Below, one piece after another: positions 1 to 64,000 of a stretch of 64,000 nucleotides of DNA (position 1 is the stretch's first letter; each line of letters begins with the position of its first letter). The stretch spans positions 1-64,000 of the forward strand of contig JANQHR010000049.1 of NCBI GenBank assembly GCA_028282585.1, read 5' to 3'. A model generated the notes under the pieces. The model was not told where the DNA came from, made no database searches, and saw nothing but the letters and a program-made list of their open reading frames with translations. The position numbers and the translations under genes are program-made. The DNA is from Bacteroidales bacterium. Lineage in GTDB: Bacteria > Bacteroidota > Bacteroidia > Bacteroidales > UBA12077.

Positions 1-54
1 TTTGCAAGGAGTTAGAAAATAGAAGATAATTTCCAAATCATAACTCCTGATTTT

Positions 55-1758
55 TTACATAGTATATTTTCTTTTTCTTAGATATGCTACTAAAAAGGCA
101 AAAACAATTATAAATAGTACTGGGAAAACAGTATTAATAACTTGCCAACGAGTTCTTTCGTTCTGGATTTTTGTTTTATCAAGTAACCGCAGTTTAAATT
201 CACGTGAACGCATATCTAGAATTCCTCTTTCATCCACTAAATAATGAACTGCGTTCATTACAAATTCTTTGTTTCCATAAGTTTGTTTTGTATATCGATC
301 ATAACCCAGAGGTGTTATAAATATCCCATCAGCTCTTGGTCGAATATCATTTCTAATAATATCTGCGTCAGATACAACAATCATCTTAGTTGATTCACTA
401 GTTTCCTTAAACTTAAATTGAAATCCTTTTATATATTTATCGATCAATCTATTTTTGAATACCGATTCAAAATTTCCCTCCAAAATCACCGCAATTGGAT
501 TATTTGGCATTACAAATGTAGCCTGATCGGGTTGTTTACTCACTTCTCTTAAACTCACTAATAACGGAATATTAAGTACTTTTGAACTATAAGAAGAAGC
601 AAGAATAACTGTCTTAATAACTGCTTCATTATTTCCAACTATATCTAAAACGCTGGGGAATTCTGACTTAATCATATTTAAATTCTTTGTTATCGGATTA
701 TTATCCAAACCATTTAACAAAGGAAAATATAACCAAGGAGCTGGTGCAAATTTAGGTTGAGTACCACTAACCGATGTATTTACAGGGATAACAGCACATT
801 GGATATCCTGAATAATATTTGGATTTACGCGAACTCCATACTTAAATAACTGATCATTTAAATTAATCTCATTCATTAAAGCAAATGTTGAGCCTCCTGT
901 TGACAAGCTATCCATACTAACCTGAATGGATTCTATAAACCAAAGTACTTTACCTCCTTTCATAATATACTGGTCAACAATAAATTTACTTTTTTCAGTA
1001 TATTCTTTTGTTGGCCCTGCAATTATTATTGCATCATATGGATCAAGAATATTTATATAATCTTTAATTGTCACTCTATCAATATCGTAGTATTCACTTA
1101 ATGAGCGTGTAATATCTCCAGTTTTATACTCGTCTAGTTCTCCCTGTCCTTCTATAAAAGCAATTCTTTTTCTTTGTTTCGCGGTAATTTTTCTAATTGC
1201 ATCAACAAATTCATATTCAAGCGATTGGATCGAATTATTTAAGTTTACTTCTGCAGACAATCCGGGATTATTTACCAAAAAATTAACCGGAACTTCCCTA
1301 TCTTTATAAGTTATGATAGCTCCGGGGAATAAGATCTTTTCAGCAAGACCTCCCTCTTCATCCCTATCTTTAACATTAGTTGGATCTAATCCTCTTTCAT
1401 ATAAATCCTGATACATTGCATTTCTTTCAGCTTCAATATTCGACTCAGATGGATTTTTAAACTGATACTGAATACTGCTCCCTGCAACTACTCTGAATTC
1501 ATCCATTAATTCATGAATTGATTTTTGCATTCGCTGAAAACCAATCGGCATTTCTCCATCTAAATAAACTTCGATATAAACCAAATCATCCAATGAATCC
1601 AAAATCTCATGCGTAGCTTTTGAAAGCGTATATCTTTTATCTGCAGTAAGATCTAAACGAAAATAAACATTTGAAGAAATATAATTGATAATTAAAATAA
1701 TCATCAATGTTATAAAAAGTTGAATTATATTTTGTGTTTTTAAATTCTTTTTCATCAT
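55..1758 (-). CDS. gldG: Gliding motility-associated ABC transporter substrate-binding/auxiliary protein GldG
   Basis: 567 aa; N-terminal TM, RLDLTADKRYTLS motif, GNKEFVMNAVHYL, C-terminal TM; directly downstream of gldF. Confidence 0.93.
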   Translation of the reverse strand: MMKKNLKTQNIIQLFITLMIILIINYISSNVYFRLDLTADKRYTLSKATHEILDSLDDLVYIEVYLDGEMPIGFQRMQKSIHELMDEFRVVAGSSIQYQFKNPSESNIEAERNAMYQDLYERGLDPTNVKDRDEEGGLAEKILFPGAIITYKDREVPVNFLVNNPGLSAEVNLNNSIQSLEYEFVDAIRKITAKQRKRIAFIEGQGELDEYKTGDITRSLSEYYDIDRVTIKDYINILDPYDAIIIAGPTKEYTEKSKFIVDQYIMKGGKVLWFIESIQVSMDSLSTGGSTFALMNEINLNDQLFKYGVRVNPNIIQDIQCAVIPVNTSVSGTQPKFAPAPWLYFPLLNGLDNNPITKNLNMIKSEFPSVLDIVGNNEAVIKTVILASSYSSKVLNIPLLVSLREVSKQPDQATFVMPNNPIAVILEGNFESVFKNRLIDKYIKGFQFKFKETSESTKMIVVSDADIIRNDIRPRADGIFITPLGYDRYTKQTYGNKEFVMNAVHYLVDERGILDMRSREFKLRLLDKTKIQNERTRWQVINTVFPVLFIIVFAFLVAYLRKRKYTM

Positions 1759-1767
1759 CTTAAACTT

Positions 1768-2499
1768 TTACCATTTTCTACTTTGTAAAATGGTTTTGGT
1801 AATTAAAAGGAAAAAAGCTATAGCGCTTACAAAATAAATCATATCGCGACTATCAATTACGCCACGACTCATCGACTTATAATGTTCATTAATACCCAGA
1901 TTAATAATCAAACCATCAATGCTTTTAAACAAAGCTAATTCACTTAGATAGTCAAAGCCAATGTAAACTATGAAACATAATAACATTCCAACAATAAAAG
2001 CAATAATCTGATTTTCTGTAAAAGATGATGATAAAACACCAATAGCAACATAGATGGCTGCCAGAAAAAATAATCCAATAAACGATCCCCAGGTCCCTCC
2101 TGTATCAATACTTCCAACTGGATTACCAAGTTGATAAACAGAATAGAAATAAATTAATGTTGGTAAGATTGAAAATAAAACTAACACCAAACCTGCCAGA
2201 TATTTTGCAATTATTATTTGAAAATCAGATAATGGGCGTGTTAATAATAATTCAATTGTTCCGGATTTCTTCTCATCGGCAAACATCCTCATAGTTACAG
2301 CAGGAGCCAAAAACAAAAATACCCACGGAGAAATGGTAAATAATGTATCTAAGGTAGCGTAGCCTGAATCCAAAACATTATTTGCACCTGGAAAGATCCA
2401 CATAAATAAGCTATTAATGATCAAAAAAACTATGATAACAATATAGCCTGTGAGTGAACTAAAAAATCCGCTAATTTCTTTCTTTAAAAGCGTATACAT
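1768..2499 (-). CDS. gldF: Gliding motility-associated ABC transporter permease GldF
   Basis: 243 aa multi-TM; KKEISGFFSSLTGY, MRMFADEKKSGTIELLLTRP, SMSRGVIDSRD. Confidence 0.95.
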   Translation of the reverse strand: MYTLLKKEISGFFSSLTGYIVIIVFLIINSLFMWIFPGANNVLDSGYATLDTLFTISPWVFLFLAPAVTMRMFADEKKSGTIELLLTRPLSDFQIIIAKYLAGLVLVLFSILPTLIYFYSVYQLGNPVGSIDTGGTWGSFIGLFFLAAIYVAIGVLSSSFTENQIIAFIVGMLLCFIVYIGFDYLSELALFKSIDGLIINLGINEHYKSMSRGVIDSRDMIYFVSAIAFFLLITKTILQSRKW

Positions 2500-2520
2500 G
2501 GTTTATCTATTATTTGAACA

Positions 2521-2528
2521 CAAATTTA
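2521..2528 (-). promoter_or_regulatory. Bacteroidota sigmaA -7 box (TAAATTTG) for gldF-gldG
   Basis: Matches TAnnTTTG about 22 nt upstream of the gldF ATG. Confidence 0.6.
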
Positions 2529-2591
2529 GCTTTAATATTTTTTAATCAAAATCAAGTGTTAATTTTGTATTTCATTTTCCAAAACAACTCA

Positions 2592-3692
2592 ATGTTTAGA
2601 AAACGATATATTATATTTTTCATTGTTTTAGTTTTTCCTTTCATAGCTAAATGTCAATTTAAGAAGATAATAGATAAAGGCATTGGAATTGAAGCAGATT
2701 ATGGATATGGATTTATTGTACCACATCATAAATCAATTGAATACATGCTTGAAGATCATATTCAAACTTTTGACCTAAAAGTACCTTTTCCTACCTATGG
2801 AAGCAAACATTGGAACGAACTATATCGTTATCCATATTACGGTTTCGGTTATTATCACTCAAACCTCGGGAATGACAAGGTTTATGGGAAAGTAAATGCC
2901 TTGTATTCTTATGTAAAAGTTCCATTCATAGGAAAATATGATAAAGCTAATTTGAGCTGGCAAATAGCGTTTGGAGCCTCATACATAAATAAATACTTTG
3001 ACATCGATAAAAATCCTCAAAATTTAGCTATTGGATCAAACCTGAACATTTATATTGATTTTAGTTTACAAGCAAGAATACCGTTATCAAAACAAATTTC
3101 TTTAATGAACAGCGTTCGATTTACCCATGTTTCAAACGGAAAAGTTAAATCGCCTAACAAAGGATTAAATCTAGTATCTGCGTCTCTGGGCATCTATTAT
3201 CAATTGAAACAAACCCCTGAGATTATAATAACTGATGATCCTGAAATTGATGACAAAAATGAATATACGGTTGTTTATGCGGGTGCAATAAAATCAAAAT
3301 CAAGATATGAACCAGGCTATTTTTATGCATCCTCATTAATGTTTGACTATAACAGAAATTACTCATTTAAAGGCAGGTGGGGAGGTGGAATAGATCTATT
3401 TTTCGATGAAACAAATGAACAATATTCAGATAATAAAGAAAGCGCAAATATATTAAACTCAGACTTATATCAGTTAGGTCTTCATATTGGTCATGATTTG
3501 GTAATGGGAAGATTATCGTTAGTGGTAAATGTTGGTGGATATTTATATGCTCCTGTCAAAGTAGATGCTCCAATTTATAGCAGAATTGGTTTAAGGTATC
3601 GAGTGAAAGATAAATTTATTATCAACTATACGCTTAAATCCCATTGGGCAAAGGCTAGCTATATTGAATGGGGAGTAGGATACGTATTATAA
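2592..3692 (+). CDS. Acyloxyacyl hydrolase / PagL-like outer-membrane beta-barrel protein
   Basis: Start moved from TTG 2514 to ATG 2592 (MFRKRYIIFF signal peptide); FTHVSNGKVKSPNKGLN motif; C-terminal EWGVGY. Confidence 0.75.
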   Translation: MFRKRYIIFFIVLVFPFIAKCQFKKIIDKGIGIEADYGYGFIVPHHKSIEYMLEDHIQTFDLKVPFPTYGSKHWNELYRYPYYGFGYYHSNLGNDKVYGKVNALYSYVKVPFIGKYDKANLSWQIAFGASYINKYFDIDKNPQNLAIGSNLNIYIDFSLQARIPLSKQISLMNSVRFTHVSNGKVKSPNKGLNLVSASLGIYYQLKQTPEIIITDDPEIDDKNEYTVVYAGAIKSKSRYEPGYFYASSLMFDYNRNYSFKGRWGGGIDLFFDETNEQYSDNKESANILNSDLYQLGLHIGHDLVMGRLSLVVNVGGYLYAPVKVDAPIYSRIGLRYRVKDKFIINYTLKSHWAKASYIEWGVGYVL

Positions 3693-3706
3693 TTTAAAGA
3701 TTAGAA

Positions 3707-4429
3707 ATGAAAAAGTTTTTTTACATCTTGCTGTTATCTGTTACATTTTCATGTGATGATGCCTTATTTAATGCTGGTGACGAAGTAACAAAGGAGATTG
3801 AAATCTCATATTTTAAAGAAATACATGTAAATGATATTTTCGAAATTTATTTAATTCAATCCAGCGAATGCAAAATTACAGCGAAAGGAGGTAGTAATTT
3901 ATTGCCAAAGCTGGAATTTAAAGTTGATGAAAATAAAAAACTAACTATTTCCAATAATAATAAAGCTCGCTGGTCGAGAAATTATGACAAAATTGAATTA
4001 TATATTTCCGTTGATACTTTAAACTTCTTAAGGCTAAATGAGCCTTGTAAAGTAATCACACAAAACAGTTTAACAACTGCAAACTTCAATATATGGTCAA
4101 TTGCAGATTATGCTGAGTTTGATATTAATTTAGAAGGAGTTAACTTCTATTTTGTTAATAGCGGAACTTCCGGTGGAATTTTAAATCTTAACGGGCAAGT
4201 TTCGAACTTCTCTTTTTGGGCTAGAGCGTCATTTAAAGTTAATGCAAAAAACTTAATCGCCGACTATGTCACAGTAAAAAATGAAAGTATCGGAGACTGC
4301 AGTGTACATGTAAATAAAGATTTAAACGTAGAGATCCTATTAGATGGAAAGGTCTATTATAAAGGCAATCCGGAAAACATTGAATATGTTAATGACCGAG
4401 CTAAAAATCTATTATTTAAAATTGATTAG
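3707..4429 (+). CDS. DUF2807 / GIN-domain (adhesin-head-like) lipoprotein
   Basis: Lipobox LSVTFSC; C-terminal GKVYYKGNP typical of the family. Confidence 0.75.
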   Translation: MKKFFYILLLSVTFSCDDALFNAGDEVTKEIEISYFKEIHVNDIFEIYLIQSSECKITAKGGSNLLPKLEFKVDENKKLTISNNNKARWSRNYDKIELYISVDTLNFLRLNEPCKVITQNSLTTANFNIWSIADYAEFDINLEGVNFYFVNSGTSGGILNLNGQVSNFSFWARASFKVNAKNLIADYVTVKNESIGDCSVHVNKDLNVEILLDGKVYYKGNPENIEYVNDRAKNLLFKID

Positions 4430-5004
4430 TTTTTACTGAAATAACTTTTTGATAAAACCATAAAAACGTCATTTCCTGCACCATAGTCTCCTTCGCCATA
4501 TAAACTGATAAAGTGCTGTTTATAATATCTTTCTAAATCCGGTTTTTCTATTTTAAAGCCTGCTTTTTTGTATGATTTTATTGCAGGAATATTTTTATTT
4601 GAGGGTCGCATTATTATTTTTTCATATCCTGATTCGAACATTAGATTAGCAAGTTGAACGACACCTTTTAAACCAATTCCTTTTCCGGTAAATTCCATAC
4701 TACTTAACCAGATATCAAACTCTGATATACCTGGTTTCAGGTGATAACTTGTATACGAAATATGTCCAATATCAGAACCATCTAAGGTTATTATAAAGCT
4801 TTGACCCTTTTCTTTTGAAGAACCATCAAAAAAAAACTTTTCATAATCTTTCTGAAAATCTTCAAAAGATGGTATGGATTCTTTGTTTATTCCTTCTAAT
4901 GCAATTAAAAACGGAGAAATATCTGAGTAATAATACCATCGATATACATTATACCAGTCATCAAGTATTGCCTCCCTAATTTTTACATCTATATCATTAA
5001 TCAT
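4426..5004 (-). CDS. GNAT family N-acetyltransferase
   Basis: FTGKGIG acetyl-CoA motif; NIPAIKSYKKAGF. Confidence 0.85.
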   Translation of the reverse strand: MINDIDVKIREAILDDWYNVYRWYYYSDISPFLIALEGINKESIPSFEDFQKDYEKFFFDGSSKEKGQSFIITLDGSDIGHISYTSYHLKPGISEFDIWLSSMEFTGKGIGLKGVVQLANLMFESGYEKIIMRPSNKNIPAIKSYKKAGFKIEKPDLERYYKQHFISLYGEGDYGAGNDVFMVLSKSYFSKN

Positions 5005-5006
5005 TT

Positions 5007-6128
5007 TTAATTTGTTAGATAATTATAAACTAGTTGGGCAACTCTTTCGGAAGCACCTGTTCCACCTAATACTTCTCGAAGATTTTCGTAATCTTTAAGC
5101 ATTCTATATCGATTCTTTTCATCAAAAACAACTTTATCCAATTCTTCTTTTACCTTATTAGTATTCATATTAAACTGAATAAGTTCTTTAACAACTTCAG
5201 AATCCATGATTAAATTTACTAATGAGATATAGTTTAGTTTTACAAACTGTTTTGCGATATAGTATGACAAGTTTCCGGCACGGTAACAAACTACTTGAGG
5301 CACATTAAACAATGCAGTCTCAAGAGTTGCTGTACCCGATGTTACCAAAGCTGCTATTGAATGTCTTAAAGTATCATAAGTCTGTTTGAAAATAACCTTT
5401 ACATTATATCCTTCCACAAACTTATCATAATATTCTGGCTCAATAGAAGGTGCTGCAGCAATTACAAACTGATAATCTTGGTAATGTGGAATTATCTCTA
5501 ACATAATTCCTAAATTTCTATCAATTTCCTGCTTTCGGCTTCCTGCTAGAATTGCAATTATTGGTTTATTTTCTAACTGATTTTTTACAATAAAATCTTC
5601 AAAACTTCCTTTTTCATCAATCTTTTCCTGAACAGCATCAAGTAATGGATTTCCTGCATAATCAACCGGATAATGATGTTTTTTGAAATATTCAACCTCG
5701 AATGGAAAGATCACAAACATTTTATCCACAAAAGCTTTGATCTTTTTAATTCTCGATTCTTTCCAGGCCCAAATTTTAGGTGATATGTAATAGTAAGTTT
5801 TTAATCCGATAGATTTGGCAAATTCTGCCATACGGAGATTAAAGCCAGGATAATCGATTAAAATTACTACATCTGGTTGATACTTTTGAATATCAGATTT
5901 ACACTCTTTTAAAAGTCTTTTTATTTTACCGAGATTTATTAAAACCTCGACAAATCCCATAATTGCTGTTTCTTTATAGTGTCTAACCAACTTCCCGCCT
6001 TGATCTTGCATTAAGTCACCACCCCAAACTCGAAATTCTGCATTTGGATCAACCAATTTTAAACCTTTCATAAGATTTGAACCATGTAAATCACCTGAAG
6101 CCTCGCCTGCAATAATATAATACTTCAT
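5007..6128 (-). CDS. lpxB: Lipid-A-disaccharide synthase
   Basis: IAGEASGDLHG, IDYPGFN, AGSRKQEI, SGTATLE. Confidence 0.97.
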   Translation of the reverse strand: MKYYIIAGEASGDLHGSNLMKGLKLVDPNAEFRVWGGDLMQDQGGKLVRHYKETAIMGFVEVLINLGKIKRLLKECKSDIQKYQPDVVILIDYPGFNLRMAEFAKSIGLKTYYYISPKIWAWKESRIKKIKAFVDKMFVIFPFEVEYFKKHHYPVDYAGNPLLDAVQEKIDEKGSFEDFIVKNQLENKPIIAILAGSRKQEIDRNLGIMLEIIPHYQDYQFVIAAAPSIEPEYYDKFVEGYNVKVIFKQTYDTLRHSIAALVTSGTATLETALFNVPQVVCYRAGNLSYYIAKQFVKLNYISLVNLIMDSEVVKELIQFNMNTNKVKEELDKVVFDEKNRYRMLKDYENLREVLGGTGASERVAQLVYNYLTN

Positions 6129-6422
6129 TTAAAGAGTAAATTTGGTGACAAAAACAAATATGGCAAATATTATAGTTGCTAACAAAACTCCTCGTGCAGA
6201 TCTATAAAGGTATTTATTTAGGAATAAGAAAAATAAAGCAAGATTTGGAATAACGCACAGACTCACAATTTTTGTAAATACTTTTTTCTCAACTAATAAA
6301 TTAACCAGTTCGGACAGTTTGTATTCAGTAAATTCCACAAAATAAATAACTACCATGGTAAGAATAGGTGCAAGTATGCCTAAAACTAATCCAAGTTGCA
6401 ATTTATCATATTTATATTTCAT
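6129..6422 (-). CDS. Small 3-TM membrane protein
   Basis: 97 aa hydrophobic; tightly coupled between surE and lpxB. Confidence 0.75.
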   Translation of the reverse strand: MKYKYDKLQLGLVLGILAPILTMVVIYFVEFTEYKLSELVNLLVEKKVFTKIVSLCVIPNLALFFLFLNKYLYRSARGVLLATIIFAIFVFVTKFTL

Positions 6423-7185
6423 AATTCCATTTTTTAAAGTAGTTCATTTTATCATGTGCTGTAAAATCTACTTCAACCGGAACTACCGAAATATAATTAT
6501 TGCTTAAAGCCCATTCATCCGTATCAGTTGATCCATTCTCTCGATTTTCAAAATATCCTGTTAACCAGAAATACTCACCGCTTCTTGGATCAACTCTTTT
6601 ATCAAACTCTTCTTTCCACATCCCTTTTGCCTGACGACAAACTCTTACTCCCTTTATCTCTTCCTTTTTTACCGCCGGCAAATTTACATTTAAACAAGTT
6701 GCCTCGGGTAAACCATTTTCTAATACATTTTGAACTATTTTTCTGCCATGATCGATAACCTGCGAAAAATCCGCATCGCTTGAATAATCCAATAAAGAAA
6801 ATCCCACAGATTGAATTTCATTCACACAACCTTCAATAACTGCTCCCATTGTACCCGAGTAGATAATACTAATAGAAGCATTTGATCCATGATTAATCCC
6901 CGAAACCAAAATATCAGGTTTACGGTGAAGCAATTCACCTATGGCTAATTTTACACAATCGACGGGTGTACCATTACAGGCGTAAACTTTTAAGTTTTCT
7001 TCTTCTCTTAACTTTTTAAATCTTAATGGAACTTTTACTGTAATTGCATGTGACATTCCTGAATTACCATGAAATGGAGCCATTACAATAACTTCTCCCA
7101 AAGGTTTTACCATTTCAATCAATGCAGCTATACCTTTTGCATTTATTCCATCATCGTTTGTTACAAAAATCAAAGGTTTGTTCAT
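6412..7185 (-). CDS. surE: 5'/3'-nucleotidase SurE
   Basis: VTNDDG, GTPVDCV, SGINHGSN, YSGTMGA. Confidence 0.97.
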   Translation of the reverse strand: MNKPLIFVTNDDGINAKGIAALIEMVKPLGEVIVMAPFHGNSGMSHAITVKVPLRFKKLREEENLKVYACNGTPVDCVKLAIGELLHRKPDILVSGINHGSNASISIIYSGTMGAVIEGCVNEIQSVGFSLLDYSSDADFSQVIDHGRKIVQNVLENGLPEATCLNVNLPAVKKEEIKGVRVCRQAKGMWKEEFDKRVDPRSGEYFWLTGYFENRENGSTDTDEWALSNNYISVVPVEVDFTAHDKMNYFKKWNYEI

Positions 7186-7212
7186 TTTGACTCAATTCAA
7201 TAGATTAATTAG

Positions 7213-7220
7213 CAAAGATA
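7213..7220 (-). promoter_or_regulatory. -7 box (TATCTTTG) for the surE-lpxB operon
   Basis: TAnnTTTG match upstream of surE. Confidence 0.6.
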
Positions 7221-7371
7221 CGCATTTAGCGTAAAGTTACAATGCAAGCAATAAATAAGCTAAAACATTAATATAATATTTAATTTACAGATAATATTGA
7301 AATTCAAATAATCCGAATTGAACTAAATAATTAGTATTCTGTTTATTTTTTAAAAAGTTAAAATAAACAAA

Positions 7372-8397
7372 ATGAAAAAAAGAGTTTTACTTACAGGCAT
7401 AAGTGGTTTTCTTGGTTCACATACCGCGATTCAGTTACTAAATAAAGGTTATGAAGTAATTGGAACAATAAGAAACTTAAATAGAGCTGATGACATCAAT
7501 AAAGTTATCTCGCACCATAGTTCTAACACCGACAACTTAATAATTGTTGAAGCTAACTTGTTAAATGAAAATATTTGGGTAAAGCTTACTAAAGATATTG
7601 ATTACGTAATGCATATTGCCTCTCCCTTTCCTAGAACTTTACCAAAAAATGATGAAGAACTTGTAATTCCGGCAAAACAAGGTACATTAAATGTTTTAAG
7701 GGCCGCATCTAAAAATGGAGTAAAAAGAATTGTAATTACTTCATCTAGTACGGCCGTATTATATGGTAAAGAAAAAAATAAAAGGGATGGTATATACACG
7801 GAAGAAGAGTGGACTGATGAAACAAATCTTAAAGATACAGCTCCTTACATTAGAAGTAAAACTATTGCCGAAAAGGCTGCCTGGGAGTTTATAAAAACCG
7901 ATAACAGCGGTTTAGAGCTTACAACTGTTTGCCCGGGAGCAATTTTAGGACCTGTATTAGAAAAAGATTTTGGTACATCTGCTAACATTGTAATTAAAAC
8001 AATGGATGGAAGTTCTCCAGCCATACCGCAGATTGGTTTTGAAATAGTTGATGTTCGGTCCGTTGCAGACTTACAAATTAGGGCAATGGAAATGAAGAAA
8101 GCTGCTGGTCAAAGATTTAATGCATCAGTTGGTTTTATGAAATTTAAAGAAATAGCAGACATTTTAAGAGTGGAATATCCTGATAAAAAGATTCCCAAAA
8201 AAACCTTACCAAATTTTATGACACGCTTTATTTCGAACTTTGAAAAGACTTTGAAACCAATATTAATTGATTTAAATGTCGAAAGAAAATTAGATAATTC
8301 AAAAGCTAAAAAATTATTAAGCTGGGAACCGATACCAAATAGAAAAGCGGTATTAGATTGCGCCGAAAGCGTAATAAATTTGGGTATACTAAAATAA
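7372..8397 (+). CDS. NAD-dependent epimerase/dehydratase family (aldehyde reductase / DFR-like extended SDR)
   Basis: TGISGFLGSH, HIASP, YIRSKTIAEKAAW (YxxxK). Confidence 0.9.
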   Translation: MKKRVLLTGISGFLGSHTAIQLLNKGYEVIGTIRNLNRADDINKVISHHSSNTDNLIIVEANLLNENIWVKLTKDIDYVMHIASPFPRTLPKNDEELVIPAKQGTLNVLRAASKNGVKRIVITSSSTAVLYGKEKNKRDGIYTEEEWTDETNLKDTAPYIRSKTIAEKAAWEFIKTDNSGLELTTVCPGAILGPVLEKDFGTSANIVIKTMDGSSPAIPQIGFEIVDVRSVADLQIRAMEMKKAAGQRFNASVGFMKFKEIADILRVEYPDKKIPKKTLPNFMTRFISNFEKTLKPILIDLNVERKLDNSKAKKLLSWEPIPNRKAVLDCAESVINLGILK

Positions 8398-8433
8398 GTT
8401 CATTTTCATTAAAACTTCTTGTTTTTAGGTTCT

Positions 8434-8462
8434 AAGTCACAAAGCGTACTTGTGGCTTTTTT
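8434..8462 (+). terminator. Intrinsic terminator
   Basis: AAGTCACAA-agcgtac-TTGTGGCTT followed by a T run. Confidence 0.6.
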
Positions 8463-8523
8463 AATTATTAGATTTTTACTACTTTCATCTATCAAGAATT
8501 TCAAACCAGATATTTAATGTAAA

Positions 8524-9324
8524 ATGAAAAAATCAGGCTTACTAGTTATTTTTCTTTTGTTAGTTCATTTAAATTTTGCTCAAATACCGAAAAATTTAGT
8601 TATTGAAGGAAATCGAATCTGGATACGTGAATATCCAAAAACAGGAAAAGTTGTTTTTACACTTGATGAAGGTTCCCTATGCAAAGTGCTTGAAAAAGGA
8701 GAAGAACAGATTATTCGTGGAAATCAGGATTTTTGGTATAAAATAGAATATGAAGAGAAAGTAGGTTGGGTATTTGGGTCACAATCTAATATTAAACAAA
8801 AGGCGTCAATTAATAATTTCCAACCATTTTTGGATTATTTTTTACAGAAAAATGTTTACGAAAATAATTTGAACCAATTAATCTATTCTAAATCGAAGAT
8901 TATAACCGGTTATATTCATCCGGAAATTGGTATTTCAAGATTGTATAACCCAGGCGTTGCTTGTGTAAAGTATAATTTTGAATACAATGATAATATAGGT
9001 GCTGGTAGTTATAAATCAAAAATACCTGACAATTTGAATAATTACTTTGCGCAACAATCACCTGCAGGTGGCTTTTGTGATGAATCGCAAAGCCAAGATG
9101 GCATTTATTACACGACAGTGGATGCTTTGCCTACCTTCGCAAATACAGATGATGAAGGAAATTATTTCTCGGAAGAGATTGCAATTCCTGAAAAATATAA
9201 AGATGAACTTATAGTTGTTGTAAATATCTTAGATAAAGGATGGATTTCCAGAATTATGTATTTTATGATAGCTGATGAGCAATGGTGGTTGGTTTTAATT
9301 GATGATTGTGATTGTTCAGCATAA
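8524..9324 (+). CDS. Secreted SH3b-domain protein
   Basis: Signal peptide; IWIREYP...WYKIEYEEKVGWVFGS; C-terminal DDCDCSA. Confidence 0.7.
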   Translation: MKKSGLLVIFLLLVHLNFAQIPKNLVIEGNRIWIREYPKTGKVVFTLDEGSLCKVLEKGEEQIIRGNQDFWYKIEYEEKVGWVFGSQSNIKQKASINNFQPFLDYFLQKNVYENNLNQLIYSKSKIITGYIHPEIGISRLYNPGVACVKYNFEYNDNIGAGSYKSKIPDNLNNYFAQQSPAGGFCDESQSQDGIYYTTVDALPTFANTDDEGNYFSEEIAIPEKYKDELIVVVNILDKGWISRIMYFMIADEQWWLVLIDDCDCSA

Positions 9325-9348
9325 AATAAGGTGAGCTTTAGCGCACCT

Positions 9349-10065
9349 CTATCTTTTTCTCACCTTAAATAATTGTTTAATAAACCCTTTCTCGAGAAAG
9401 CTATTCTTATCCAACTTACAAAGATTCTCAAACATAGGTTTTGTAACCGTAAAAGCTAAAATATCAGGAGGCAAATACTGGCGCATAGCCATATCCGTGG
9501 CACCAATAATTGCTTGTGGAACATTTAAATCTTTAAACAATGAAACCGATTGCATACATCCTGATCCGAATGGAGCAATTACAGGTTCCGGATCATTTAC
9601 CCTTGCGAAATATTGTGCACCGATCATTAACATACTTAATTGGTCAGGGTTTACTAAAAATGTGATGGTTTTAACATAACCATAAACCTCATCCTTTAAT
9701 GGTCCGTATAAAATAAATTCGTTTTCAGGCTGATAAGATTTTGAAACTTTTATCCATTCATCCATTAAATCACGATTAGCTTTAAGGCCTTCATCATCCG
9801 TTAAAAACTCGACGAAATCCTCATGTGCACGTGTTGGTTGGTTAAATATATGATGTGAGGCCCCTCCGCAACCGTAATTATTTTTTGTTAAAACAACAGT
9901 TTGACCCTTTAACCATTTTTTATAAAAAGAGTACATACAAGCATGCCCCAATTTATTTGGCCTTATAGTTGGTTCAAATACTTTCGTATCCGGTGCATCA
10001 TAAAATACTATTAATGGTTTGTCAATTCCTGTTTTTTCTAATAAATATGATGGGTTTGGAATCAT
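9349..10065 (-). CDS. DUF169 family protein
   Basis: GCGGA, FLVNPDQLS, APFGSGC, IGATDMAMRQYLP. Confidence 0.75.
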   Translation of the reverse strand: MIPNPSYLLEKTGIDKPLIVFYDAPDTKVFEPTIRPNKLGHACMYSFYKKWLKGQTVVLTKNNYGCGGASHHIFNQPTRAHEDFVEFLTDDEGLKANRDLMDEWIKVSKSYQPENEFILYGPLKDEVYGYVKTITFLVNPDQLSMLMIGAQYFARVNDPEPVIAPFGSGCMQSVSLFKDLNVPQAIIGATDMAMRQYLPPDILAFTVTKPMFENLCKLDKNSFLEKGFIKQLFKVRKR

Positions 10066-10221
10066 AACTTAGTGTTTTTAGTAAGTGATTAAAAATAAAA
10101 AATTAAATTCACATTACTTCAACCTTATTTCAATATCTTAGTAACAAACTTAATTTCTATGAATAGGATTCTCACTTAGCGAATTACCAGATTCAATTAT
10201 AATTTCCTGCCCAAATTTTTA

Positions 10222-10229
10222 TATTTTTG
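10222..10229 (+). promoter_or_regulatory. -7 box (TATTTTTG) for pheT
   Basis: TAnnTTTG match about 38 nt before the ATG. Confidence 0.55.
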
Positions 10230-10266
10230 CATTTCGTTAAATCGCAATCAGATAAAAAATTTAATA

Positions 10267-12702
10267 ATGAAGATTTCATATAATTGGGTAAAAAACTATA
10301 TAAATACGGATTTATCAGCCGAAGAAGTTGCAAAAATACTTACCAATACCGGGCTAGAAGTAGAAGGAATAGATCACTTTGAATCGGTTAAAGGAGGATT
10401 AGAAGGATTGGTAATTGGGAAGGTAACTTCATGTAAAAAACATCCTAATGCAGATAAACTTTCGGTTACCACTGTTGATGTTGGTACTGGAGAGGAATTA
10501 CCAATTGTATGTGGTGCTCCAAATGTAGCTGAAGGACAAAAAGTTATTGTAGCTACCGTTGGTACAACACTTTATTCTGGTGATGAGGAATTCAAGATCA
10601 AGAAGGCAAAAATGCGTGGTGAGTCATCTGAAGGAATGATTTGTGCCGAAGATGAAGTTGGATTAGGAACATCACATGACGGAATTATGGTTTTAGATGA
10701 TTCTGCTGTAGTTGGAACGCCAGTCAAAGAATATTTTAACATTGAAACTGATACTGTTTTTGAAATAGGATTAACTCCAAACCGTGTTGATGGTGCTTCA
10801 CATATTGGAACAGCAAGAGATTTAGCAGCTTTTTTGAAAACAAAACTTTTAAAACCTTCTGTTCAAGAGTTTAAAGTAGATAATCATAATCTTCCTATAG
10901 AAATTATTGTTGAAGATAAAAATGCTTGTCCTCGATATACAGGTGTTACAGTTACTAATGTTAAGGTTAATCCATCACCAGAATGGTTACAAAACAGATT
11001 AAAAGCTATTGGACTTAATCCAATAAATAACATTGTGGATATATCGAATTTTGTTTTACATGAAACAGGACAGCCATTGCACTTTTTTGATGCAGATAAA
11101 GTAGAAGGTAATAAAGTAATTATAAAAACATTAGCGGAAGGAACTTCTTTTATCACCTTAGATGAGGTAGAAAGAAAACTTTCAGCTCAAGATTTAATGA
11201 TATGTAACGAAAATAATGGTATGTGTATAGCTGGAGTTTTCGGAGGCATTAGATCTGGTGTTACTGAAAATACTAAAAACATTTTCATAGAAAGTGCTCA
11301 TTTTAATTCGGTTTATGTTCGACAAACGGCAAAAAGACATGATTTACATACAGATGCATCTTTCCGTTTTGAGCGTGGTTCTGATCCAAACAACACCGAA
11401 TATGCATTAAAACGTGCTGCATTATTGTTAAAAGAAATTGCGGGCGGCAAAATCTCTTCAGAAATTGTTGATATATACCCTGATCCTATTTTAGATTACA
11501 AAGTAGAACTTAGTTTCAGAAATCTGAAACGATTAGTTGGTAAGGAAATTGAAAAAGACGTTGTTAAAAATATTCTTGAATCATTAGATATAAAGATTAT
11601 CAGCGAAAATGATCAAAAATTAAGCCTCGAAATTCCAACTTATCGAGTTGATGTACAAAGAGAAGCTGACGTTATTGAAGAAATTTTAAGAATTTACGGA
11701 TATAATAATGTCGAAATCTCCGAACATGTAAATTCGAGTTTATCATATTCTCCAAAACCTGATAAAGAAAAAATACAGAATACGGTTTCTGATATTTTAA
11801 CAGCAAATGGTTTCAATGAAATTATGTGTAATTCACTTACAAAAGCTGATTATTACAATGAATTGGAATCATATAAGGCAGATAAACTTGTTAAGATCTT
11901 TAATCCCTTAAGTAACGATTTGAATGTAATGCGTCAAACATTATTATTCGGGGGATTAGAATCTATAATGTATAATCGAAATCGTCGTAATCAGGATTTA
12001 AAATTATATGAATTTGGAAATTGTTATTATTTGAATGGTTCGGAAAGTGAGAATCCATTAAAGAAATATAGGGAAGAACAGCATTTTGCACTATTTATTA
12101 CAGGAAATAAAACCGAAGAAAACTGGATTATGAAAGAAGAACCAACCAGTTTTTTTACATTAAAATCGCATGTTGAAAATATTTTAGAACGATTAGGGTT
12201 CGATCTAAATCAGGTTACAGTTGAAGATTATTTTTCTGATTTATTAACTGAGGGTTTGAATTATGAATTAAATAATAAACCGTTAGTTCATTTTGGGATT
12301 TTAAATAAGAAACTATTAAAGTCATTTGATATAGATACAAATGTTTATTTTGGTGAGTTTGCCTGGGATAACGTGATCAAACTATCAGCAAAAAATAGTA
12401 TTCGCTATGCAGAAGTTTCTAAATATCCTGAAGTTCGCCGAGATTTAGCATTATTAATGGATAAATCGGTTAAATTCTCTAATATTAAAGAATTAGCTTA
12501 TAAGACAGAAAGAAAACTTTTAAAGAAAGTATCATTATTTGATGTATTCGAAGGAGAAAAATTAGGAGCAAATAAAAAATCTTATGCTGTAAGTTTTATA
12601 TTACAAGATGAAAATAAAACACTTACTGATAAGCAAATTGATAAAATAATGAATAACTTTATCAGGGTATTTGAAAAAGAACTAAACGCACAAATTAGAT
12701 AA
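10267..12702 (+). CDS. pheT: Phenylalanine--tRNA ligase beta subunit
   Basis: MKISYNW, HPNADKL, IVCGAPN, TPNR, RFERG, C-terminal FDX-ACB domain. Confidence 0.98.
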
Positions 12703-12703
12703 A

Positions 12704-13222
12704 ATGCCGCAAATAGAATTGGTTAGAGGCGATATTACTAAAATGGAAGTGGACGCTATCGTTAACGCAGCTAATAATTCCCTTCTGGGAGGAGGTGGTG
12801 TTGATGGAGCCATTCATCGAGCTGCCGGACCAGATCTATTGGAAGAATGCCGTGCTTTAGATGGATGTGAAACGGGCGAAGCTAAAATTACAAAATCTTA
12901 TATGTTACCATCTAAATTTGTAATACACACGGTTGGCCCTGTGTGGCATGGTGGTGAAAATAATGAACCAGAATTATTAGCCAGTTGTTATATAAACAGT
13001 TTACAAATCGCAGTAAATAAGAAACTGAAATCAATTGCATTTCCCAACATTAGCACCGGTGTTTATCGTTTCCCAAAAAATCTGGCTGCAGGAATTGCAA
13101 TTCGAACAGTAAATAATTTTCTTAAAGAAAATAAAAAACTAAAAACGGTTTATTTTGTTTGTTTTGATGAAGAAAATTATGAGATCTACAAAGAAAAACT
13201 GATAAAACTATCTCTAGAATAG
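12704..13222 (+). CDS. Macro-domain O-acetyl-ADP-ribose deacetylase (YmdB-like)
   Basis: [36 protein letters not shown]. Confidence 0.93.
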
Positions 13223-13247
13223 CAGATAAAGGCTAAGATTATTAAGA

Positions 13248-14141
13248 ATGATTAAAAAAGTAAAGAACTACCTCTCTCTTGTTAAATTCAGTCACACCAT
13301 TTTTGCAATGCCCTTTGCCTTAATAGGTTACTTTTTGGCCTTGCATCAAAACCGCCTGCCGAATGGGCAGGTCAAAGCAGAATTCGAATGGAAGTTGTTT
13401 TTATTTGTAATCCTTTGTATGATATTTGCTCGCAATGCAGCTATGGCATTTAACCGTTTCATAGATAGAGAAATTGATATAAAAAATCCAAGAACAGCTA
13501 TTCGTGAGATTCCTGCCGGGCTTATTAAAGCAAAATCAGCGCTTTTATTTGTTATAGTTAATTCTCTACTTTTTATTGCAACAACTTATTTTATAAATAC
13601 TCTGACTTTTAAACTTTCTCCCGTTGCATTATTAATTATTTTGGGATATAGCGTAACTAAGAAATTTACTGCACTCTGTCATTTAATTTTAGGTTTAGGT
13701 TTATCTTTAGCACCAATTGGAGCCTATCTGGCAGTAACTGGCGAATTTGCTCTACTTCCAATTCTATATTCATTTGTTGTTTTGTTATGGGTAAGTGGTT
13801 TTGACATTATATATGCTTTACAAGATCTCGATTTTGATAAAGAAGAAGAGTTAAAGTCTTTTCCCGTCTTTTTTGGGAAAAAAGGAGCGTTAAATGCTTC
13901 AATCTTATTACATATATTAACGGCATTAGTTACTCTTTATGCAGGATATTCCGGGCAATTTGGGTTGCTTTACTGGATTGGCTCTGTTATTTTTATAAGC
14001 TTATTATTTTTCCAACACACATTGGTAAAACCAAATGACTTGAGCAAAGTTAATATTGCATTTTTTACAACTAATGGTATTGCCAGCGTAATATTTGCAG
14101 CTTTCACAATAGCCGAATTAGTTATTGATATTTGGTTCTAA
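13248..14141 (+). CDS. UbiA-family prenyltransferase (MqnP-like)
   Basis: KFSHTIFAMPFA, NRFIDREIDIKNPRT, FDIIYALQD. Confidence 0.88.
   Translation: MIKKVKNYLSLVKFSHTIFAMPFALIGYFLALHQNRLPNGQVKAEFEWKLFLFVILCMIFARNAAMAFNRFIDREIDIKNPRTAIREIPAGLIKAKSALLFVIVNSLLFIATTYFINTLTFKLSPVALLIILGYSVTKKFTALCHLILGLGLSLAPIGAYLAVTGEFALLPILYSFVVLLWVSGFDIIYALQDLDFDKEEELKSFPVFFGKKGALNASILLHILTALVTLYAGYSGQFGLLYWIGSVIFISLLFFQHTLVKPNDLSKVNIAFFTTNGIASVIFAAFTIAELVIDIWF
13352..13372. repeat. Short GC-rich palindromic element in frame within the UbiA gene
   Basis: CCGCCTGCC-GAATG-GGCAGGT; GC-rich island in an AT-rich CDS, encodes RLPNGQV. Confidence 0.5.
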
Positions 14142-14335
14142 ATAATTTTTTTATCTATTTTTACCTTGGGTTTATCAACAAATTTTAGAGTTTAGCGTTT
14201 TTTTTTAAACATATTATCATAATTATCGTACGGCTAATGTGTAAATAGTTGATAATTATTATCATTAAAATTTGGGAAATAATACCTATTTATAGTAGTT
14301 TTGAATTAAATGACGTGCTGAAAAGAACAATAGCA

Positions 14336-14749
14336 ATGAGAAAGATTATATTAGCTGTTTTATGTTTGCTTGTTTTTAAGATTTCAAATTCTAATAATCT
14401 GAACGAATTAAATAATAGTTTGTTGGTTAATGACAATACAAATACGGAATTAAACCTTACAAACAATTACCAACAATTTAAATTCCAGGTTGCAAATTTT
14501 GGAACCGAAAATTATATAGACTATGGAAGTCTTAAAAAAAGAAAAAGAAGAAGAAGCGGTGATACTTTCATCTTGTATGTTGCAGGAGGAATTGCAGTTG
14601 CAACAGCAACCCTGATTTTAGTAAATGATCCTGAAAATTTCACAAATAATAGTTCGTCCGGTGTAACAACAGGAATCGCCCTAGGAGGAACCGTTGCGGG
14701 TGGTTTATTTGTAACCAAATACTTTGTCGACAAAAACAAACGAAGGTAA
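14336..14749 (+). CDS. Hypothetical exported/membrane protein
   Basis: Start moved to ATG 14336 (MRKIILAVLCLL); Asn-rich region, KKRKRRR, two C-terminal Gly-rich hydrophobic helices. Confidence 0.6.
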   Translation: MRKIILAVLCLLVFKISNSNNLNELNNSLLVNDNTNTELNLTNNYQQFKFQVANFGTENYIDYGSLKKRKRRRSGDTFILYVAGGIAVATATLILVNDPENFTNNSSSGVTTGIALGGTVAGGLFVTKYFVDKNKRR

Positions 14750-14770
14750 ATAACTTAATTTAAGTTTAAT

Positions 14771-15907
14771 ATGAAATATTTTAAACTTAATCTCATTTTA
14801 ATTTTTCTATTTCTATCATTTCAATCTTATTTATTAGCTCAAAAAGAAACTAGTTTAGTAACAACTTTAAAAGAACATTCGGATGAGGTTCATTCAATCG
14901 CTTTTTCTCCGGATGGTAGTGAATTTATAAGCGGATCAAAAGATGAATCTATTATAATTTGGGATTTTAACGCTTTTCAACCAATAAAAACAATACAACG
15001 ACATTATGCTACTATCTATGAACTAGAATATTCAGTCAACGGTGAATATTTTTTTAGTGGTGGAGATAAAACTATAAATGTTTGGGATAAAAACGGGAAT
15101 TATATTAACTCTCTTTCAGGTCATACAACAGCTGTGTGGTCAGTTGGGGTTTCTAATGATGCCAAGTTTTTAGTTAGTGGATCATTCGACAATAATTTTA
15201 GATTCTGGAATGTTGAAAAAGCTGAAACGATCCATGTTTTTGATAACAATAAAAAAAGTGTTTTAGCAGTTGCTTACTCAAAAGCTAATAACCTTATAGC
15301 ATGCGGGAATCAAGATGGTTCAATTGAAATATATACTTTCGATAATTTTGAACTAATACATTCTTTTTCAGGGCATGGAGGTAATATTTATTCGTTAGCA
15401 TTCAGTAACAATGGTAAGTTTTTAGCAAGTGCATCACGCGATAACAATATTAAGGTCTGGAATTTAGAGAAAATGGAAATTTTCCATGTGTTAACAGGTC
15501 ACGAAAGAAGCGTGATGAGTATTAAATTTAGTAATAATGATAAATACCTTGTATCAGGTTCCTATGATACTTCTATTAAATTATGGGATGTTATTAAAGG
15601 CGAAGAAATTTATACTTTCCTTGGTCACAGTATGCCTGTAAATGATGTTGATATAAATCACAATAACAATTATATACTAAGCGCATCTGCGGATAAAACC
15701 CTAAAAGTGTGGGAATTAAAACCCGAAATACTTGTTAATTTTTATTTTGAAGAAGAATTTCAGAATGAACTAAATGAATCGGGTTTATTTGAACCCAGGA
15801 AAACTTCCGAATCTCGATCAGTTTATAAAGCACGACAGAAAAAAGCAGAATTATACAGACTAGAGCTTTTGCAAAAATTTATTAATCAACTGGATAAATC
15901 TAATTAA
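14771..15907 (+). CDS. Secreted WD40-repeat beta-propeller protein
   Basis: Signal peptide and about 7 GH...WD/WN/WE repeats. Confidence 0.92.
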   Translation: MKYFKLNLILIFLFLSFQSYLLAQKETSLVTTLKEHSDEVHSIAFSPDGSEFISGSKDESIIIWDFNAFQPIKTIQRHYATIYELEYSVNGEYFFSGGDKTINVWDKNGNYINSLSGHTTAVWSVGVSNDAKFLVSGSFDNNFRFWNVEKAETIHVFDNNKKSVLAVAYSKANNLIACGNQDGSIEIYTFDNFELIHSFSGHGGNIYSLAFSNNGKFLASASRDNNIKVWNLEKMEIFHVLTGHERSVMSIKFSNNDKYLVSGSYDTSIKLWDVIKGEEIYTFLGHSMPVNDVDINHNNNYILSASADKTLKVWELKPEILVNFYFEEEFQNELNESGLFEPRKTSESRSVYKARQKKAELYRLELLQKFINQLDKSN

Positions 15908-15950
15908 GTTTTAATCTATTTTATTATTTTCGCAGCCCAAATTTATCGTA

Positions 15951-16832
15951 ATGCAGAATTTAATTTATTTTATATTTTTAATATCCATTTACTTAATTGC
16001 CGTCATTCCTTTCTGGATACTTTATCCATTATCTAATTTTCTTTCTTTCTTGTTTTATCATGTTTTTAAATATCGTAAATCAGTAATTATAGATAATTTA
16101 AAAAAATCTTTTCCTGAAAAAACCGACAAGGAAATAAAATCTATCGCAAAAAAAACGTACGTTAACTTAACTGATCTTATTGTAGAAAGTATTAAAACTT
16201 TTACAATGTCAACTAAGACTGTAAAGAAACGTTTTAAGGTAATTAATCCTGAAATTTTGGACGATTACCACCAAAAAGGACAAAGTATCATTGGAGTTAC
16301 GGGACATTACGGGAACTGGGAATGGGGAGCAATGGCTGGAAGTTTGCAAATAAAGCATCGAGCTGTAGCAATATATAAGCCTTTAAAAAACAAGTATATT
16401 GATGGATATATAAGAAAAACCCGCGCAGAAAATGGAACCTTGCTTAAATCAATCCATAAAACAACTGAAACATTCGAGAATTTTAAAAATCAAACTTGCA
16501 TATTTCTATTAGTTGCTGATCAAAGTCCTTCCGCTGTAAAAAAGGCTATTTGGGTTGATTTTTTAAACCAAGACACAGCATGCCTTCACGGTCCTGAAAA
16601 ACATGCTGTTAACAACAACTACCCTTTAGTTTATTTGGATATACAAAGGGTAAAACGTGGATATTATGAATTAAAAATTGAAAAGCTGGTCGAAGAACCT
16701 ATAAAAACCAAAGAAAGTGAAATAACCAGGTTATACATGAATAAACTAGAAAAAATTATTCGAAAAAAACCGGAAGATTGGCTATGGTCACATAAAAGAT
16801 GGAAACGAACGCGCAAAGATCTTTTGAATTAA
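15951..16832 (+). CDS. Lipid A/lysophospholipid acyltransferase (LpxL/HtrB family)
   Basis: GHYGNWEW, ADQSP, PEDWLWSHKRWK. Confidence 0.92.
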   Translation: MQNLIYFIFLISIYLIAVIPFWILYPLSNFLSFLFYHVFKYRKSVIIDNLKKSFPEKTDKEIKSIAKKTYVNLTDLIVESIKTFTMSTKTVKKRFKVINPEILDDYHQKGQSIIGVTGHYGNWEWGAMAGSLQIKHRAVAIYKPLKNKYIDGYIRKTRAENGTLLKSIHKTTETFENFKNQTCIFLLVADQSPSAVKKAIWVDFLNQDTACLHGPEKHAVNNNYPLVYLDIQRVKRGYYELKIEKLVEEPIKTKESEITRLYMNKLEKIIRKKPEDWLWSHKRWKRTRKDLLN

Positions 16833-18535
16833 AAACTGTAAACAAATCCAACTCCTAATAATTCTTTGAACTGTCCCTTTTTTGTTACCCCAACCTGCTG
16901 ATTGTCTTCAAAGACCGGAATATCAACATCATGATCATAAATATAATGAGCATTTACTGATACAGAAATATAATCGGTAAGTTTCATTTTTAAATCTATT
17001 TCCAGGTCAACATCAATATTCTGAGGTTCATTCATGTAATTTGTAAAAAAAGTTATTTTGTTCTCTATATTAATATTATCCCTAATTTTAAGTTTAGATA
17101 TTGCTTTAATAAATGCTCCTATTTCCTTTCTAACATATTCATTTTCTCCTATACCAAATCTTGTTTGATCAAACCTTACCGTATCAGTAACCATTGTAAA
17201 TTTTGATGTAATCGGTGAAATAAGTATAGTTAATTTATCACCGGGCTTATAATCAAGACCAAGAGAAAAAACTAAATACGCCGGCGAAAGGAATTCTGAA
17301 ATTACATTAACTGTTGAATCATTTATATACTCTTTTCCTTTAAAAAACTGAGTTTTAAAATTTAATAATGCACTATAGTACCAATTATTTACGGCAGAAC
17401 GACCATATTTTGCATTTATCTCAAGTTTATCATCATTCTTTCTCAGATCGTTATCACCAGCTTGAATATAACCCAACCTATACTCATAATCTGTGTCCAG
17501 ATTACGGATTTTCCCATAACTATAGTCAACACTATATTTTAATATAGACAATGTTGAAATACTACTCTCCCCTCCTTTTGTCCATGAATCTGAGATATAT
17601 CCCTGGTTAAACCTTATATCGGCACGACCATCAAATTTCCAGATTGGTAATATTTTACTAAACCTTTTTACTTCTCTTAACTGCGGTAATCCAGACTGGA
17701 CTTCTAATCTTTGATTAACAACCTTTCTTTGCCGGGCTTTTTCAATATAAATTCCATCCTCCAAATGAATATCAAATGTATTTACATTAGATTTTTTTAT
17801 CCAAAGAGTAGCGTATTCTCCCCTGTTATCAAATAAATTTAAACGAACAGAATCAATTTGATCTTCAGCAACATTAAACAAGATAGAATCCTTCTTAATA
17901 TTTTTAAATATTAAATTAATTGAATCTTCAGGAATATTTTTTAATAAATATTCAACTGCATAAAAAATTGAATCTCTATGTTTATATAAGCTAGTATCGT
18001 TATATTCCGTTTGAAATAATTGTCCTAAATTAACATTTAAGTAATTAACTACGGTATCAATTTCTTGTTCTGTTTTATAATTAATCAGCCTAAAAATAGC
18101 TTGCTTTAAAGTATCATTTACTATTATACTATCGCGAATAATTAGTTGATTTAAATCATATCTTACAAAATCAATTGTGTCTGGTTCTTCAAAAAATAAT
18201 GAATCCCGAGCTAAACTCAGGAATTTATCATAATAACTAATCTCGGGGATTAAATCATCAAAAAAAATAAAATCCGTTTGATTAATAATTATAGAATCTA
18301 TATTAGTTGTTATTTCAATTGAAACCGGGTATAATATTGTATTTAAAATTGTATCCTGCCTAATAAAGCCCTCTTGAATATCTAAGCTATCGTTTATAGA
18401 ACTGTTTAAATTTAAGGAATCTAGTGCAACAATGATAGTATCGGAAACTTGTATGGAATCTTTATTGGGTATCTGTGCAATTATTTCTTTTCCAAAAAAA
18501 AATATTAGTAAGAATATAAGTACTGCCCTATACAT
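16829..18535 (-). CDS. DUF3078-domain outer-membrane protein with long D(S/T)x-rich N-terminal extension
   Basis: C-terminal FNQGYISDSWTKGGES, KNDDKLE, FLSPAY, QFKELLGVGFVYSF. Confidence 0.75.
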   Translation of the reverse strand: MYRAVLIFLLIFFFGKEIIAQIPNKDSIQVSDTIIVALDSLNLNSSINDSLDIQEGFIRQDTILNTILYPVSIEITTNIDSIIINQTDFIFFDDLIPEISYYDKFLSLARDSLFFEEPDTIDFVRYDLNQLIIRDSIIVNDTLKQAIFRLINYKTEQEIDTVVNYLNVNLGQLFQTEYNDTSLYKHRDSIFYAVEYLLKNIPEDSINLIFKNIKKDSILFNVAEDQIDSVRLNLFDNRGEYATLWIKKSNVNTFDIHLEDGIYIEKARQRKVVNQRLEVQSGLPQLREVKRFSKILPIWKFDGRADIRFNQGYISDSWTKGGESSISTLSILKYSVDYSYGKIRNLDTDYEYRLGYIQAGDNDLRKNDDKLEINAKYGRSAVNNWYYSALLNFKTQFFKGKEYINDSTVNVISEFLSPAYLVFSLGLDYKPGDKLTILISPITSKFTMVTDTVRFDQTRFGIGENEYVRKEIGAFIKAISKLKIRDNINIENKITFFTNYMNEPQNIDVDLEIDLKMKLTDYISVSVNAHYIYDHDVDIPVFEDNQQVGVTKKGQFKELLGVGFVYSF

Positions 18536-18627
18536 TATTTTATTGTTTTTGAGTGTTTTAAACCTATTTTGGTTTTAAAAATATCATACAAAAGTATCTA
18601 ATTTTATGCAATTATTTTAGAAACTTG

Positions 18628-18635
18628 TATATTTG
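18628..18635 (+). promoter_or_regulatory. -7 box (TATATTTG) for the leader peptide-tnaA transcript; divergent -7 box TACTTTTG at 18589-18596 serves the DUF3078 gene
   Basis: Exact TAnnTTTG matches back to back. Confidence 0.65.
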
Positions 18636-18656
18636 TGCCGCACTAAAATATATAGC

Positions 18657-18737
18657 ATGAAAATATCAATGAACATACTATTTTCATCTGGACGCGTTTA
18701 TCTTAATATCAAAAAGAGAGACTCATATCACTTCTAA
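18657..18737 (+). CDS. Putative leader peptide upstream of tnaA (MKISMNILFSSGRVYLNIKKRDSYHF, 26 aa)
   Basis: Hand-translated ATG..TAA between the promoter and tnaA; followed by alternative hairpins and a T-tract. Confidence 0.5.
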   Translation: MKISMNILFSSGRVYLNIKKRDSYHF

Positions 18738-18749
18738 GTCTCATATTTC

Positions 18750-18771
18750 AAAAGAGTAAAACTCTTTTTTT
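18750..18771 (+). terminator. Weak attenuator-type terminator in the tnaA leader
   Basis: AAAAGAGT-AAA-ACTCTTTT plus TTT. Confidence 0.4.
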
Positions 18772-18811
18772 AATTAATTACTAATTTGTTAAATCATAAA
18801 ATTATTATATT

Positions 18812-20188
18812 ATGGAACTTCCATTTGCAGAATCATATAAGATTAAGATGGTGGAAACCATCAAAAAAAGTACACGCGAAGAACGTGAAAAATGGATTAA
18901 AGAAGCAAACTATAATTTATTTAGTTTAAAAAGCAACCAGGTTTTCATCGATTTGTTAACTGACTCGGGAACTGGTGCTATGAGTGACAAACAATGGTCG
19001 GCTATGATGCTTGGTGATGAAAGTTATGCCGGAGCTTCATCATATTACAATTTAAAAAGTACAATTAAAGATTTATTAGGTTTTGATTACTTTCTTCCAA
19101 CCCACCAAGGTAGAGCCGCTGAAAATGTGTTATTCTCGGCAACGATAAAAGAAGGTGATATTATCCCTGGTAATTCGCATTTTGATACAACCAAAGGGCA
19201 TATTGAATTTAGAAAAGCAAAAGCCGTAGACTGTACTATTGATGAAGCATTTGACACAGAAATAGATCATCCGTTTAAAGGAAATATAGACCCGGTTAAA
19301 CTTGAAAACACAATTAAAGAATATACACCAGAAAAGATTCCTTTTATTGTACTTACCGTAACTTGTAATACATCTGGAGGTCAACCTGTTTCTATTGAAA
19401 ACATGAGAGATATTCGCAATATTGCAGATAAATATAACATACCTGTTTATTATGACTCAGCTCGTTTTGCTGAAAATGCTTATTTCATTAAATTACGCGA
19501 AAAGGGATATGAAAATAAAACTATCAAAGAAATTGTAAAGGAAATGTATTCTTATGCTGATGGCATGACTATGAGTAGTAAGAAAGATGCAATTGTTAAT
19601 ATGGGTGGTTTTATTGCTTTAAAAAGTGAAGAAACCTTTAAAAAAGCAACTGTTTTTAATATTGTATTTGAAGGGTTTATAACTTATGGAGGAATGTCGG
19701 GTCGTGATATGAACGCTTTAGCACAAGGATTGGATGAAGGAACAGAGTTCGATTATCTGGATACAAGAATCAAGCAAGTAGCCTATTTAGGTCAACGACT
19801 GACCGATTTTGGTATTTCAGTTCAAAAACCTTTTGGTGGGCATGCAATATTTGTTGAAGCTAAAAAGTTTTTACCACATGTACCTAAAGAACAATACATT
19901 GCTCAAACCTTAGCCGTAGAATTATATTTAGAAGCAGGTATTCGTGGTGTTGAGATCGGAACACTTTTAGCGGATCGTGATCCTGAAACCAGAGAGAATC
20001 GTTATCCTGCTTTAGAGTTGCTAAGATTAGCAATTCCTCGCAGGGTTTACACGAACAATCATATGGACGTTATTGCTGTAGCTCTTAAAAATGTCTTCGA
20101 TCGTAGAGATGGAATTAGAACAGGATTTAATATTCTGGAAGAGGCACCAATAATGAGACATTTCACGGTTAAACTGGAAAAAGCTTAA
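18812..20188 (+). CDS. tnaA: Tryptophanase (PLP beta-eliminating lyase)
   Basis: DLLTDSGT, THQGRAAE, MSSKKD PLP lysine; C-terminal RHFT (His, tryptophanase type, not RFFT). Confidence 0.88.
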   Translation: MELPFAESYKIKMVETIKKSTREEREKWIKEANYNLFSLKSNQVFIDLLTDSGTGAMSDKQWSAMMLGDESYAGASSYYNLKSTIKDLLGFDYFLPTHQGRAAENVLFSATIKEGDIIPGNSHFDTTKGHIEFRKAKAVDCTIDEAFDTEIDHPFKGNIDPVKLENTIKEYTPEKIPFIVLTVTCNTSGGQPVSIENMRDIRNIADKYNIPVYYDSARFAENAYFIKLREKGYENKTIKEIVKEMYSYADGMTMSSKKDAIVNMGGFIALKSEETFKKATVFNIVFEGFITYGGMSGRDMNALAQGLDEGTEFDYLDTRIKQVAYLGQRLTDFGISVQKPFGGHAIFVEAKKFLPHVPKEQYIAQTLAVELYLEAGIRGVEIGTLLADRDPETRENRYPALELLRLAIPRRVYTNNHMDVIAVALKNVFDRRDGIRTGFNILEEAPIMRHFTVKLEKA

Positions 20189-20203
20189 TAAAACCAAGTA
20201 GTT

Positions 20204-20232
20204 AAAACCTCGAATTTGATTCGAGGTTTTTT
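20204..20232 (+). terminator. Intrinsic terminator of tnaA
   Basis: AAAACCTCGAAT-ttg-ATTCGAGGTTTT plus TT. Confidence 0.8.
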
Positions 20233-20307
20233 ATTTATAATAATTTCTTGGCAAATTTTGATAATAGATTTTATTTGGGCAGCTTTGCAAGACTTTAAAT
20301 ATTTTTA

Positions 20308-21636
20308 ATGAAAGATTTAACCAAAGGGAAAGAAGGTTCTCTAATACTTAAATTTGCTTTACCAATGTTGTTTGGAAATGTATTTCAGCAACTTTATAAT
20401 GTAGTTGATAGTATAATTGTTGGTAATTTTATTGGTAAAGAAGCGCTTGCGGCAGTTGGAGCTTCATTTCCTATCATATTTGCTTTTCTTTCTTTAATTA
20501 TAGGTATTGCATCCGGAAGTACCATTGTTATATCTCAGTATTTTGGGGCTAAAGAAATTGAAAAGGTTAAAAGAACTATTGATACTTTATTTATCTTTTT
20601 ATTTTTTGCTTCCATTATAATAAGTATTGTCGGAATAATTTTCAGCGAAGACATTTTTGTATTTTTAAAACTTCCGGAAGAAATTATTCCGCAAGCAAAA
20701 GTATATTTCAATATTTTTATTGGTGGTGTTATTGTTTCGTTTGGTTTTAATGGTACTAGTGCGATATTGCGCGGATTAGGCGATTCAAAAACTCCATTAT
20801 ATTTTTTAATTGTATCAACGTTTGCCAATATAGCATTTGATTTATTATTTGTGCTGGTTTTTAAATGGGGAATAGCAGGTGTAGCAATTGCTTCTGTTTT
20901 AGCCCAGGGAGGTGCTTTTTTAACAGCAATCATCTACTTGAATCGAAAACATGAAATCATTCAATTTTCTTTAACTAAACTCGTTTTTGATAAGATAATC
21001 TTCAAGAAAAGTTTACGAATCGGGCTGCCAACCGGAATACAACAAACTTTTGTTGCTATCGGTATGACTGCCTTAATTGGAATTGTTAACAGATTTGGCA
21101 CCGATGTAATTGCAGCATACTCTGTTGTTATGCGAATTGGGTCATTGGCAACATTACCTGCAATGAATTTTGCTCAGGCATTAGGAACATTTGTTGGTCA
21201 GAATATTGGAGCTCACAAAATGGAAAGAGTGAATACAGGACTTATTGCAACATTAAAAATGTCATCAATCGTATCTTTAGCTGTTTCTGCATTTGTACTT
21301 TTAGGTGCAACTTTCTTAATGAACTTATTTACTAACGATACAGAAGTTATTAGAATTGGCAGGGAATATCTTTTAATTGTAGGAGGATTTTATGTTGTAT
21401 TTTCTGCTATGTTTACCATTTCAGGGGTGATGCGAGGTGCAGGAGACACATTAATTCCAATGTTTTTCTCGTTAATATCGCTTTGGTTTATAAGAATTCC
21501 GGGTGCCTGGATTTTATCTGATCATTTCGGAGAAATTGGAATTTGGTGGTCGATGCCTATAGGATGGCTGGTTGGGCTTATACTTTCATTTGCTTATTAT
21601 TTAACAGGAAATTGGAAAAAGAAAGCCATCATTTAA
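20308..21636 (+). CDS. MATE family efflux transporter
   Basis: QQLYNVVDSIIVG, LRGLGDSKTPL, about 12 TM. Confidence 0.95.
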   Translation: MKDLTKGKEGSLILKFALPMLFGNVFQQLYNVVDSIIVGNFIGKEALAAVGASFPIIFAFLSLIIGIASGSTIVISQYFGAKEIEKVKRTIDTLFIFLFFASIIISIVGIIFSEDIFVFLKLPEEIIPQAKVYFNIFIGGVIVSFGFNGTSAILRGLGDSKTPLYFLIVSTFANIAFDLLFVLVFKWGIAGVAIASVLAQGGAFLTAIIYLNRKHEIIQFSLTKLVFDKIIFKKSLRIGLPTGIQQTFVAIGMTALIGIVNRFGTDVIAAYSVVMRIGSLATLPAMNFAQALGTFVGQNIGAHKMERVNTGLIATLKMSSIVSLAVSAFVLLGATFLMNLFTNDTEVIRIGREYLLIVGGFYVVFSAMFTISGVMRGAGDTLIPMFFSLISLWFIRIPGAWILSDHFGEIGIWWSMPIGWLVGLILSFAYYLTGNWKKKAII

Positions 21637-21694
21637 TTTTGAGTATTACTAATTTATTTTATAGTAATTAAGGATATAATACAGCTTTTATTAT

Positions 21695-21736
21695 AAAACA
21701 GTAAAGGGAACCAATCGAGCTGATTAGTCCCCTTTA
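21695..21736 (-). terminator. Minus-strand intrinsic terminator closing the candidate ncRNA
   Basis: AAAGGGGACUAAUC-agcuc-GAUUGGUUCCCUUU; two G-U pairs form only on the minus strand; followed by ACUGUUUU. Confidence 0.75.
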
Positions 21737-22309
21737 ACAATAGAAAACTAAAAGTTTTCCATGTACCAGATTACTGTTATTATGGTTGGCACAACAATTA
21801 AAGATTAAATCTTTAGTTATTAGCCCTGAACCTGCTAACCATTCCAACTAAGGATTGGTTTTTTGGTTGTTCGTTGGTTAAACTTTTAAGAAAAACTTCA
21901 CGAACGAAGTGCCATAATGTAAGCCTATTGATTTGCTCAGTTCTTAATTGCTTATACATTGGGGTCTCCCTTGCGGAATTCCTTTTATGCATAATGTACT
22001 TAAGTTCTTTGCTTAATCTTTGTAAACCTTCACATGTAATCCGAAGATTATTTAAAGGTTTCAGCAATATTTTCAAAGTCATGAACGATCGCTCGTCTAT
22101 TTTGTAATTATTGCTGCTTACAGCTCAATCTGTTAAAGAACGCTAGGCGCTTTTTTGAGACTGATCGAACCTCTTGGAACAAGTCTTTAAGATTCAAACT
22201 TCGGCTCTTGGGGTAAGCAATTTTAAAAATTGTACGATCAGCTAAAAATACAACTAAGTACCTTTCTCCTCTCCCTACCTTTCCGAGCAACCTTTTATCT
22301 CTCACCTGG
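21695..22309 (-). ncRNA. Candidate large (~600 nt) structured non-coding RNA
   Basis: Own -7 box, strand-specific terminator, two UUCG and one GCAA tetraloop hairpins, long-range helices; ends approximate. Confidence 0.65.
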
Positions 22310-22314
22310 TAGAA

Positions 22315-22322
22315 CAAATATA
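22315..22322 (-). promoter_or_regulatory. -7 box (TATATTTG) driving the candidate large ncRNA
   Basis: Exact TAnnTTTG; no plausible long CDS downstream. Confidence 0.7.
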
Positions 22323-22622
22323 CGAACAGGTAGAATTATACTAAAATTTTTTCGCCTGTTTTAGTTAACTTCTTATCAACCAATGTTTTCAACAATTGTT
22401 AATTACTCTATAACGTTTGTCGTGCTTAGGTTTTAAACCAGTATTAAGTTCAATATTTGAGGTTATTAACAATATAGATATTTATTCAACACGACGATAA
22501 ATTATTAATTTGTAAAATAATTTTATTTAAGTTCTTTACGAAAAAATCTATTCAGATTAATAGTTAAATGTTATTAGAAATACAAATTATTCCTTGACCC
22601 CTTAACTATATAACTTATTTAT

Positions 22623-22630
22623 TACCTTTG
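22623..22630 (+). promoter_or_regulatory. -7 box (TACCTTTG) for yicC-gmk-nadD
   Basis: TAnnTTTG about 32 nt upstream of the ATG. Confidence 0.65.
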
Positions 22631-22661
22631 CCCTATAAATTCAATTATAGGAAATAATAAT

Positions 22662-23534
22662 ATGATAAAATCTATGACCGGCTATGGAAAAGCCGAATGT
22701 GAATTAAGAGATCGAAAAATTATTGTTGAAATAAAATCTTTAAATAGTAAAAATCTGGATCTACATACTAAAATCCCCGGAATTTACCGAGAAAAGGAAC
22801 TTGATATCAGAAATCATATTTCGAAGAAGTTATTACGTGGTAAAGTAGAGTTTGTATTGTATTATGAAGTTTCAGATGAAAATAAGGCGACCACTATAAA
22901 CTCGGGTGTAATTAAAAATTATGTAAATCAATTAAAAGAAATTGCCACAGAATTAAATCTTCAATCGGAACAGTTATTACAAATGGCTATTCGATTACCC
23001 GATACCTTGAATACTGAAAAAGAAGAAATAGATGAAAATGAGTGGAAAATTGTCATTTCTACTATTGAAACTGCTCTTGACCAACTGGATAGTTTTAGAA
23101 CACAAGAGGGTAAATATCTAAAAGATGATATAGAACAAAGAATAAAAGCTATAGAAGAAAGGAAAAATGAGATCACTCCTTTTGAACTTAATAGGACCGA
23201 AAAAATAAAATCCAAACTAAAAGAAGGCTTAAACAAATCCTTTGATGAAAAAGAATACGATAAAAACAGGTTTGAACAAGAATTGATATATTATCTAGAA
23301 AAACTTGACATTACAGAAGAAAAAGTTCGATTAACAAATCATTGCAACTATTTCTTGGAAATGCTAAATGAACCTGAATCAAATGGCAAAAAGCTAGGTT
23401 TTATAAGCCAAGAAATTGGTCGTGAAATAAATACAATCGGATCAAAAGCTAACGATTCAGATATTCAAAAACTTGTTGTTTTAATGAAAGATGAATTGGA
23501 GAAAATTAAAGAGCAAATGCTTAATATTCTTTAA
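22662..23534 (+). CDS. yicC: YicC/YloC family endoribonuclease
   Basis: MIKSMTGYG, EKLDITEEKVRL, GKKLGFISQEIGREINTIGSK. Confidence 0.95.
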   Translation: MIKSMTGYGKAECELRDRKIIVEIKSLNSKNLDLHTKIPGIYREKELDIRNHISKKLLRGKVEFVLYYEVSDENKATTINSGVIKNYVNQLKEIATELNLQSEQLLQMAIRLPDTLNTEKEEIDENEWKIVISTIETALDQLDSFRTQEGKYLKDDIEQRIKAIEERKNEITPFELNRTEKIKSKLKEGLNKSFDEKEYDKNRFEQELIYYLEKLDITEEKVRLTNHCNYFLEMLNEPESNGKKLGFISQEIGREINTIGSKANDSDIQKLVVLMKDELEKIKEQMLNIL

Positions 23535-23536
23535 TT

Positions 23537-24103
23537 ATGGAAGGTAAATTATTCATATTTTCAGCCCCTTCCGGTTCTGGAAAAACTACCATAGTCCAAA
23601 ATCTTCTCAAAAAAGATTTAAACCTTGAATTTTCAATTTCTGCAACTAGTCGACCAAGAAGAAAAAACGAAGTTGATGAAAAGGATTATTATTTTCTAAC
23701 TACAGATAATTTTAAAGCTAAAATTGAGAAAGACGAATTTGTTGAATGGGAGGAAGTTTATGAGAATCGATTTTATGGAACTTTAAAAACTGAGGTAGAA
23801 CGCATTTGGTCGCAAGGAAAACATGTTATTTTTGATGTTGATGTGATTGGCGGTCTTAATATAAAAAATAAGTTTCTAAATAGAGCCTTATCAATATTTA
23901 TAATGCCACCAAGTATGGAAGAGCTGGAAAAAAGACTTATTCTTAGATCAACTGACAGTAACGAGGATATTGAAACCAGACTAGACAAAGCCAATGAGGA
24001 GTTAAGTTATGCCGACAGATTTGATGTTATTATAATTAACGACAAACTTGAAAAAGCAATTAAAAAAGCTGAAACCACAATCAAAAAATTCATAACTAGT
24101 TAA
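23537..24103 (+). CDS. gmk: Guanylate kinase
   Basis: SAPSGSGKTT, SISATSR, DYYFL, YGT. Confidence 0.97.
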   Translation: MEGKLFIFSAPSGSGKTTIVQNLLKKDLNLEFSISATSRPRRKNEVDEKDYYFLTTDNFKAKIEKDEFVEWEEVYENRFYGTLKTEVERIWSQGKHVIFDVDVIGGLNIKNKFLNRALSIFIMPPSMEELEKRLILRSTDSNEDIETRLDKANEELSYADRFDVIIINDKLEKAIKKAETTIKKFITS

Positions 24104-24105
24104 AA

Positions 24106-24678
24106 ATGAGAGTTGGATTATACTTTGGTTCATTTAATCCTATTCATATCGGTCATTTAGCCATTGCAAATTACATGGTTGAGTATAGTGACATGGATGA
24201 AGTCTGGTTAGTAATAAGTCCACAAAATCCTTTAAAGAAGAAAAGTACACTGCTAAATGAATATGATCGATTAAGGATGGTCGAATTAGCTTTACAAGAT
24301 GATTTAAGAATAAAGCCTTGTAATATTGAGTTCAGATTACCAAAACCGTCTTATACTATTGATACATTAACTTATTTGCGCGAAAGAAATCCTAAAGTTG
24401 ATTTTATTTTGATCGCTGGCACTGATAATTTTCAATCATTCCATAAATGGAAAAATTACGAAGAAATATTGAAGCAATATCAACTATATATATATCCCCG
24501 ACCCGGCTCTGATTTAGGTGAATATAGAGATCATAGCGGTATTAAGTTAATTAATGCACCTTTAATGGAAATTTCTTCGAGTTTTATTCGAGATGCAATT
24601 AAAAACAATAAGGATGTACGTTACTTTTTACCAAAAGAAGTTTATAGCTATATTGAAAAAATGAATCTTTACAAATAA
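24106..24678 (+). CDS. nadD: Nicotinate-nucleotide adenylyltransferase
   Basis: GSFNPIHIGH, SYTIDTL, ISSSFIR. Confidence 0.97.
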   Translation: MRVGLYFGSFNPIHIGHLAIANYMVEYSDMDEVWLVISPQNPLKKKSTLLNEYDRLRMVELALQDDLRIKPCNIEFRLPKPSYTIDTLTYLRERNPKVDFILIAGTDNFQSFHKWKNYEEILKQYQLYIYPRPGSDLGEYRDHSGIKLINAPLMEISSSFIRDAIKNNKDVRYFLPKEVYSYIEKMNLYK

Positions 24679-25721
24679 TGGGGTTACTTGTATTATATTT
24701 TTTAATTGCAGTAATTGTATCTTTTATTTGCTCTATAATGGAAGCATCGCTTTTAAGCGTAACTCCAACATTTTTAGCTGGAAAAATAAGCGAGGGAAAA
24801 AACTTTGCTAAATCTTTGAAAAAACTAAAAGAAAAAATTGACACTCCATTAGCAGCAATATTAACTATTAACACTTTTGCAAATACAGTTGGAGCTGTAG
24901 GTGTTGGTGTGCAAGCACAAAAGTTGTGGGGAAACGAATATTTATCTATAGTATCGGGTACATTAACTGTTTCAATACTTATATTTTCAGAAATTATTCC
25001 AAAAACTGTTGGTGCAAGTTATTGGAAAAATATTACTCCTGTTATTCCATATTTTTTAAGCGCAATGATCTATTCTCCGTTTTATCCTATAATTATTTTA
25101 GCAAGATTTATAACTAAAGCGCTTAAAAAGGATGAACATCAGGATGTCTTGAGTCGTTCTGAATTCCATGCCATGGCAGAAATTAGTGTAAAAGAAGGTA
25201 TTTTTAAAAAAGAAGAATCTAAGATTCTTATGAATCTAATGGTATTCAATAAAATTGACGTAAAAGCCATTTTAACCCCAAGGACTGTTGTTTTTACTGC
25301 AAAGCAAACAGAAACCGTTAAAGATTTTATTCAAAGTAACGATAAAATCAGGTTCTCCAGAATTCCCATTTGCAATAAAGATATAGAGAATATTACAGGT
25401 TATGTCCTAAAAGATGATATCATGCAGTATATGATTGAAAAGAAGCATGATAAAAAACTGGAAAGTTTACGAAGAGAAATAAAAGTTGTTAACGAGCAAA
25501 TGCCGATAATTAGATTATTTTATAAATTAATTGAAGACAAAGAACATATTGCAATGGTTGTGGGTGAATATGGAGAAATGGTCGGTATTGTCACTATGGA
25601 AGATATTATTGAAACCTTATTGGGAACCGAAATTATGGATGAATTCGATAATGTTGCTGATATGCAGGAGTTAGCAAAAAAAGTTTGGGAACGTAAATCT
25701 CGCAGATTAAGTCTTAAATAA
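24678..25721 (+). CDS. CNNM/CBS-domain (hemolysin/CorC-like) membrane protein
   Basis: SFICSIMEASLLS, SEIIPKT, FSRIP, GIVTMEDIIE. Confidence 0.9.
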   Translation: MGLLVLYFLIAVIVSFICSIMEASLLSVTPTFLAGKISEGKNFAKSLKKLKEKIDTPLAAILTINTFANTVGAVGVGVQAQKLWGNEYLSIVSGTLTVSILIFSEIIPKTVGASYWKNITPVIPYFLSAMIYSPFYPIIILARFITKALKKDEHQDVLSRSEFHAMAEISVKEGIFKKEESKILMNLMVFNKIDVKAILTPRTVVFTAKQTETVKDFIQSNDKIRFSRIPICNKDIENITGYVLKDDIMQYMIEKKHDKKLESLRREIKVVNEQMPIIRLFYKLIEDKEHIAMVVGEYGEMVGIVTMEDIIETLLGTEIMDEFDNVADMQELAKKVWERKSRRLSLK

Positions 25722-25751
25722 AAACTCGCAGGGCTTTTAAACCCTGCGAGT
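25717..25751 (-). terminator. Intrinsic terminator with the U-tract on the minus strand
   Basis: ACTCGCAGGG/CCCTGCGAGT 10-bp stem (25724-25751); T run only on the minus strand. Confidence 0.7.
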
Positions 25752-25859
25752 GCTTCATCTCTTGATCTTACGAATCATTCTATCTTACAATAACTTAAAA
25801 TAAATTAATCAATCATCAACCTTATCAACTTATTTTCTAGATTAAGAGATGTTCAACTA
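25717..25859 (-). ncRNA. Candidate ~140-nt sRNA convergent with the CNNM gene
   Basis: TATCTTGC -7-like box at 25865-25872, 12/13 inverted repeat joining its ends, minus-oriented terminator. Confidence 0.4.
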
Positions 25860-26044
25860 CAACAGCAAGATATTAAATATTTTTAACCCCAACCACCAAT
25901 ATTTTAAATAATCACCTCACTGTTAAAATCCAAATAACAAAAAGAAATCTTAATTGGATAGAATAATCTTACCATTACTCTCTTTTCGAGATATTTAAAC
26001 AATATAGTTATTTAAATGTTCAATCTTAAATAAACTTTAAATTT

Positions 26045-26623
26045 ATGAAACTAAATATTGCAATTATCTATGGATCTGTTAGATCTGACAGACAGGGAGT
26101 TAGATCAGTTAATTTCTTTTTGAAAAAATTATCGGAAAGAGGTGTGGATACCGAATTTATAGATCCTATTAAATTTCCTCTTCCATTACTCGATAAAATG
26201 TATAAAGAGTATAATCCCGAGAAGGCTCCTGTTAATATGAGAAAGATCTCAGAGATTTTAACTAAAGCAGATGGGTTTTTAATAATTACCGGAGAATACA
26301 ATCATAGTATTCCTTCAGCTTTGAAAAACCTGCTAGATCATTTTCAAGGGGAGTATTTTTTTAAACCAAGTGCAATTGTTTCATATTCCGCAGGTAATTA
26401 TGCAGGAGTAAGATCTGCGGTACACTTAAGAGCTATTTTAGGAGAACTGGGAACACCGAGTATATCATCCATGTTCCCAATCGCACAAATTCAAAAGGCA
26501 TTTGATAATGATGGTAATGCCCTTAATGATATTTATGAAAAAAGATCAAAAAGATTTTTAGATGAGCTTATTTGGTATACACAGGCTCTAAAAAAAGCAA
26601 GAGAAAAAGGCGTTCCTTATTAA
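26045..26623 (+). CDS. NADPH-dependent FMN reductase
   Basis: GSVR, GEYNHSIPSALKNLLD. Confidence 0.92.
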   Translation: MKLNIAIIYGSVRSDRQGVRSVNFFLKKLSERGVDTEFIDPIKFPLPLLDKMYKEYNPEKAPVNMRKISEILTKADGFLIITGEYNHSIPSALKNLLDHFQGEYFFKPSAIVSYSAGNYAGVRSAVHLRAILGELGTPSISSMFPIAQIQKAFDNDGNALNDIYEKRSKRFLDELIWYTQALKKAREKGVPY

Positions 26624-26721
26624 TTCATAATTAGGTGCTAGTATAATGTTTTTTATAAAGTCTACAAATTGTTTTCATAAAAAACATTATGTAGGTTTGC
26701 TCATCATATTATTCGCACAAC

Positions 26722-27813
26722 ATGAATTTTGATCATTTAATATCACCAACACTGATCCTTGATAAAAAGAAATGTTTAAGCAATATTAAATTCATGGCTA
26801 ACAAGGCAAAAAAGCATGGATTAATATTTAGGCCACATTTTAAAACTCATCAGTCAAGAATAATTGGAAGTTGGTTTAAACAGTTTGGAGTAAATAAAAT
26901 AACCGTATCTTCTGTACAAATGGCTAAATATTTTTCCAACGACTGGAAAGATATAACAATTGCTTTTCCCTTAAATATTCGTGAAATTGATTCGATAAAT
27001 ATGTTAGCAAAAGAAATCCAATTAAATCTTTGTATTGAAAATCTAGAGTCAATTGATTTTTTGATAAAAAAATTAAAATTTAAAGTTGGTTTTTTTATTA
27101 AAATAGATACCGGATATAACAGAACTGGCATTGCAAATGATCAGTATGAAGTTATAGATGAAATCTTAAAAAAAGAAAGACTTTCAGAAAAGGTTAACTT
27201 TTTAGGCTTTTTATCACATGCCGGGCATACATATCAAGCTAAAAATCCTGGTGAGGTTTTAGATATCCATAAAGATACTCTTGATAAATTATCGGTATTA
27301 AAAAATTATTATTTCGAAGAATATCCTGAGCTTGTAGTATCAATTGGTGATACTCCCTCTTGCAGTATTTCGGAAGAGTTTGATAATATTAATGAAATAC
27401 GTCCCGGAAATTTTGTTTTTTATGATTTAATGCAACTTAATTTGGGTTCTTGTAAGTTTGATCAAATTGGAATTGCCTTGGCCTGCCCTGTTGTTGCCAA
27501 GCATACTAACAGAAATGAAATAATTATTCATGGAGGAGCTGTACATTTCTCAAAAGAAAGTATTAAGATTAACAACAGTGTTGTTTATGGCATATTGGTA
27601 AAACTTAACAAAGGTGGTTGGAAAAATTATCCTGAAGCTTTTTATGTAACCAAACTATCTCAAGAACATGGAACTCTTAAAGTGAATGGTAAATTATTGC
27701 ATGAAATAAAAATTGGAGAAATGATTGGAGTAATTCCCGTCCACTCATGCCTAACACCTAATTTAATGCAAAAATATTTATCAACAGAAGATGAATTTAT
27801 AGACACATTATAG
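26722..27813 (+). CDS. PLP-dependent alanine-racemase-fold enzyme (D-serine dehydratase / D-threonine aldolase-like)
   Basis: RPHFKTH, IDTGYNRTG, HAGHTY, EIRPGNFVFYD, SQEHG, PVHSCL. Confidence 0.85.
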   Translation: MNFDHLISPTLILDKKKCLSNIKFMANKAKKHGLIFRPHFKTHQSRIIGSWFKQFGVNKITVSSVQMAKYFSNDWKDITIAFPLNIREIDSINMLAKEIQLNLCIENLESIDFLIKKLKFKVGFFIKIDTGYNRTGIANDQYEVIDEILKKERLSEKVNFLGFLSHAGHTYQAKNPGEVLDIHKDTLDKLSVLKNYYFEEYPELVVSIGDTPSCSISEEFDNINEIRPGNFVFYDLMQLNLGSCKFDQIGIALACPVVAKHTNRNEIIIHGGAVHFSKESIKINNSVVYGILVKLNKGGWKNYPEAFYVTKLSQEHGTLKVNGKLLHEIKIGEMIGVIPVHSCLTPNLMQKYLSTEDEFIDTL

Positions 27814-27854
27814 GGAAATCATTGTACAGTTTATCTTAAATATAAAGATATAAA

Positions 27855-28541
27855 ATGTATACTATGAAATATATTTTTTCATTAATAATAGTTATAATAT
27901 CCATTCAAAATTTACTTTCTCAGAGCTCTACAGTTCATTCAATCGATAAACTCAATGGATCGCTCAAAGTGCTATCAACAAACAAAGGTTATAAAGGTAG
28001 TCCTTTTATTTATGATCAATTTATGAATAGTAAAGTTTATCTAAAATCTGAAGATAAGGCAATTGATTATTTATTAAATTACAATGCCTACGAGGAACAA
28101 ATTGAATATAAAGTCGATGGCAAAACTTTTTACGTTACTAATCCAAAGCAAATAAAAAAGATTGAAGTAAATAATGAAACAATCGTGTATAAAAAATTCT
28201 ATAATTACGATCAGCTTAAAGAGGGGTATTTTATAGAGCTAATTGACGATTTTATAAGTTTATATAAGAAAGAAACTATATCTGCAATGCCATTAAAAAA
28301 AGTTACACGCGTTAACTCACCTGAAAACAATAAAATATTTATTAGGGAGAAACCTATATACTACATATCCATTTATGGCGACCCTTTGCTTTTAATAAAG
28401 AATAAAAAAATGTTATTAGAAGTGTTATTTAATAACCAAGATTTAAAAAACTTTCTTAAGGATGAAAAAGTTAAATTGCACTTAGAAGACGATTTAAAAA
28501 AATTAGTCACTTTCCTAAATAACTACGACAAAATTCAATAA
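27855..28541 (+). CDS. Hypothetical secreted protein
   Basis: Signal peptide; KGSPF..., LNYNAY; C-terminal EDDLKKLV common in Bacteroidota hypotheticals. Confidence 0.7.
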   Translation: MYTMKYIFSLIIVIISIQNLLSQSSTVHSIDKLNGSLKVLSTNKGYKGSPFIYDQFMNSKVYLKSEDKAIDYLLNYNAYEEQIEYKVDGKTFYVTNPKQIKKIEVNNETIVYKKFYNYDQLKEGYFIELIDDFISLYKKETISAMPLKKVTRVNSPENNKIFIREKPIYYISIYGDPLLLIKNKKMLLEVLFNNQDLKNFLKDEKVKLHLEDDLKKLVTFLNNYDKIQ

Positions 28542-28542
28542 T

Positions 28543-28574
28543 AAAATTAAGAAGCCCGGGACTTTCCCGGGCCT
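28543..28574 (-). terminator. GC-rich intrinsic terminator (may be bidirectional)
   Basis: GCCCGGGA-ctt-TCCCGGGC (28554-28572); minus strand continues CUUCUUAAUUUU. Confidence 0.75.
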
Positions 28575-28646
28575 TATAAGTCGGTGGAACTCTCATCCAC
28601 ATACTAACGTACCCGGCGTGGCGACTCTTTTTCTTCAATACGTTTA
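28543..28646 (-). ncRNA. Candidate ~100-nt sRNA
   Basis: TATATTTA -7-like box (28652-28659), nested helices GAGUCG/CGACUU and GUGGA/UCCAC, then the terminator. Confidence 0.5.
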
Positions 28647-28724
28647 TGTTGTAAATATAAGCTAACTAAAATTGTTATTACTACTATTACACTTACATTT
28701 ATGTTAAATAATTGTTTAGTGTTA

Positions 28725-30050
28725 TTAAAACGATAAAGTGAATATTGTCCCTTTTTCTTTATTAGATTGAACATCAATACCTCCATTGTGTAAAACCATT
28801 ACTTGTCGTGCAAAAGATAAACCAATTCCGGAACCGTCCTCATAAGTTGAAAAAAAAGGAACAAATATTTTATCTAAAATTTCAGTATTTATTCCTTTAC
28901 CATTATCACAAACTTTGATATAAACTTTCTTATTTTCTAAAAAAGCTGACTCTATTTCCAGAATTTTATTATTTTTTTTATCAAGTGCCTTTATAGAGTT
29001 TAGTATCAAATTAACAATAACCTGAGTAATCAACTTTTCATCTGCTATAACTGAAATATTTTCAGGATTAATTTTAATTTTTGTATTAATATTATGCTTT
29101 TCGAACTCTTTACTCATCAATTGAACTATATTCTCGAGAAGGTTTTTAATCTGGACACGCTCGTAAACAGGCTTCTGAATTTGAGTAAGGTTTTTATATG
29201 ATTCAACGAAATCCAATAGACCTTTACTCCTTTTTTCAATTGCATTTAATCCTTTTATCAAGCTTTCATCATTATGTTCATTTTTAACATTGGATTCTAA
29301 AACCTTTTTCATGCTGTAAGTTAGTGATTTAATAGGAGTTACAGAATTCATAATTTCATGAGTTAAAACCTTGATTAGTTTTTGCCAACCTTCCAGTTCA
29401 CTTTGTTCAAGTTGAGTTTTAATGTCTTGTAAACTAACTAATTTAATTTGTTTTTCTCCAATTTTTAAATTCGTTGATTTTGCCAAAATATGCAATTGGT
29501 CAATGGTTGTATTTAACTTAATAATTTTGCTTTGACCTGGTAATAAACCTTTTAACTCCTCACCTATTTGTCCAATTTCTGTATTTAAGTTATCAATATG
29601 ATTCAGTTTTCTAACGCCTAAAATAGATTTAGCGGCTGCGTTCATAATCTCTACATTTCCAACTTCATTAAAGCTTATTATTCCGACATCAATATTTTCT
29701 AGAGTATATTGAAAATATTGATAATGGGATTCCTTTGCTAACCATGCTTCCTTTAACTGATTTGTTATTTTATTATATGTTATATTTAACTGATCAAAAG
29801 ACAAGCCCGAAGAATCTTTTACAGCAACATTCTCAACATATTTAATAGCATCTAAAAATTTTAAAAGATCTCGATTCGTTTTATTCAGGTAACTAAGGAG
29901 AAAGAGAAAAAAAACTATAAAAAGTACGCCTATTACAAGCTTTGTAATAATTAACTGACTTGAACTAAAAGACCAAAAAAATCCAAATCCTAACAAAGAA
30001 AGAACAACTAAGTATAAAAATAGCTTAATAATATATTTACCCGAGCCCAT
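28725..30050 (-). CDS. Sensor histidine kinase (PAS, NtrY-like)
   Basis: Start moved to ATG 30050 (MGSGKYII); 2 TM; LTHEIMNSVTPI H-box; DNGKGI, GSGIGLS. Confidence 0.93.
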   Translation of the reverse strand: MGSGKYIIKLFLYLVVLSLLGFGFFWSFSSSQLIITKLVIGVLFIVFFLFLLSYLNKTNRDLLKFLDAIKYVENVAVKDSSGLSFDQLNITYNKITNQLKEAWLAKESHYQYFQYTLENIDVGIISFNEVGNVEIMNAAAKSILGVRKLNHIDNLNTEIGQIGEELKGLLPGQSKIIKLNTTIDQLHILAKSTNLKIGEKQIKLVSLQDIKTQLEQSELEGWQKLIKVLTHEIMNSVTPIKSLTYSMKKVLESNVKNEHNDESLIKGLNAIEKRSKGLLDFVESYKNLTQIQKPVYERVQIKNLLENIVQLMSKEFEKHNINTKIKINPENISVIADEKLITQVIVNLILNSIKALDKKNNKILEIESAFLENKKVYIKVCDNGKGINTEILDKIFVPFFSTYEDGSGIGLSFARQVMVLHNGGIDVQSNKEKGTIFTLSF

Positions 30051-31410
30051 ACTTTTTGATTTTATTGTAAAGTGTTTTCCTGGAAACTCCCAATTCCTTT
30101 GCCGCAATTGTATAGTTTCCTTTGGATTTTTCTATAGCCCTCAAAATAAGTTGTTTTTCATTTTCTGATAAATCAAGAGATTCTTCTTTAGTAAACCTGG
30201 ATTCAAATATTTCGTTAATTCCGAAATCATTCTCTGTTAGTTGATCATTTTCACTCATTATAACAGCTTTTTCAGTTAAATGTTCCAATTCACGAATATT
30301 TCCCGGCCAGTTGTATTCTTCTAATTTTTCAAGTGCTGATTTTTCAATTTTATAAGCTATTTTACTATATTTTTTTTCATATTTAGCTTTAAAAAAGTCA
30401 ATTAATATTTGAATATCACCTTTACGATCTCGTAGTGGAGGTAAGTTTATTTGTATTGTATTTATCCTGTACAATAAATCTTCACGAAAACTTCCACCTA
30501 TTACCATCTCCTGCAAAGACTTATTGGTCGCACAAATCAATCTAACATCAATAGGTATTTTATAATTCGCTCCAAGTCTATTAATTTCTCTATTTTGTAA
30601 AACAGCTAATAGCTTAGATTGTGATGATAGGGAAAGATTGCCAATTTCGTCTAAGAAAAGTGTACCCCCGGAGGCTATTTCAATTCTTCCCGGCTTATCA
30701 ACCTTTGCATCTGTAAATGCACCTTTTATATAACCAAATAATTCACTTTCAAAAAGAGTATCAGGCAATGCAGAAACATCCACATGAACAAAAACTTCAT
30801 TTGCTCTATTAGATTTTCTATGAATTTCACGTGCTATTAATTCTTTTCCGGTTCCATTTTCACCTAAAATTAAAACATTAGCTTCTGTTTTTGCCACTTT
30901 ATTAACGGTCTTAAAAACCCCTTCCATAGCCTTTGACTTACCAATAATGTCTGGAAATTGGCTAAAAATATCGCCTATCAAGTGTTTTTGTTTCTCACGT
31001 AGATTATTTATTTCCTTATTTGAGTTTTTTATTTTAAAGACATTCCGAATAGTAGTAATAAACTTTTCATCATCCCAGGGTTTTTGAATAAAATCCGTGG
31101 CTCCTTCACGCATTGCTTTTACCACTAACTCCATATCTCCATAAGCTGTTATAAATACAATAGCTGCTTCCGGATCATGTTTAAGAATTTCATTCATCCA
31201 ATAAATACCTTCATTACCAGTGCTAATTCCTGCTTTGAAGTTCATATCTAAAATAACAACATCAAATAACTCCTTTATTAAAGTAGTATTTAGATTATTT
31301 GGGTCCTTAAGAGTCACAATCTTCTCAAAATAATTAAATAAAAGCATTTCAACTGCTATAAGTATTTCCTCATTATCATCAACAACCAATACTTTGCCTT
31401 GCTTTTTCAT
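30037..31410 (-). CDS. Sigma54-dependent NtrC-family response regulator
   Basis: Receiver DDN/DMN; GENGTGKE; GAFTDA; WPGNIREL; Fis HTH. Confidence 0.95.
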   Translation of the reverse strand: MKKQGKVLVVDDNEEILIAVEMLLFNYFEKIVTLKDPNNLNTTLIKELFDVVILDMNFKAGISTGNEGIYWMNEILKHDPEAAIVFITAYGDMELVVKAMREGATDFIQKPWDDEKFITTIRNVFKIKNSNKEINNLREKQKHLIGDIFSQFPDIIGKSKAMEGVFKTVNKVAKTEANVLILGENGTGKELIAREIHRKSNRANEVFVHVDVSALPDTLFESELFGYIKGAFTDAKVDKPGRIEIASGGTLFLDEIGNLSLSSQSKLLAVLQNREINRLGANYKIPIDVRLICATNKSLQEMVIGGSFREDLLYRINTIQINLPPLRDRKGDIQILIDFFKAKYEKKYSKIAYKIEKSALEKLEEYNWPGNIRELEHLTEKAVIMSENDQLTENDFGINEIFESRFTKEESLDLSENEKQLILRAIEKSKGNYTIAAKELGVSRKTLYNKIKKYGLG

Positions 31411-31502
31411 CTGTTTATTTTCAATTTTCGTTGTTCAAAAGAAGTTCGCATAATAAAGATAATCATCCATAACACACCAATGCTGATCATTGCTCTGTTC
31501 AT
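31407..31502 (-). CDS. Putative 31-aa single-TM small protein (MNRAMISIGVLWMIIFIMRTSFEQRKLKINR)
   Basis: Hand-translated; ATG 6 nt after the TAGATTTG box (31508-31515); stop overlaps the regulator start (ATGA). Confidence 0.55.
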   Translation of the reverse strand: MNRAMISIGVLWMIIFIMRTSFEQRKLKINR

Positions 31503-31523
31503 ACGATCAAATCTACAAAATAT

Positions 31524-31561
31524 TGTGTAAAATTTACACATAATTTGGTAATTTTTACTCA
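31524..31561. promoter_or_regulatory. Probable enhancer-binding-protein sites
   Basis: Palindrome TGTGTAAA-A-TTTACACA (31524-31540) plus a degenerate second copy, about 75-90 bp upstream of the sigma54 promoter. Confidence 0.6.
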
Positions 31562-31613
31562 CTTCTAATTATATAATAGATTTCATAGCACTGATTATCT
31601 ATCATTTACATCT

Positions 31614-31630
31614 TTGGCATAAGCCTTGGC
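31614..31630 (+). promoter_or_regulatory. Sigma54 (-24/-12) promoter for permease 1
   Basis: TTGGCA-TAAGCC-TTGG with correct 6-nt spacing. Confidence 0.6.
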
Positions 31631-31680
31631 ATAATTTATACACCAAATATTTGAATATTAATTAATACATTTAACATATC

Positions 31681-34089
31681 ATGATTAGAAATTACTTTAT
31701 CGTTGCATTTCGGAACCTGATTCGACAAAAAGGTTATTTTCTAATAAACCTTTTAGGGCTTACTATAGGATTAACAGCGTGTCTTTTAATTACTTTCTAT
31801 GTAATTGACGAGTTAAGTTATGATAAGTTCCATGAAAAAGGAGATAGGATTTACCGAGTTGGTTATCAGTACACTGCTCCAAGTGGCGAAGTATTTAAAG
31901 CAGTAGGTAGCGAATATAGGTTAAAAGAACCATTTGAAAGTTTTTTTACTCAAATTGAGAGTTTTGTAAGAATTGGCAGGCCAAGGTCATATAAAATCAG
32001 GAATGGAGAAATAGAATTTGTTGAACGAGATGTTTCTTTAGTTGAAAAGAACTTTTTTGAAGTATTTACTTATGATTGGTTAATAGGTGATCAAGCTACG
32101 GCACTTCAGGAACCCTTTACTGCTGTTATTACTGAAAGTATATCCAAAAAATACTTTGGTGATTCAATACCTATTGGAAAAAACCTGGAACTGGTTACTT
32201 CAATGGGAAATGTAGATTTAAGAATTACTGGGCTAATAAAAGATATGCCAAGAAATTCCCATTTTAACTTGAATATTATGGCTTCAATGGAATCGGCGCC
32301 ACATGTTTATAATGATATGATGTTAAATAACTGGGGTGAAATAACAAATTACAGTTACATCCTTTTACCTGAAAAAGTATCCATTGAATCATTGAAAAAT
32401 ATGGCTCAAGAATTTATGAAGCAAACATTTGGAGAAAATGAAAGAGGTGGTTCTGAATTATTATTCCAACCTCTATTGGATATCCATTTACATTCTAATA
32501 CAAGGTTTGAAATTAAAACAAATGGTAGCATGAAGAATGTTATTATATTCTCAATTATAGCATTGTTCATTCTTTTAATAGCAACAATAAATTATATGAA
32601 TCTGGCAACTGCAAGGTCTGCAAAAAGATCGTTGGAAGTGGGTATGCGTAAAGTTTTGGGCGCCAAAAAAAGCAACTTGATAACTCAGTTTCTTGGGGAA
32701 GCCATATTAATTAGCTTTATTGCTACCTGGCTCTCAATTGCCCTTTCTGATATGTTAATGCCATATTTTAACCAAATTGCAAAAAAGGAAATTGATATAA
32801 ATTGGATGAATAACTTATGGATTATTCTTTTAACATTTGTGTTTTCTATAATTATTGGAATTCTATCTGGAAGTTATCCTGCGTTCTTTTTAAGTTCTTT
32901 TAAACCTTTAAAAGTATTAAAAGAAAAAACTAAAGTTTCTTCTTCAAATTCCATTTTAAGGAAAGGGCTAATAATATCTCAATTTTCAATCTCTTCCGTA
33001 TTAATAATTTGTACTTTAATAGTTTTCGTACAATGGAAATACATGCAAAACAAACCATTAGGAATTGACCCAACAAATGTTGTTAACCTGGTTACTCCCG
33101 GGGTGGACGAATATAAAGTTTTTAAACAAGAGTTACTTAAGAACCCTAACATATTAAATGTAACAGCTTCAAATAAAAAACCTACAGCCAGGTTAAGCAG
33201 TAACTTATCTTATGAAGCTGAAAATGTTGATAGTGAAAATAAGTCGATAAAAATAGTCACGGTTGATTATGATTTTTTTGAAACTATGAATAATAAAATA
33301 GTACAAGGAAGAAGCTTTTCGAGAGATTTTATAGCTGATGAGAACTCTACCTTCATAATTAATGAAGCTGCCCTAAAAGAATTTGGCTGGGAAAATGCCA
33401 TTGGCAAATCATTTGAAACATTTACATTAGATCCAGAAATTAGCAACTGGAAAAAAAGAAAGGGAATTGTTGTTGGCGTGGCTGAAGATTTTCATTTTGA
33501 ATCTGTACATAATGAAATTGTACCCGTAGTGTATTTTATTGAACCTAATTGGAGAAACTGGATGTCAATTAAAATAAGTTCTTCCAATGTTCCTGAAACC
33601 ATGAAATTCATTAAACACGAATGGGACAAGCTAAAAACAGAAAACACCTATAATCTTTCATTTTATGAAGAAAATTTAGACGCCTTGTATCGAGCCGAGA
33701 AAAGGTTCTTCTTAATCTTTATCATATTTTCCGGATTAGCAATTTTCATTGCTTGTTTAGGTATATTCGGATTAGCTTCGTTTACTACTGAACAAAAAAC
33801 CAAGGAAATAGGCATTAGAAAGGTTTTAGGGGCATCGGTATCCACAATCATTCAATTAATAAACAAGGAGTTCCTAAAACTGGTTGTTTTGTCTAATTTA
33901 GTTGCTTGGCCAATTGCATGGTATTTTATGAAGAATTGGCTAAATAACTTTGTTTACAGAATAGACCTTTCTATCTGGCCATTTATTGTTAGTGGAATTA
34001 TAGCCATAATAATTGCCATAATTTCAGTAAGTTATCAAGCCTTGAAGGCAAGTAATACCAATCCGGTTGTTGCATTAAGATATGAATAA
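31681..34089 (+). CDS. ABC transporter permease, MacB/FtsX-like (Bacteroidota 800-aa type)
   Basis: DELSYDKFH, INYMNLATARS, EIGIRKVLGAS, NPVVALRYE. Confidence 0.93.
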   Translation: MIRNYFIVAFRNLIRQKGYFLINLLGLTIGLTACLLITFYVIDELSYDKFHEKGDRIYRVGYQYTAPSGEVFKAVGSEYRLKEPFESFFTQIESFVRIGRPRSYKIRNGEIEFVERDVSLVEKNFFEVFTYDWLIGDQATALQEPFTAVITESISKKYFGDSIPIGKNLELVTSMGNVDLRITGLIKDMPRNSHFNLNIMASMESAPHVYNDMMLNNWGEITNYSYILLPEKVSIESLKNMAQEFMKQTFGENERGGSELLFQPLLDIHLHSNTRFEIKTNGSMKNVIIFSIIALFILLIATINYMNLATARSAKRSLEVGMRKVLGAKKSNLITQFLGEAILISFIATWLSIALSDMLMPYFNQIAKKEIDINWMNNLWIILLTFVFSIIIGILSGSYPAFFLSSFKPLKVLKEKTKVSSSNSILRKGLIISQFSISSVLIICTLIVFVQWKYMQNKPLGIDPTNVVNLVTPGVDEYKVFKQELLKNPNILNVTASNKKPTARLSSNLSYEAENVDSENKSIKIVTVDYDFFETMNNKIVQGRSFSRDFIADENSTFIINEAALKEFGWENAIGKSFETFTLDPEISNWKKRKGIVVGVAEDFHFESVHNEIVPVVYFIEPNWRNWMSIKISSSNVPETMKFIKHEWDKLKTENTYNLSFYEENLDALYRAEKRFFLIFIIFSGLAIFIACLGIFGLASFTTEQKTKEIGIRKVLGASVSTIIQLINKEFLKLVVLSNLVAWPIAWYFMKNWLNNFVYRIDLSIWPFIVSGIIAIIIAIISVSYQALKASNTNPVVALRYE

Positions 34090-34109
34090 TCTTTATTATT
34101 TCATCCATA

Positions 34110-34146
34110 TTAACTCAACGAGGGTTTCAAAACCTCGTTGAGTTAA
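34110..34146. terminator. Perfect 14-bp stem-loop between convergent genes (bidirectional terminator or REP-like)
   Basis: TTAACTCAACGAGG-gtttcaaaa-CCTCGTTGAGTTAA. Confidence 0.7.
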
Positions 34147-34158
34147 TTCTTTGTGTTG

Positions 34159-34620
34159 CTATATACTGAACTCTCTATCTATTGTTTGTTCCAATGAAAT
34201 AAATGTTTCCGTTTTTGCAACCCCTGGTATATTTTGCATTTTATATACCAAAACATTCATTAAGTGCTGGTTATCTACACAATATATTTTAACAAGAAGC
34301 GACCAATTTCCTGTTGTAAAATGGCATTCTACAATTTCGGGAATTTTTTCAATTTCCTTAATTACATGGTTATAAACATGTGCTTTATCAAGTAAAATAC
34401 CAACAAAAGCACAGATATCAAATCCAACTGCTTTGGGTTTTACTGTAAATTTGGATCCACTTATTATTCCTGAATCCTCTAGTTTACGAATTCGTTGGTG
34501 AATGGCAGCACCTGAAATACCGCAAGCACGTGCAATTTCTAAAAAGGGTGTTCTCGCATTCTTTATCAGAAAAGATAGAATTTTCCGGTCTGTAGCATCA
34601 ATTTGTACCTTCTGGCTCAT
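34159..34620 (-). CDS. Lrp/AsnC family transcriptional regulator
   Basis: IDATDRKIL...ARTPFLEIARACGISGAAIHQRI; ECHFTTG; likely start MSQKV at 34620. Confidence 0.93.
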   Translation of the reverse strand: MSQKVQIDATDRKILSFLIKNARTPFLEIARACGISGAAIHQRIRKLEDSGIISGSKFTVKPKAVGFDICAFVGILLDKAHVYNHVIKEIEKIPEIVECHFTTGNWSLLVKIYCVDNQHLMNVLVYKMQNIPGVAKTETFISLEQTIDREFSI

Positions 34621-34688
34621 ATTAAATAACAATTTGTAATTATTCTACAATATTATATAATATTTTATAACTAAAGCATATATAACAA

Positions 34689-36050
34689 TTAATTGGTTAC
34701 ATTTATTTTCAATGTAAAAATTGTTTCATGTTCTGTTGATTTTGTTAAAACTAAGGTACCACCCTGAACATTAGCCAATTGTCTTGATAAACTAAGTCCA
34801 ATCCCGGTACCTTGTTTATAGGTGGTATAAAAAGGAACAAAAATCTTATCCTGAATACTACGAGGAATACCTTTCCCATTATCAATAATATTTATATAAA
34901 CATTAGTATTATCCTTCCATGATGATATATTTATTAGTGGCTTTGAGGTATCCTTCAGAGCTTCAAAAGAGTTTTTAATTAAGTTAATCAGTATTTGCTC
35001 AGTCATTCCTCTATCTACATATGCTTCCATACTGTATAATGTTTTATTCGCTAACTCTATTCCTTTCTTTTTTGCTTCTTCTTTTAATAATAAGATAATA
35101 TTATTAATTAATTGATTAATGTTTACATTTTTAAATTCGGGATGAGGAATTAAAGTAAGATTTCTAAAATGCTTAACAAAATGAAGCATTCCATCACTTC
35201 TTTCTTTTATAATTTTAATCCCTTTTACTGCATCACCTAAAATTTCCGGTTTAATTAATTCAACGCTAACAGGCTCTTTACTTTTATCTGACAGCAATTC
35301 TAAAATTGTTGATATCGAAGAATTAATTGGTCCAACAGAATTCATTAATTCATGTGTAAGAACTCGTATTAATTTCTGCCAACCTTCCATCTCTATCTTG
35401 TCTAATTCTCCTCTGATATTTTGAAAGGAAACAATCTTTATTTCTTCATCCGGGAATTTTAAAAATGCAGCTCTTAATGATAAATGTTGCAAATAACTAT
35501 CATGATAAAAACTTAGCATTTTTGATTCTTCAGGTTTAATCTTTTCTAAAGTATTTGCAAATGAAGAATCTATTTTATGAATATCAACAATATTATTTAC
35601 GTTTCCTTTGCCTAAAATTTTTCTTGCTGCAGAGTTTTTCAGGGTGATTTTTCCCTTATTATCAATTGTAATAATTCCAATGTTGATATGTTCAAAAAGC
35701 GTTGTGAGATAAACGTTTTTTTGTAAGCTATCTACCCTTAGTTCCTGAACATGTTTAATTAATTTGTCGAATTTATTATAAATGTTACTAAGTTCAGAGT
35801 TATCGTTTTTCTTAGAAAAATTAATTGTAGTTTCTGTGCTTTCTACAGAATCAAATAAATACTCCAACTCACGATTTAAAGTGTTCTGGCTACGAACAAA
35901 GAGAAAGACCTGAATGAAAAGCAGAAGCGAAAGGTTTATGATAAAAAACCAATCAGGACGAGGTATTGAAACAAATGCAATAATTAAACATGTTATTAAT
36001 ATACCAATGATACGAACCCAGATTTTAATATAATGTTTTTTTAAAATCAT
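34689..36050 (-). CDS. Sensor histidine kinase (PAS, NtrY-like), paralog 2
   Basis: LTHELMNSVGPI, DNGKGI, GTGIGLS. Confidence 0.93.
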   Translation of the reverse strand: MILKKHYIKIWVRIIGILITCLIIAFVSIPRPDWFFIINLSLLLFIQVFLFVRSQNTLNRELEYLFDSVESTETTINFSKKNDNSELSNIYNKFDKLIKHVQELRVDSLQKNVYLTTLFEHINIGIITIDNKGKITLKNSAARKILGKGNVNNIVDIHKIDSSFANTLEKIKPEESKMLSFYHDSYLQHLSLRAAFLKFPDEEIKIVSFQNIRGELDKIEMEGWQKLIRVLTHELMNSVGPINSSISTILELLSDKSKEPVSVELIKPEILGDAVKGIKIIKERSDGMLHFVKHFRNLTLIPHPEFKNVNINQLINNIILLLKEEAKKKGIELANKTLYSMEAYVDRGMTEQILINLIKNSFEALKDTSKPLINISSWKDNTNVYINIIDNGKGIPRSIQDKIFVPFYTTYKQGTGIGLSLSRQLANVQGGTLVLTKSTEHETIFTLKINVTN

Positions 36051-36073
36051 TAAATCAAGAATTATTTGAATAG

Positions 36074-37441
36074 TTAAATACCATACTCTTTCATTTTTCG
36101 ATATAATGTTTGTCTTACTATTCCAAGTTCTTTTGAAACTGCTGATAAATTTCCTTTATTTCTTTTAATCGCACTTTTTATTATAATTTTTTCTACCTCA
36201 CTTAACCTTAAAGGCCTGTCAATTAAATTATCAGTACTACTGGATTTCTGAATTATTAAATCATTTGGTGGGATTATATTCTCTTCGCACATTATTACGG
36301 CGCGTTCCACAGCATGGCTAAGTTCCCTAATATTGCCAGGCCAATGATATTCCATAAGTCTTTCAATTGTGCTCCTGCTAAAAGATAAGTTTTTCTTTCC
36401 ATATTTTTCCGAATACCTATTTAGATAATAATTAGCAATTAAAACAATATCATCGTCCCTTGAACGAAGAGGTGGCAATTCGATCTGAATCGTATTTATC
36501 CGATAAAGTAAATCTTCCCGAAACATTTTATTTGCTACCATTTCATTCAAATTCCGATTAGTTGCGCAAATAAGTCTTATATCTATCTGTATTGGTTTCG
36601 ACCCTCCAACCGGCACTAATTCACGGTTTTGAATAACCGTAAGTAATTTGGCTTGCATGGTTTGCGATAAATTACCGATTTCGTCAAGAAAGAGAGTCCC
36701 CCCGTTTGCTAGTATAATTCTTCCAGATCTGTCTTCTTTTGCATCAGTAAAAGCACCTTTTTTATATCCAAAAAGTTCACTTTCAAAGATCGATTCAGTA
36801 ATTGTACCCATGTCAATTGACATGAAAATACCATTTTTACGTTTAGATTGCTTATGGATTTTACGTGCTACCAGCTCTTTTCCTGTACCATTCTCTCCGA
36901 GTATAAGAACATTAGCATCAGTTGGTGCAACTTTTTCAATTGTTCTAAAAACCTCTTGCATTGAAGATGAATGACCGAGTATATCGTGAGTTTTTTTATT
37001 GAAGTTTTGTTTTAACTGCTCCTGCTGTGATTCAAGTAATGAAACTTTTTGCCTTGTTTTACTCAAATCTAAACAATTTATAATAGTTGCGTACAGTTTC
37101 TCATTATCCCATGGTTTTAAAATGAAATCTGAAGCACCCAATTTTAATGTTTCAACTGCCAGTTCAACATCCCCATATGCTGTAATCATTATAACTACTT
37201 GATTTGAATTTAATTTTTTAATTTCTTTTAACCACAATAAACCTTCTTGTCCTAAATTATCAGCATATTCAAAATTCATATCAAGTAATACAATATCAAT
37301 TTGTTCTTTTTGAAGTAATTGAATAATACGGCTTGGATCATTTATAGATATTACTTTTCTTACTTTATACTTTAAAAAAAGAGTTAAAGAATCAATAACA
37401 CTGGGATTATCATCAACAATTAATATGGTTCCGTCAATCAT
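36074..37441 (-). CDS. Sigma54-dependent NtrC-family response regulator, paralog 2
   Basis: GENGTGKE, GAFTDA, WPGNIREL, HTH; -7 box TACATTTG at 37461-37468. Confidence 0.95.
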   Translation of the reverse strand: MIDGTILIVDDNPSVIDSLTLFLKYKVRKVISINDPSRIIQLLQKEQIDIVLLDMNFEYADNLGQEGLLWLKEIKKLNSNQVVIMITAYGDVELAVETLKLGASDFILKPWDNEKLYATIINCLDLSKTRQKVSLLESQQEQLKQNFNKKTHDILGHSSSMQEVFRTIEKVAPTDANVLILGENGTGKELVARKIHKQSKRKNGIFMSIDMGTITESIFESELFGYKKGAFTDAKEDRSGRIILANGGTLFLDEIGNLSQTMQAKLLTVIQNRELVPVGGSKPIQIDIRLICATNRNLNEMVANKMFREDLLYRINTIQIELPPLRSRDDDIVLIANYYLNRYSEKYGKKNLSFSRSTIERLMEYHWPGNIRELSHAVERAVIMCEENIIPPNDLIIQKSSSTDNLIDRPLRLSEVEKIIIKSAIKRNKGNLSAVSKELGIVRQTLYRKMKEYGI

Positions 37442-37599
37442 ATTTTTCTTATAATATGATCAAATGTAGGTAGAAAAAAATAACCGACAAACAAATTGTA
37501 TGATTTTTAGACACATGCTGGATGATTTTTTTACACATTTTTAGAGGTGAAATTATAGAATTTATGTATATAATTCTGATTTTTTGATCTTTACAACCA

Positions 37600-37615
37600 T
37601 TGGCACATAAGTTGA
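37600..37615 (+). promoter_or_regulatory. Sigma54 promoter for permease 2
   Basis: TTGGCA-CATAAG-TTGA; upstream TGT..ACA-type sites at about 37497-37537. Confidence 0.6.
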
Positions 37616-37657
37616 AAATTATTGTAAAAATTAATACCAATCTAATTACGAGAAATT

Positions 37658-39985
37658 ATGTTTATAAATTATATTATTACAGCATGGAGAAGTTTAATTA
37701 AAAACAGGGCTGTATCCATTATCAATATAGGAGGTTTAACTATTGGATTAGCTTCAGCTGTTCTGGCTATTTTATTTGCCCAGCATGAGCTAACCTACGA
37801 AGAAATGCATGAAAATGCAGATAGAACATACCGCGTATATATAAAAGGCGACTTTGAGCAATTCAACTGGATTCCCTACAGTTATGGACCTGATGGACCA
37901 ACTCTAAAAAATATGTTCCCTGAAATTGAAATGTATACTAGATTACAAGAATATTCAGATATTCCTGTAAGAGTTGGCGAGAATATTTTTTATGAAAACT
38001 ACGTATTTTTAGCTGATTCCAATATATTTAACATTCTAACCTTCTCTTTTATTAATGGTTCTCCTTCAAATGATCTAAACACAGTCGTTATTTCTGAAAG
38101 AGTAGCAAAAAGATACTTTGGAGATACAATTCCTATTGGCAATTCAATGACTATAACTTTTCGAGGTCAAAAAAATGAATATGTTATAACAGGCATATTC
38201 AAAGAATTTACATCAAATACACATCTAGGGATAGACATAATCTTACCATTTGATATAATACGCAGGTACGAATGGATTAAACCGGAGGAATATCAAGGGT
38301 CTTCATATTTAACCTATTTATTGCTTAATGAAGGTGTTGATTATAAACAATTAAATCAGAAGATTGAGTCAACATATAAAATTCCAAGTGAGATTGATGA
38401 TGTAAACGCTTTTTTAATGCCCTTAAAAGAAATACATATGCACGGGACATTTGGAAATAATAAAGGAAAACTTATTGTTTTTCTAGTAGGAGGTTTATTT
38501 GTATTAATTATTACATGTATTAATTACGTTAATCTTACTAATATTCTATTCTCAACCAGGAACAAAGAGATAGGTATTCGAAAGGTAGTTGGAGCAAGAC
38601 AAAAAAATATTATTTTTCAATTTCTTACTGACACTATTCTTACAACTATTATAGCTTTTAATTTTGCATTAATTATTATTAAGTTAATACTTCCATGGTT
38701 TAATTCATTAATGGATACCAATATTCAATTAGTGTCAAATACAAGTACAATGGTTCTTTTAGTATTAATATTTATAGTAACCATTTTATTTTCTGGTGTA
38801 TATCCTGCATTACGTTATTCCTTCTTAAAACCTGTATCATTGATGAAAACCACCACAAATATATTGGGAGGTAAAGGACGTTCCAGATTTATTCTAACAA
38901 CGTTCCAATTTTTTCTTGCCATAATTTTTATTCAGATCATACTTGCAATGAATAAACATGGAAATTTCTTAAATAGCAACGATTTTAAGTTATACAATTC
39001 TGATGATGTAATCTGTATTTCAGGAAAACCCTGGGGAGATCTAACTAAAATTAAAGACGAACTACTAAAAAGTCCTGCTATTGAATATGTTTCATGGGGA
39101 TCAACTATACCTGAATATGGATTAAGCTTATCTTCTGATTGGAAAGATAAAGATAATAAAACACTTGCATCAATTTACAGATTTGAAAAAGATTATCTTA
39201 ATGTATTTAAAATCAAGATGCTTGAAGGTCGCTTTTTTTCCGATGAGTTCCCTTCAGATCCTGAAAACGCCGTTGTAATTAATAAATTAGCAGCCAATAC
39301 TCTTGATTATGAGAATCCGGTGGGAAAAACTGTTTTGATTGGGGAAAAACAGTATAATATTATTGGTATTATTGATAAATACAGAGCTATACCTCCAATT
39401 TTTGACCATGTTCCTTTACTAATAAGAACTGGTTCAAAAACTTCTAATTATCTAATTATAAGAATTAATCCAAAAAATCGTAAAATAGCATATCAATACA
39501 TTACAAAAACTCTCCAAAGCTTTAACGCTGATATTCCAGTTGAATTAAAATATCACAATGATTTATTATACAGCACTACTGAGGCAAAATCATTTATTTC
39601 TTCAACTCAATTATTAAGCCTTTTCTTTTACTTGACTATTATAACTTCTCTTGTTGGTTTGTTCGGACTTTCGTTGTTCATAGCTAAACGTAACAACAGA
39701 GTAATTAGTATTCGAAAGGTTTTTGGTGCTTCAATATCAAATATAATGTTAAGGCTTTCTAAAGGAATAATTATTCAGGTTTTAATTGCCTTTATATTAG
39801 CTACTCCTGTTTCAATGATGGCAATGACAGGCTATCTTTCTGTTTTCCCAGCAGAATTTAATCTTGGATTACTTACATTTATTATTGGAGGTATAATAGC
39901 TATGATTTTAGTACTCTTAACTGTTGGGTGGCAGACATGGCGGGCTGCTAATGCTAATCCAGCTGAAGCTTTACGAGTTGAATAA
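37658..39985 (+). CDS. ABC transporter permease, MacB/FtsX-like, paralog 2
   Basis: HELTYEEMH, INYVNL, KEIGIRKVVGA, NPAEALRVE. Confidence 0.92.
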   Translation: MFINYIITAWRSLIKNRAVSIINIGGLTIGLASAVLAILFAQHELTYEEMHENADRTYRVYIKGDFEQFNWIPYSYGPDGPTLKNMFPEIEMYTRLQEYSDIPVRVGENIFYENYVFLADSNIFNILTFSFINGSPSNDLNTVVISERVAKRYFGDTIPIGNSMTITFRGQKNEYVITGIFKEFTSNTHLGIDIILPFDIIRRYEWIKPEEYQGSSYLTYLLLNEGVDYKQLNQKIESTYKIPSEIDDVNAFLMPLKEIHMHGTFGNNKGKLIVFLVGGLFVLIITCINYVNLTNILFSTRNKEIGIRKVVGARQKNIIFQFLTDTILTTIIAFNFALIIIKLILPWFNSLMDTNIQLVSNTSTMVLLVLIFIVTILFSGVYPALRYSFLKPVSLMKTTTNILGGKGRSRFILTTFQFFLAIIFIQIILAMNKHGNFLNSNDFKLYNSDDVICISGKPWGDLTKIKDELLKSPAIEYVSWGSTIPEYGLSLSSDWKDKDNKTLASIYRFEKDYLNVFKIKMLEGRFFSDEFPSDPENAVVINKLAANTLDYENPVGKTVLIGEKQYNIIGIIDKYRAIPPIFDHVPLLIRTGSKTSNYLIIRINPKNRKIAYQYITKTLQSFNADIPVELKYHNDLLYSTTEAKSFISSTQLLSLFFYLTIITSLVGLFGLSLFIAKRNNRVISIRKVFGASISNIMLRLSKGIIIQVLIAFILATPVSMMAMTGYLSVFPAEFNLGLLTFIIGGIIAMILVLLTVGWQTWRAANANPAEALRVE

Positions 39986-40007
39986 TATAAAACTAATAAT
40001 ATTTTTC

Positions 40008-40037
40008 AAAAAAAGCGGTCCAATAAAGACCGCTTTT
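40008..40037. terminator. Bidirectional intrinsic terminator
   Basis: AAAAGCGGTC-caataaa-GACCGCTTTT between convergent genes. Confidence 0.8.
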
Positions 40038-40056
40038 CATATATAGGATTTGTTTA

Positions 40057-40608
40057 TTAGGCTTTTTGCATTTCCTGAACTATTTCTGTACCTCTGTTTA
40101 CAGCTTTTTCATTAACAGGAATTAAATGGTGGTATCGCTCTGGTAATGATTTTTTCAAACCAGCAATCACATTTTCCATTTTAACAATTGGTTTAATCTT
40201 TAAGAATCCTCCTAAAACAATCATGTTGAAAGTCTTAGTGGTCTCCATTTTTGCGGCTTCAGCAGCAGCATCAACACGGTAAATGCTGATATCTTTTCTC
40301 TCTGGGTGGCGTGTAATACCATTGCCATCGTAAATTAACGTACCTCCTGGCTTAACCATACTTTCAAATTTATCCATTGATTGTTGGTTAAGAATAATAG
40401 CTGTATCATATTCACTAATGATTGGTGAACTAATTCTTTCGTCACTTATAATAACAGTAACATTAGCAGTACCACCTCTCATTTCCGGTCCGTAAGAAGG
40501 CATCCAGGTTACTTCTTGTCCTTGAACAATACCAGAGTAACACATAATCTTACCCATTGAAAGAACTCCCTGTCCACCAAATCCGGCTATAATTATTTCT
40601 TCTGTCAT
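40057..40608 (-). CDS. 2-oxoacid:ferredoxin oxidoreductase gamma subunit
   Basis: IAGFGGQG, SYGPEMRGG. Confidence 0.93.
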   Translation of the reverse strand: MTEEIIIAGFGGQGVLSMGKIMCYSGIVQGQEVTWMPSYGPEMRGGTANVTVIISDERISSPIISEYDTAIILNQQSMDKFESMVKPGGTLIYDGNGITRHPERKDISIYRVDAAAEAAKMETTKTFNMIVLGGFLKIKPIVKMENVIAGLKKSLPERYHHLIPVNEKAVNRGTEIVQEMQKA

Positions 40609-40637
40609 TTTTCTTAATTTTTTAATTTAAAAAATTA

Positions 40638-40670
40638 TCCCAATAGCTCCCGATAATTGTCGGGACGGGA
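40638..40670. repeat. Nested TCCCGA..TCGGGA palindromic element
   Basis: TCCCAATAGC[TCCCGATAATTGTCGGGA]CGGGA in the intergenic spacer. Confidence 0.5.
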
Positions 40671-40674
40671 AGGT

Positions 40675-41454
40675 TTATTCCTCAGGAACTTTTATGTCAC
40701 CCAATGGATAAAATGGGAACATGTTGTCTACCATCCATTGATTAGCTTGAACAGGAGTCATTTTCCAACCTGAGTTACAATTCGATACTATCTCAACAAA
40801 AGAAAGTCCTTTTTGCAGTTTTTGGTTTTCGAATGCTTTCTTAAGTGCCTTTTTCGCTTTACGTGCAGCAGCAGGTGTATGAACGGCCTGGCGAGTTACA
40901 TAATATGTTCCTGGTAATTCTGCTACTAATTCAGTAATTTTCATTGGTGCACCCATTGAGTGAACTTCCCTCCCATAAGGTGAAGTAGAAGATTTCATTC
41001 CTGGTAAAGTAGTTGGAGCCATTTGTCCACCTGTCATACCATATATACCATTATTTACGAAAATTATTGTAATATTTTCACCTCTGTTACATGCGTGAAT
41101 AGTTTCAGCCGTACCAATAGCAGCTAAATCGCCATCACCTTGGTAAGTAAAAACATAATTTTCAGGAAATAATCTTTTAATTGCAGTTGCCAAAGCAGGA
41201 GCTCTACCGTGCGCAGCTTGTTGCATGTCAATATCCATAAACTCGTAAGCAAGTACAGAACAACCTACAGGAGCTACACCAACTGTTTTATCCTGTGCTT
41301 CAAGTTCTTCAACTACCTCCATAACTAGGCGGTGCACAGTACCATGACCACAACCAGGACAATAACTTAATGGTTTTTCAGTTAAAAGATCTGTCTTTTT
41401 ATACACTAAGTTCTCTTCCTTAACTATATCTTTATTTATAACATTTTCAGCCAT
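40675..41454 (-). CDS. 2-oxoacid:ferredoxin oxidoreductase beta (TPP-binding) subunit
   Basis: YCPGCGH, HGRA, QGDGD, NNGIYGMTGGQ. Confidence 0.94.
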   Translation of the reverse strand: MAENVINKDIVKEENLVYKKTDLLTEKPLSYCPGCGHGTVHRLVMEVVEELEAQDKTVGVAPVGCSVLAYEFMDIDMQQAAHGRAPALATAIKRLFPENYVFTYQGDGDLAAIGTAETIHACNRGENITIIFVNNGIYGMTGGQMAPTTLPGMKSSTSPYGREVHSMGAPMKITELVAELPGTYYVTRQAVHTPAAARKAKKALKKAFENQKLQKGLSFVEIVSNCNSGWKMTPVQANQWMVDNMFPFYPLGDIKVPEE

Positions 41455-41465
41455 TTTTTATCCTC

Positions 41466-42542
41466 CTATAAAAATTTTTGTTCTAATGCTTCAACCACTT
41501 CTTCAGGAGATGGAATAATTCCGCCCATCCTACCGAAGTGTTCAACAGGAATATTGCATTCAACTGCTAGTTTAATATCCTCAATCATTTGTCCTGCACT
41601 CATTTCCACAGAAAGGATACCTTTAACTTGCTTGCTTAACTCAAGTAATCTTTTACTTGGGAAAGGGAATAATGTAATTGGACGTAATAAACCAACTTTT
41701 AATCCTTTGGCTCTTGCTAATTGAACAGATTTTTGGCAAATACGAGAACTTGTTCCATACGCTACAAAAATATATTCAGCATCTTCGGTTTGAATTTCTT
41801 CAAAACGAACTTCTTTCTCTTCTATTTCTTTATATTTTGCTTGAAGGTGATGATTAAAATCTTCTTGTTGCTGCGGATCAAGGTCCAGGGAAGTTATAAT
41901 ATTTCTCTCTCTGTTAGCATCTTTACCTGTAGTTGCCCAAGGGCATCTTTCCTTAACCTGCTCATTACTTAACCTTTGCTTTTGTTCTCCAACTTCAACT
42001 TTTTCCATCATCTGGCCAATAGCACCATCGGATAATACCATAACCGGAGTTCTGTATTTAAATGCTAAATCAAAACCTGTTTCTACGAAATCGTACATTT
42101 CCTGAACAGAGAAAGGTGCTAACACAATCATTCTGTAATCGCCATGTCCGCCACCTTTAACAGATTGAAAATAGTCGGACTGAGCTGGCTGTATAGTACC
42201 TAAACCAGGCCCTCCTCTAACTACATTTAATATTAAACAAGGAAGTTCTGCTCCCGCAATATATGTGATACCTTCTTGCTTTAATGAAATACCAGGGCTC
42301 GAAGATGAAGTCATAATCATTTTACCAGCACCAGCACCACCATAAACCATATTAATAGCAGCAACTTCACTTTCTGCTTGAAGAACAACCATTCCTGTTC
42401 TTTCTTCAGGTTTTTGTAGCATAAGGTATTCAAGAACTTCTGATTGCGGAGTAATTGGATAACCAAAATACCCATCGACACCTGCACGAATAGCTGCTTC
42501 TGCTATCGCTTCGTTGCCTTTCATTAATCTTAATTCTTTCAT
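41466..42542 (-). CDS. vorB: 2-oxoisovalerate-type oxidoreductase alpha-like subunit (VorB family)
   Basis: KGNEAIA, GYPITPQ, QAESE, TSSSSPG, RGGPGLG, GGGHGDY. Confidence 0.85.
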   Translation of the reverse strand: MKELRLMKGNEAIAEAAIRAGVDGYFGYPITPQSEVLEYLMLQKPEERTGMVVLQAESEVAAINMVYGGAGAGKMIMTSSSSPGISLKQEGITYIAGAELPCLILNVVRGGPGLGTIQPAQSDYFQSVKGGGHGDYRMIVLAPFSVQEMYDFVETGFDLAFKYRTPVMVLSDGAIGQMMEKVEVGEQKQRLSNEQVKERCPWATTGKDANRERNIITSLDLDPQQQEDFNHHLQAKYKEIEEKEVRFEEIQTEDAEYIFVAYGTSSRICQKSVQLARAKGLKVGLLRPITLFPFPSKRLLELSKQVKGILSVEMSAGQMIEDIKLAVECNIPVEHFGRMGGIIPSPEEVVEALEQKFL

Positions 42543-42570
42543 TATTTATAGTTCTTTTAAAAATTTAATA

Positions 42571-42801
42571 CTATTTGTTTACTTTTTTTCTGTAAACTGT
42601 AATAACACCGTCCGGGCAAACTATTGCACAATTGGCACAACCAGTACAATTATCAGGATTTTCCATATATGCATAATGATAGCCTTTACCATTTACATCT
42701 TCGGCTAACCGGATAACATCTGTCGGACATGAAGGCACACAAACTTCGCAGCCTTTACATTTTTCGATGTCAACAATTATTGACCCTTTTACTTTTGCCA
42801 T
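42571..42801 (-). CDS. 2[4Fe-4S] ferredoxin (delta subunit)
   Basis: CKGCEVCVPSCP and CTGCANCAIVCP; -7 box TATCTTTG at 42843-42850. Confidence 0.95.
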   Translation of the reverse strand: MAKVKGSIIVDIEKCKGCEVCVPSCPTDVIRLAEDVNGKGYHYAYMENPDNCTGCANCAIVCPDGVITVYRKKVNK

Positions 42802-42939
42802 TATATTAAAATTTAGTTTTTATTGTAGTTTTTGAACGCCACCAAAGATAACATTTTTAAGCCAGTTTTCTTGTCCAAAAATCTTTAGGAACGCCTGTTA
42901 TTCAACAGTTTTATTCATTATTAACTTAAGTTTAACAAA

Positions 42940-44268
42940 CTAACTATGATGTTCGTTAAATTCTTTTAATCTTTGCTCCAAATCTTCAAATTGGCTCCTA
43001 TGAATTTGCGAAACACAAGCCCTCAAGCCTTCATGTCTTTCACTTCCGGTTGTAGATAAGGATATAGCACTAATTCCATAATATAGTAATTCCTCTAACA
43101 AGTCTACTCCATCCATTCCAGGGTATGAAAAAGTGAAATAGAATCCATCAGCTAATGGTTCATCTTCATCCATATCGTAAACAATCCGAAAACCATTATC
43201 TGTGAACATTTTCTTCATGATCTTGGCTCTTTCGCCATATTCCTTAACATCTTCAACAAAATTGAAATCTCCATCATTTGCAGCTTTTAACATAGCAGCT
43301 AAACCATATTGTGCAGAATGGCTAGTTCCTGATGATAATGAATAAATGGCTCCATAAACCATTGAATAACCAAATTCATCTGTTTTATAAAACCTTTTTA
43401 AATCAGGGAATCTTTTGTTAAACAATCCGTTTGAAATGGCCATCATACCAATTCTTTGTCCTGCGTAACTAAACGATTTAGAGCTGGAAATCAATAATAT
43501 AAAATTATCTGTATATTTTGCAACTGATGGTTGATATGGTGCCTCTCCGGGTTTTGATAAATCCTTACGGAAATCCATTGCGAAGTATGCTAAATCTTCC
43601 ATAATGATTATATCATACTTTGTCGCTAATTCACCAATTATTTGCAATTCTTTTTCCGTAAAACAAATCCAAGATGGATTATTGGGGTTTGAATATAATA
43701 TTGTTGAAATGTTTCCTTTTTCAAGATATTCCTCTAGCTTTGCTTTTAATTTATCTCCACGATAATTGTAAACATCGAAAGTTTCATATTTTAAACCGAG
43801 TACCTTGTGCTGCATTTTTTGCACAGGAAATCCTGGATCGATAAATAAAGTTGTATCCTTATTAACATCTCTTCTACAAGCCACCAAAAAAGAAGCAAAA
43901 GCTCCTTGCATGGATCCTACTGTTGGCAAGCAATTTTTTTCATCAATATCAATATTGATAAAATTCTTTATAAATCGAGATATTTCTTTTTTCAAAATAT
44001 CAACGCCTTCAATCATCGGGTATTTTGAAGCTACACCGTTTTTTAAGGCTTCAATTTCACCCTCAATACCTACTTGTGCTGGTGGTAATCCTGGTACTCC
44101 CATTTCCATTCGTACATACTTCTCTCCAGTTTCATTCTCGATTTCATTTACTAAGCGAACAATCTCACGAATAGAAGCCATTCCCACTTTCTCTAATCCA
44201 CTTTCTCGTAATTTTTTTTGTACAACACAAGCGTCAATCGGTGTTTTCTTTATCGTTGTATCATTCAT
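42940..44268 (-). CDS. Class I/II PLP-dependent aminotransferase
   Basis: NPNNPS, EDLAY, SSSKSFSYAGQRIG. Confidence 0.92.
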   Translation of the reverse strand: MNDTTIKKTPIDACVVQKKLRESGLEKVGMASIREIVRLVNEIENETGEKYVRMEMGVPGLPPAQVGIEGEIEALKNGVASKYPMIEGVDILKKEISRFIKNFINIDIDEKNCLPTVGSMQGAFASFLVACRRDVNKDTTLFIDPGFPVQKMQHKVLGLKYETFDVYNYRGDKLKAKLEEYLEKGNISTILYSNPNNPSWICFTEKELQIIGELATKYDIIIMEDLAYFAMDFRKDLSKPGEAPYQPSVAKYTDNFILLISSSKSFSYAGQRIGMMAISNGLFNKRFPDLKRFYKTDEFGYSMVYGAIYSLSSGTSHSAQYGLAAMLKAANDGDFNFVEDVKEYGERAKIMKKMFTDNGFRIVYDMDEDEPLADGFYFTFSYPGMDGVDLLEELLYYGISAISLSTTGSERHEGLRACVSQIHRSQFEDLEQRLKEFNEHHS

Positions 44269-44299
44269 ATTAAAACGGTTTAAGGGGTGATTTAATGTT

Positions 44300-44821
44300 T
44301 TATTTGAATTCTCCTTTTATTTTGTCAATCCAATTATTAACTCTTTCATCAGTTAATTCCGGCTCAAAATCTTCATTTACTGGTAAACCAATAAACTTTC
44401 CATCTATTAAAGCCTTAGATTCTCTAAAATCATAACCCTGTGTATCAACTTTACCAATAACATTTGCACCTTTTGGTAGTATTTTTTCTGCTACGATTCC
44501 AAGTGCATCTACAAAATGAAGGTCATAAGTAATTTGATCTCCTAAACCAAACATTGCAATTACTTTATTAGAGTAATCAACTTTGGCAACTTCAGGTAAA
44601 AACACATCCCAATCATTTGCAGGCTTATCAGCATCCCAGGTTTCCTTACCAATTGTTGATATTCCATATATAACATTTTCATATTTTTCAACATCCGAAG
44701 CATTTGCTTCCTTCGCCGGAATTAAATCGACATTTTCTGTACCTAAAGCGCTTGCTACTTTCTTTGCTACTCTTTCAGTTGAACCCCCCAAAGGGCCATA
44801 AAATAATCCTATTTTTTTCAT
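44300..44821 (-). CDS. Long-chain flavodoxin
   Basis: IGLFYG..GSTERVA, FGLGDQ, FVDALG, TDERVNNW; -7 box at 44852-44859. Confidence 0.9.
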   Translation of the reverse strand: MKKIGLFYGPLGGSTERVAKKVASALGTENVDLIPAKEANASDVEKYENVIYGISTIGKETWDADKPANDWDVFLPEVAKVDYSNKVIAMFGLGDQITYDLHFVDALGIVAEKILPKGANVIGKVDTQGYDFRESKALIDGKFIGLPVNEDFEPELTDERVNNWIDKIKGEFK

Positions 44822-44883
44822 CTTATCTAGTTTTTATTTTTTCGTTAATTACAAATATAAGTATAGTTTAGGGTAACTAAAAT

Positions 44884-46332
44884 TTATTTCTTTTTCGTTG
44901 CATTGTATGCCAAACTTAATAGTGGGTTTGCAACTAAAGACACGATCATACCTACCGTGCCTGCTTGTGGCGATGGCATTCCTGTGACATATAATAAAAT
45001 ACAAGAAGCTAATCCAATAAATGCTGAACTTAATCCGCCAAATTGATTGCTCCATTTTGTAAATAGTCCCCAAATAAATGGACCTAAAAAGAATGAACCA
45101 ATTGCTCCCCATGAAATTCCTAAAATGGCAACTATAGAGTCCGGTTTTATTAACGCAATTATTACTGAAATTAATACAAATGCCACGCTGCCAAACCTCA
45201 TTAATGATGTTAAGCCTTTATCACTCACATTTTTATTTACAAATCCTGCGTAGAAATCTTTAACAACAGAAGAGCTTGAGATCAAAACCAAAGCTGCTAA
45301 TGTTGACATAGATGCTGATAAAATTAAGATTAGAATAATAATGGTCAATGATTCGGGAACTACATAATTCAATAACTCTGGCATCAAAGCATCCGGATCT
45401 AACGTACCTTCAACACCATTTGGAAATGATAATGGTGCATTTGTTGGATTTAAAAATACTCTGGTTGTCGAGCCTATAAAATATGCAATACAACCAATCA
45501 ATAATGCGAAAAAAGTAGATGCAACCATTCCAACTTTGATGGATTTTTTATCTTTAATTGCATAGAACTTCTGCACAAGTTGTGGCATTGCAAAAGGTGC
45601 AACACTGGTTAAAAATATTAACGAGAAAAGTGGCCACCAACCAGGAGGGCCAACTACCTTTGTTAACTTTGGATCAATATTGGATAATATTTCCGTTATC
45701 GAAACCATTCCTCCACCTTTATTCACCGTAAATAAAACAAGGACTATAACACTAGCTGTCATGATCATTCCAAAAATTGTATCAATCATGGTCATGGATT
45801 TATAACCGCCTAATGATAAATAAAGTGAAGTAAAAGCACCCATCGCAACAACAATATGCCAATACTCGATTTCTGGAAATGAAGCTTCAAAAAGCTTCGA
45901 TAATCCAATAAATACTGCTGCCGAATAAGGAACTAAGAAAATAAATATTGCAATAGATGAAGCTAACTTAAAAAAGCTATTTTTATATCTTTTCTCAAGA
46001 AATTCGCTTAAAGTTGAAACACCATATTCGGTAGACATTTTCTTTATTTTCCAGCCTAGAATTGCCCATACTCCTAAAACTCCTATCAAGGCGTTAAATA
46101 CACCAATCCAGATGCCAGAAAATCCAAATCCCCATCCTACTTTTCCTGCAAACCCAATAAATACAACCGCTGAAAAATATGCTGTTCCATAAGAAAATGC
46201 AGTCATCCAAGGACCAACGTTTCCACCACCTAAAAAGAAATCAGAAAATGATTTTGTTTTACGCATTCCTAAAATGCCAACCACAATAATCATTAATGCA
46301 TATGCTGCTAAAACTATTACTTTAACCGCCAT
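44884..46332 (-). CDS. Sodium:solute symporter (SSS/PutP-like)
   Basis: DFFLGG, FSAVVFIG, SASMST; about 13 TM. Confidence 0.92.
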   Translation of the reverse strand: MAVKVIVLAAYALMIIVVGILGMRKTKSFSDFFLGGGNVGPWMTAFSYGTAYFSAVVFIGFAGKVGWGFGFSGIWIGVFNALIGVLGVWAILGWKIKKMSTEYGVSTLSEFLEKRYKNSFFKLASSIAIFIFLVPYSAAVFIGLSKLFEASFPEIEYWHIVVAMGAFTSLYLSLGGYKSMTMIDTIFGMIMTASVIVLVLFTVNKGGGMVSITEILSNIDPKLTKVVGPPGWWPLFSLIFLTSVAPFAMPQLVQKFYAIKDKKSIKVGMVASTFFALLIGCIAYFIGSTTRVFLNPTNAPLSFPNGVEGTLDPDALMPELLNYVVPESLTIIILILILSASMSTLAALVLISSSSVVKDFYAGFVNKNVSDKGLTSLMRFGSVAFVLISVIIALIKPDSIVAILGISWGAIGSFFLGPFIWGLFTKWSNQFGGLSSAFIGLASCILLYVTGMPSPQAGTVGMIVSLVANPLLSLAYNATKKK

Positions 46333-46343
46333 TTTTAATATTT

Positions 46344-47621
46344 TTAAAAGAAGTGGAATACAGTAAACATTAACCTTGTATTCGATACTTCATGTGATTT
46401 TGTAAATTCTCCGTATTTGTTTGCAACATCACCATATGCTGCTACTGTATATTCTAACTCAACCGCTAACATAAAATTATTGATCTTATGAGATACCGTT
46501 GGTGCAATTCTATAAAAATAATCTACATTTAAGGCCATTCCATAAGCATCTCCTATTATTGGATCATCTGCCCCTAAATTTTTTGTATAGCCACCAAACA
46601 ATGCAAACTTTGTTTGTTCACCATAGATTATATTTGCCCAGGAATAGAAATGGTTATATGGGGTATATTTTTCTCGCCCTGTAATACTATCCAAGCTACT
46701 AACACCGTAACCTCCAGGCATAACGCTTTCCGAAAGGTTTTGCCCATAGATAGCTTTTGCTTTAACTTCCCATTTAGGATTTTTATATTTAAAATATCCC
46801 ATATACGAAATTGAATTTAATTTCTCATTGGTTACGAATAAGGAATCGTAAGTTGGATCAACATTAACTAACGATTCTGTTTCTAACCTGGGCATTATTG
46901 ATTTATAATCAACGGCTGCGCCAAATAAGAAATTACCTGGCTTATATTGAAGTTGCAAATGTAAATTAGGAATATTTGCATTTTTAATATACTGAGCAGA
47001 TTTTCCATCCGGACCTGAACTTACATAATCACTTTGAGATATCGCAGCACCAATTACCTTAAATTTTCCTAATTCATGAGAAACCTGTAACATTGGGCTT
47101 CGGTTAAAAGGTTGAAAAGGAATACCTGTGTTTAAAGACATAACCGAAGGAAAAACCTCCTTTACAAACATTGGGTGCCATTCGCGTCCTAATAAAACCT
47201 CAGTTTTTTCCCAATTTAATCTAGAATACGCATGGCGTAATCGAACCCTGCTAGTATAATAATTTCCAGTGATTCCTGTCCAGTCAACCTCCACTAATCC
47301 GGTTAATTTTGCCCCGAATACGTCCGGCCCTGTTACTTTTCCTCTTACTCTTGTCGAAATATCAACGATACCAAGAGAACCATGCGCATTTATATCTTCT
47401 CCATTTTCATCTAATTCTTTATCCTTTGGGTAAAGTAATAATAAATCTTCTAATACTTCTACATTTTGGCGGGTATCAAAGAATACATCGCTTTTTATAA
47501 ATCCTGAAGGTTCAAATTTTATCTTCCTTTCTACCGTTGCGGAGGGTTTTTCTTCTGTTTCTTGGGCAAACAAAAAATTAATCGAGAGTACTAATAATAA
47601 AACCAAATATCCTTTTCTCAT
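46344..47621 (-). CDS. Outer-membrane porin-like beta-barrel (DcaP-like)
   Basis: Signal peptide; SGFIKSDVFFDTRQ, RVRLRHAY, C-terminal Phe. Confidence 0.75.
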   Translation of the reverse strand: MRKGYLVLLLVLSINFLFAQETEEKPSATVERKIKFEPSGFIKSDVFFDTRQNVEVLEDLLLLYPKDKELDENGEDINAHGSLGIVDISTRVRGKVTGPDVFGAKLTGLVEVDWTGITGNYYTSRVRLRHAYSRLNWEKTEVLLGREWHPMFVKEVFPSVMSLNTGIPFQPFNRSPMLQVSHELGKFKVIGAAISQSDYVSSGPDGKSAQYIKNANIPNLHLQLQYKPGNFLFGAAVDYKSIMPRLETESLVNVDPTYDSLFVTNEKLNSISYMGYFKYKNPKWEVKAKAIYGQNLSESVMPGGYGVSSLDSITGREKYTPYNHFYSWANIIYGEQTKFALFGGYTKNLGADDPIIGDAYGMALNVDYFYRIAPTVSHKINNFMLAVELEYTVAAYGDVANKYGEFTKSHEVSNTRLMFTVFHFF

Positions 47622-47624
47622 TTT

Positions 47625-47789
47625 TTATTCTTTAACTTCCTCCGTTTTTATAAACCCAAAGCGTTGGAAACCTTTTAAAAGCTCTTCTTTTACTTGTGGC
47701 CATTTAAGGATTATACCTAGAATTAGCATAATTGCCAACGCTAAAAGCAGTTTCTCATTAAATCTTAAATCCTTAAATTTTTTCATCAT
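47625..47789 (-). CDS. Unannotated 54-aa single-TM protein (MMKKFKDLRFNEKLLLALAIMLILGIILKWPQVKEELLKGFQRFGFIKTEEVKE)
   Basis: Hand-translated; ATG abuts the upstream stop codon; its own stop is 3 nt before the porin ATG. Confidence 0.75.
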   Translation of the reverse strand: MMKKFKDLRFNEKLLLALAIMLILGIILKWPQVKEELLKGFQRFGFIKTEEVKE

Positions 47790-49847
47790 TTATTTTTCAA
47801 TTCTAATTCTGGCATCAACTGCTACTACTTTATCTGATTTTCCTAGCAAAGGATTCAAATCCATTTCGGCAATTTCAGGTGCAACCTGAACCATTGCTCC
47901 AACACGAGTTACAATTTCTGCAAACATTTCCTCGTTCACACCCTCTTGCCCACGAGCTCCTTGAATAATTCCGTAACTTTTTAATCCTTTGATCATCTTT
48001 TCTGCTTCATCCTTGGCAATTGGGGCAAGACCTGCATTCACATCTTTTAGAACTTCTATAAAAATTCCACCTAATCCACAAAGAACCATATGCCCGAATT
48101 TAGGTTCTGCTTTAGCTCCAACAAATAACTCTGTTCCTGATAACATAGGTTGCAACAAAATTGCTGTAGTATCCTTGATTTGAATCATCCTGTCAAATTC
48201 GGTCGCAACAGCTTGTTCATCTTTCACATTTAATACAACTCCACCAACATCAGATTTATGAACTGGCCCAACTACTTTCATCACAACAGGCAAACCTAGT
48301 TCTTTAGCAGCTTTAATAGCATCTTCTCGAGTTGTAACCACTGCCTCTCCTGCCCTTGATATTCCCGCAGCATCTAGCAAAGCTTGCACTTTTTCCGGAG
48401 AGATATATCCATCTTCAGTATTATCCACTATTTTTCTAATTGCAGTGCGATCAATATCTGGTAATTCGATATTTTCAGGAGCAGGTTTTTCCGCATGGTA
48501 AACCTTTGCTAAAGCATTCCCAAAAACTACTTCATCAGGAAAGTTTATTCTTCCTTTAGCTATAAATGCGTCAATCTCATCTTTTACATTAATTATAGAT
48601 GGTAAAATTGGATAAATTGGCTTTTTACAGGTTTTCATTTTCTCATCCAGTAAATCGTATACATCATAAACCGGAAATAAGCCAGGGCTTCCAAAAATTA
48701 CAACCATTGCATCAATGTGATCAAAATCGTTTTCACATGCATCTATAATATAACCTAATTGTTCGGTAGTTCCTGTTGCCAGAAAGTCAATTGGATTTGC
48801 AATTGATGATCCGGCATATAGTTTCTCTAATAATAATTCGGCTTTAGGGCCTTCAATCGGAGGAATTTCTAACGCATTATTTGAAAGTGCATCGGTTAAC
48901 ATAACTGCTGGACCACCGGCGTGTGTAATAATTGCAATATTTTTTCCTTGTAACTCAGGATACATAAAAATAGATGCAATTGTTGACAGTTCTTCGCGAC
49001 TTGCACAACGAACAATACCTGCCTTTCTAAATAGTGCATCAACAGCTACATCCGAATTTGCTAAAGCTCCGGTGTGTGAAGAAGCAGCTCTGCTTCCAGC
49101 TTCTGAGCTACCTGATTTTATAGCTGCTATTTTACACCCTTTCCTTATTAAAGAAGAGGCATGCTTTAGTAATTTTTGAGGCTTGTCTATACTTTCTACA
49201 TAAAGTGATTTAACCCTGGAGCTCGATTCCGGATCAAAAGTTTCATCCAAATATTCCAGAACTTCTTCAACACCTATCTGTGCACTGTTACCAACAGAAA
49301 ATACACTTGAAAATTTTAACCCTTTTGGCACCGAACATTCCATAATGTATACTGCAGTTGCTCCTGAACCTGAAATAAAATCAACTCCCTGAGGATCTAA
49401 TTTAGGAATTGGGGTTGTAAACACTCCGCTGTAATTCTGATTTAAAACACCTACACAATTCGGACCAATTAAGGATGCATTATTTGCATTAACAATATCA
49501 ACTAATTCCTGTTCAAGTTTGGCACCTTCATCGTTTTCTTCACTAAATCCAGCTGATAAAATAATAAATGCCTTTGTATTTTTACGTTCAGCTAATACTC
49601 TTACGGTGTCCGGACAAAACTTAGCTGCAATAGCTAAAATAGCCATATCTACTTGTGGTAAATCATCCTGGTTTCTAAAACTTTTTATACCTTGTACTTT
49701 ATCCTCTTTAGGATTTGTAACATATAAATCACCCTTAAAGTTACCATCAATCAGGTTTTTTAATACCTTTCCTCCCGGCTTTTGAATATTGTCTGAACCG
49801 CCTATAACTACAATACTCTTGGGATCGAGAAGCTGTTTTGTTATCAT
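47790..49847 (-). CDS. ADP-forming acetate/acyl-CoA ligase (fused alpha-beta)
   Basis: IGPNCVG, ASSHTGA (phospho-His), NPIDF, VHKSDVGGV, DLNPL; -7 box TAAATTTG at 49883-49890. Confidence 0.92.
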   Translation of the reverse strand: MITKQLLDPKSIVVIGGSDNIQKPGGKVLKNLIDGNFKGDLYVTNPKEDKVQGIKSFRNQDDLPQVDMAILAIAAKFCPDTVRVLAERKNTKAFIILSAGFSEENDEGAKLEQELVDIVNANNASLIGPNCVGVLNQNYSGVFTTPIPKLDPQGVDFISGSGATAVYIMECSVPKGLKFSSVFSVGNSAQIGVEEVLEYLDETFDPESSSRVKSLYVESIDKPQKLLKHASSLIRKGCKIAAIKSGSSEAGSRAASSHTGALANSDVAVDALFRKAGIVRCASREELSTIASIFMYPELQGKNIAIITHAGGPAVMLTDALSNNALEIPPIEGPKAELLLEKLYAGSSIANPIDFLATGTTEQLGYIIDACENDFDHIDAMVVIFGSPGLFPVYDVYDLLDEKMKTCKKPIYPILPSIINVKDEIDAFIAKGRINFPDEVVFGNALAKVYHAEKPAPENIELPDIDRTAIRKIVDNTEDGYISPEKVQALLDAAGISRAGEAVVTTREDAIKAAKELGLPVVMKVVGPVHKSDVGGVVLNVKDEQAVATEFDRMIQIKDTTAILLQPMLSGTELFVGAKAEPKFGHMVLCGLGGIFIEVLKDVNAGLAPIAKDEAEKMIKGLKSYGIIQGARGQEGVNEEMFAEIVTRVGAMVQVAPEIAEMDLNPLLGKSDKVVAVDARIRIEK

Positions 49848-50100
49848 AATTACAATTTTTTACTATTTTTTTGAAAGTTGCACAAATTTAGTAAAAAAAT
49901 AGCTGTATTATGGTTTCAAATTGTAAGCATATTATTGGATTTTGTTTTAATTTGAAACTAAGGACTAAGATGTACAATAAATTGCAAAACTTACATTGTT
50001 TAACATATTTTACAACATATGAAGAATCAGTAAGATTATTGCTCGTTGATAAAGGTTATCAATTACTTAATTTTAATTCCTAAAATATGTAGAAGTGCAC

Positions 50101-50165
50101 AAGACAAAAAAGTCTTTTACAAAGTCATTATTTAATCTATATTACTCTGTTTGCTAACCAATTAA
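50101..50165 (+). repeat. Degenerate copy of the hydE promoter/operator region (copy 1)
   Basis: AAGACAAAAAAGTCTTTTA identical to 54061-54079; similarity continues to AACCAATTAA. Confidence 0.7.
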
Positions 50166-50227
50166 TACAAGAGAACAGGATTAGGTTTACAAAAAAAGAT
50201 TTTTATAACCGGAATTGCAATCTACAT

Positions 50228-50260
50228 AGGAGGGCTTATTTTAAGTCGCCCTCCTTTTTT
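50228..50260 (+). terminator. Intrinsic terminator with no plus-strand CDS upstream
   Basis: AGGAGGGC-12 nt-GCCCTCCT followed by a T run. Confidence 0.7.
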
Positions 50261-50459
50261 ATTTTAATTTAATTGTCACATAAACTAAAGAATAGTTTAA
50301 ATCGCTGAATTATGATTGTTAGCTATAAATAAAATAACATAAATTTAAACTCAAAATAACTATTAATTATTTAAAAATCTGACAGATATTTTTTTATGTA
50401 ATAAAATAACCATTCCGTGCTTATAATACTAAAAAATTTTTAACACTAATTTAATTTTA

Positions 50460-51659
50460 TTAATTACAGTTTTCAACTAAAACCTTTGGCACCTTCATAA
50501 TTATGGCAATATGATTTTCTCCTGCACCAGAAGAGGTAATTAGAATATTATCTCCTGCTTTAATTTTATTTTTTTCAATTGCATCCAGCAAATTTACCCC
50601 TGCGCTACAATTAGCTACATTACCATACGTTTGGAATGTTTCATGAAATTTTTCACTTGGAATTCCTATTGCTTCTCGCCAAGCATTGGCTGCCCATGAT
50701 ACAGGTTGATGCGTTACTAAAAAGTCTATATCTTCAACCGATTTAGACGCTTTTTCTAAAGCCTGATCCACCACATATTTCAAATCTTTTTGGGCATTCA
50801 TTGCTATAGTTTTTAAAGAATCGTAATTTAAAAAAGTCGTAAACTGCTGGCTATAAGATGGGCCTAATTCTAACTTCTTGAATAACAAAGGAGAACGATC
50901 TGTATAAACAACTCCATCATGCCTATCACCATGGCTATTAGAAAAAGAACTTATATAACCTTCTCCACTTTCAACGGAGCTTACTATTCCTGCCATAGCA
51001 GCATCACCTGTATCAACACTCCAATAGGTCGATTTATCGTTTACAATACTATCAATAAAGCTACTCACAATTAAAACATTTTTTTTAATTCCTGTTTTGA
51101 TCAAAGCTACTGCAAGCTCACACATGGTAACGAAGGTAGAACAACAAGTATCTATAGCGTAGGCTCCTGCATTTTTTAAGCCAAGCTTATGCTGAATAAG
51201 TGAAGCATTTGCCGGAAGAGGCCTATCAGGAACTTGTGCGTGAGATAAAACAAGGTCAACATCATCTGGGTTAAGCCCCGCATTTGTTATAGCTAAAGCA
51301 CCTGCAATAGTCTCTGCATCAGATGGTAACATTGGGTGAGGAATTATTGAATTTTTTAACGAAACAGGATCCGTTGGCACCCTTCTTCTTTCCTTTGTTC
51401 CCTGAAAAGGATTTGCTTGTTTTTTTTCTGGCATACTCTTGACCCACGCTTCGAACCATGGCTGGCTTTCCCATCCTTCATAATTAGTTTCAATGCTTCC
51501 AGGTAGTTTTCCCGTAGATTCAATGTCATCTATATATTCTCTGTTTAATTCCGTGTAATTTCGAAGATAATCTACTAATTTGTTTTTTTGTTTTTCAGAA
51601 AGTTTTTTAGCTGGTAAATATCCTCCCAAGCTAATTAATCCTACAGATGAATTTGTCAT
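50460..51659 (-). CDS. FabH/KAS III-family condensing enzyme with intact Cys-His-Asn triad
   Basis: Start moved to ATG 51659 (MTNSSV, 399 aa); IDTCCS, VTHQP, YGNVAN. Confidence 0.85.
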   Translation of the reverse strand: MTNSSVGLISLGGYLPAKKLSEKQKNKLVDYLRNYTELNREYIDDIESTGKLPGSIETNYEGWESQPWFEAWVKSMPEKKQANPFQGTKERRRVPTDPVSLKNSIIPHPMLPSDAETIAGALAITNAGLNPDDVDLVLSHAQVPDRPLPANASLIQHKLGLKNAGAYAIDTCCSTFVTMCELAVALIKTGIKKNVLIVSSFIDSIVNDKSTYWSVDTGDAAMAGIVSSVESGEGYISSFSNSHGDRHDGVVYTDRSPLLFKKLELGPSYSQQFTTFLNYDSLKTIAMNAQKDLKYVVDQALEKASKSVEDIDFLVTHQPVSWAANAWREAIGIPSEKFHETFQTYGNVANCSAGVNLLDAIEKNKIKAGDNILITSSGAGENHIAIIMKVPKVLVENCN

Positions 51660-52137
51660 TGTAATTGGTTTTAAGTTTGTGATTGAAATGTAAGTAATAG
51701 TTAAAATTTCGCTAATGTAAATTTGATTATACAAGAGATTTTAGATAAATTATTTAATCTATATTTTTGATTATTGAAAAAGTATTATTAGGCCTATAAA
51801 ACTTTTATTCTCTTGCGATTTTAAAGGTAAAATAATTTTCAAAATCAAACTATGTTGTAAAACTCATTAAGCTTACCTCTCGCCTTTTTTTTCTAACTTA
51901 ATTGATTTACAAGGGAAAAAAAATCAGTAACAAAACAATATACTTTTTATCGTAAACCTAAAAAAATACTGGTAAAATAAATTTTCAAAACATGACATTT
52001 AGCATTAAATAAAATAATATTTTTACTAAGGTCGTTTTTAGGGCTATTTAAAATCCTAAAAATACTTCAAATTATCTTTCCAATTTACCTGAGTAAATTT
52101 ACTCTGGGTATCAATTCTTGGCTAGTTGAAGAAATAT

Positions 52138-53187
52138 TTAATAGCACCATTTGAATAAAGCTGCTCCAGCATTCCATCTCGAACCTAAATCTGAAAACAT
52201 TACCAAGTCACCATAATTTATTTTACCTTTTTTAAGTGCATCATTAGTTATAATAGGAATACTGGAAGTTTCTATACATGCAGTATCTTCTAGCGTATCA
52301 TGAACAAGGTCGTAATTAATACCTACATTCTGAGCCCATTTTTCATTTAATCCTAAAAACTTCTGAGCAAAAATATACCTGTTAATTTCATCCGGTTTTA
52401 TTTTTAAATCTTGTAAGATTTTATGTATCGAAAAAGGAATTAGATTCTCTACATACGGTAAATCATTTTTAAAGCTATCAGGATGAATAGTAAAGTATGG
52501 CCTTATTGAATATAATTCCTCAGCCGGACTAGGAAATCCACCGGTGATTCTAACTTCCGCTGCCACTCCTTCTTTATTGTCAGACATCAGATGAAAACCC
52601 AAAAGCCCATATCCTGGTTCTGTTTCACTTAATATAAAAGCACCTGCTCCATCTCCAACTAACAAAGCTTTGCCTATTTCATTATGGGTACTTTCTAATA
52701 AAGTTTCGCCCGATACTACTAATACATTTTTATAAAACCCTGAACTAACAAACGAGGCTCCAGTCAATAAAGAATAAATCCATCCCGAAAAACCCGCATC
52801 AATATTTATTGATGTCGCATTTACTGCACCAATTTCTGTTTGGATTTCAATACAATTAGGAGGTGTAAATTTATTCATATCACGACTAACATGCGTAACA
52901 ACAACCATGTCGATATCAGTCGGTAAAAGATCTGAATTTTCAATTGCATTTAATGCAGCCTTTATTGCCATTTGTGTATAGGTTTGTCCATTCGCATAAT
53001 GCCTTTTTTTTATTCCCGTCACTTCATCAATAAATTTTTTCTCGGCATTTGTAAGATTTACTTTTTTAAATTCACTATTTTCCACAATCTTACCGGGCAA
53101 ATAACTTCCAACAGACTTTATACCAACGGGTTTTAAAGGCTTTACAACTTTTGTATTTGATAACTGATATTTTTTTTTGTTTATCAT
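52138..53187 (-). CDS. FabH/KAS III-like protein lacking the catalytic triad
   Basis: VGSYLP, TGIKKRH, GDGAGA, SSIP are retained, but IDAGFSG, IFAQK and TACIETS replace Cys/His/Asn. Confidence 0.8.
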   Translation of the reverse strand: MINKKKYQLSNTKVVKPLKPVGIKSVGSYLPGKIVENSEFKKVNLTNAEKKFIDEVTGIKKRHYANGQTYTQMAIKAALNAIENSDLLPTDIDMVVVTHVSRDMNKFTPPNCIEIQTEIGAVNATSINIDAGFSGWIYSLLTGASFVSSGFYKNVLVVSGETLLESTHNEIGKALLVGDGAGAFILSETEPGYGLLGFHLMSDNKEGVAAEVRITGGFPSPAEELYSIRPYFTIHPDSFKNDLPYVENLIPFSIHKILQDLKIKPDEINRYIFAQKFLGLNEKWAQNVGINYDLVHDTLEDTACIETSSIPIITNDALKKGKINYGDLVMFSDLGSRWNAGAALFKWCY

Positions 53188-53307
53188 CTTGTAAATTATT
53201 ATAAACGATTAGTATTTTTTATTACATTAGCGATTCATTTTAGTATAATTTCTTACTAAAACTTAACCATACAATTTTAACCATTTTAATTAAATTTTTA
53301 AAGAACT

Positions 53308-53709
53308 ATGAAAAATCAAATTGTATCAAATGAGTATTTTACTATTAATTATGACAGCGCTAAAAACCGTGTTTATGCAAGCTTTAATGGATTCTGGGGC
53401 ACAATGCAAATCATGGATGAGTATCGCTCTTATTTAACAAAAGTATGTAATATGGTAAAAAGCAATTTTACCATGGTAGCTGACCTTAGATCTTTTAAAA
53501 CGCTCCCTAATGATTTAGTTCCTAAACAGAAACAATCAATGGACGACCTCGCTAAGGCAGGAATGTCCAAAGTTGCTGTTATAGTTCCGGAAAGTGTAAT
53601 TTCCGAAGTGCAGTTAAAGTCCTCAATGAATGAAACTGCTATGCCTGAAAAACAATTCTCTACAGTGGAGGGTGGAGAAGAATGGCTTGATAGTGTAAGC
53701 GCTAATTAA
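53308..53709 (+). CDS. Small SpoIIAA/STAS-like protein
   Basis: 133 aa; KNRVY..GFW, MVADLRSFK, KVAVIVP, F..VEGGEEWL pattern. Confidence 0.65.
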   Translation: MKNQIVSNEYFTINYDSAKNRVYASFNGFWGTMQIMDEYRSYLTKVCNMVKSNFTMVADLRSFKTLPNDLVPKQKQSMDDLAKAGMSKVAVIVPESVISEVQLKSSMNETAMPEKQFSTVEGGEEWLDSVSAN

Positions 53710-53721
53710 TAAATGCAATTT

Positions 53722-53759
53722 AGGCTGTCTAAAGGTTAAGGGACAGCCTTTTTCTTTTT
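53722..53759 (+). terminator. Intrinsic terminator
   Basis: AGGCTGTC-12 nt-GACAGCCT plus TTTTCTTTTT. Confidence 0.8.
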
Positions 53760-54060
53760 GTAGCTAACCAAAAGGCTATTAAATTGCAGTTTACACAAAA
53801 TTTGATAGCCTTGGGAAATAAAATCAGGACAGCCATAGCAAACATTAGTTATCCCCAAAAAAGGTTTAGCACATTTCTCTTTAATACCTTCGGAATCTGG
53901 TAATAACCTAATACTACCAACAAATATAAACCGATTTAACATAGAGGAATAACAAAGGAAGTTTAAGTTCAAAAACTTAAGCTTTTTTGTTAACGATCAA
54001 GATTTAAAATATTTTTTGGTATAGACATTGCCAAACAAGATTTTATGTTTTATAAAATAA

Positions 54061-54128
54061 AAGACAAAAAAGTCTTTTATTAAACATTTATTATTCATTC
54101 TATGTTATTACATTTGTGAACCAATTAA
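54061..54128 (+). promoter_or_regulatory. hydE promoter with palindromic operator (copy 2)
   Basis: AAAGAC-AAAAAA-GTCTTT palindrome upstream of the TACATTTG -7 box (54109-54116). Confidence 0.65.
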
Positions 54129-54138
54129 CAATACTTTT

Positions 54139-55233
54139 ATGAGCAAAACCGTAGATGAAATCTTAAAACAACATGTGCTTTCAAAAGAGGATATAGTTAA
54201 GTTACTCCAAACTAACAAAGAAGAGCGCAATAAAATATTTACCCATGCTGCAAAAGTTAAAGCTGATTACGTTGGTAAAAAAGTATATTACCGTGGTTTG
54301 ATTGAAATGTCGAATATTTGTAGTAAAAATTGCTACTATTGTGGAATTCGGTTAGATAATAAAAGTGCTGGCAGGTATGATATTTCAGATGAAGAGATTC
54401 TAAATGCTGTAAAATTTGCTTATGAAAGTAACTATGGTTCAGTTGTACTGCAAGCAGGAGAAATCTCATCACCGAAATTCACAAAACGAATTTCGAACCT
54501 TTTAAAACAAATCAAAGAATTATCGAATAATGAGCTAGGCATTACTATTTCTCTGGGTGAACAGCCAGAAGAAGTGTATCAGGAATGGTTCGAAAGTGGT
54601 GCTCACAGGTATTTACTGCGCATCGAATCTTCAAATCCCGAACTGTATTATAAATTACACCCAAAAGATAAAAAACACGATTATGAAACCAGGTTAGATT
54701 GCCTTAGGTCGTTGCAAAAAGTTGGATACCAAACAGGAACAGGCGTGATGGTTGGTTTGCCTTTTCAAACTTATGAAGACTTAGCAAATGACCTATTTTT
54801 TATGCGTGATTTTGATATCGACATGTGCGGTATGGGGCCATACTTAGAACATAAGGATACTCCGCTTTATGAATATAAAGATTTATTAATGCCAATTGAA
54901 AGCCGTTTCACACTTACACTCAAAATGATTTCTCTTTTAAGAATTATCATGAAAGATATTAATATTGCAGCAGCTACTGCTTTGCAGGCAATAGACCCTA
55001 TCGGCCGGGAGAAAGCAATAAAAGTTGGTGCAAATATTATTATGCCCAACGTTACGCCTGGAATGTACCGCGACAACTACAAATTGTACGAAAATAAACC
55101 TTGTACAGATGAAGAAGCTGCAGATTGTACTAATTGTATGGAAATGAGGATTGGAATTACCGGAGATGATATAGGGTACGGAGAATGGGGCGATTCCAAA
55201 CATTATGCTAAACGAATACAGCAACAACCTTAA
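54139..55233 (+). CDS. hydE: [FeFe]-hydrogenase H-cluster radical SAM maturase HydE
   Basis: RGLIEMSNICSKNCYYCG, GAHRYLLRIE, AATAL, GANIIMPN, YKLYENKPC. Confidence 0.88.
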   Translation: MSKTVDEILKQHVLSKEDIVKLLQTNKEERNKIFTHAAKVKADYVGKKVYYRGLIEMSNICSKNCYYCGIRLDNKSAGRYDISDEEILNAVKFAYESNYGSVVLQAGEISSPKFTKRISNLLKQIKELSNNELGITISLGEQPEEVYQEWFESGAHRYLLRIESSNPELYYKLHPKDKKHDYETRLDCLRSLQKVGYQTGTGVMVGLPFQTYEDLANDLFFMRDFDIDMCGMGPYLEHKDTPLYEYKDLLMPIESRFTLTLKMISLLRIIMKDINIAAATALQAIDPIGREKAIKVGANIIMPNVTPGMYRDNYKLYENKPCTDEEAADCTNCMEMRIGITGDDIGYGEWGDSKHYAKRIQQQP

Positions 55234-55383
55234 CCATTAAATAGGCCATAAATACATTTTACAAAGTTATTCTTTAGCTTTTAAAGGCTTCATAAATAGT
55301 TGCCTGTTAAAAGTTAACAGTTGATTTTATGCAATTGAACTATATTACTTATTTAATTGTTAATTGCATAAACTACAATAATT

Positions 55384-56991
55384 TTGAAAAGAATAATATC
55401 TCAGGTAAAAGCTTCATCAACGGAATTCACTAAAAATAGAACAGCCTTTTACGAAGTGCTTTCCAACTACAGAGAGAACTTGCAAGGCGTGATTGATAAA
55501 AGGCCAGGGCCGTCTTTAAAAAAATACCTATCCAGAGGAAAACTTCTGGCACGGGAAAGAATTAACCTTCTTGTAGACCCTAATACTCCATTTTTAGAAT
55601 TATCTCCACTGGCTGCTTTTGATATGTATGGCGGCCAATTCCCTTCGGCAGGTATCATAACGGGGATAGGCGTAATTCATGGGAATGAAGTAGTAATTAT
55701 TGCTAATGATGCTACCGTAAAAGGTGGTACATACATTAAAGAATCGATAAAGAAACATATTAGGGCACAAGAGATTGCTTTGGAAAACCGGCTACCCTGT
55801 ATCTATTTGGTTGATTCGGGAGGAGTATTTTTACCGGAGCAAGCAAACGTTTTTCCGGATAAGCTCGGCTATGGGCGTTTTTTTTATAATCAGGCCAGGC
55901 TGTCAGCTTTAAAAATACCACAAATTGCTATGGTAATGGGTTCATGCACAGCGGGTGGCGCATATGTCCCGGCTATGTGCGACGAAACCATTATTGTCCG
56001 GGGACAAGGAACAATCTTTATCGGAGGCCCACCTTTGGTAAAAGCAGCCACAGGAGAAGAAGTAACATCGGAAGAGTTAGGCGGGGCATATGTACATACA
56101 CATAAATCAGGGGTAGCAGACCATCTGGCTGAAAATGGGCAACATGCTATTCAAATATGCCGAAGTATTTTCGAAAGCTATAACCCGGAGGAAAAGCAAA
56201 AATTAAAAATACACCCGATAGAAGAGCCATATTACAGCCCTGAAGAATTGTATGGCCTTGCCCCTGTTGATTTCAGAAAAGCGGTTGACTCTAAAGAAAT
56301 TATTGCCCGCATTGTTGACGGAAGCTTATTTCACGAGTTTAAAGAAAACTATGCTCCAACCCTTGTGACAGGTTTCGCCAGAATCATGGGATACCCGGTA
56401 GGAATCATAGCAAACAACGGAGTTATTTACTCCGAAACTTCGCTTAAAGGAGCTCATTTTATCGAACTCTGCGGGCAACGTAAAATACCAATTCTATTTC
56501 TTCAAAATATTACAGGCTTTATTGTGGGCAAGCAATACGAGCATAATGGAATTGCCAGGGATGGTGCTAAATTCGTTCATGCCGTAGCAAATACAAGGGT
56601 ACCTAAATTCACTGTAATTTTTGGAGGCTCTTTCGGAGCGGGAAACTATGCAATGGCGGGCAGGGCTTACGACCCAAGGTTACTATTTATGTGGCCTAAT
56701 GCCAAAATTTCTGTTATGGGCGGAGAACAGGCTGCAAATGTCCTGATTACTGTTAAAAAGTCGCAATACAAAGTAAAAGGTAAAGAATTATCAGAAAAGG
56801 AAGAAGAAAAAATAAAGGCAGAAATTTTAGAAAAATACAACAAAGAAGGTTCTGCATATTACAGTACTGCCCGGTTATGGGATGATGGAATTATTGATCC
56901 GGTGGATACAAGGAAAATAATCGGATTGGGGATTTCAGCTTCCCTTAATTCTCATTATAAAGATACAAACTATGGAGTTTTCAGGATGTAA
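55384..56991 (+). CDS. Acyl-CoA carboxylase carboxyltransferase subunit (3-methylcrotonyl-CoA carboxylase beta-like)
   Basis: TTG start; [40 protein letters not shown]. Confidence 0.92.
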
Positions 56992-57017
56992 TCCTGAATG
57001 GCATTAATTTTTACAAT

Positions 57018-57815
57018 ATGAATAAATTTTCAACAATTGAAATTGAACAAGAAGGCCAGGTAGCAACAATCTGGTTAAACCGCCCTGAAATTCACAATGC
57101 TTTCAATGAAGTTATGATTTCGGAAATAATTGAAGCATTTGAATTGCTGGAAACAAAAAAACTAATTAGAATCATTGTTTTAAGGGGGCGTGGAAAATCG
57201 TTTTGTGCAGGAGCCGATTTAAACTGGATGAAAGGAGTTGTTAATTATAGTTTTGATCAAAATTATAACGAGAGTTACAACCTATCCGTTTGTTTCAATA
57301 AGATTTACACCTGTAAAAAAATAACGATTGCTTTAGTTCATGGTGCTGCTATTGGTGGTGCAAATGGGCTTATGGCAGCCTGCGATTTTGCCTATGCAGA
57401 AACGGATACTGTATTTTCATTAAGCGAAACCAAAATTGGTTTAATACCTGCATGTATTGCCCCTTATATTATAAAACGGGTTGGCGAATTTGCTGCAAAA
57501 GAATTTATGTTGTCTGGCTTAAGGTTTAATGGAGAAGTTGCGGAGAGAAAGGGTTTAATTAACAAATCTGTACCTAAAGAAGAATTTGCAGGTTATTTTC
57601 AAAAAATGGTTAGCCTTCTTTTAACCAGCGGCCCGGAAGCTACAATTCAATGTAAAGAATTGATAAACAGCCTGTGCAATAGCATTAGTTATTCTGAAGC
57701 ACTAGAATATACAGCCAAAATGATTGCAGAAATAAGGCAATCAGAAGAAGGCCAGGAAGGCATGAATGCATTCCTCGAAAAAAGGAAGCCAAATTGGGTC
57801 GCAAAGTTAGATTAA
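57018..57815 (+). CDS. Enoyl-CoA hydratase (methylglutaconyl-CoA hydratase-like)
   Basis: LNRPEIHNAFN, FCAGADLNWM, EGQEGMNAFLEKRKP. Confidence 0.9.
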   Translation: MNKFSTIEIEQEGQVATIWLNRPEIHNAFNEVMISEIIEAFELLETKKLIRIIVLRGRGKSFCAGADLNWMKGVVNYSFDQNYNESYNLSVCFNKIYTCKKITIALVHGAAIGGANGLMAACDFAYAETDTVFSLSETKIGLIPACIAPYIIKRVGEFAAKEFMLSGLRFNGEVAERKGLINKSVPKEEFAGYFQKMVSLLLTSGPEATIQCKELINSLCNSISYSEALEYTAKMIAEIRQSEEGQEGMNAFLEKRKPNWVAKLD

Positions 57816-57822
57816 ATGCAAA

Positions 57823-59805
57823 ATGGATATTAAAAAGGTATTAATAGCAAACCGTGGAGAAATTGCCGTTCGCGTTGCGAAAACAGCGCGAAAAATGGGA
57901 ATTAATACGGTGGCGGTTTATTCAAAAAATGATGCCGGCGCACTGCATGTTTTAAATTGCGATGAAGCCTATAAATTGGATGGAGAGAGTTTATCTGAGA
58001 CTTATTTAAATATCGATAAAATTATAGGTATTGCCTTAAAATCTAATTGTGATGCGATTCATCCTGGCTATGGGTTCCTTTCTGAGAATCCAGCTTTCGC
58101 CAAAGCTTGTACGCATAATAATATCCGTTTTGTTGGCCCAAGAGCAGAATCAATATCTGTTATGGGCAATAAATTGCGCGCACGCCAGCTAGTAGGTGAA
58201 ATTGGTGTACCCATTACGTCTGGGCTTAGCGGAGAGTTAAACGAGGTATTGTCAGAAGCCAAAAAGCTAACATTCCCTATTTTAGTTAAAGCTGCTAGCG
58301 GCGGAGGGGGTAAAGGGATGCGAATTGCCAATTCACGAGAAGAGCTCGAAGAATCATTGTTAGCAACTTCTCGTGAGGCAGAAACTTATTTTGGTGACGG
58401 AACTGTTTACGTTGAACAGTACCTGGAATCTCCAAGGCATATTGAGGTTCAGGTTTTAGCAGATAATTATGGAAATGTAATCCACCTGTTTGAAAGAGAA
58501 TGCAGTTTACAAAGGCGGTATCAAAAAATTATAGAGGAGGCACCTTCAATAACTTTAGATGAAAACAAGCGAAACGAATTAACAAATGCTGCTGTAAAGA
58601 TTGCGAAAGAAATAAAATATACAAATGCCGGAACCATTGAATTTTTGGTAGATAAAAACCTGAATTTCTATTTTCTTGAAATGAATACCCGGATCCAGGT
58701 TGAACACCCGGTAACTGAAATGATTACAGGAATCGACATTGTTGAAGAGCAATTTAAGGTATGTTCAGGCAAGAAGCTATCTTTTTCTCAAAAAGATATC
58801 AAAATAAATGGGCATGCTATTGAAGCAAGAATATATGCGGAAAACCCGGAAAATAACTTTATGCCATCATCTGGCAAGATGGCTTTATACTGCCCACCTA
58901 AATTGGATCTTATCCGAATAGACTCTGCTTATAATAACCCATCTGAAGTTTTTCCTGATTTTGACCCAATGATTTCGAAACTTATTGTCTGTGATAAAAA
59001 CCGGGTAAGTGCTATATCCCAACTTGAAAATGCTTTAAACAATTATAATATACAAGGCATAAAAACAAATATTCAGTTCTTAAAATATTTAGTAACCAAT
59101 AAGGATTATGTTAAAAATAATATTTCAACCTCATTTATTGAAAGCAATTTAACTAAACTCCTAAAATATACAGGGTTAAAAGCTAACCATCTAACTCATG
59201 CCCTTTGCTGTGCCGCGTTAATCTCAGTAAAGCCGAAAGATAGCCCTACTTCTATTTGGGAAAGTATTGGCTATTGGAGATTTAACCAAAAACTAAAATT
59301 TACGGTTGAAGAAAAGGAATACGAGGTTAAATTTCTGAAAGCCGTTAATGGGCTTAAAATTGTAATTGAAAATAAAGATTGGTTTATTAATGAAATAACT
59401 TACAAGATAAATCAACTTTCGTTCAGTGCGAATAATGAATATGTTAAATGCCATTTTTCCAGCCTAAACGAATCATCTTTTTTCATTACAATAAACGGGT
59501 TTCAATTTAAAATTATAAGAAATGATATTTTGGACGAATCCATTAAATGGGAAAACAGAATAAGCAATTTAAACAACGAAAAAATATTGTATTCTCCTTT
59601 GCCGGGGAAAGTGGTAAAAATAAATATAAAAGAAGGCCAAAAAGTACAAAAAGGCCAGGATTTAATCATTATTGAGGCAATGAAGATGGAAAATAAACTG
59701 GCTTCAAAATATGAAACAGTTGTTAAGAGCGTAAATGTAACGATAGGGCAGCAGGTTGCTCCTGACTTGCCTTTGATCGAGTTTCAGAACAATTCCGCCG
59801 ATTAA
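57823..59805 (+). CDS. Biotin carboxylase + biotin carrier (MCC alpha-like)
   Basis: ANRGEIA, HPGYGFLSEN, GGGGKGM, EMNTRIQVEH, EAMKME. Confidence 0.93.
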   Translation: MDIKKVLIANRGEIAVRVAKTARKMGINTVAVYSKNDAGALHVLNCDEAYKLDGESLSETYLNIDKIIGIALKSNCDAIHPGYGFLSENPAFAKACTHNNIRFVGPRAESISVMGNKLRARQLVGEIGVPITSGLSGELNEVLSEAKKLTFPILVKAASGGGGKGMRIANSREELEESLLATSREAETYFGDGTVYVEQYLESPRHIEVQVLADNYGNVIHLFERECSLQRRYQKIIEEAPSITLDENKRNELTNAAVKIAKEIKYTNAGTIEFLVDKNLNFYFLEMNTRIQVEHPVTEMITGIDIVEEQFKVCSGKKLSFSQKDIKINGHAIEARIYAENPENNFMPSSGKMALYCPPKLDLIRIDSAYNNPSEVFPDFDPMISKLIVCDKNRVSAISQLENALNNYNIQGIKTNIQFLKYLVTNKDYVKNNISTSFIESNLTKLLKYTGLKANHLTHALCCAALISVKPKDSPTSIWESIGYWRFNQKLKFTVEEKEYEVKFLKAVNGLKIVIENKDWFINEITYKINQLSFSANNEYVKCHFSSLNESSFFITINGFQFKIIRNDILDESIKWENRISNLNNEKILYSPLPGKVVKINIKEGQKVQKGQDLIIIEAMKMENKLASKYETVVKSVNVTIGQQVAPDLPLIEFQNNSAD

Positions 59806-59830
59806 GTAAACCAAAAGCATATTAAAATTC

Positions 59831-61660
59831 ATGAAAGAAAACATTAAAATAGGCAATGCTGGAGGGTTCTGGGGAGATGACCTGGACGCATTTAGGCGCC
59901 AGCTAATTGGTGGTGAATTAGATTACATTGTTGCAGATTACCTTGCCGAGATCACAATGAGCATTTTACGAAAGCAAAATATCAAGAACCCACAATTAGG
60001 TTATGTTACGGATTTTGTCAACCAGGTGTTAGAAAATGCTGAGTTGATCGTACAAAAAAAAGTCAAGGTAATTACCAATGCAGGAGGCATAAACCCTTAT
60101 GAATGCGCAAAGAAAATAGCCAGGGGCCTTGAAGAAAAGAATCTCAATTTAAAAATATGCATTATTGATGGAGATAATATTTACGATGAAATTAGTAGGC
60201 TTTATTTAAATACTTCATCGTTTAAAAACATAGAAACAGGAGAAAGTTTTGAACTTATAAAAGATAAAATTGAAAGTGCCAATGTATATTTAGGTATAAT
60301 GCCGATTGTTAAAGCCCTTGAAAAAGAAGCCGATATAATTATTGCTGGCCGGGTAACAGATACTTCATTAGCCATGGCACCTGCATTTTACGAATTTGGG
60401 TGGGAAGAAAATGACTGGGACAAAATAGCATCATCGTTGGTTGCAGGGCACATAATAGAATGTGGTGCACAAAGCTCAGGAGGAAACTATACCGATTGGC
60501 ATAAAATCACAAAATGGGATAATTTCGGGTATCCCATTATAAATATTTTTCAGGATGGAACGTTCGAAGTTACCAAACACCCGGAAACTGGTGGATTAAT
60601 TAACACCGATGTTGTAAAAGAACAATTACTTTACGAAATGGGCAACCCGGGCCATTATATTAGCCCCGATGTTGTTGTTGATTTTACAACGGTTAAGCTT
60701 GAACCTAACGGAAATGATTGTGTGAAAGTTTCCGGGATAAAAGGAAAAGGGCCAACTACATCTTTTAAAGTGTCTATGTCTTACCGCGATGGTTTTAAAA
60801 CGTCAGGTTCAATCATTGTTTCAGGGCCTAAGGCTTTAGAAAAAGCTCAAAAAATAAAATCCTTTTTTTGGAAACGTTTGGGTACTGAATTCGAAAAATC
60901 AAATACTGAATTTATTGGCTACAATTCATGCCATGGAGAATTAGCACCTCCTATTAGCCCCAATGAGGTTCTTTTAAGGTTTAGTGTTTTTGATACGAAC
61001 AGAACTAAAATTGAAGAATTTTCAAAGAATATTGCACCGGTTATTTTAAGTGCCCCTCCAGGAGTAGCTGTTACAGGCGGGAGGCCTTTTATACATAACG
61101 TTATGGCATATTGGCCTGCCTTAATTGATAAAAAAGATGTAAAGGCTATTGTTCGAATTATTGGTAAAAATGAAGAAATCGAAGAATCGATTGAAATACC
61201 CTCAACCACTGGGTTTGAAAAGGATATTCCAACGATATCACGTGCCGGAATACAGGTTAGTACCGGCAAATACGAAAATTCTAAAATCAATTTACCTCAA
61301 AATGATTGGATAAAAACTAAGCTCTATGAAATATGTTTAGCCCGGTCAGGTGATAAAGGCAATATGGCAAACATTGGAGTAATAGCCAGAAACAAAGATA
61401 TTTATGACTTTATATCAGAACATATTACTGCTGATTATGTTAAAAATATGTTTAAGCATGTTTGCAAAGGAAAAGTAACCAGGTACAAACTTGATAACCT
61501 GTTATCGCTTAACTTTCTGCTTGATGAATCGCTTGATGGCGGCGGAACAAAATCTCTCATGATTGATGCACAAGGAAAAACACTTGCATCTGCTTTTTTA
61601 AATCAAGAAATAAATATACCAACGGAGCTTTCAAATACAGTTAAAGACAGTTCCGGGTGA
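59831..61660 (+). CDS. atuA: Acyclic terpene utilization AtuA family protein
   Basis: GFWGD, DYLAEITM, GHIIECGAQ, EQLLYE, ARSGDKG, DAQGKT. Confidence 0.88.
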   Translation: MKENIKIGNAGGFWGDDLDAFRRQLIGGELDYIVADYLAEITMSILRKQNIKNPQLGYVTDFVNQVLENAELIVQKKVKVITNAGGINPYECAKKIARGLEEKNLNLKICIIDGDNIYDEISRLYLNTSSFKNIETGESFELIKDKIESANVYLGIMPIVKALEKEADIIIAGRVTDTSLAMAPAFYEFGWEENDWDKIASSLVAGHIIECGAQSSGGNYTDWHKITKWDNFGYPIINIFQDGTFEVTKHPETGGLINTDVVKEQLLYEMGNPGHYISPDVVVDFTTVKLEPNGNDCVKVSGIKGKGPTTSFKVSMSYRDGFKTSGSIIVSGPKALEKAQKIKSFFWKRLGTEFEKSNTEFIGYNSCHGELAPPISPNEVLLRFSVFDTNRTKIEEFSKNIAPVILSAPPGVAVTGGRPFIHNVMAYWPALIDKKDVKAIVRIIGKNEEIEESIEIPSTTGFEKDIPTISRAGIQVSTGKYENSKINLPQNDWIKTKLYEICLARSGDKGNMANIGVIARNKDIYDFISEHITADYVKNMFKHVCKGKVTRYKLDNLLSLNFLLDESLDGGGTKSLMIDAQGKTLASAFLNQEINIPTELSNTVKDSSG

Positions 61661-61689
61661 AATCAGGAACCGTATAAAAACAATGCTAT

Positions 61690-62832
61690 ATGTTTATTCA
61701 AGAAGAACAAAAACTAGTTCGTAAAACCGCACGAGACTTTGCCGAAAGGGTTATAAAACCAGTTGCACAAAAATTAGATGAAGAGGAGAAGTTTGATGTT
61801 GGCATCGTTCGGCAAATGGGAGAATTAGGTTTTTTTGGGATGGTGATACCAGAAAAATATGGAGGGAAAGGAATGAGTTCTCTTTCCTACATTATTGCTG
61901 TTGAGGAAATATCAAGAGTTGATGGTTCGCATGCTGCTACCGTTGCGGCTCATAATTCCTTGGGCATACGGCCTATTTATAATTTTGGCACCGAAAGCCA
62001 ACGATGCAAATATATACCGCCACTTGCCAAAGGCAAAGGTTTATGGGCTTTTGGCTTAACAGAGCCCGAAGCAGGTTCAGACTCACGAGGGACAAAAACA
62101 ACTGCCAAATTTGAAAATGGAAAATGGATTTTAAATGGTTCAAAGATCTTTATAACAAATGGCTCTACTCCTATTACGAATGGCGTGACCGTTCAAGCAG
62201 TAACCGGAGAAGACAACGAGGGCAAAAAAGTATTCACTACATTTCTGCTGGATTCAGGAACAAAAGGTTTTACAGCAAAAGCAATGAAAAACAAGTTGAT
62301 GTGGAGAGCTTCTGACACTTCAGAATTATTTTTTTACGATTGTGAAATTCCGGAAGAAAACCTACTGGGAAAAATTGGTGAAGGTTCCAAAATAATGCTT
62401 AAAACCTTAGATTCAGGCCGGTTATCAATTGCTGCAATGGGCTTAGGTTGTGCACAAGGTGCTTATGAAGAAGCTCTTAATTATGCTAAAATTCGCAAGC
62501 AGTTCGGAAAACCGATCTCAAAATTCCAGGTAAATTCGTTCAAATTAGCCGATATGTATGTAAAAATTGAACTAGCCAGAAGTTATTTATACCGGGCCTG
62601 CTGGCTAAAAGACCATAAGCAGCCGTTTGGAGTTGAGTCAGCCATAGCCAAGTTGTACTGCTCAGAGGTGGCAAAAGAAGTAACAGATGAAGCAGTACAA
62701 ATACATGGTGGTTACGGTTTAATTAAAGATTATCCTGTTGAACGGTTTTACCGCGACCAGAGGTTATTAAGAATTGGAGAAGGAACCTCAGAAATACAAA
62801 GGTTAGTTATCTCCAGGCATATTGGTTGTTAA
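61690..62832 (+). CDS. Acyl-CoA dehydrogenase
   Basis: FGLTEPEAGSD, GSKIFITN, RKQFGKPI, QIHGGYG, IGEGTSEIQR. Confidence 0.95.
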   Translation: MFIQEEQKLVRKTARDFAERVIKPVAQKLDEEEKFDVGIVRQMGELGFFGMVIPEKYGGKGMSSLSYIIAVEEISRVDGSHAATVAAHNSLGIRPIYNFGTESQRCKYIPPLAKGKGLWAFGLTEPEAGSDSRGTKTTAKFENGKWILNGSKIFITNGSTPITNGVTVQAVTGEDNEGKKVFTTFLLDSGTKGFTAKAMKNKLMWRASDTSELFFYDCEIPEENLLGKIGEGSKIMLKTLDSGRLSIAAMGLGCAQGAYEEALNYAKIRKQFGKPISKFQVNSFKLADMYVKIELARSYLYRACWLKDHKQPFGVESAIAKLYCSEVAKEVTDEAVQIHGGYGLIKDYPVERFYRDQRLLRIGEGTSEIQRLVISRHIGC

Positions 62833-62905
62833 TATTTGCCTGTTTCCATAAAATAAATCACGGCGGTATTGATAAATATCATTCGTAATTTCATTCTTAA
62901 AACCT

Positions 62906-62913
62906 TATATTTG
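62906..62913 (+). promoter_or_regulatory. -7 box (TATATTTG) for the glycyl-radical operon; implies a ~170-nt leader
   Basis: Exact TAnnTTTG. Confidence 0.55.
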
Positions 62914-63092
62914 TATCAATTAGGTTTGATATGAATCCTTTCTGTTCAAATATCTTATACCACGATTTTGGCAAAGGCCTTTACGAGTGCTGGATTTGCT
63001 AAGCCTTCCCATTTTATTGTTTACAATTTAAATTCATGGGATGATTGTATTCCGATGAATCATTTCTTATACTTTAAATTATTACAATCAAG

Positions 63093-63887
63093 ATGGAAGC
63101 TACAATTTTCGATATTAAACATTTTGCTGTGCACGATGGCCCGGGAATAAGGCAAACTGTATTTTTCAAAGGCTGCCCTTTAAAATGTTGGTGGTGCCAT
63201 AACCCGGAAAGCCAGAGTAAAAATATTGAATCCTTTACAAGAATTAATAGGCTTGATGGCAAAGAATTTAAAAAAGAGTCTCCTATTGGATATTCTATAA
63301 CTATTGATGATTTATTTAAAACCATTCAGGGCGATAAAATATTTTTTGAAGAATCCGGAGGGGGTGTTACTTTTTCAGGTGGTGAACCATTAATGCAAGC
63401 AGACTTTTTGTATGAAATCACAAAGCTTTGTAAAGAGAATGGAATTCACACCTGTATTGACACATCGGGATTTGCACCGGAAGAAACACTGCAAAAAATT
63501 GCAAAAATTGCAGATTGTTTTCTATATGACCTAAAAATTGTAGATAATTATTTACATTATAATTACACAAATACTCCGGTATTTGATATTATCTCAAACC
63601 TAAATTGGTTAGACCAAAATAATAAAAACGTTATTCTAAGGTTTCCTTTAATACCAGGAATAACTGACTCCCGGCAAAACCTTTCCGAAGTTAAATTATT
63701 TATTAAATCGCTTAAAAACATTCATCAAATTGATATTTTACCATATCATGATATTGCCAATAGCAAATACAATAGGTTTAATAAAGAAAATTTAATGAAA
63801 GGTTCCGGCCTTATTCCAGAGGAGCAAATATCACATATTAAATCAGAATTTGAATCATTAGGGTTTAAGGTGGGTATTGGAGGATAA
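63093..63887 (+). CDS. Glycyl-radical enzyme activating protein (radical SAM, no ferredoxin insert)
   Basis: HDGPGIRQTVFFKGCPLKCWWCHNPES, GGVTFSGGEP, LPYH. Confidence 0.93.
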   Translation: MEATIFDIKHFAVHDGPGIRQTVFFKGCPLKCWWCHNPESQSKNIESFTRINRLDGKEFKKESPIGYSITIDDLFKTIQGDKIFFEESGGGVTFSGGEPLMQADFLYEITKLCKENGIHTCIDTSGFAPEETLQKIAKIADCFLYDLKIVDNYLHYNYTNTPVFDIISNLNWLDQNNKNVILRFPLIPGITDSRQNLSEVKLFIKSLKNIHQIDILPYHDIANSKYNRFNKENLMKGSGLIPEEQISHIKSEFESLGFKVGIGG

Positions 63888-63941
63888 ACAAATAAAATTC
63901 CTGCTGGTGTAGGAATCTTAAAAAAATTAAAATAGATAATC

Positions 63942-64000
63942 ATGAATTCACGAATAAAAAACTTAAGAGGCGAAAGCTTAATGGCAACAAATACATTATC
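63942..64000 (+). CDS. 5' end of a probable glycyl-radical enzyme (truncated by the window)
   Basis: MNSRIKNLRGESLMATNTL...; follows the activating enzyme; resembles GRE N-termini such as hydroxyproline dehydratase, but only 19 codons are visible. Confidence 0.5.
   Translation, partial: MNSRIKNLRGESLMATNTL

Follow-up and report, generated by a model that had tools for sequence, protein, structure and literature searches.

Coordinates 21695–22310 of the 64,000-nt stretch of Bacteroidales DNA that we analyzed (hereafter, the window) almost certainly correspond, on the minus strand, to a stand-alone gene for a highly structured non-coding RNA of 616 nt, which has its own promoter and terminator and belongs to a family outside the Rfam models. 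The gene was delimited on the basis of an alignment of 11 homologs (alignment A1), setting its 5′ end at the first base of helix P1 (ACCAGG...) and its 3′ end at the last base of the T-run of the terminator. A preliminary description of this DNA had proposed an independently transcribed, large structured RNA of about 600 nt, in agreement with the covariation, the occurrence of the promoter in 26/26 family members, the terminator and the finding of no conserved ORF; the element is longer than proposed there, with sequence conservation continuing upstream to approximately position 22472 and taking in promoter and operator DNA. Few bacterial RNAs combine large size, an intricate fold and strong covariation and, to our knowledge, each of the known classes (RNase P, tmRNA, group I/II introns, OLE, GOLLD, ROOL) has brought either new biochemistry or an open puzzle.

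The minimum free energy of the RNA was −171.2 kcal/mol, compared to −135.7 ± 6.3 kcal/mol for 20 shuffled sequences (z = −5.6); folding of the plus strand gave z = −4.6. Using alignment A1, whose homologs are all from the same genus, RNAalifold predicted a structure of 30 helices and 165 base pairs, which are 96.5% paired among the 11 sequences. Compensatory changes were found in 45 of these 165 pairs, above the values both from shuffled alignments (20.5 ± 3.0; 0/500 reached 45), a control that ignores the kinship of the sequences, and from slid controls (3–9), which alone preserve it. Likewise, 33/41 pairs from the 3′ domain were compensatory in an alignment of 20 members, versus 15.9 ± 2.3 in shuffles and 12–19 in slid controls, an alignment that leans toward the structure because it was fitted to the model. 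The predicted secondary structure rests, then, on compensatory changes. These alignments are also informative about the strand: G-U combinations occupy 143 cells as opposed to 20 for A-C, which fixes the minus strand as the sense strand, and the alifold energy was −118.1 for the sense and −102.6 for the antisense orientation.

Several hairpins from the preliminary description were recovered as helices backed by covariation. These include UAAUC-UUCG-GAUUA (22050–22037) and the outer helix that contains it, AAACCUU/AAGGUUU (22061–22024), which correspond to helices 18 and 19; UUCC-GCAA-GGGA (21978–21967), corresponding to helix 23; and the small hairpin GAAAAC-UUUUA-GUUUUC (21743–21759), located in the gap between P1 and the terminator and corresponding to helix 29, in which 3/6 pairs are compensatory among the 11 homologs. 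The sequence ACUUCG-UUCG-UGAAGU is also present, at 21910–21895; this local hairpin is invariant within the genus, and RNAalifold selects for its segment a competing long-range pairing (columns 112–116 with 413–417). Conversely, the proposed longer-range helices CUGAUCG/CGAUCAG and AUUAUGGCAC/GUGCC..AUAAU had to be discarded, as they are paired in only 66.7% of the cells, a value reached in 104/500 shuffles, with a single pair changed on both sides. RNAalifold pairs their segments differently, in helix 10 and in helix 14 (columns 192–196 with 408–412), both of which carry compensatory changes.

The family that we assembled comprises 26 members, all from Bacteroidales, and was searched with two sub-domain covariance models (R1 for the 3′ domain and R2 for the 5′ domain). 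Common to all of the members are a closing helix with covariation, P1, an internal loop that hardly varies and a second helix, P2 (coordinates below are all for the minus strand). P1 joins the 5′ and 3′ ends of the molecule through the pairing of CCAGGU (22304–22309) with AUCUGG (21766–21771), and its positions 2–6 are paired in 26/26 members by changes on both sides, amounting to 17 strand combinations. Next to it there is an asymmetric internal loop, with GAGMGAUAAAA opposite to AUAAUAAC-N-GUA. The first of these strands, J1/2 (GAGAGAUAAAA, 22293–22303), is invariant in alignment A1 and nearly so in the family, reading GAG[A/C]GAUAAAA (± one A) in 25/26 members and AAGAGAUAAAA in the other one; the opposite strand, J2/1 (AUAAUAACAGUA, 21772–21783), is also nearly invariant, and conforms to AUAAUAAC-N-GUA in 20/26 members, with single-base variants in the remainder. 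P2 is short, with GGU (22290–22292) pairing with positions 21784–21786, and both of its sides change in relatives (GACC/GGUC, GGCC/GGCC, GCUG/CAGU, ACUG/CAGU, GAC/GUC). Beyond P2 the interior is multi-branched and of lineage-variable size, such that the length from P1 to P1 is 252–554 nt; this twofold range of sizes among 26 sequences defines a minimal core of approximately 250 nt. Member L073, of about 310 nt, represents the minimal form of the RNA.

The remainder of the molecule can be divided into three domains. The 5′ domain (22164–22306; 151 bits with model R2) contains a multi-stem unit enclosed by GCUC/GAGC, followed by a hairpin with a conserved AAAGAC loop; model R2 also matches the distant members L066 (68.7 bits) and L059 (44.5 bits). 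The middle domain (21911–22163; helices 12–23) includes the UUCG and GCAA hairpins and varies among lineages, being shortened or missing in distant members. Lastly, the 3′ domain (21764–21910; 152 bits with model R1) consists of four stems followed by the 3′ strands of P2 and P1.

The RNA is preceded by the sequence TATATTTG (22315–22322, minus strand; pattern TAnnTTTG), already pointed out in the preliminary description as a −7 box, which stops 4 nt upstream of the first base of the RNA and is part of a Bacteroidetes-type promoter. The pattern TAnnTTT[G/A] is found at the −7 position in 26/26 family members. The −33 region (AATTTTAGTAT, 22338–22348) is a poor match in this genome, and in most relatives it is TTTG, TTGC or TTGA. 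Farther upstream there is a proximal DNA palindrome, AATTAACAATTGTTGAAAAC (22385–22404), whose core AACAATTGTT begins at −90; this core is found at −90 to −93 in 22/26 members and at −101 in another one, and the remaining three have in its place a related half-site at −84 to −94. Additionally, a distal half-site, TTGTTAATAAC, is located at −162 (22462–22472; inverted repeat I13) and repeats a portion of the proximal palindrome in inverted orientation; a half-site occurs at −160 to −163 in 14/26 members. Its conservation and fixed position suggest that the upstream palindrome is a transcription factor site. Such a sharply defined promoter, with a position-locked operator, provides a handle on the regulator and on the inducing condition.

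At its other end, the gene finishes in an intrinsic terminator (21695–21736), with a stem of 14–15 bp and a GGGRA/UYCCC base, followed by CUGUUUU. The terminator scan returned a hairpin spanning 21736–21702, with 15 pairs, five of them G-C, and the T-run after it, and the two G-U pairs described previously are visible in the sequence. This hairpin is helix 30, 100% paired in the 11 homologs and with two compensatory pairs, and the GGGA..UCCC base was also found in those distant members whose ends were read. The element also differs in GC content from its surroundings, with 0.34–0.38 inside it versus 0.22–0.28 in the flanking intergenic DNA.

Evidence of expression comes from a metatranscriptomic contig of 479 nt that covers positions 21823–22300, wholly within the RNA, with a word depth of 50, four mismatches and one indel; the contig derives from a single study, where carry-over of DNA is possible, and carries information neither on the strand nor on the ends of the transcript. 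In sequencing run X1, no sequence covered the flanking genes, an absence that is no finding in itself; the run is labelled as a coral metagenome, and we did not take this label as evidence of habitat.

The region contains minus-strand ORFs of 89 and 69 aa, and could then code for a protein or else be a cis-regulatory leader or a 3′ UTR of a neighboring gene. However, the 89-aa ORF (21813–22082) is not a gene, since its reading frame is interrupted by stops or frameshifts in 10/10 homologs, and its variable columns show no codon-position bias (54/85, 50/84, and 56/84 for the three positions). As for a leader or a 3′ UTR, three distant copies are situated just downstream of a gene for enolase and in the same direction, but neighbors vary and all 26 members have their own promoter; within the window, the MatE gene is convergent to the RNA and yicC divergent from it. 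A riboswitch or cis-regulatory leader was also rejected because what the RNA faces in the window is the 3′ end of MatE, a convergent gene; in other members, its own terminator comes before any downstream gene. We thus consider it extremely improbable that the region is coding or an appendage of a neighboring gene.

The RNA was compared to the 4,227 models of Rfam 15, including those for OLE, ROOL, GOLLD, HEARO, raiA, 6S, SRP, Bacteroidales-1, Bacteroides-1/-2 and group I/II introns. There were no matches at the gathering score in the 64-kb window or in the distant loci L059, L066, and L073. With E up to 10, positions 21500–22800 yielded only nine chance-level matches to unrelated families (≤23 bits), and with E up to 1 nothing was found on the RNA in 12 diverse members. 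The genes for RNase P RNA (RF00010; contig C12:2336–2687, 196.3 bits) and tmRNA (RF00023; contig C124:17912–18311, 159.8 bits) are located elsewhere in the same genome, and a divergent version of either was therefore rejected; this, and the lack of matches to Rfam models, among them those for SRP, is in line with the preliminary description, which had found the region to be neither RNase P nor tmRNA. A literature search, including motif strings, retrieved nothing relevant, with the supplementary tables of published screens falling outside the comparison. Lists of candidate structured RNAs outside Rfam exist (e.g., Genome Biol 2021;22:100), and the sequence might be one of those published motifs or a highly divergent representative of a known family (RNase P, tmRNA, 6S, SRP, OLE, ROOL, GOLLD, HEARO/omega, raiA, group II intron), but the lack of Rfam matches at gathering or permissive thresholds and the separate presence of true RNase P and tmRNA genes make this very improbable. 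Within Rfam 15 and the literature searched, the candidate looks like a new class of large structured RNA, and the first such large orphan RNA for Bacteroidales, so that the earlier suggestion of a possibly undescribed RNA has held up in the Rfam search.

The distribution of the RNA is sporadic: it was found in 11/37 genomes of the genus, and there were seven verified carriers among 149 other genomes of the order. This genome has a single copy, and two diverged copies each are present in three genomes among those sampled from the order. Within the genus, the RNA occupies three or more different loci, and its neighbors differ again outside the genus. Three genomes without the RNA have an empty MATE-yicC site, as do five genomes that carry it elsewhere. 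The association with a housekeeping (yicC) locus advanced at first consequently does not extend to the genus. Being sporadic, this is not a housekeeping RNA, and its lack in most relatives means that it cannot be a universal one. Operator, promoter, RNA and terminator, of around 0.8–0.9 kb together, behave as a self-contained cassette that most genomes lack and that occupies varied loci. Certain weak matches were kept out of the family: G055 (22.7 bits); G143/L106 (20 bits), with neither end motif; L084, L087, and L092 (19.2 bits), without the 5′ motif; and L090, which contains only the last ca. 120 nt fused to an unrelated GC-rich coding sequence and whose contig is probably truncated or chimeric.

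A comparison against Pfam of the genes flanking 17 loci (34 ORFs) revealed no gene that recurs consistently beside the RNA. Recurrent neighbors were enolase (three loci), UbiD, Methyltransf_32 and a PAS histidine kinase (two loci each); the others all differ, and the neighbors of the scanned loci are ordinary metabolic genes. Both convergent and divergent arrangements of the RNA relative to its neighbors occur. A conserved protein neighbor was accordingly rejected, as none recurs across the family. The presence of the RNA in three or more loci of one genus, with the alternative sites empty, the two diverged copies in three genomes and the sporadic distribution (11/37 and 7/149) could be accounted for by a non-autonomous mobile element, in which the cassette moves using machinery provided in trans and mobility is served by the RNA or by the repeated TTGTTAATAAC sites. 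This explanation is improbable, however, because the RNA is in single copy in this genome, possesses its own promoter and terminator, and has an elaborate fold under strong purifying selection. Also, no nuclease, transposase, reverse transcriptase or integrase domain was found in the ORFs flanking the copies examined, and neither terminal repeats nor target duplications could be convincingly recognized around the unit, the only flanking pair being an AT-rich inverted repeat of 22 nt, 77% complementary. Similarly, none of 24 viral-contig loci with the 3′ motif exceeded 19 bits with model R3, leaving no member in viral contigs, and a 786-nt sequence from the window had no match in plasmids or phages. 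With such a patchy distribution, hopping from locus to locus, one may ask how an RNA gene unaccompanied by any protein gene spreads.

Our best guess is that the gene product is a folded RNA, or a ribonucleoprotein (RNP), that acts via its conserved core. The RNA would be compactly folded and act in trans, with the P1-loop-P2 core as its putative functional site; this core would most likely be a platform for a protein partner, forming an RNP like OLE RNA does, and less likely for a ligand or a substrate, while the variable peripheral stems, capped with UUCG and GNRA loops, may serve as a scaffold. Transcription would be set by a DNA-binding protein recognizing the −90 palindrome and the −162 half-site, such that the RNA would be made in response to a signal and not constitutively. 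Taken as a whole, i.e., an RNA gene with regulated transcription and a core working in trans as an RNP or binding platform, we deem this explanation somewhat better than an even bet; the assignment of the function to the core as an RNP or binding platform, considered on its own, falls a little short of even. More tentatively, this could be a class of RNA confined to Bacteroidales and carried in a protein-free cassette, where the 11/12-nt loop would be a ribozyme active site or an RNP dock and a transcription factor would bind at −90.

In RNase P and self-splicing introns the core is conserved and the periphery variable, and the same pattern in the RNA described here would also suit a molecule working without protein, be it a ribozyme with its active site in the internal loop or a homo-oligomeric, RNA-only assembly as reported for GOLLD, ROOL and OLE. 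The many stems capped with UUCG and GNRA, which suggest a compact tertiary fold, and the lack of a linked protein gene among the scanned loci point in the same direction, and RNA-only complexes of large ornate RNAs are reported in a preprint (bioRxiv 10.1101/2024.12.08.627333). Nevertheless, we identified no cleavage site, substrate or palindromic kissing loop, and found no similarity to Rfam ribozyme models, so that we regard activity without protein as unlikely. The stand-alone, terminator-ended and apparently regulated transcription is like that of many sRNAs, and the alignment contains conserved unpaired stretches; these could pair with mRNAs or sRNAs, or repeated motifs could titrate an RNA-binding protein. 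A role as a base-pairing regulator or sponge is quite improbable, though, considering that a length of 616 nt, 30 helices and pervasive covariation are unusual for a seed-type sRNA and that the predicted structure displays no loop motif repeated in the manner of CsrB.

The preferred reading, that of an RNP or binding platform with regulated transcription, finds its closest parallel in OLE, which is described as acting as an RNP in two reports (PMC9723947, PMC12054373). The 616-nt RNA resembles OLE in that both measure around 600 nt, are stand-alone and multi-branched, have islands of invariant nucleotides, occur in anaerobe-rich lineages and have been for long without an assigned function. They differ in that there is no sequence or structure match between them (Rfam models), and in that OLE occurs in Bacillota and is linked to genes for partner proteins such as oapA, whereas the 616-nt RNA is from Bacteroidales, has no consistently linked gene, is patchy even within the genus and changes locus. 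It is also similar to ROOL and GOLLD, which are large, ornate, sporadic, sometimes with more than one copy per genome and without an assigned function; they are, however, often found in prophages and next to tRNAs, whereas the 616-nt RNA has no viral-contig member, there was a tRNA nearby in just one of 12 diverse loci scanned (L104), and it has no Rfam match. The likeness to RNase P and tmRNA, as an architectural analogy only, lies in the end-closing helix beside a conserved core and in the lineage-variable peripheral domains, but these two RNAs are separately present in the genome and the 616-nt RNA is absent from most relatives. The raiA motif and other orphan ncRNAs are likewise stand-alone, with their own promoter and terminator, strong covariation and no assigned function; in comparison to raiA, the RNA described here is much larger, from another phylum and shows no match to the model. 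Lastly, HEARO/omega RNAs, retron ncRNAs and group II introns have an adjacent gene for a nuclease, transposase or reverse transcriptase, unlike the 616-nt RNA, with none among the 34 flanking ORFs. The size of the RNA makes it a fitting object for cryo-EM.

The sequences from the upstream region were also searched for in the rest of the genome. The 12-mer palindrome appears 10 times versus around five expected (our own composition estimate); this indicates no genome-wide enrichment, and we rejected building a regulon on it. The TTGTTAATAAC and TTATTAACA sites were considered as DnaA boxes and rejected, because a genome scan showed no clustering, with one scan window containing four sites; the classical DnaA box pattern formed no cluster in the genome assembly either, from which the origin may simply be missing. 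As an independent observation, the same palindrome is present upstream of a dnaB-like gene in this genome (C77:23175), which we named by eye from its translation.

The MatE-family gene (20308–21636, plus strand) and the yicC-like gene (22662–23534, plus strand) of the window are separated by 1,025 bp, a gap far longer than in related genomes, and G+C content at about 21700–22400 is 0.34–0.38, as against 0.22–0.28 in adjoining intergenic DNA. A preliminary description, made from the sequence alone, had placed here an independently transcribed large non-coding RNA (21695–22322, minus strand); all the sequence features that it listed were found in place, and its terminator was also recovered by a terminator scan. 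Predicted folds of the 628-nt stretch are much more stable than those of shuffled controls (z = -5.6 for the minus strand and -4.6 for the plus strand). Our comparative analyses show that the 616-nt element (22310–21695, minus strand), single-copy in its genome, is a stand-alone gene for a structured non-coding RNA. Its family has no counterpart in Rfam, and its members share both a core and an upstream region with the promoter and a putative operator.

Blastn comparisons revealed the element in 11 of the 37 genomes of the genus, including that of the window, with 72–86% identity across about 715–790 nt. The RNAalifold consensus for the 11 aligned RNAs (630 columns) contains 165 pairs in 30 helices, with standard pairs in 96.5% of cells. 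Both sides changed in 45 pairs, versus 20.5±3.0 in column shuffles (0/500 reached 45) and only 3–9 when the 3′ partners were slid by 1–3 columns, a control that keeps the relatedness of the sequences; homologs in these sets are phylogenetically related to one another. The alignment has 143 G-U cells versus 20 A-C cells, and its fold energy is -118.1 in the sense and -102.6 in the antisense orientation; the G-U excess and the better sense fold therefore assign the RNA to the minus strand of the window.

Coding potential was assessed on the 89-aa ORF at 21813–22082 (minus strand), which is interrupted by in-frame stops or frameshifts in all 10 homologs and is not coding. Variable columns are evenly spread over its codon positions (54/85, 50/84, and 56/84), and the position and strand of the longest ATG-ORF differ among species. 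The search against Rfam 15 put forward in the preliminary description left the RNA without a family: no model reached its gathering score anywhere in the 64 kb of the window (tRNA, rRNA and riboswitch models included), and at E up to 10 there were only chance-level matches in 21500–22800. Likewise, three distant members had no match at gathering score, and the RNA itself was unmatched at E up to 1 in twelve further diverse members. In agreement with the earlier view that this is neither RNase P RNA nor tmRNA, the genome carries both on other contigs.

Two of the long-range helices initially drawn did not hold: CUGAUCG/CGAUCAG and AUUAUGGCAC/GUGCC..AUAAU show pairing in 66.7% of cells, a level that shuffles also reach. 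The AUAAU stretch is part of an invariant loop, and the partner of AUGGC is at columns 192–196 (helix 14, with compensatory changes). The local hairpin ACUUCG-UUCG-UGAAGU does not vary within the genus, so it is uninformative there; RNAalifold favors pairing of ACUUC with GAAGU at columns 112–116, and by eye this long-range helix keeps its pairing despite changes in members L097 (CAAAG/CUUUG) and L059 (CGGAG/CUCCG). We prefer neither of these two alternatives.

To delimit the family we used covariance models of sub-domains only, R1 for the 3′ domain and R2 for the 5′ domain. Both found the same 11 carriers among 56 genomes of the taxonomic family, R1 adding one borderline match (22.7 bits). 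An exact-pattern scan for the 3′ motif, with one genome per species of the genome collection, retrieved 23 loci, of which 13 score 29–176 bits with R1: ten in the genus and three in distant MAGs, one of Rikenellaceae and two of Bacteroidales. Metagenomes contributed two further members, one from the genus and one distant. In a draw at order level that comprised 151 genomes, roughly one for each family, R1 had matches in three other families, and R3, built anew on 20 diverse sequences, in 10 of the 151; of the 149 genomes that do not belong to the genus, 7 were confirmed by reading of the sequences, and three of these seven (G088, G132, and G181) each hold two diverged copies on different contigs. 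One 20-bit R3 match lacking the end motifs was excluded. A phylum-level draw of 150 other genomes (four of the same order, all others of different orders) yielded no member, both draws being samples scanned with strict score filters. Therefore, among the genomes searched, the family was found only in Bacteroidales, and is sparse there. In metagenome contig L090, the last ~120 nt of a member are fused directly to unrelated GC-rich coding sequence, suggesting a chimeric assembly or a truncated copy.

A comparison of 26 sequences, 12 from the genus and 14 from outside, defined a common architecture. The RNA starts 4 nt past the -7 box with A[C/U]C[A/G][G/A][G/A][U/C], which forms the closing helix P1 with [A/G][U/C][C/U][U/C][G/U][G/A] near the 3′ end; positions 2–6 pair in 26/26 members and position 7 in 23/26, with exchanges of C-G to U-A, G-C to A-U, and G-U to A-U or G-C. 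There follows an almost invariant internal loop, GAG[A/C]GAUAAAA opposite AUAAUAAC-N-GUA, and then a short covarying helix, P2 (GGU/ACC, GACC/GGUC, GGCC/GGCC, GCUG/CAGU, ACUG/CAGU, and GAC/GUC). The P1-adjacent GUA/GAG and the UAA and GAN triplets of the loop may resemble recurrent RNA 3D modules of the loop-E and UAA/GAN types. From P1 to P1, members measure 252–554 nt; most of them have the 5′ domain (GAGCCGAAG plus an AAAGAC loop) and the 3′ domain, and the middle domain is lineage-specific. In the 3′ domain of 20 members, compensatory changes occur in 33 of 41 pairs, versus 15.9±2.3 in shuffled and 12–19 in slid controls, in an alignment that is model-fitted and thus biased toward the structure. 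Downstream of P1 are a small covarying hairpin and a terminator with a conserved stem base, GGGA..UCCC.

We tentatively propose that the RNA would act in trans as a folded molecule, with the P1-loop-P2 core as its functional site, most likely a docking platform for protein. The RNA could instead be a protein-free ribozyme or assembly, which we consider unlikely, and a regulator or sponge acting by pairing appears very unlikely. The sporadic distribution of the family argues for an accessory, condition-specific role rather than a housekeeping one. As to expression, 40% of the sampled words occur in one run recorded as metatranscriptomic. The only contig from this run that matches (479 nt at word depth 50, with four mismatches and one indel) lies at 21823–22300, inside the RNA. 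An RNA library thus yielded an assembled sequence nearly identical to the element; the contig gives neither strand nor ends, and DNA carry-over is possible.

Upstream DNA is also conserved. The box TAnnTTT[G/A] lies at a constant distance from P1 in 26/26 members, and most have, 19–21 bp upstream, a -33 region with TTG (weak in the window); the box and this region are of the Bacteroidetes promoter type. A palindrome with AACAATTGTT as its core begins between -90 and -93 in 22/26 members and at -101 in one, the remaining three having a related half-site at -84 to -94; additionally, a TTGTTAATAAC-type half-site occurs at -160 to -163 in 14/26. The palindrome is best explained as a putative protein-binding operator, because the DNA motif keeps a fixed distance even though RNA interiors have diverged past alignment. 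The full palindrome AATTAACAATTGTTAATAACTT is also found outside the window, on another contig of the same genome (G000:C77:23175–23186), ~110 bp upstream of a putative gene for DnaB (replicative helicase), identified by eye from the translated sequence; this gene and the RNA may share a regulator.

The cassette of operator, promoter, RNA and terminator changes place between loci. The MatE-yicC site is occupied in four genomes as judged by ORFs (G000, that of the window, G004, G008, and G010), in G046 and G043 by flank sequence only, and in metagenome member L093. In G005, G002, and G024 the RNA lies between a gene without Pfam match and an alkaline-phosphatase gene, a pair that in the window's genome is 4.4 kb apart and has no RNA; in G001 it is flanked by a carbamoyl-phosphate-synthase-like gene and a PAS histidine-kinase gene. 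MatE-yicC spacing is 93–119 bp in three genomes without the RNA (G015, G003, and G051) and about 80–136 bp in five that carry it elsewhere (G005, G002, G024, G047, and G001). That the RNA serves the mobility of its own cassette seems improbable: the neighbors of the loci examined included no transposase, integrase or reverse transcriptase, and we found no family member in the viral contigs searched, no match to the window sequence in plasmid and phage records, and no convincing terminal repeats around the cassette. An AT-rich 22-nt inverted repeat, 77% complementary (21636–21657 and 22497–22518), flanks the whole cassette in the window.

Outside the genus, recurrent neighbors are enolase (three loci), UbiD (two), and Methyltransf_32 (two); others include PAS kinase, phosphoglucomutase, PfkB, Fe-ADH, Nudix, SAM synthetase, and dihydroorotate dehydrogenase. 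The copies at L059, L066, and L096 are directly downstream of enolase and in the same direction, two of them being followed by a UbiD-family decarboxylase gene, probably through shared ancestry of those lineages. In two unrelated families (L105 in G100 and L107 in G135), a Methyltransf_32/TRM13-like methyltransferase gene is directly upstream of the RNA, which in 2 of about 15 lineages may be chance. The sole tRNA neighbor seen, in G193 (L104:420–504, minus strand, 60 bits), shares the strand of the RNA and follows it by ~160 nt. Genome G001 has two yicC-like genes, at L114 and on contig C76, with 67 and 54% identity to that of the window.
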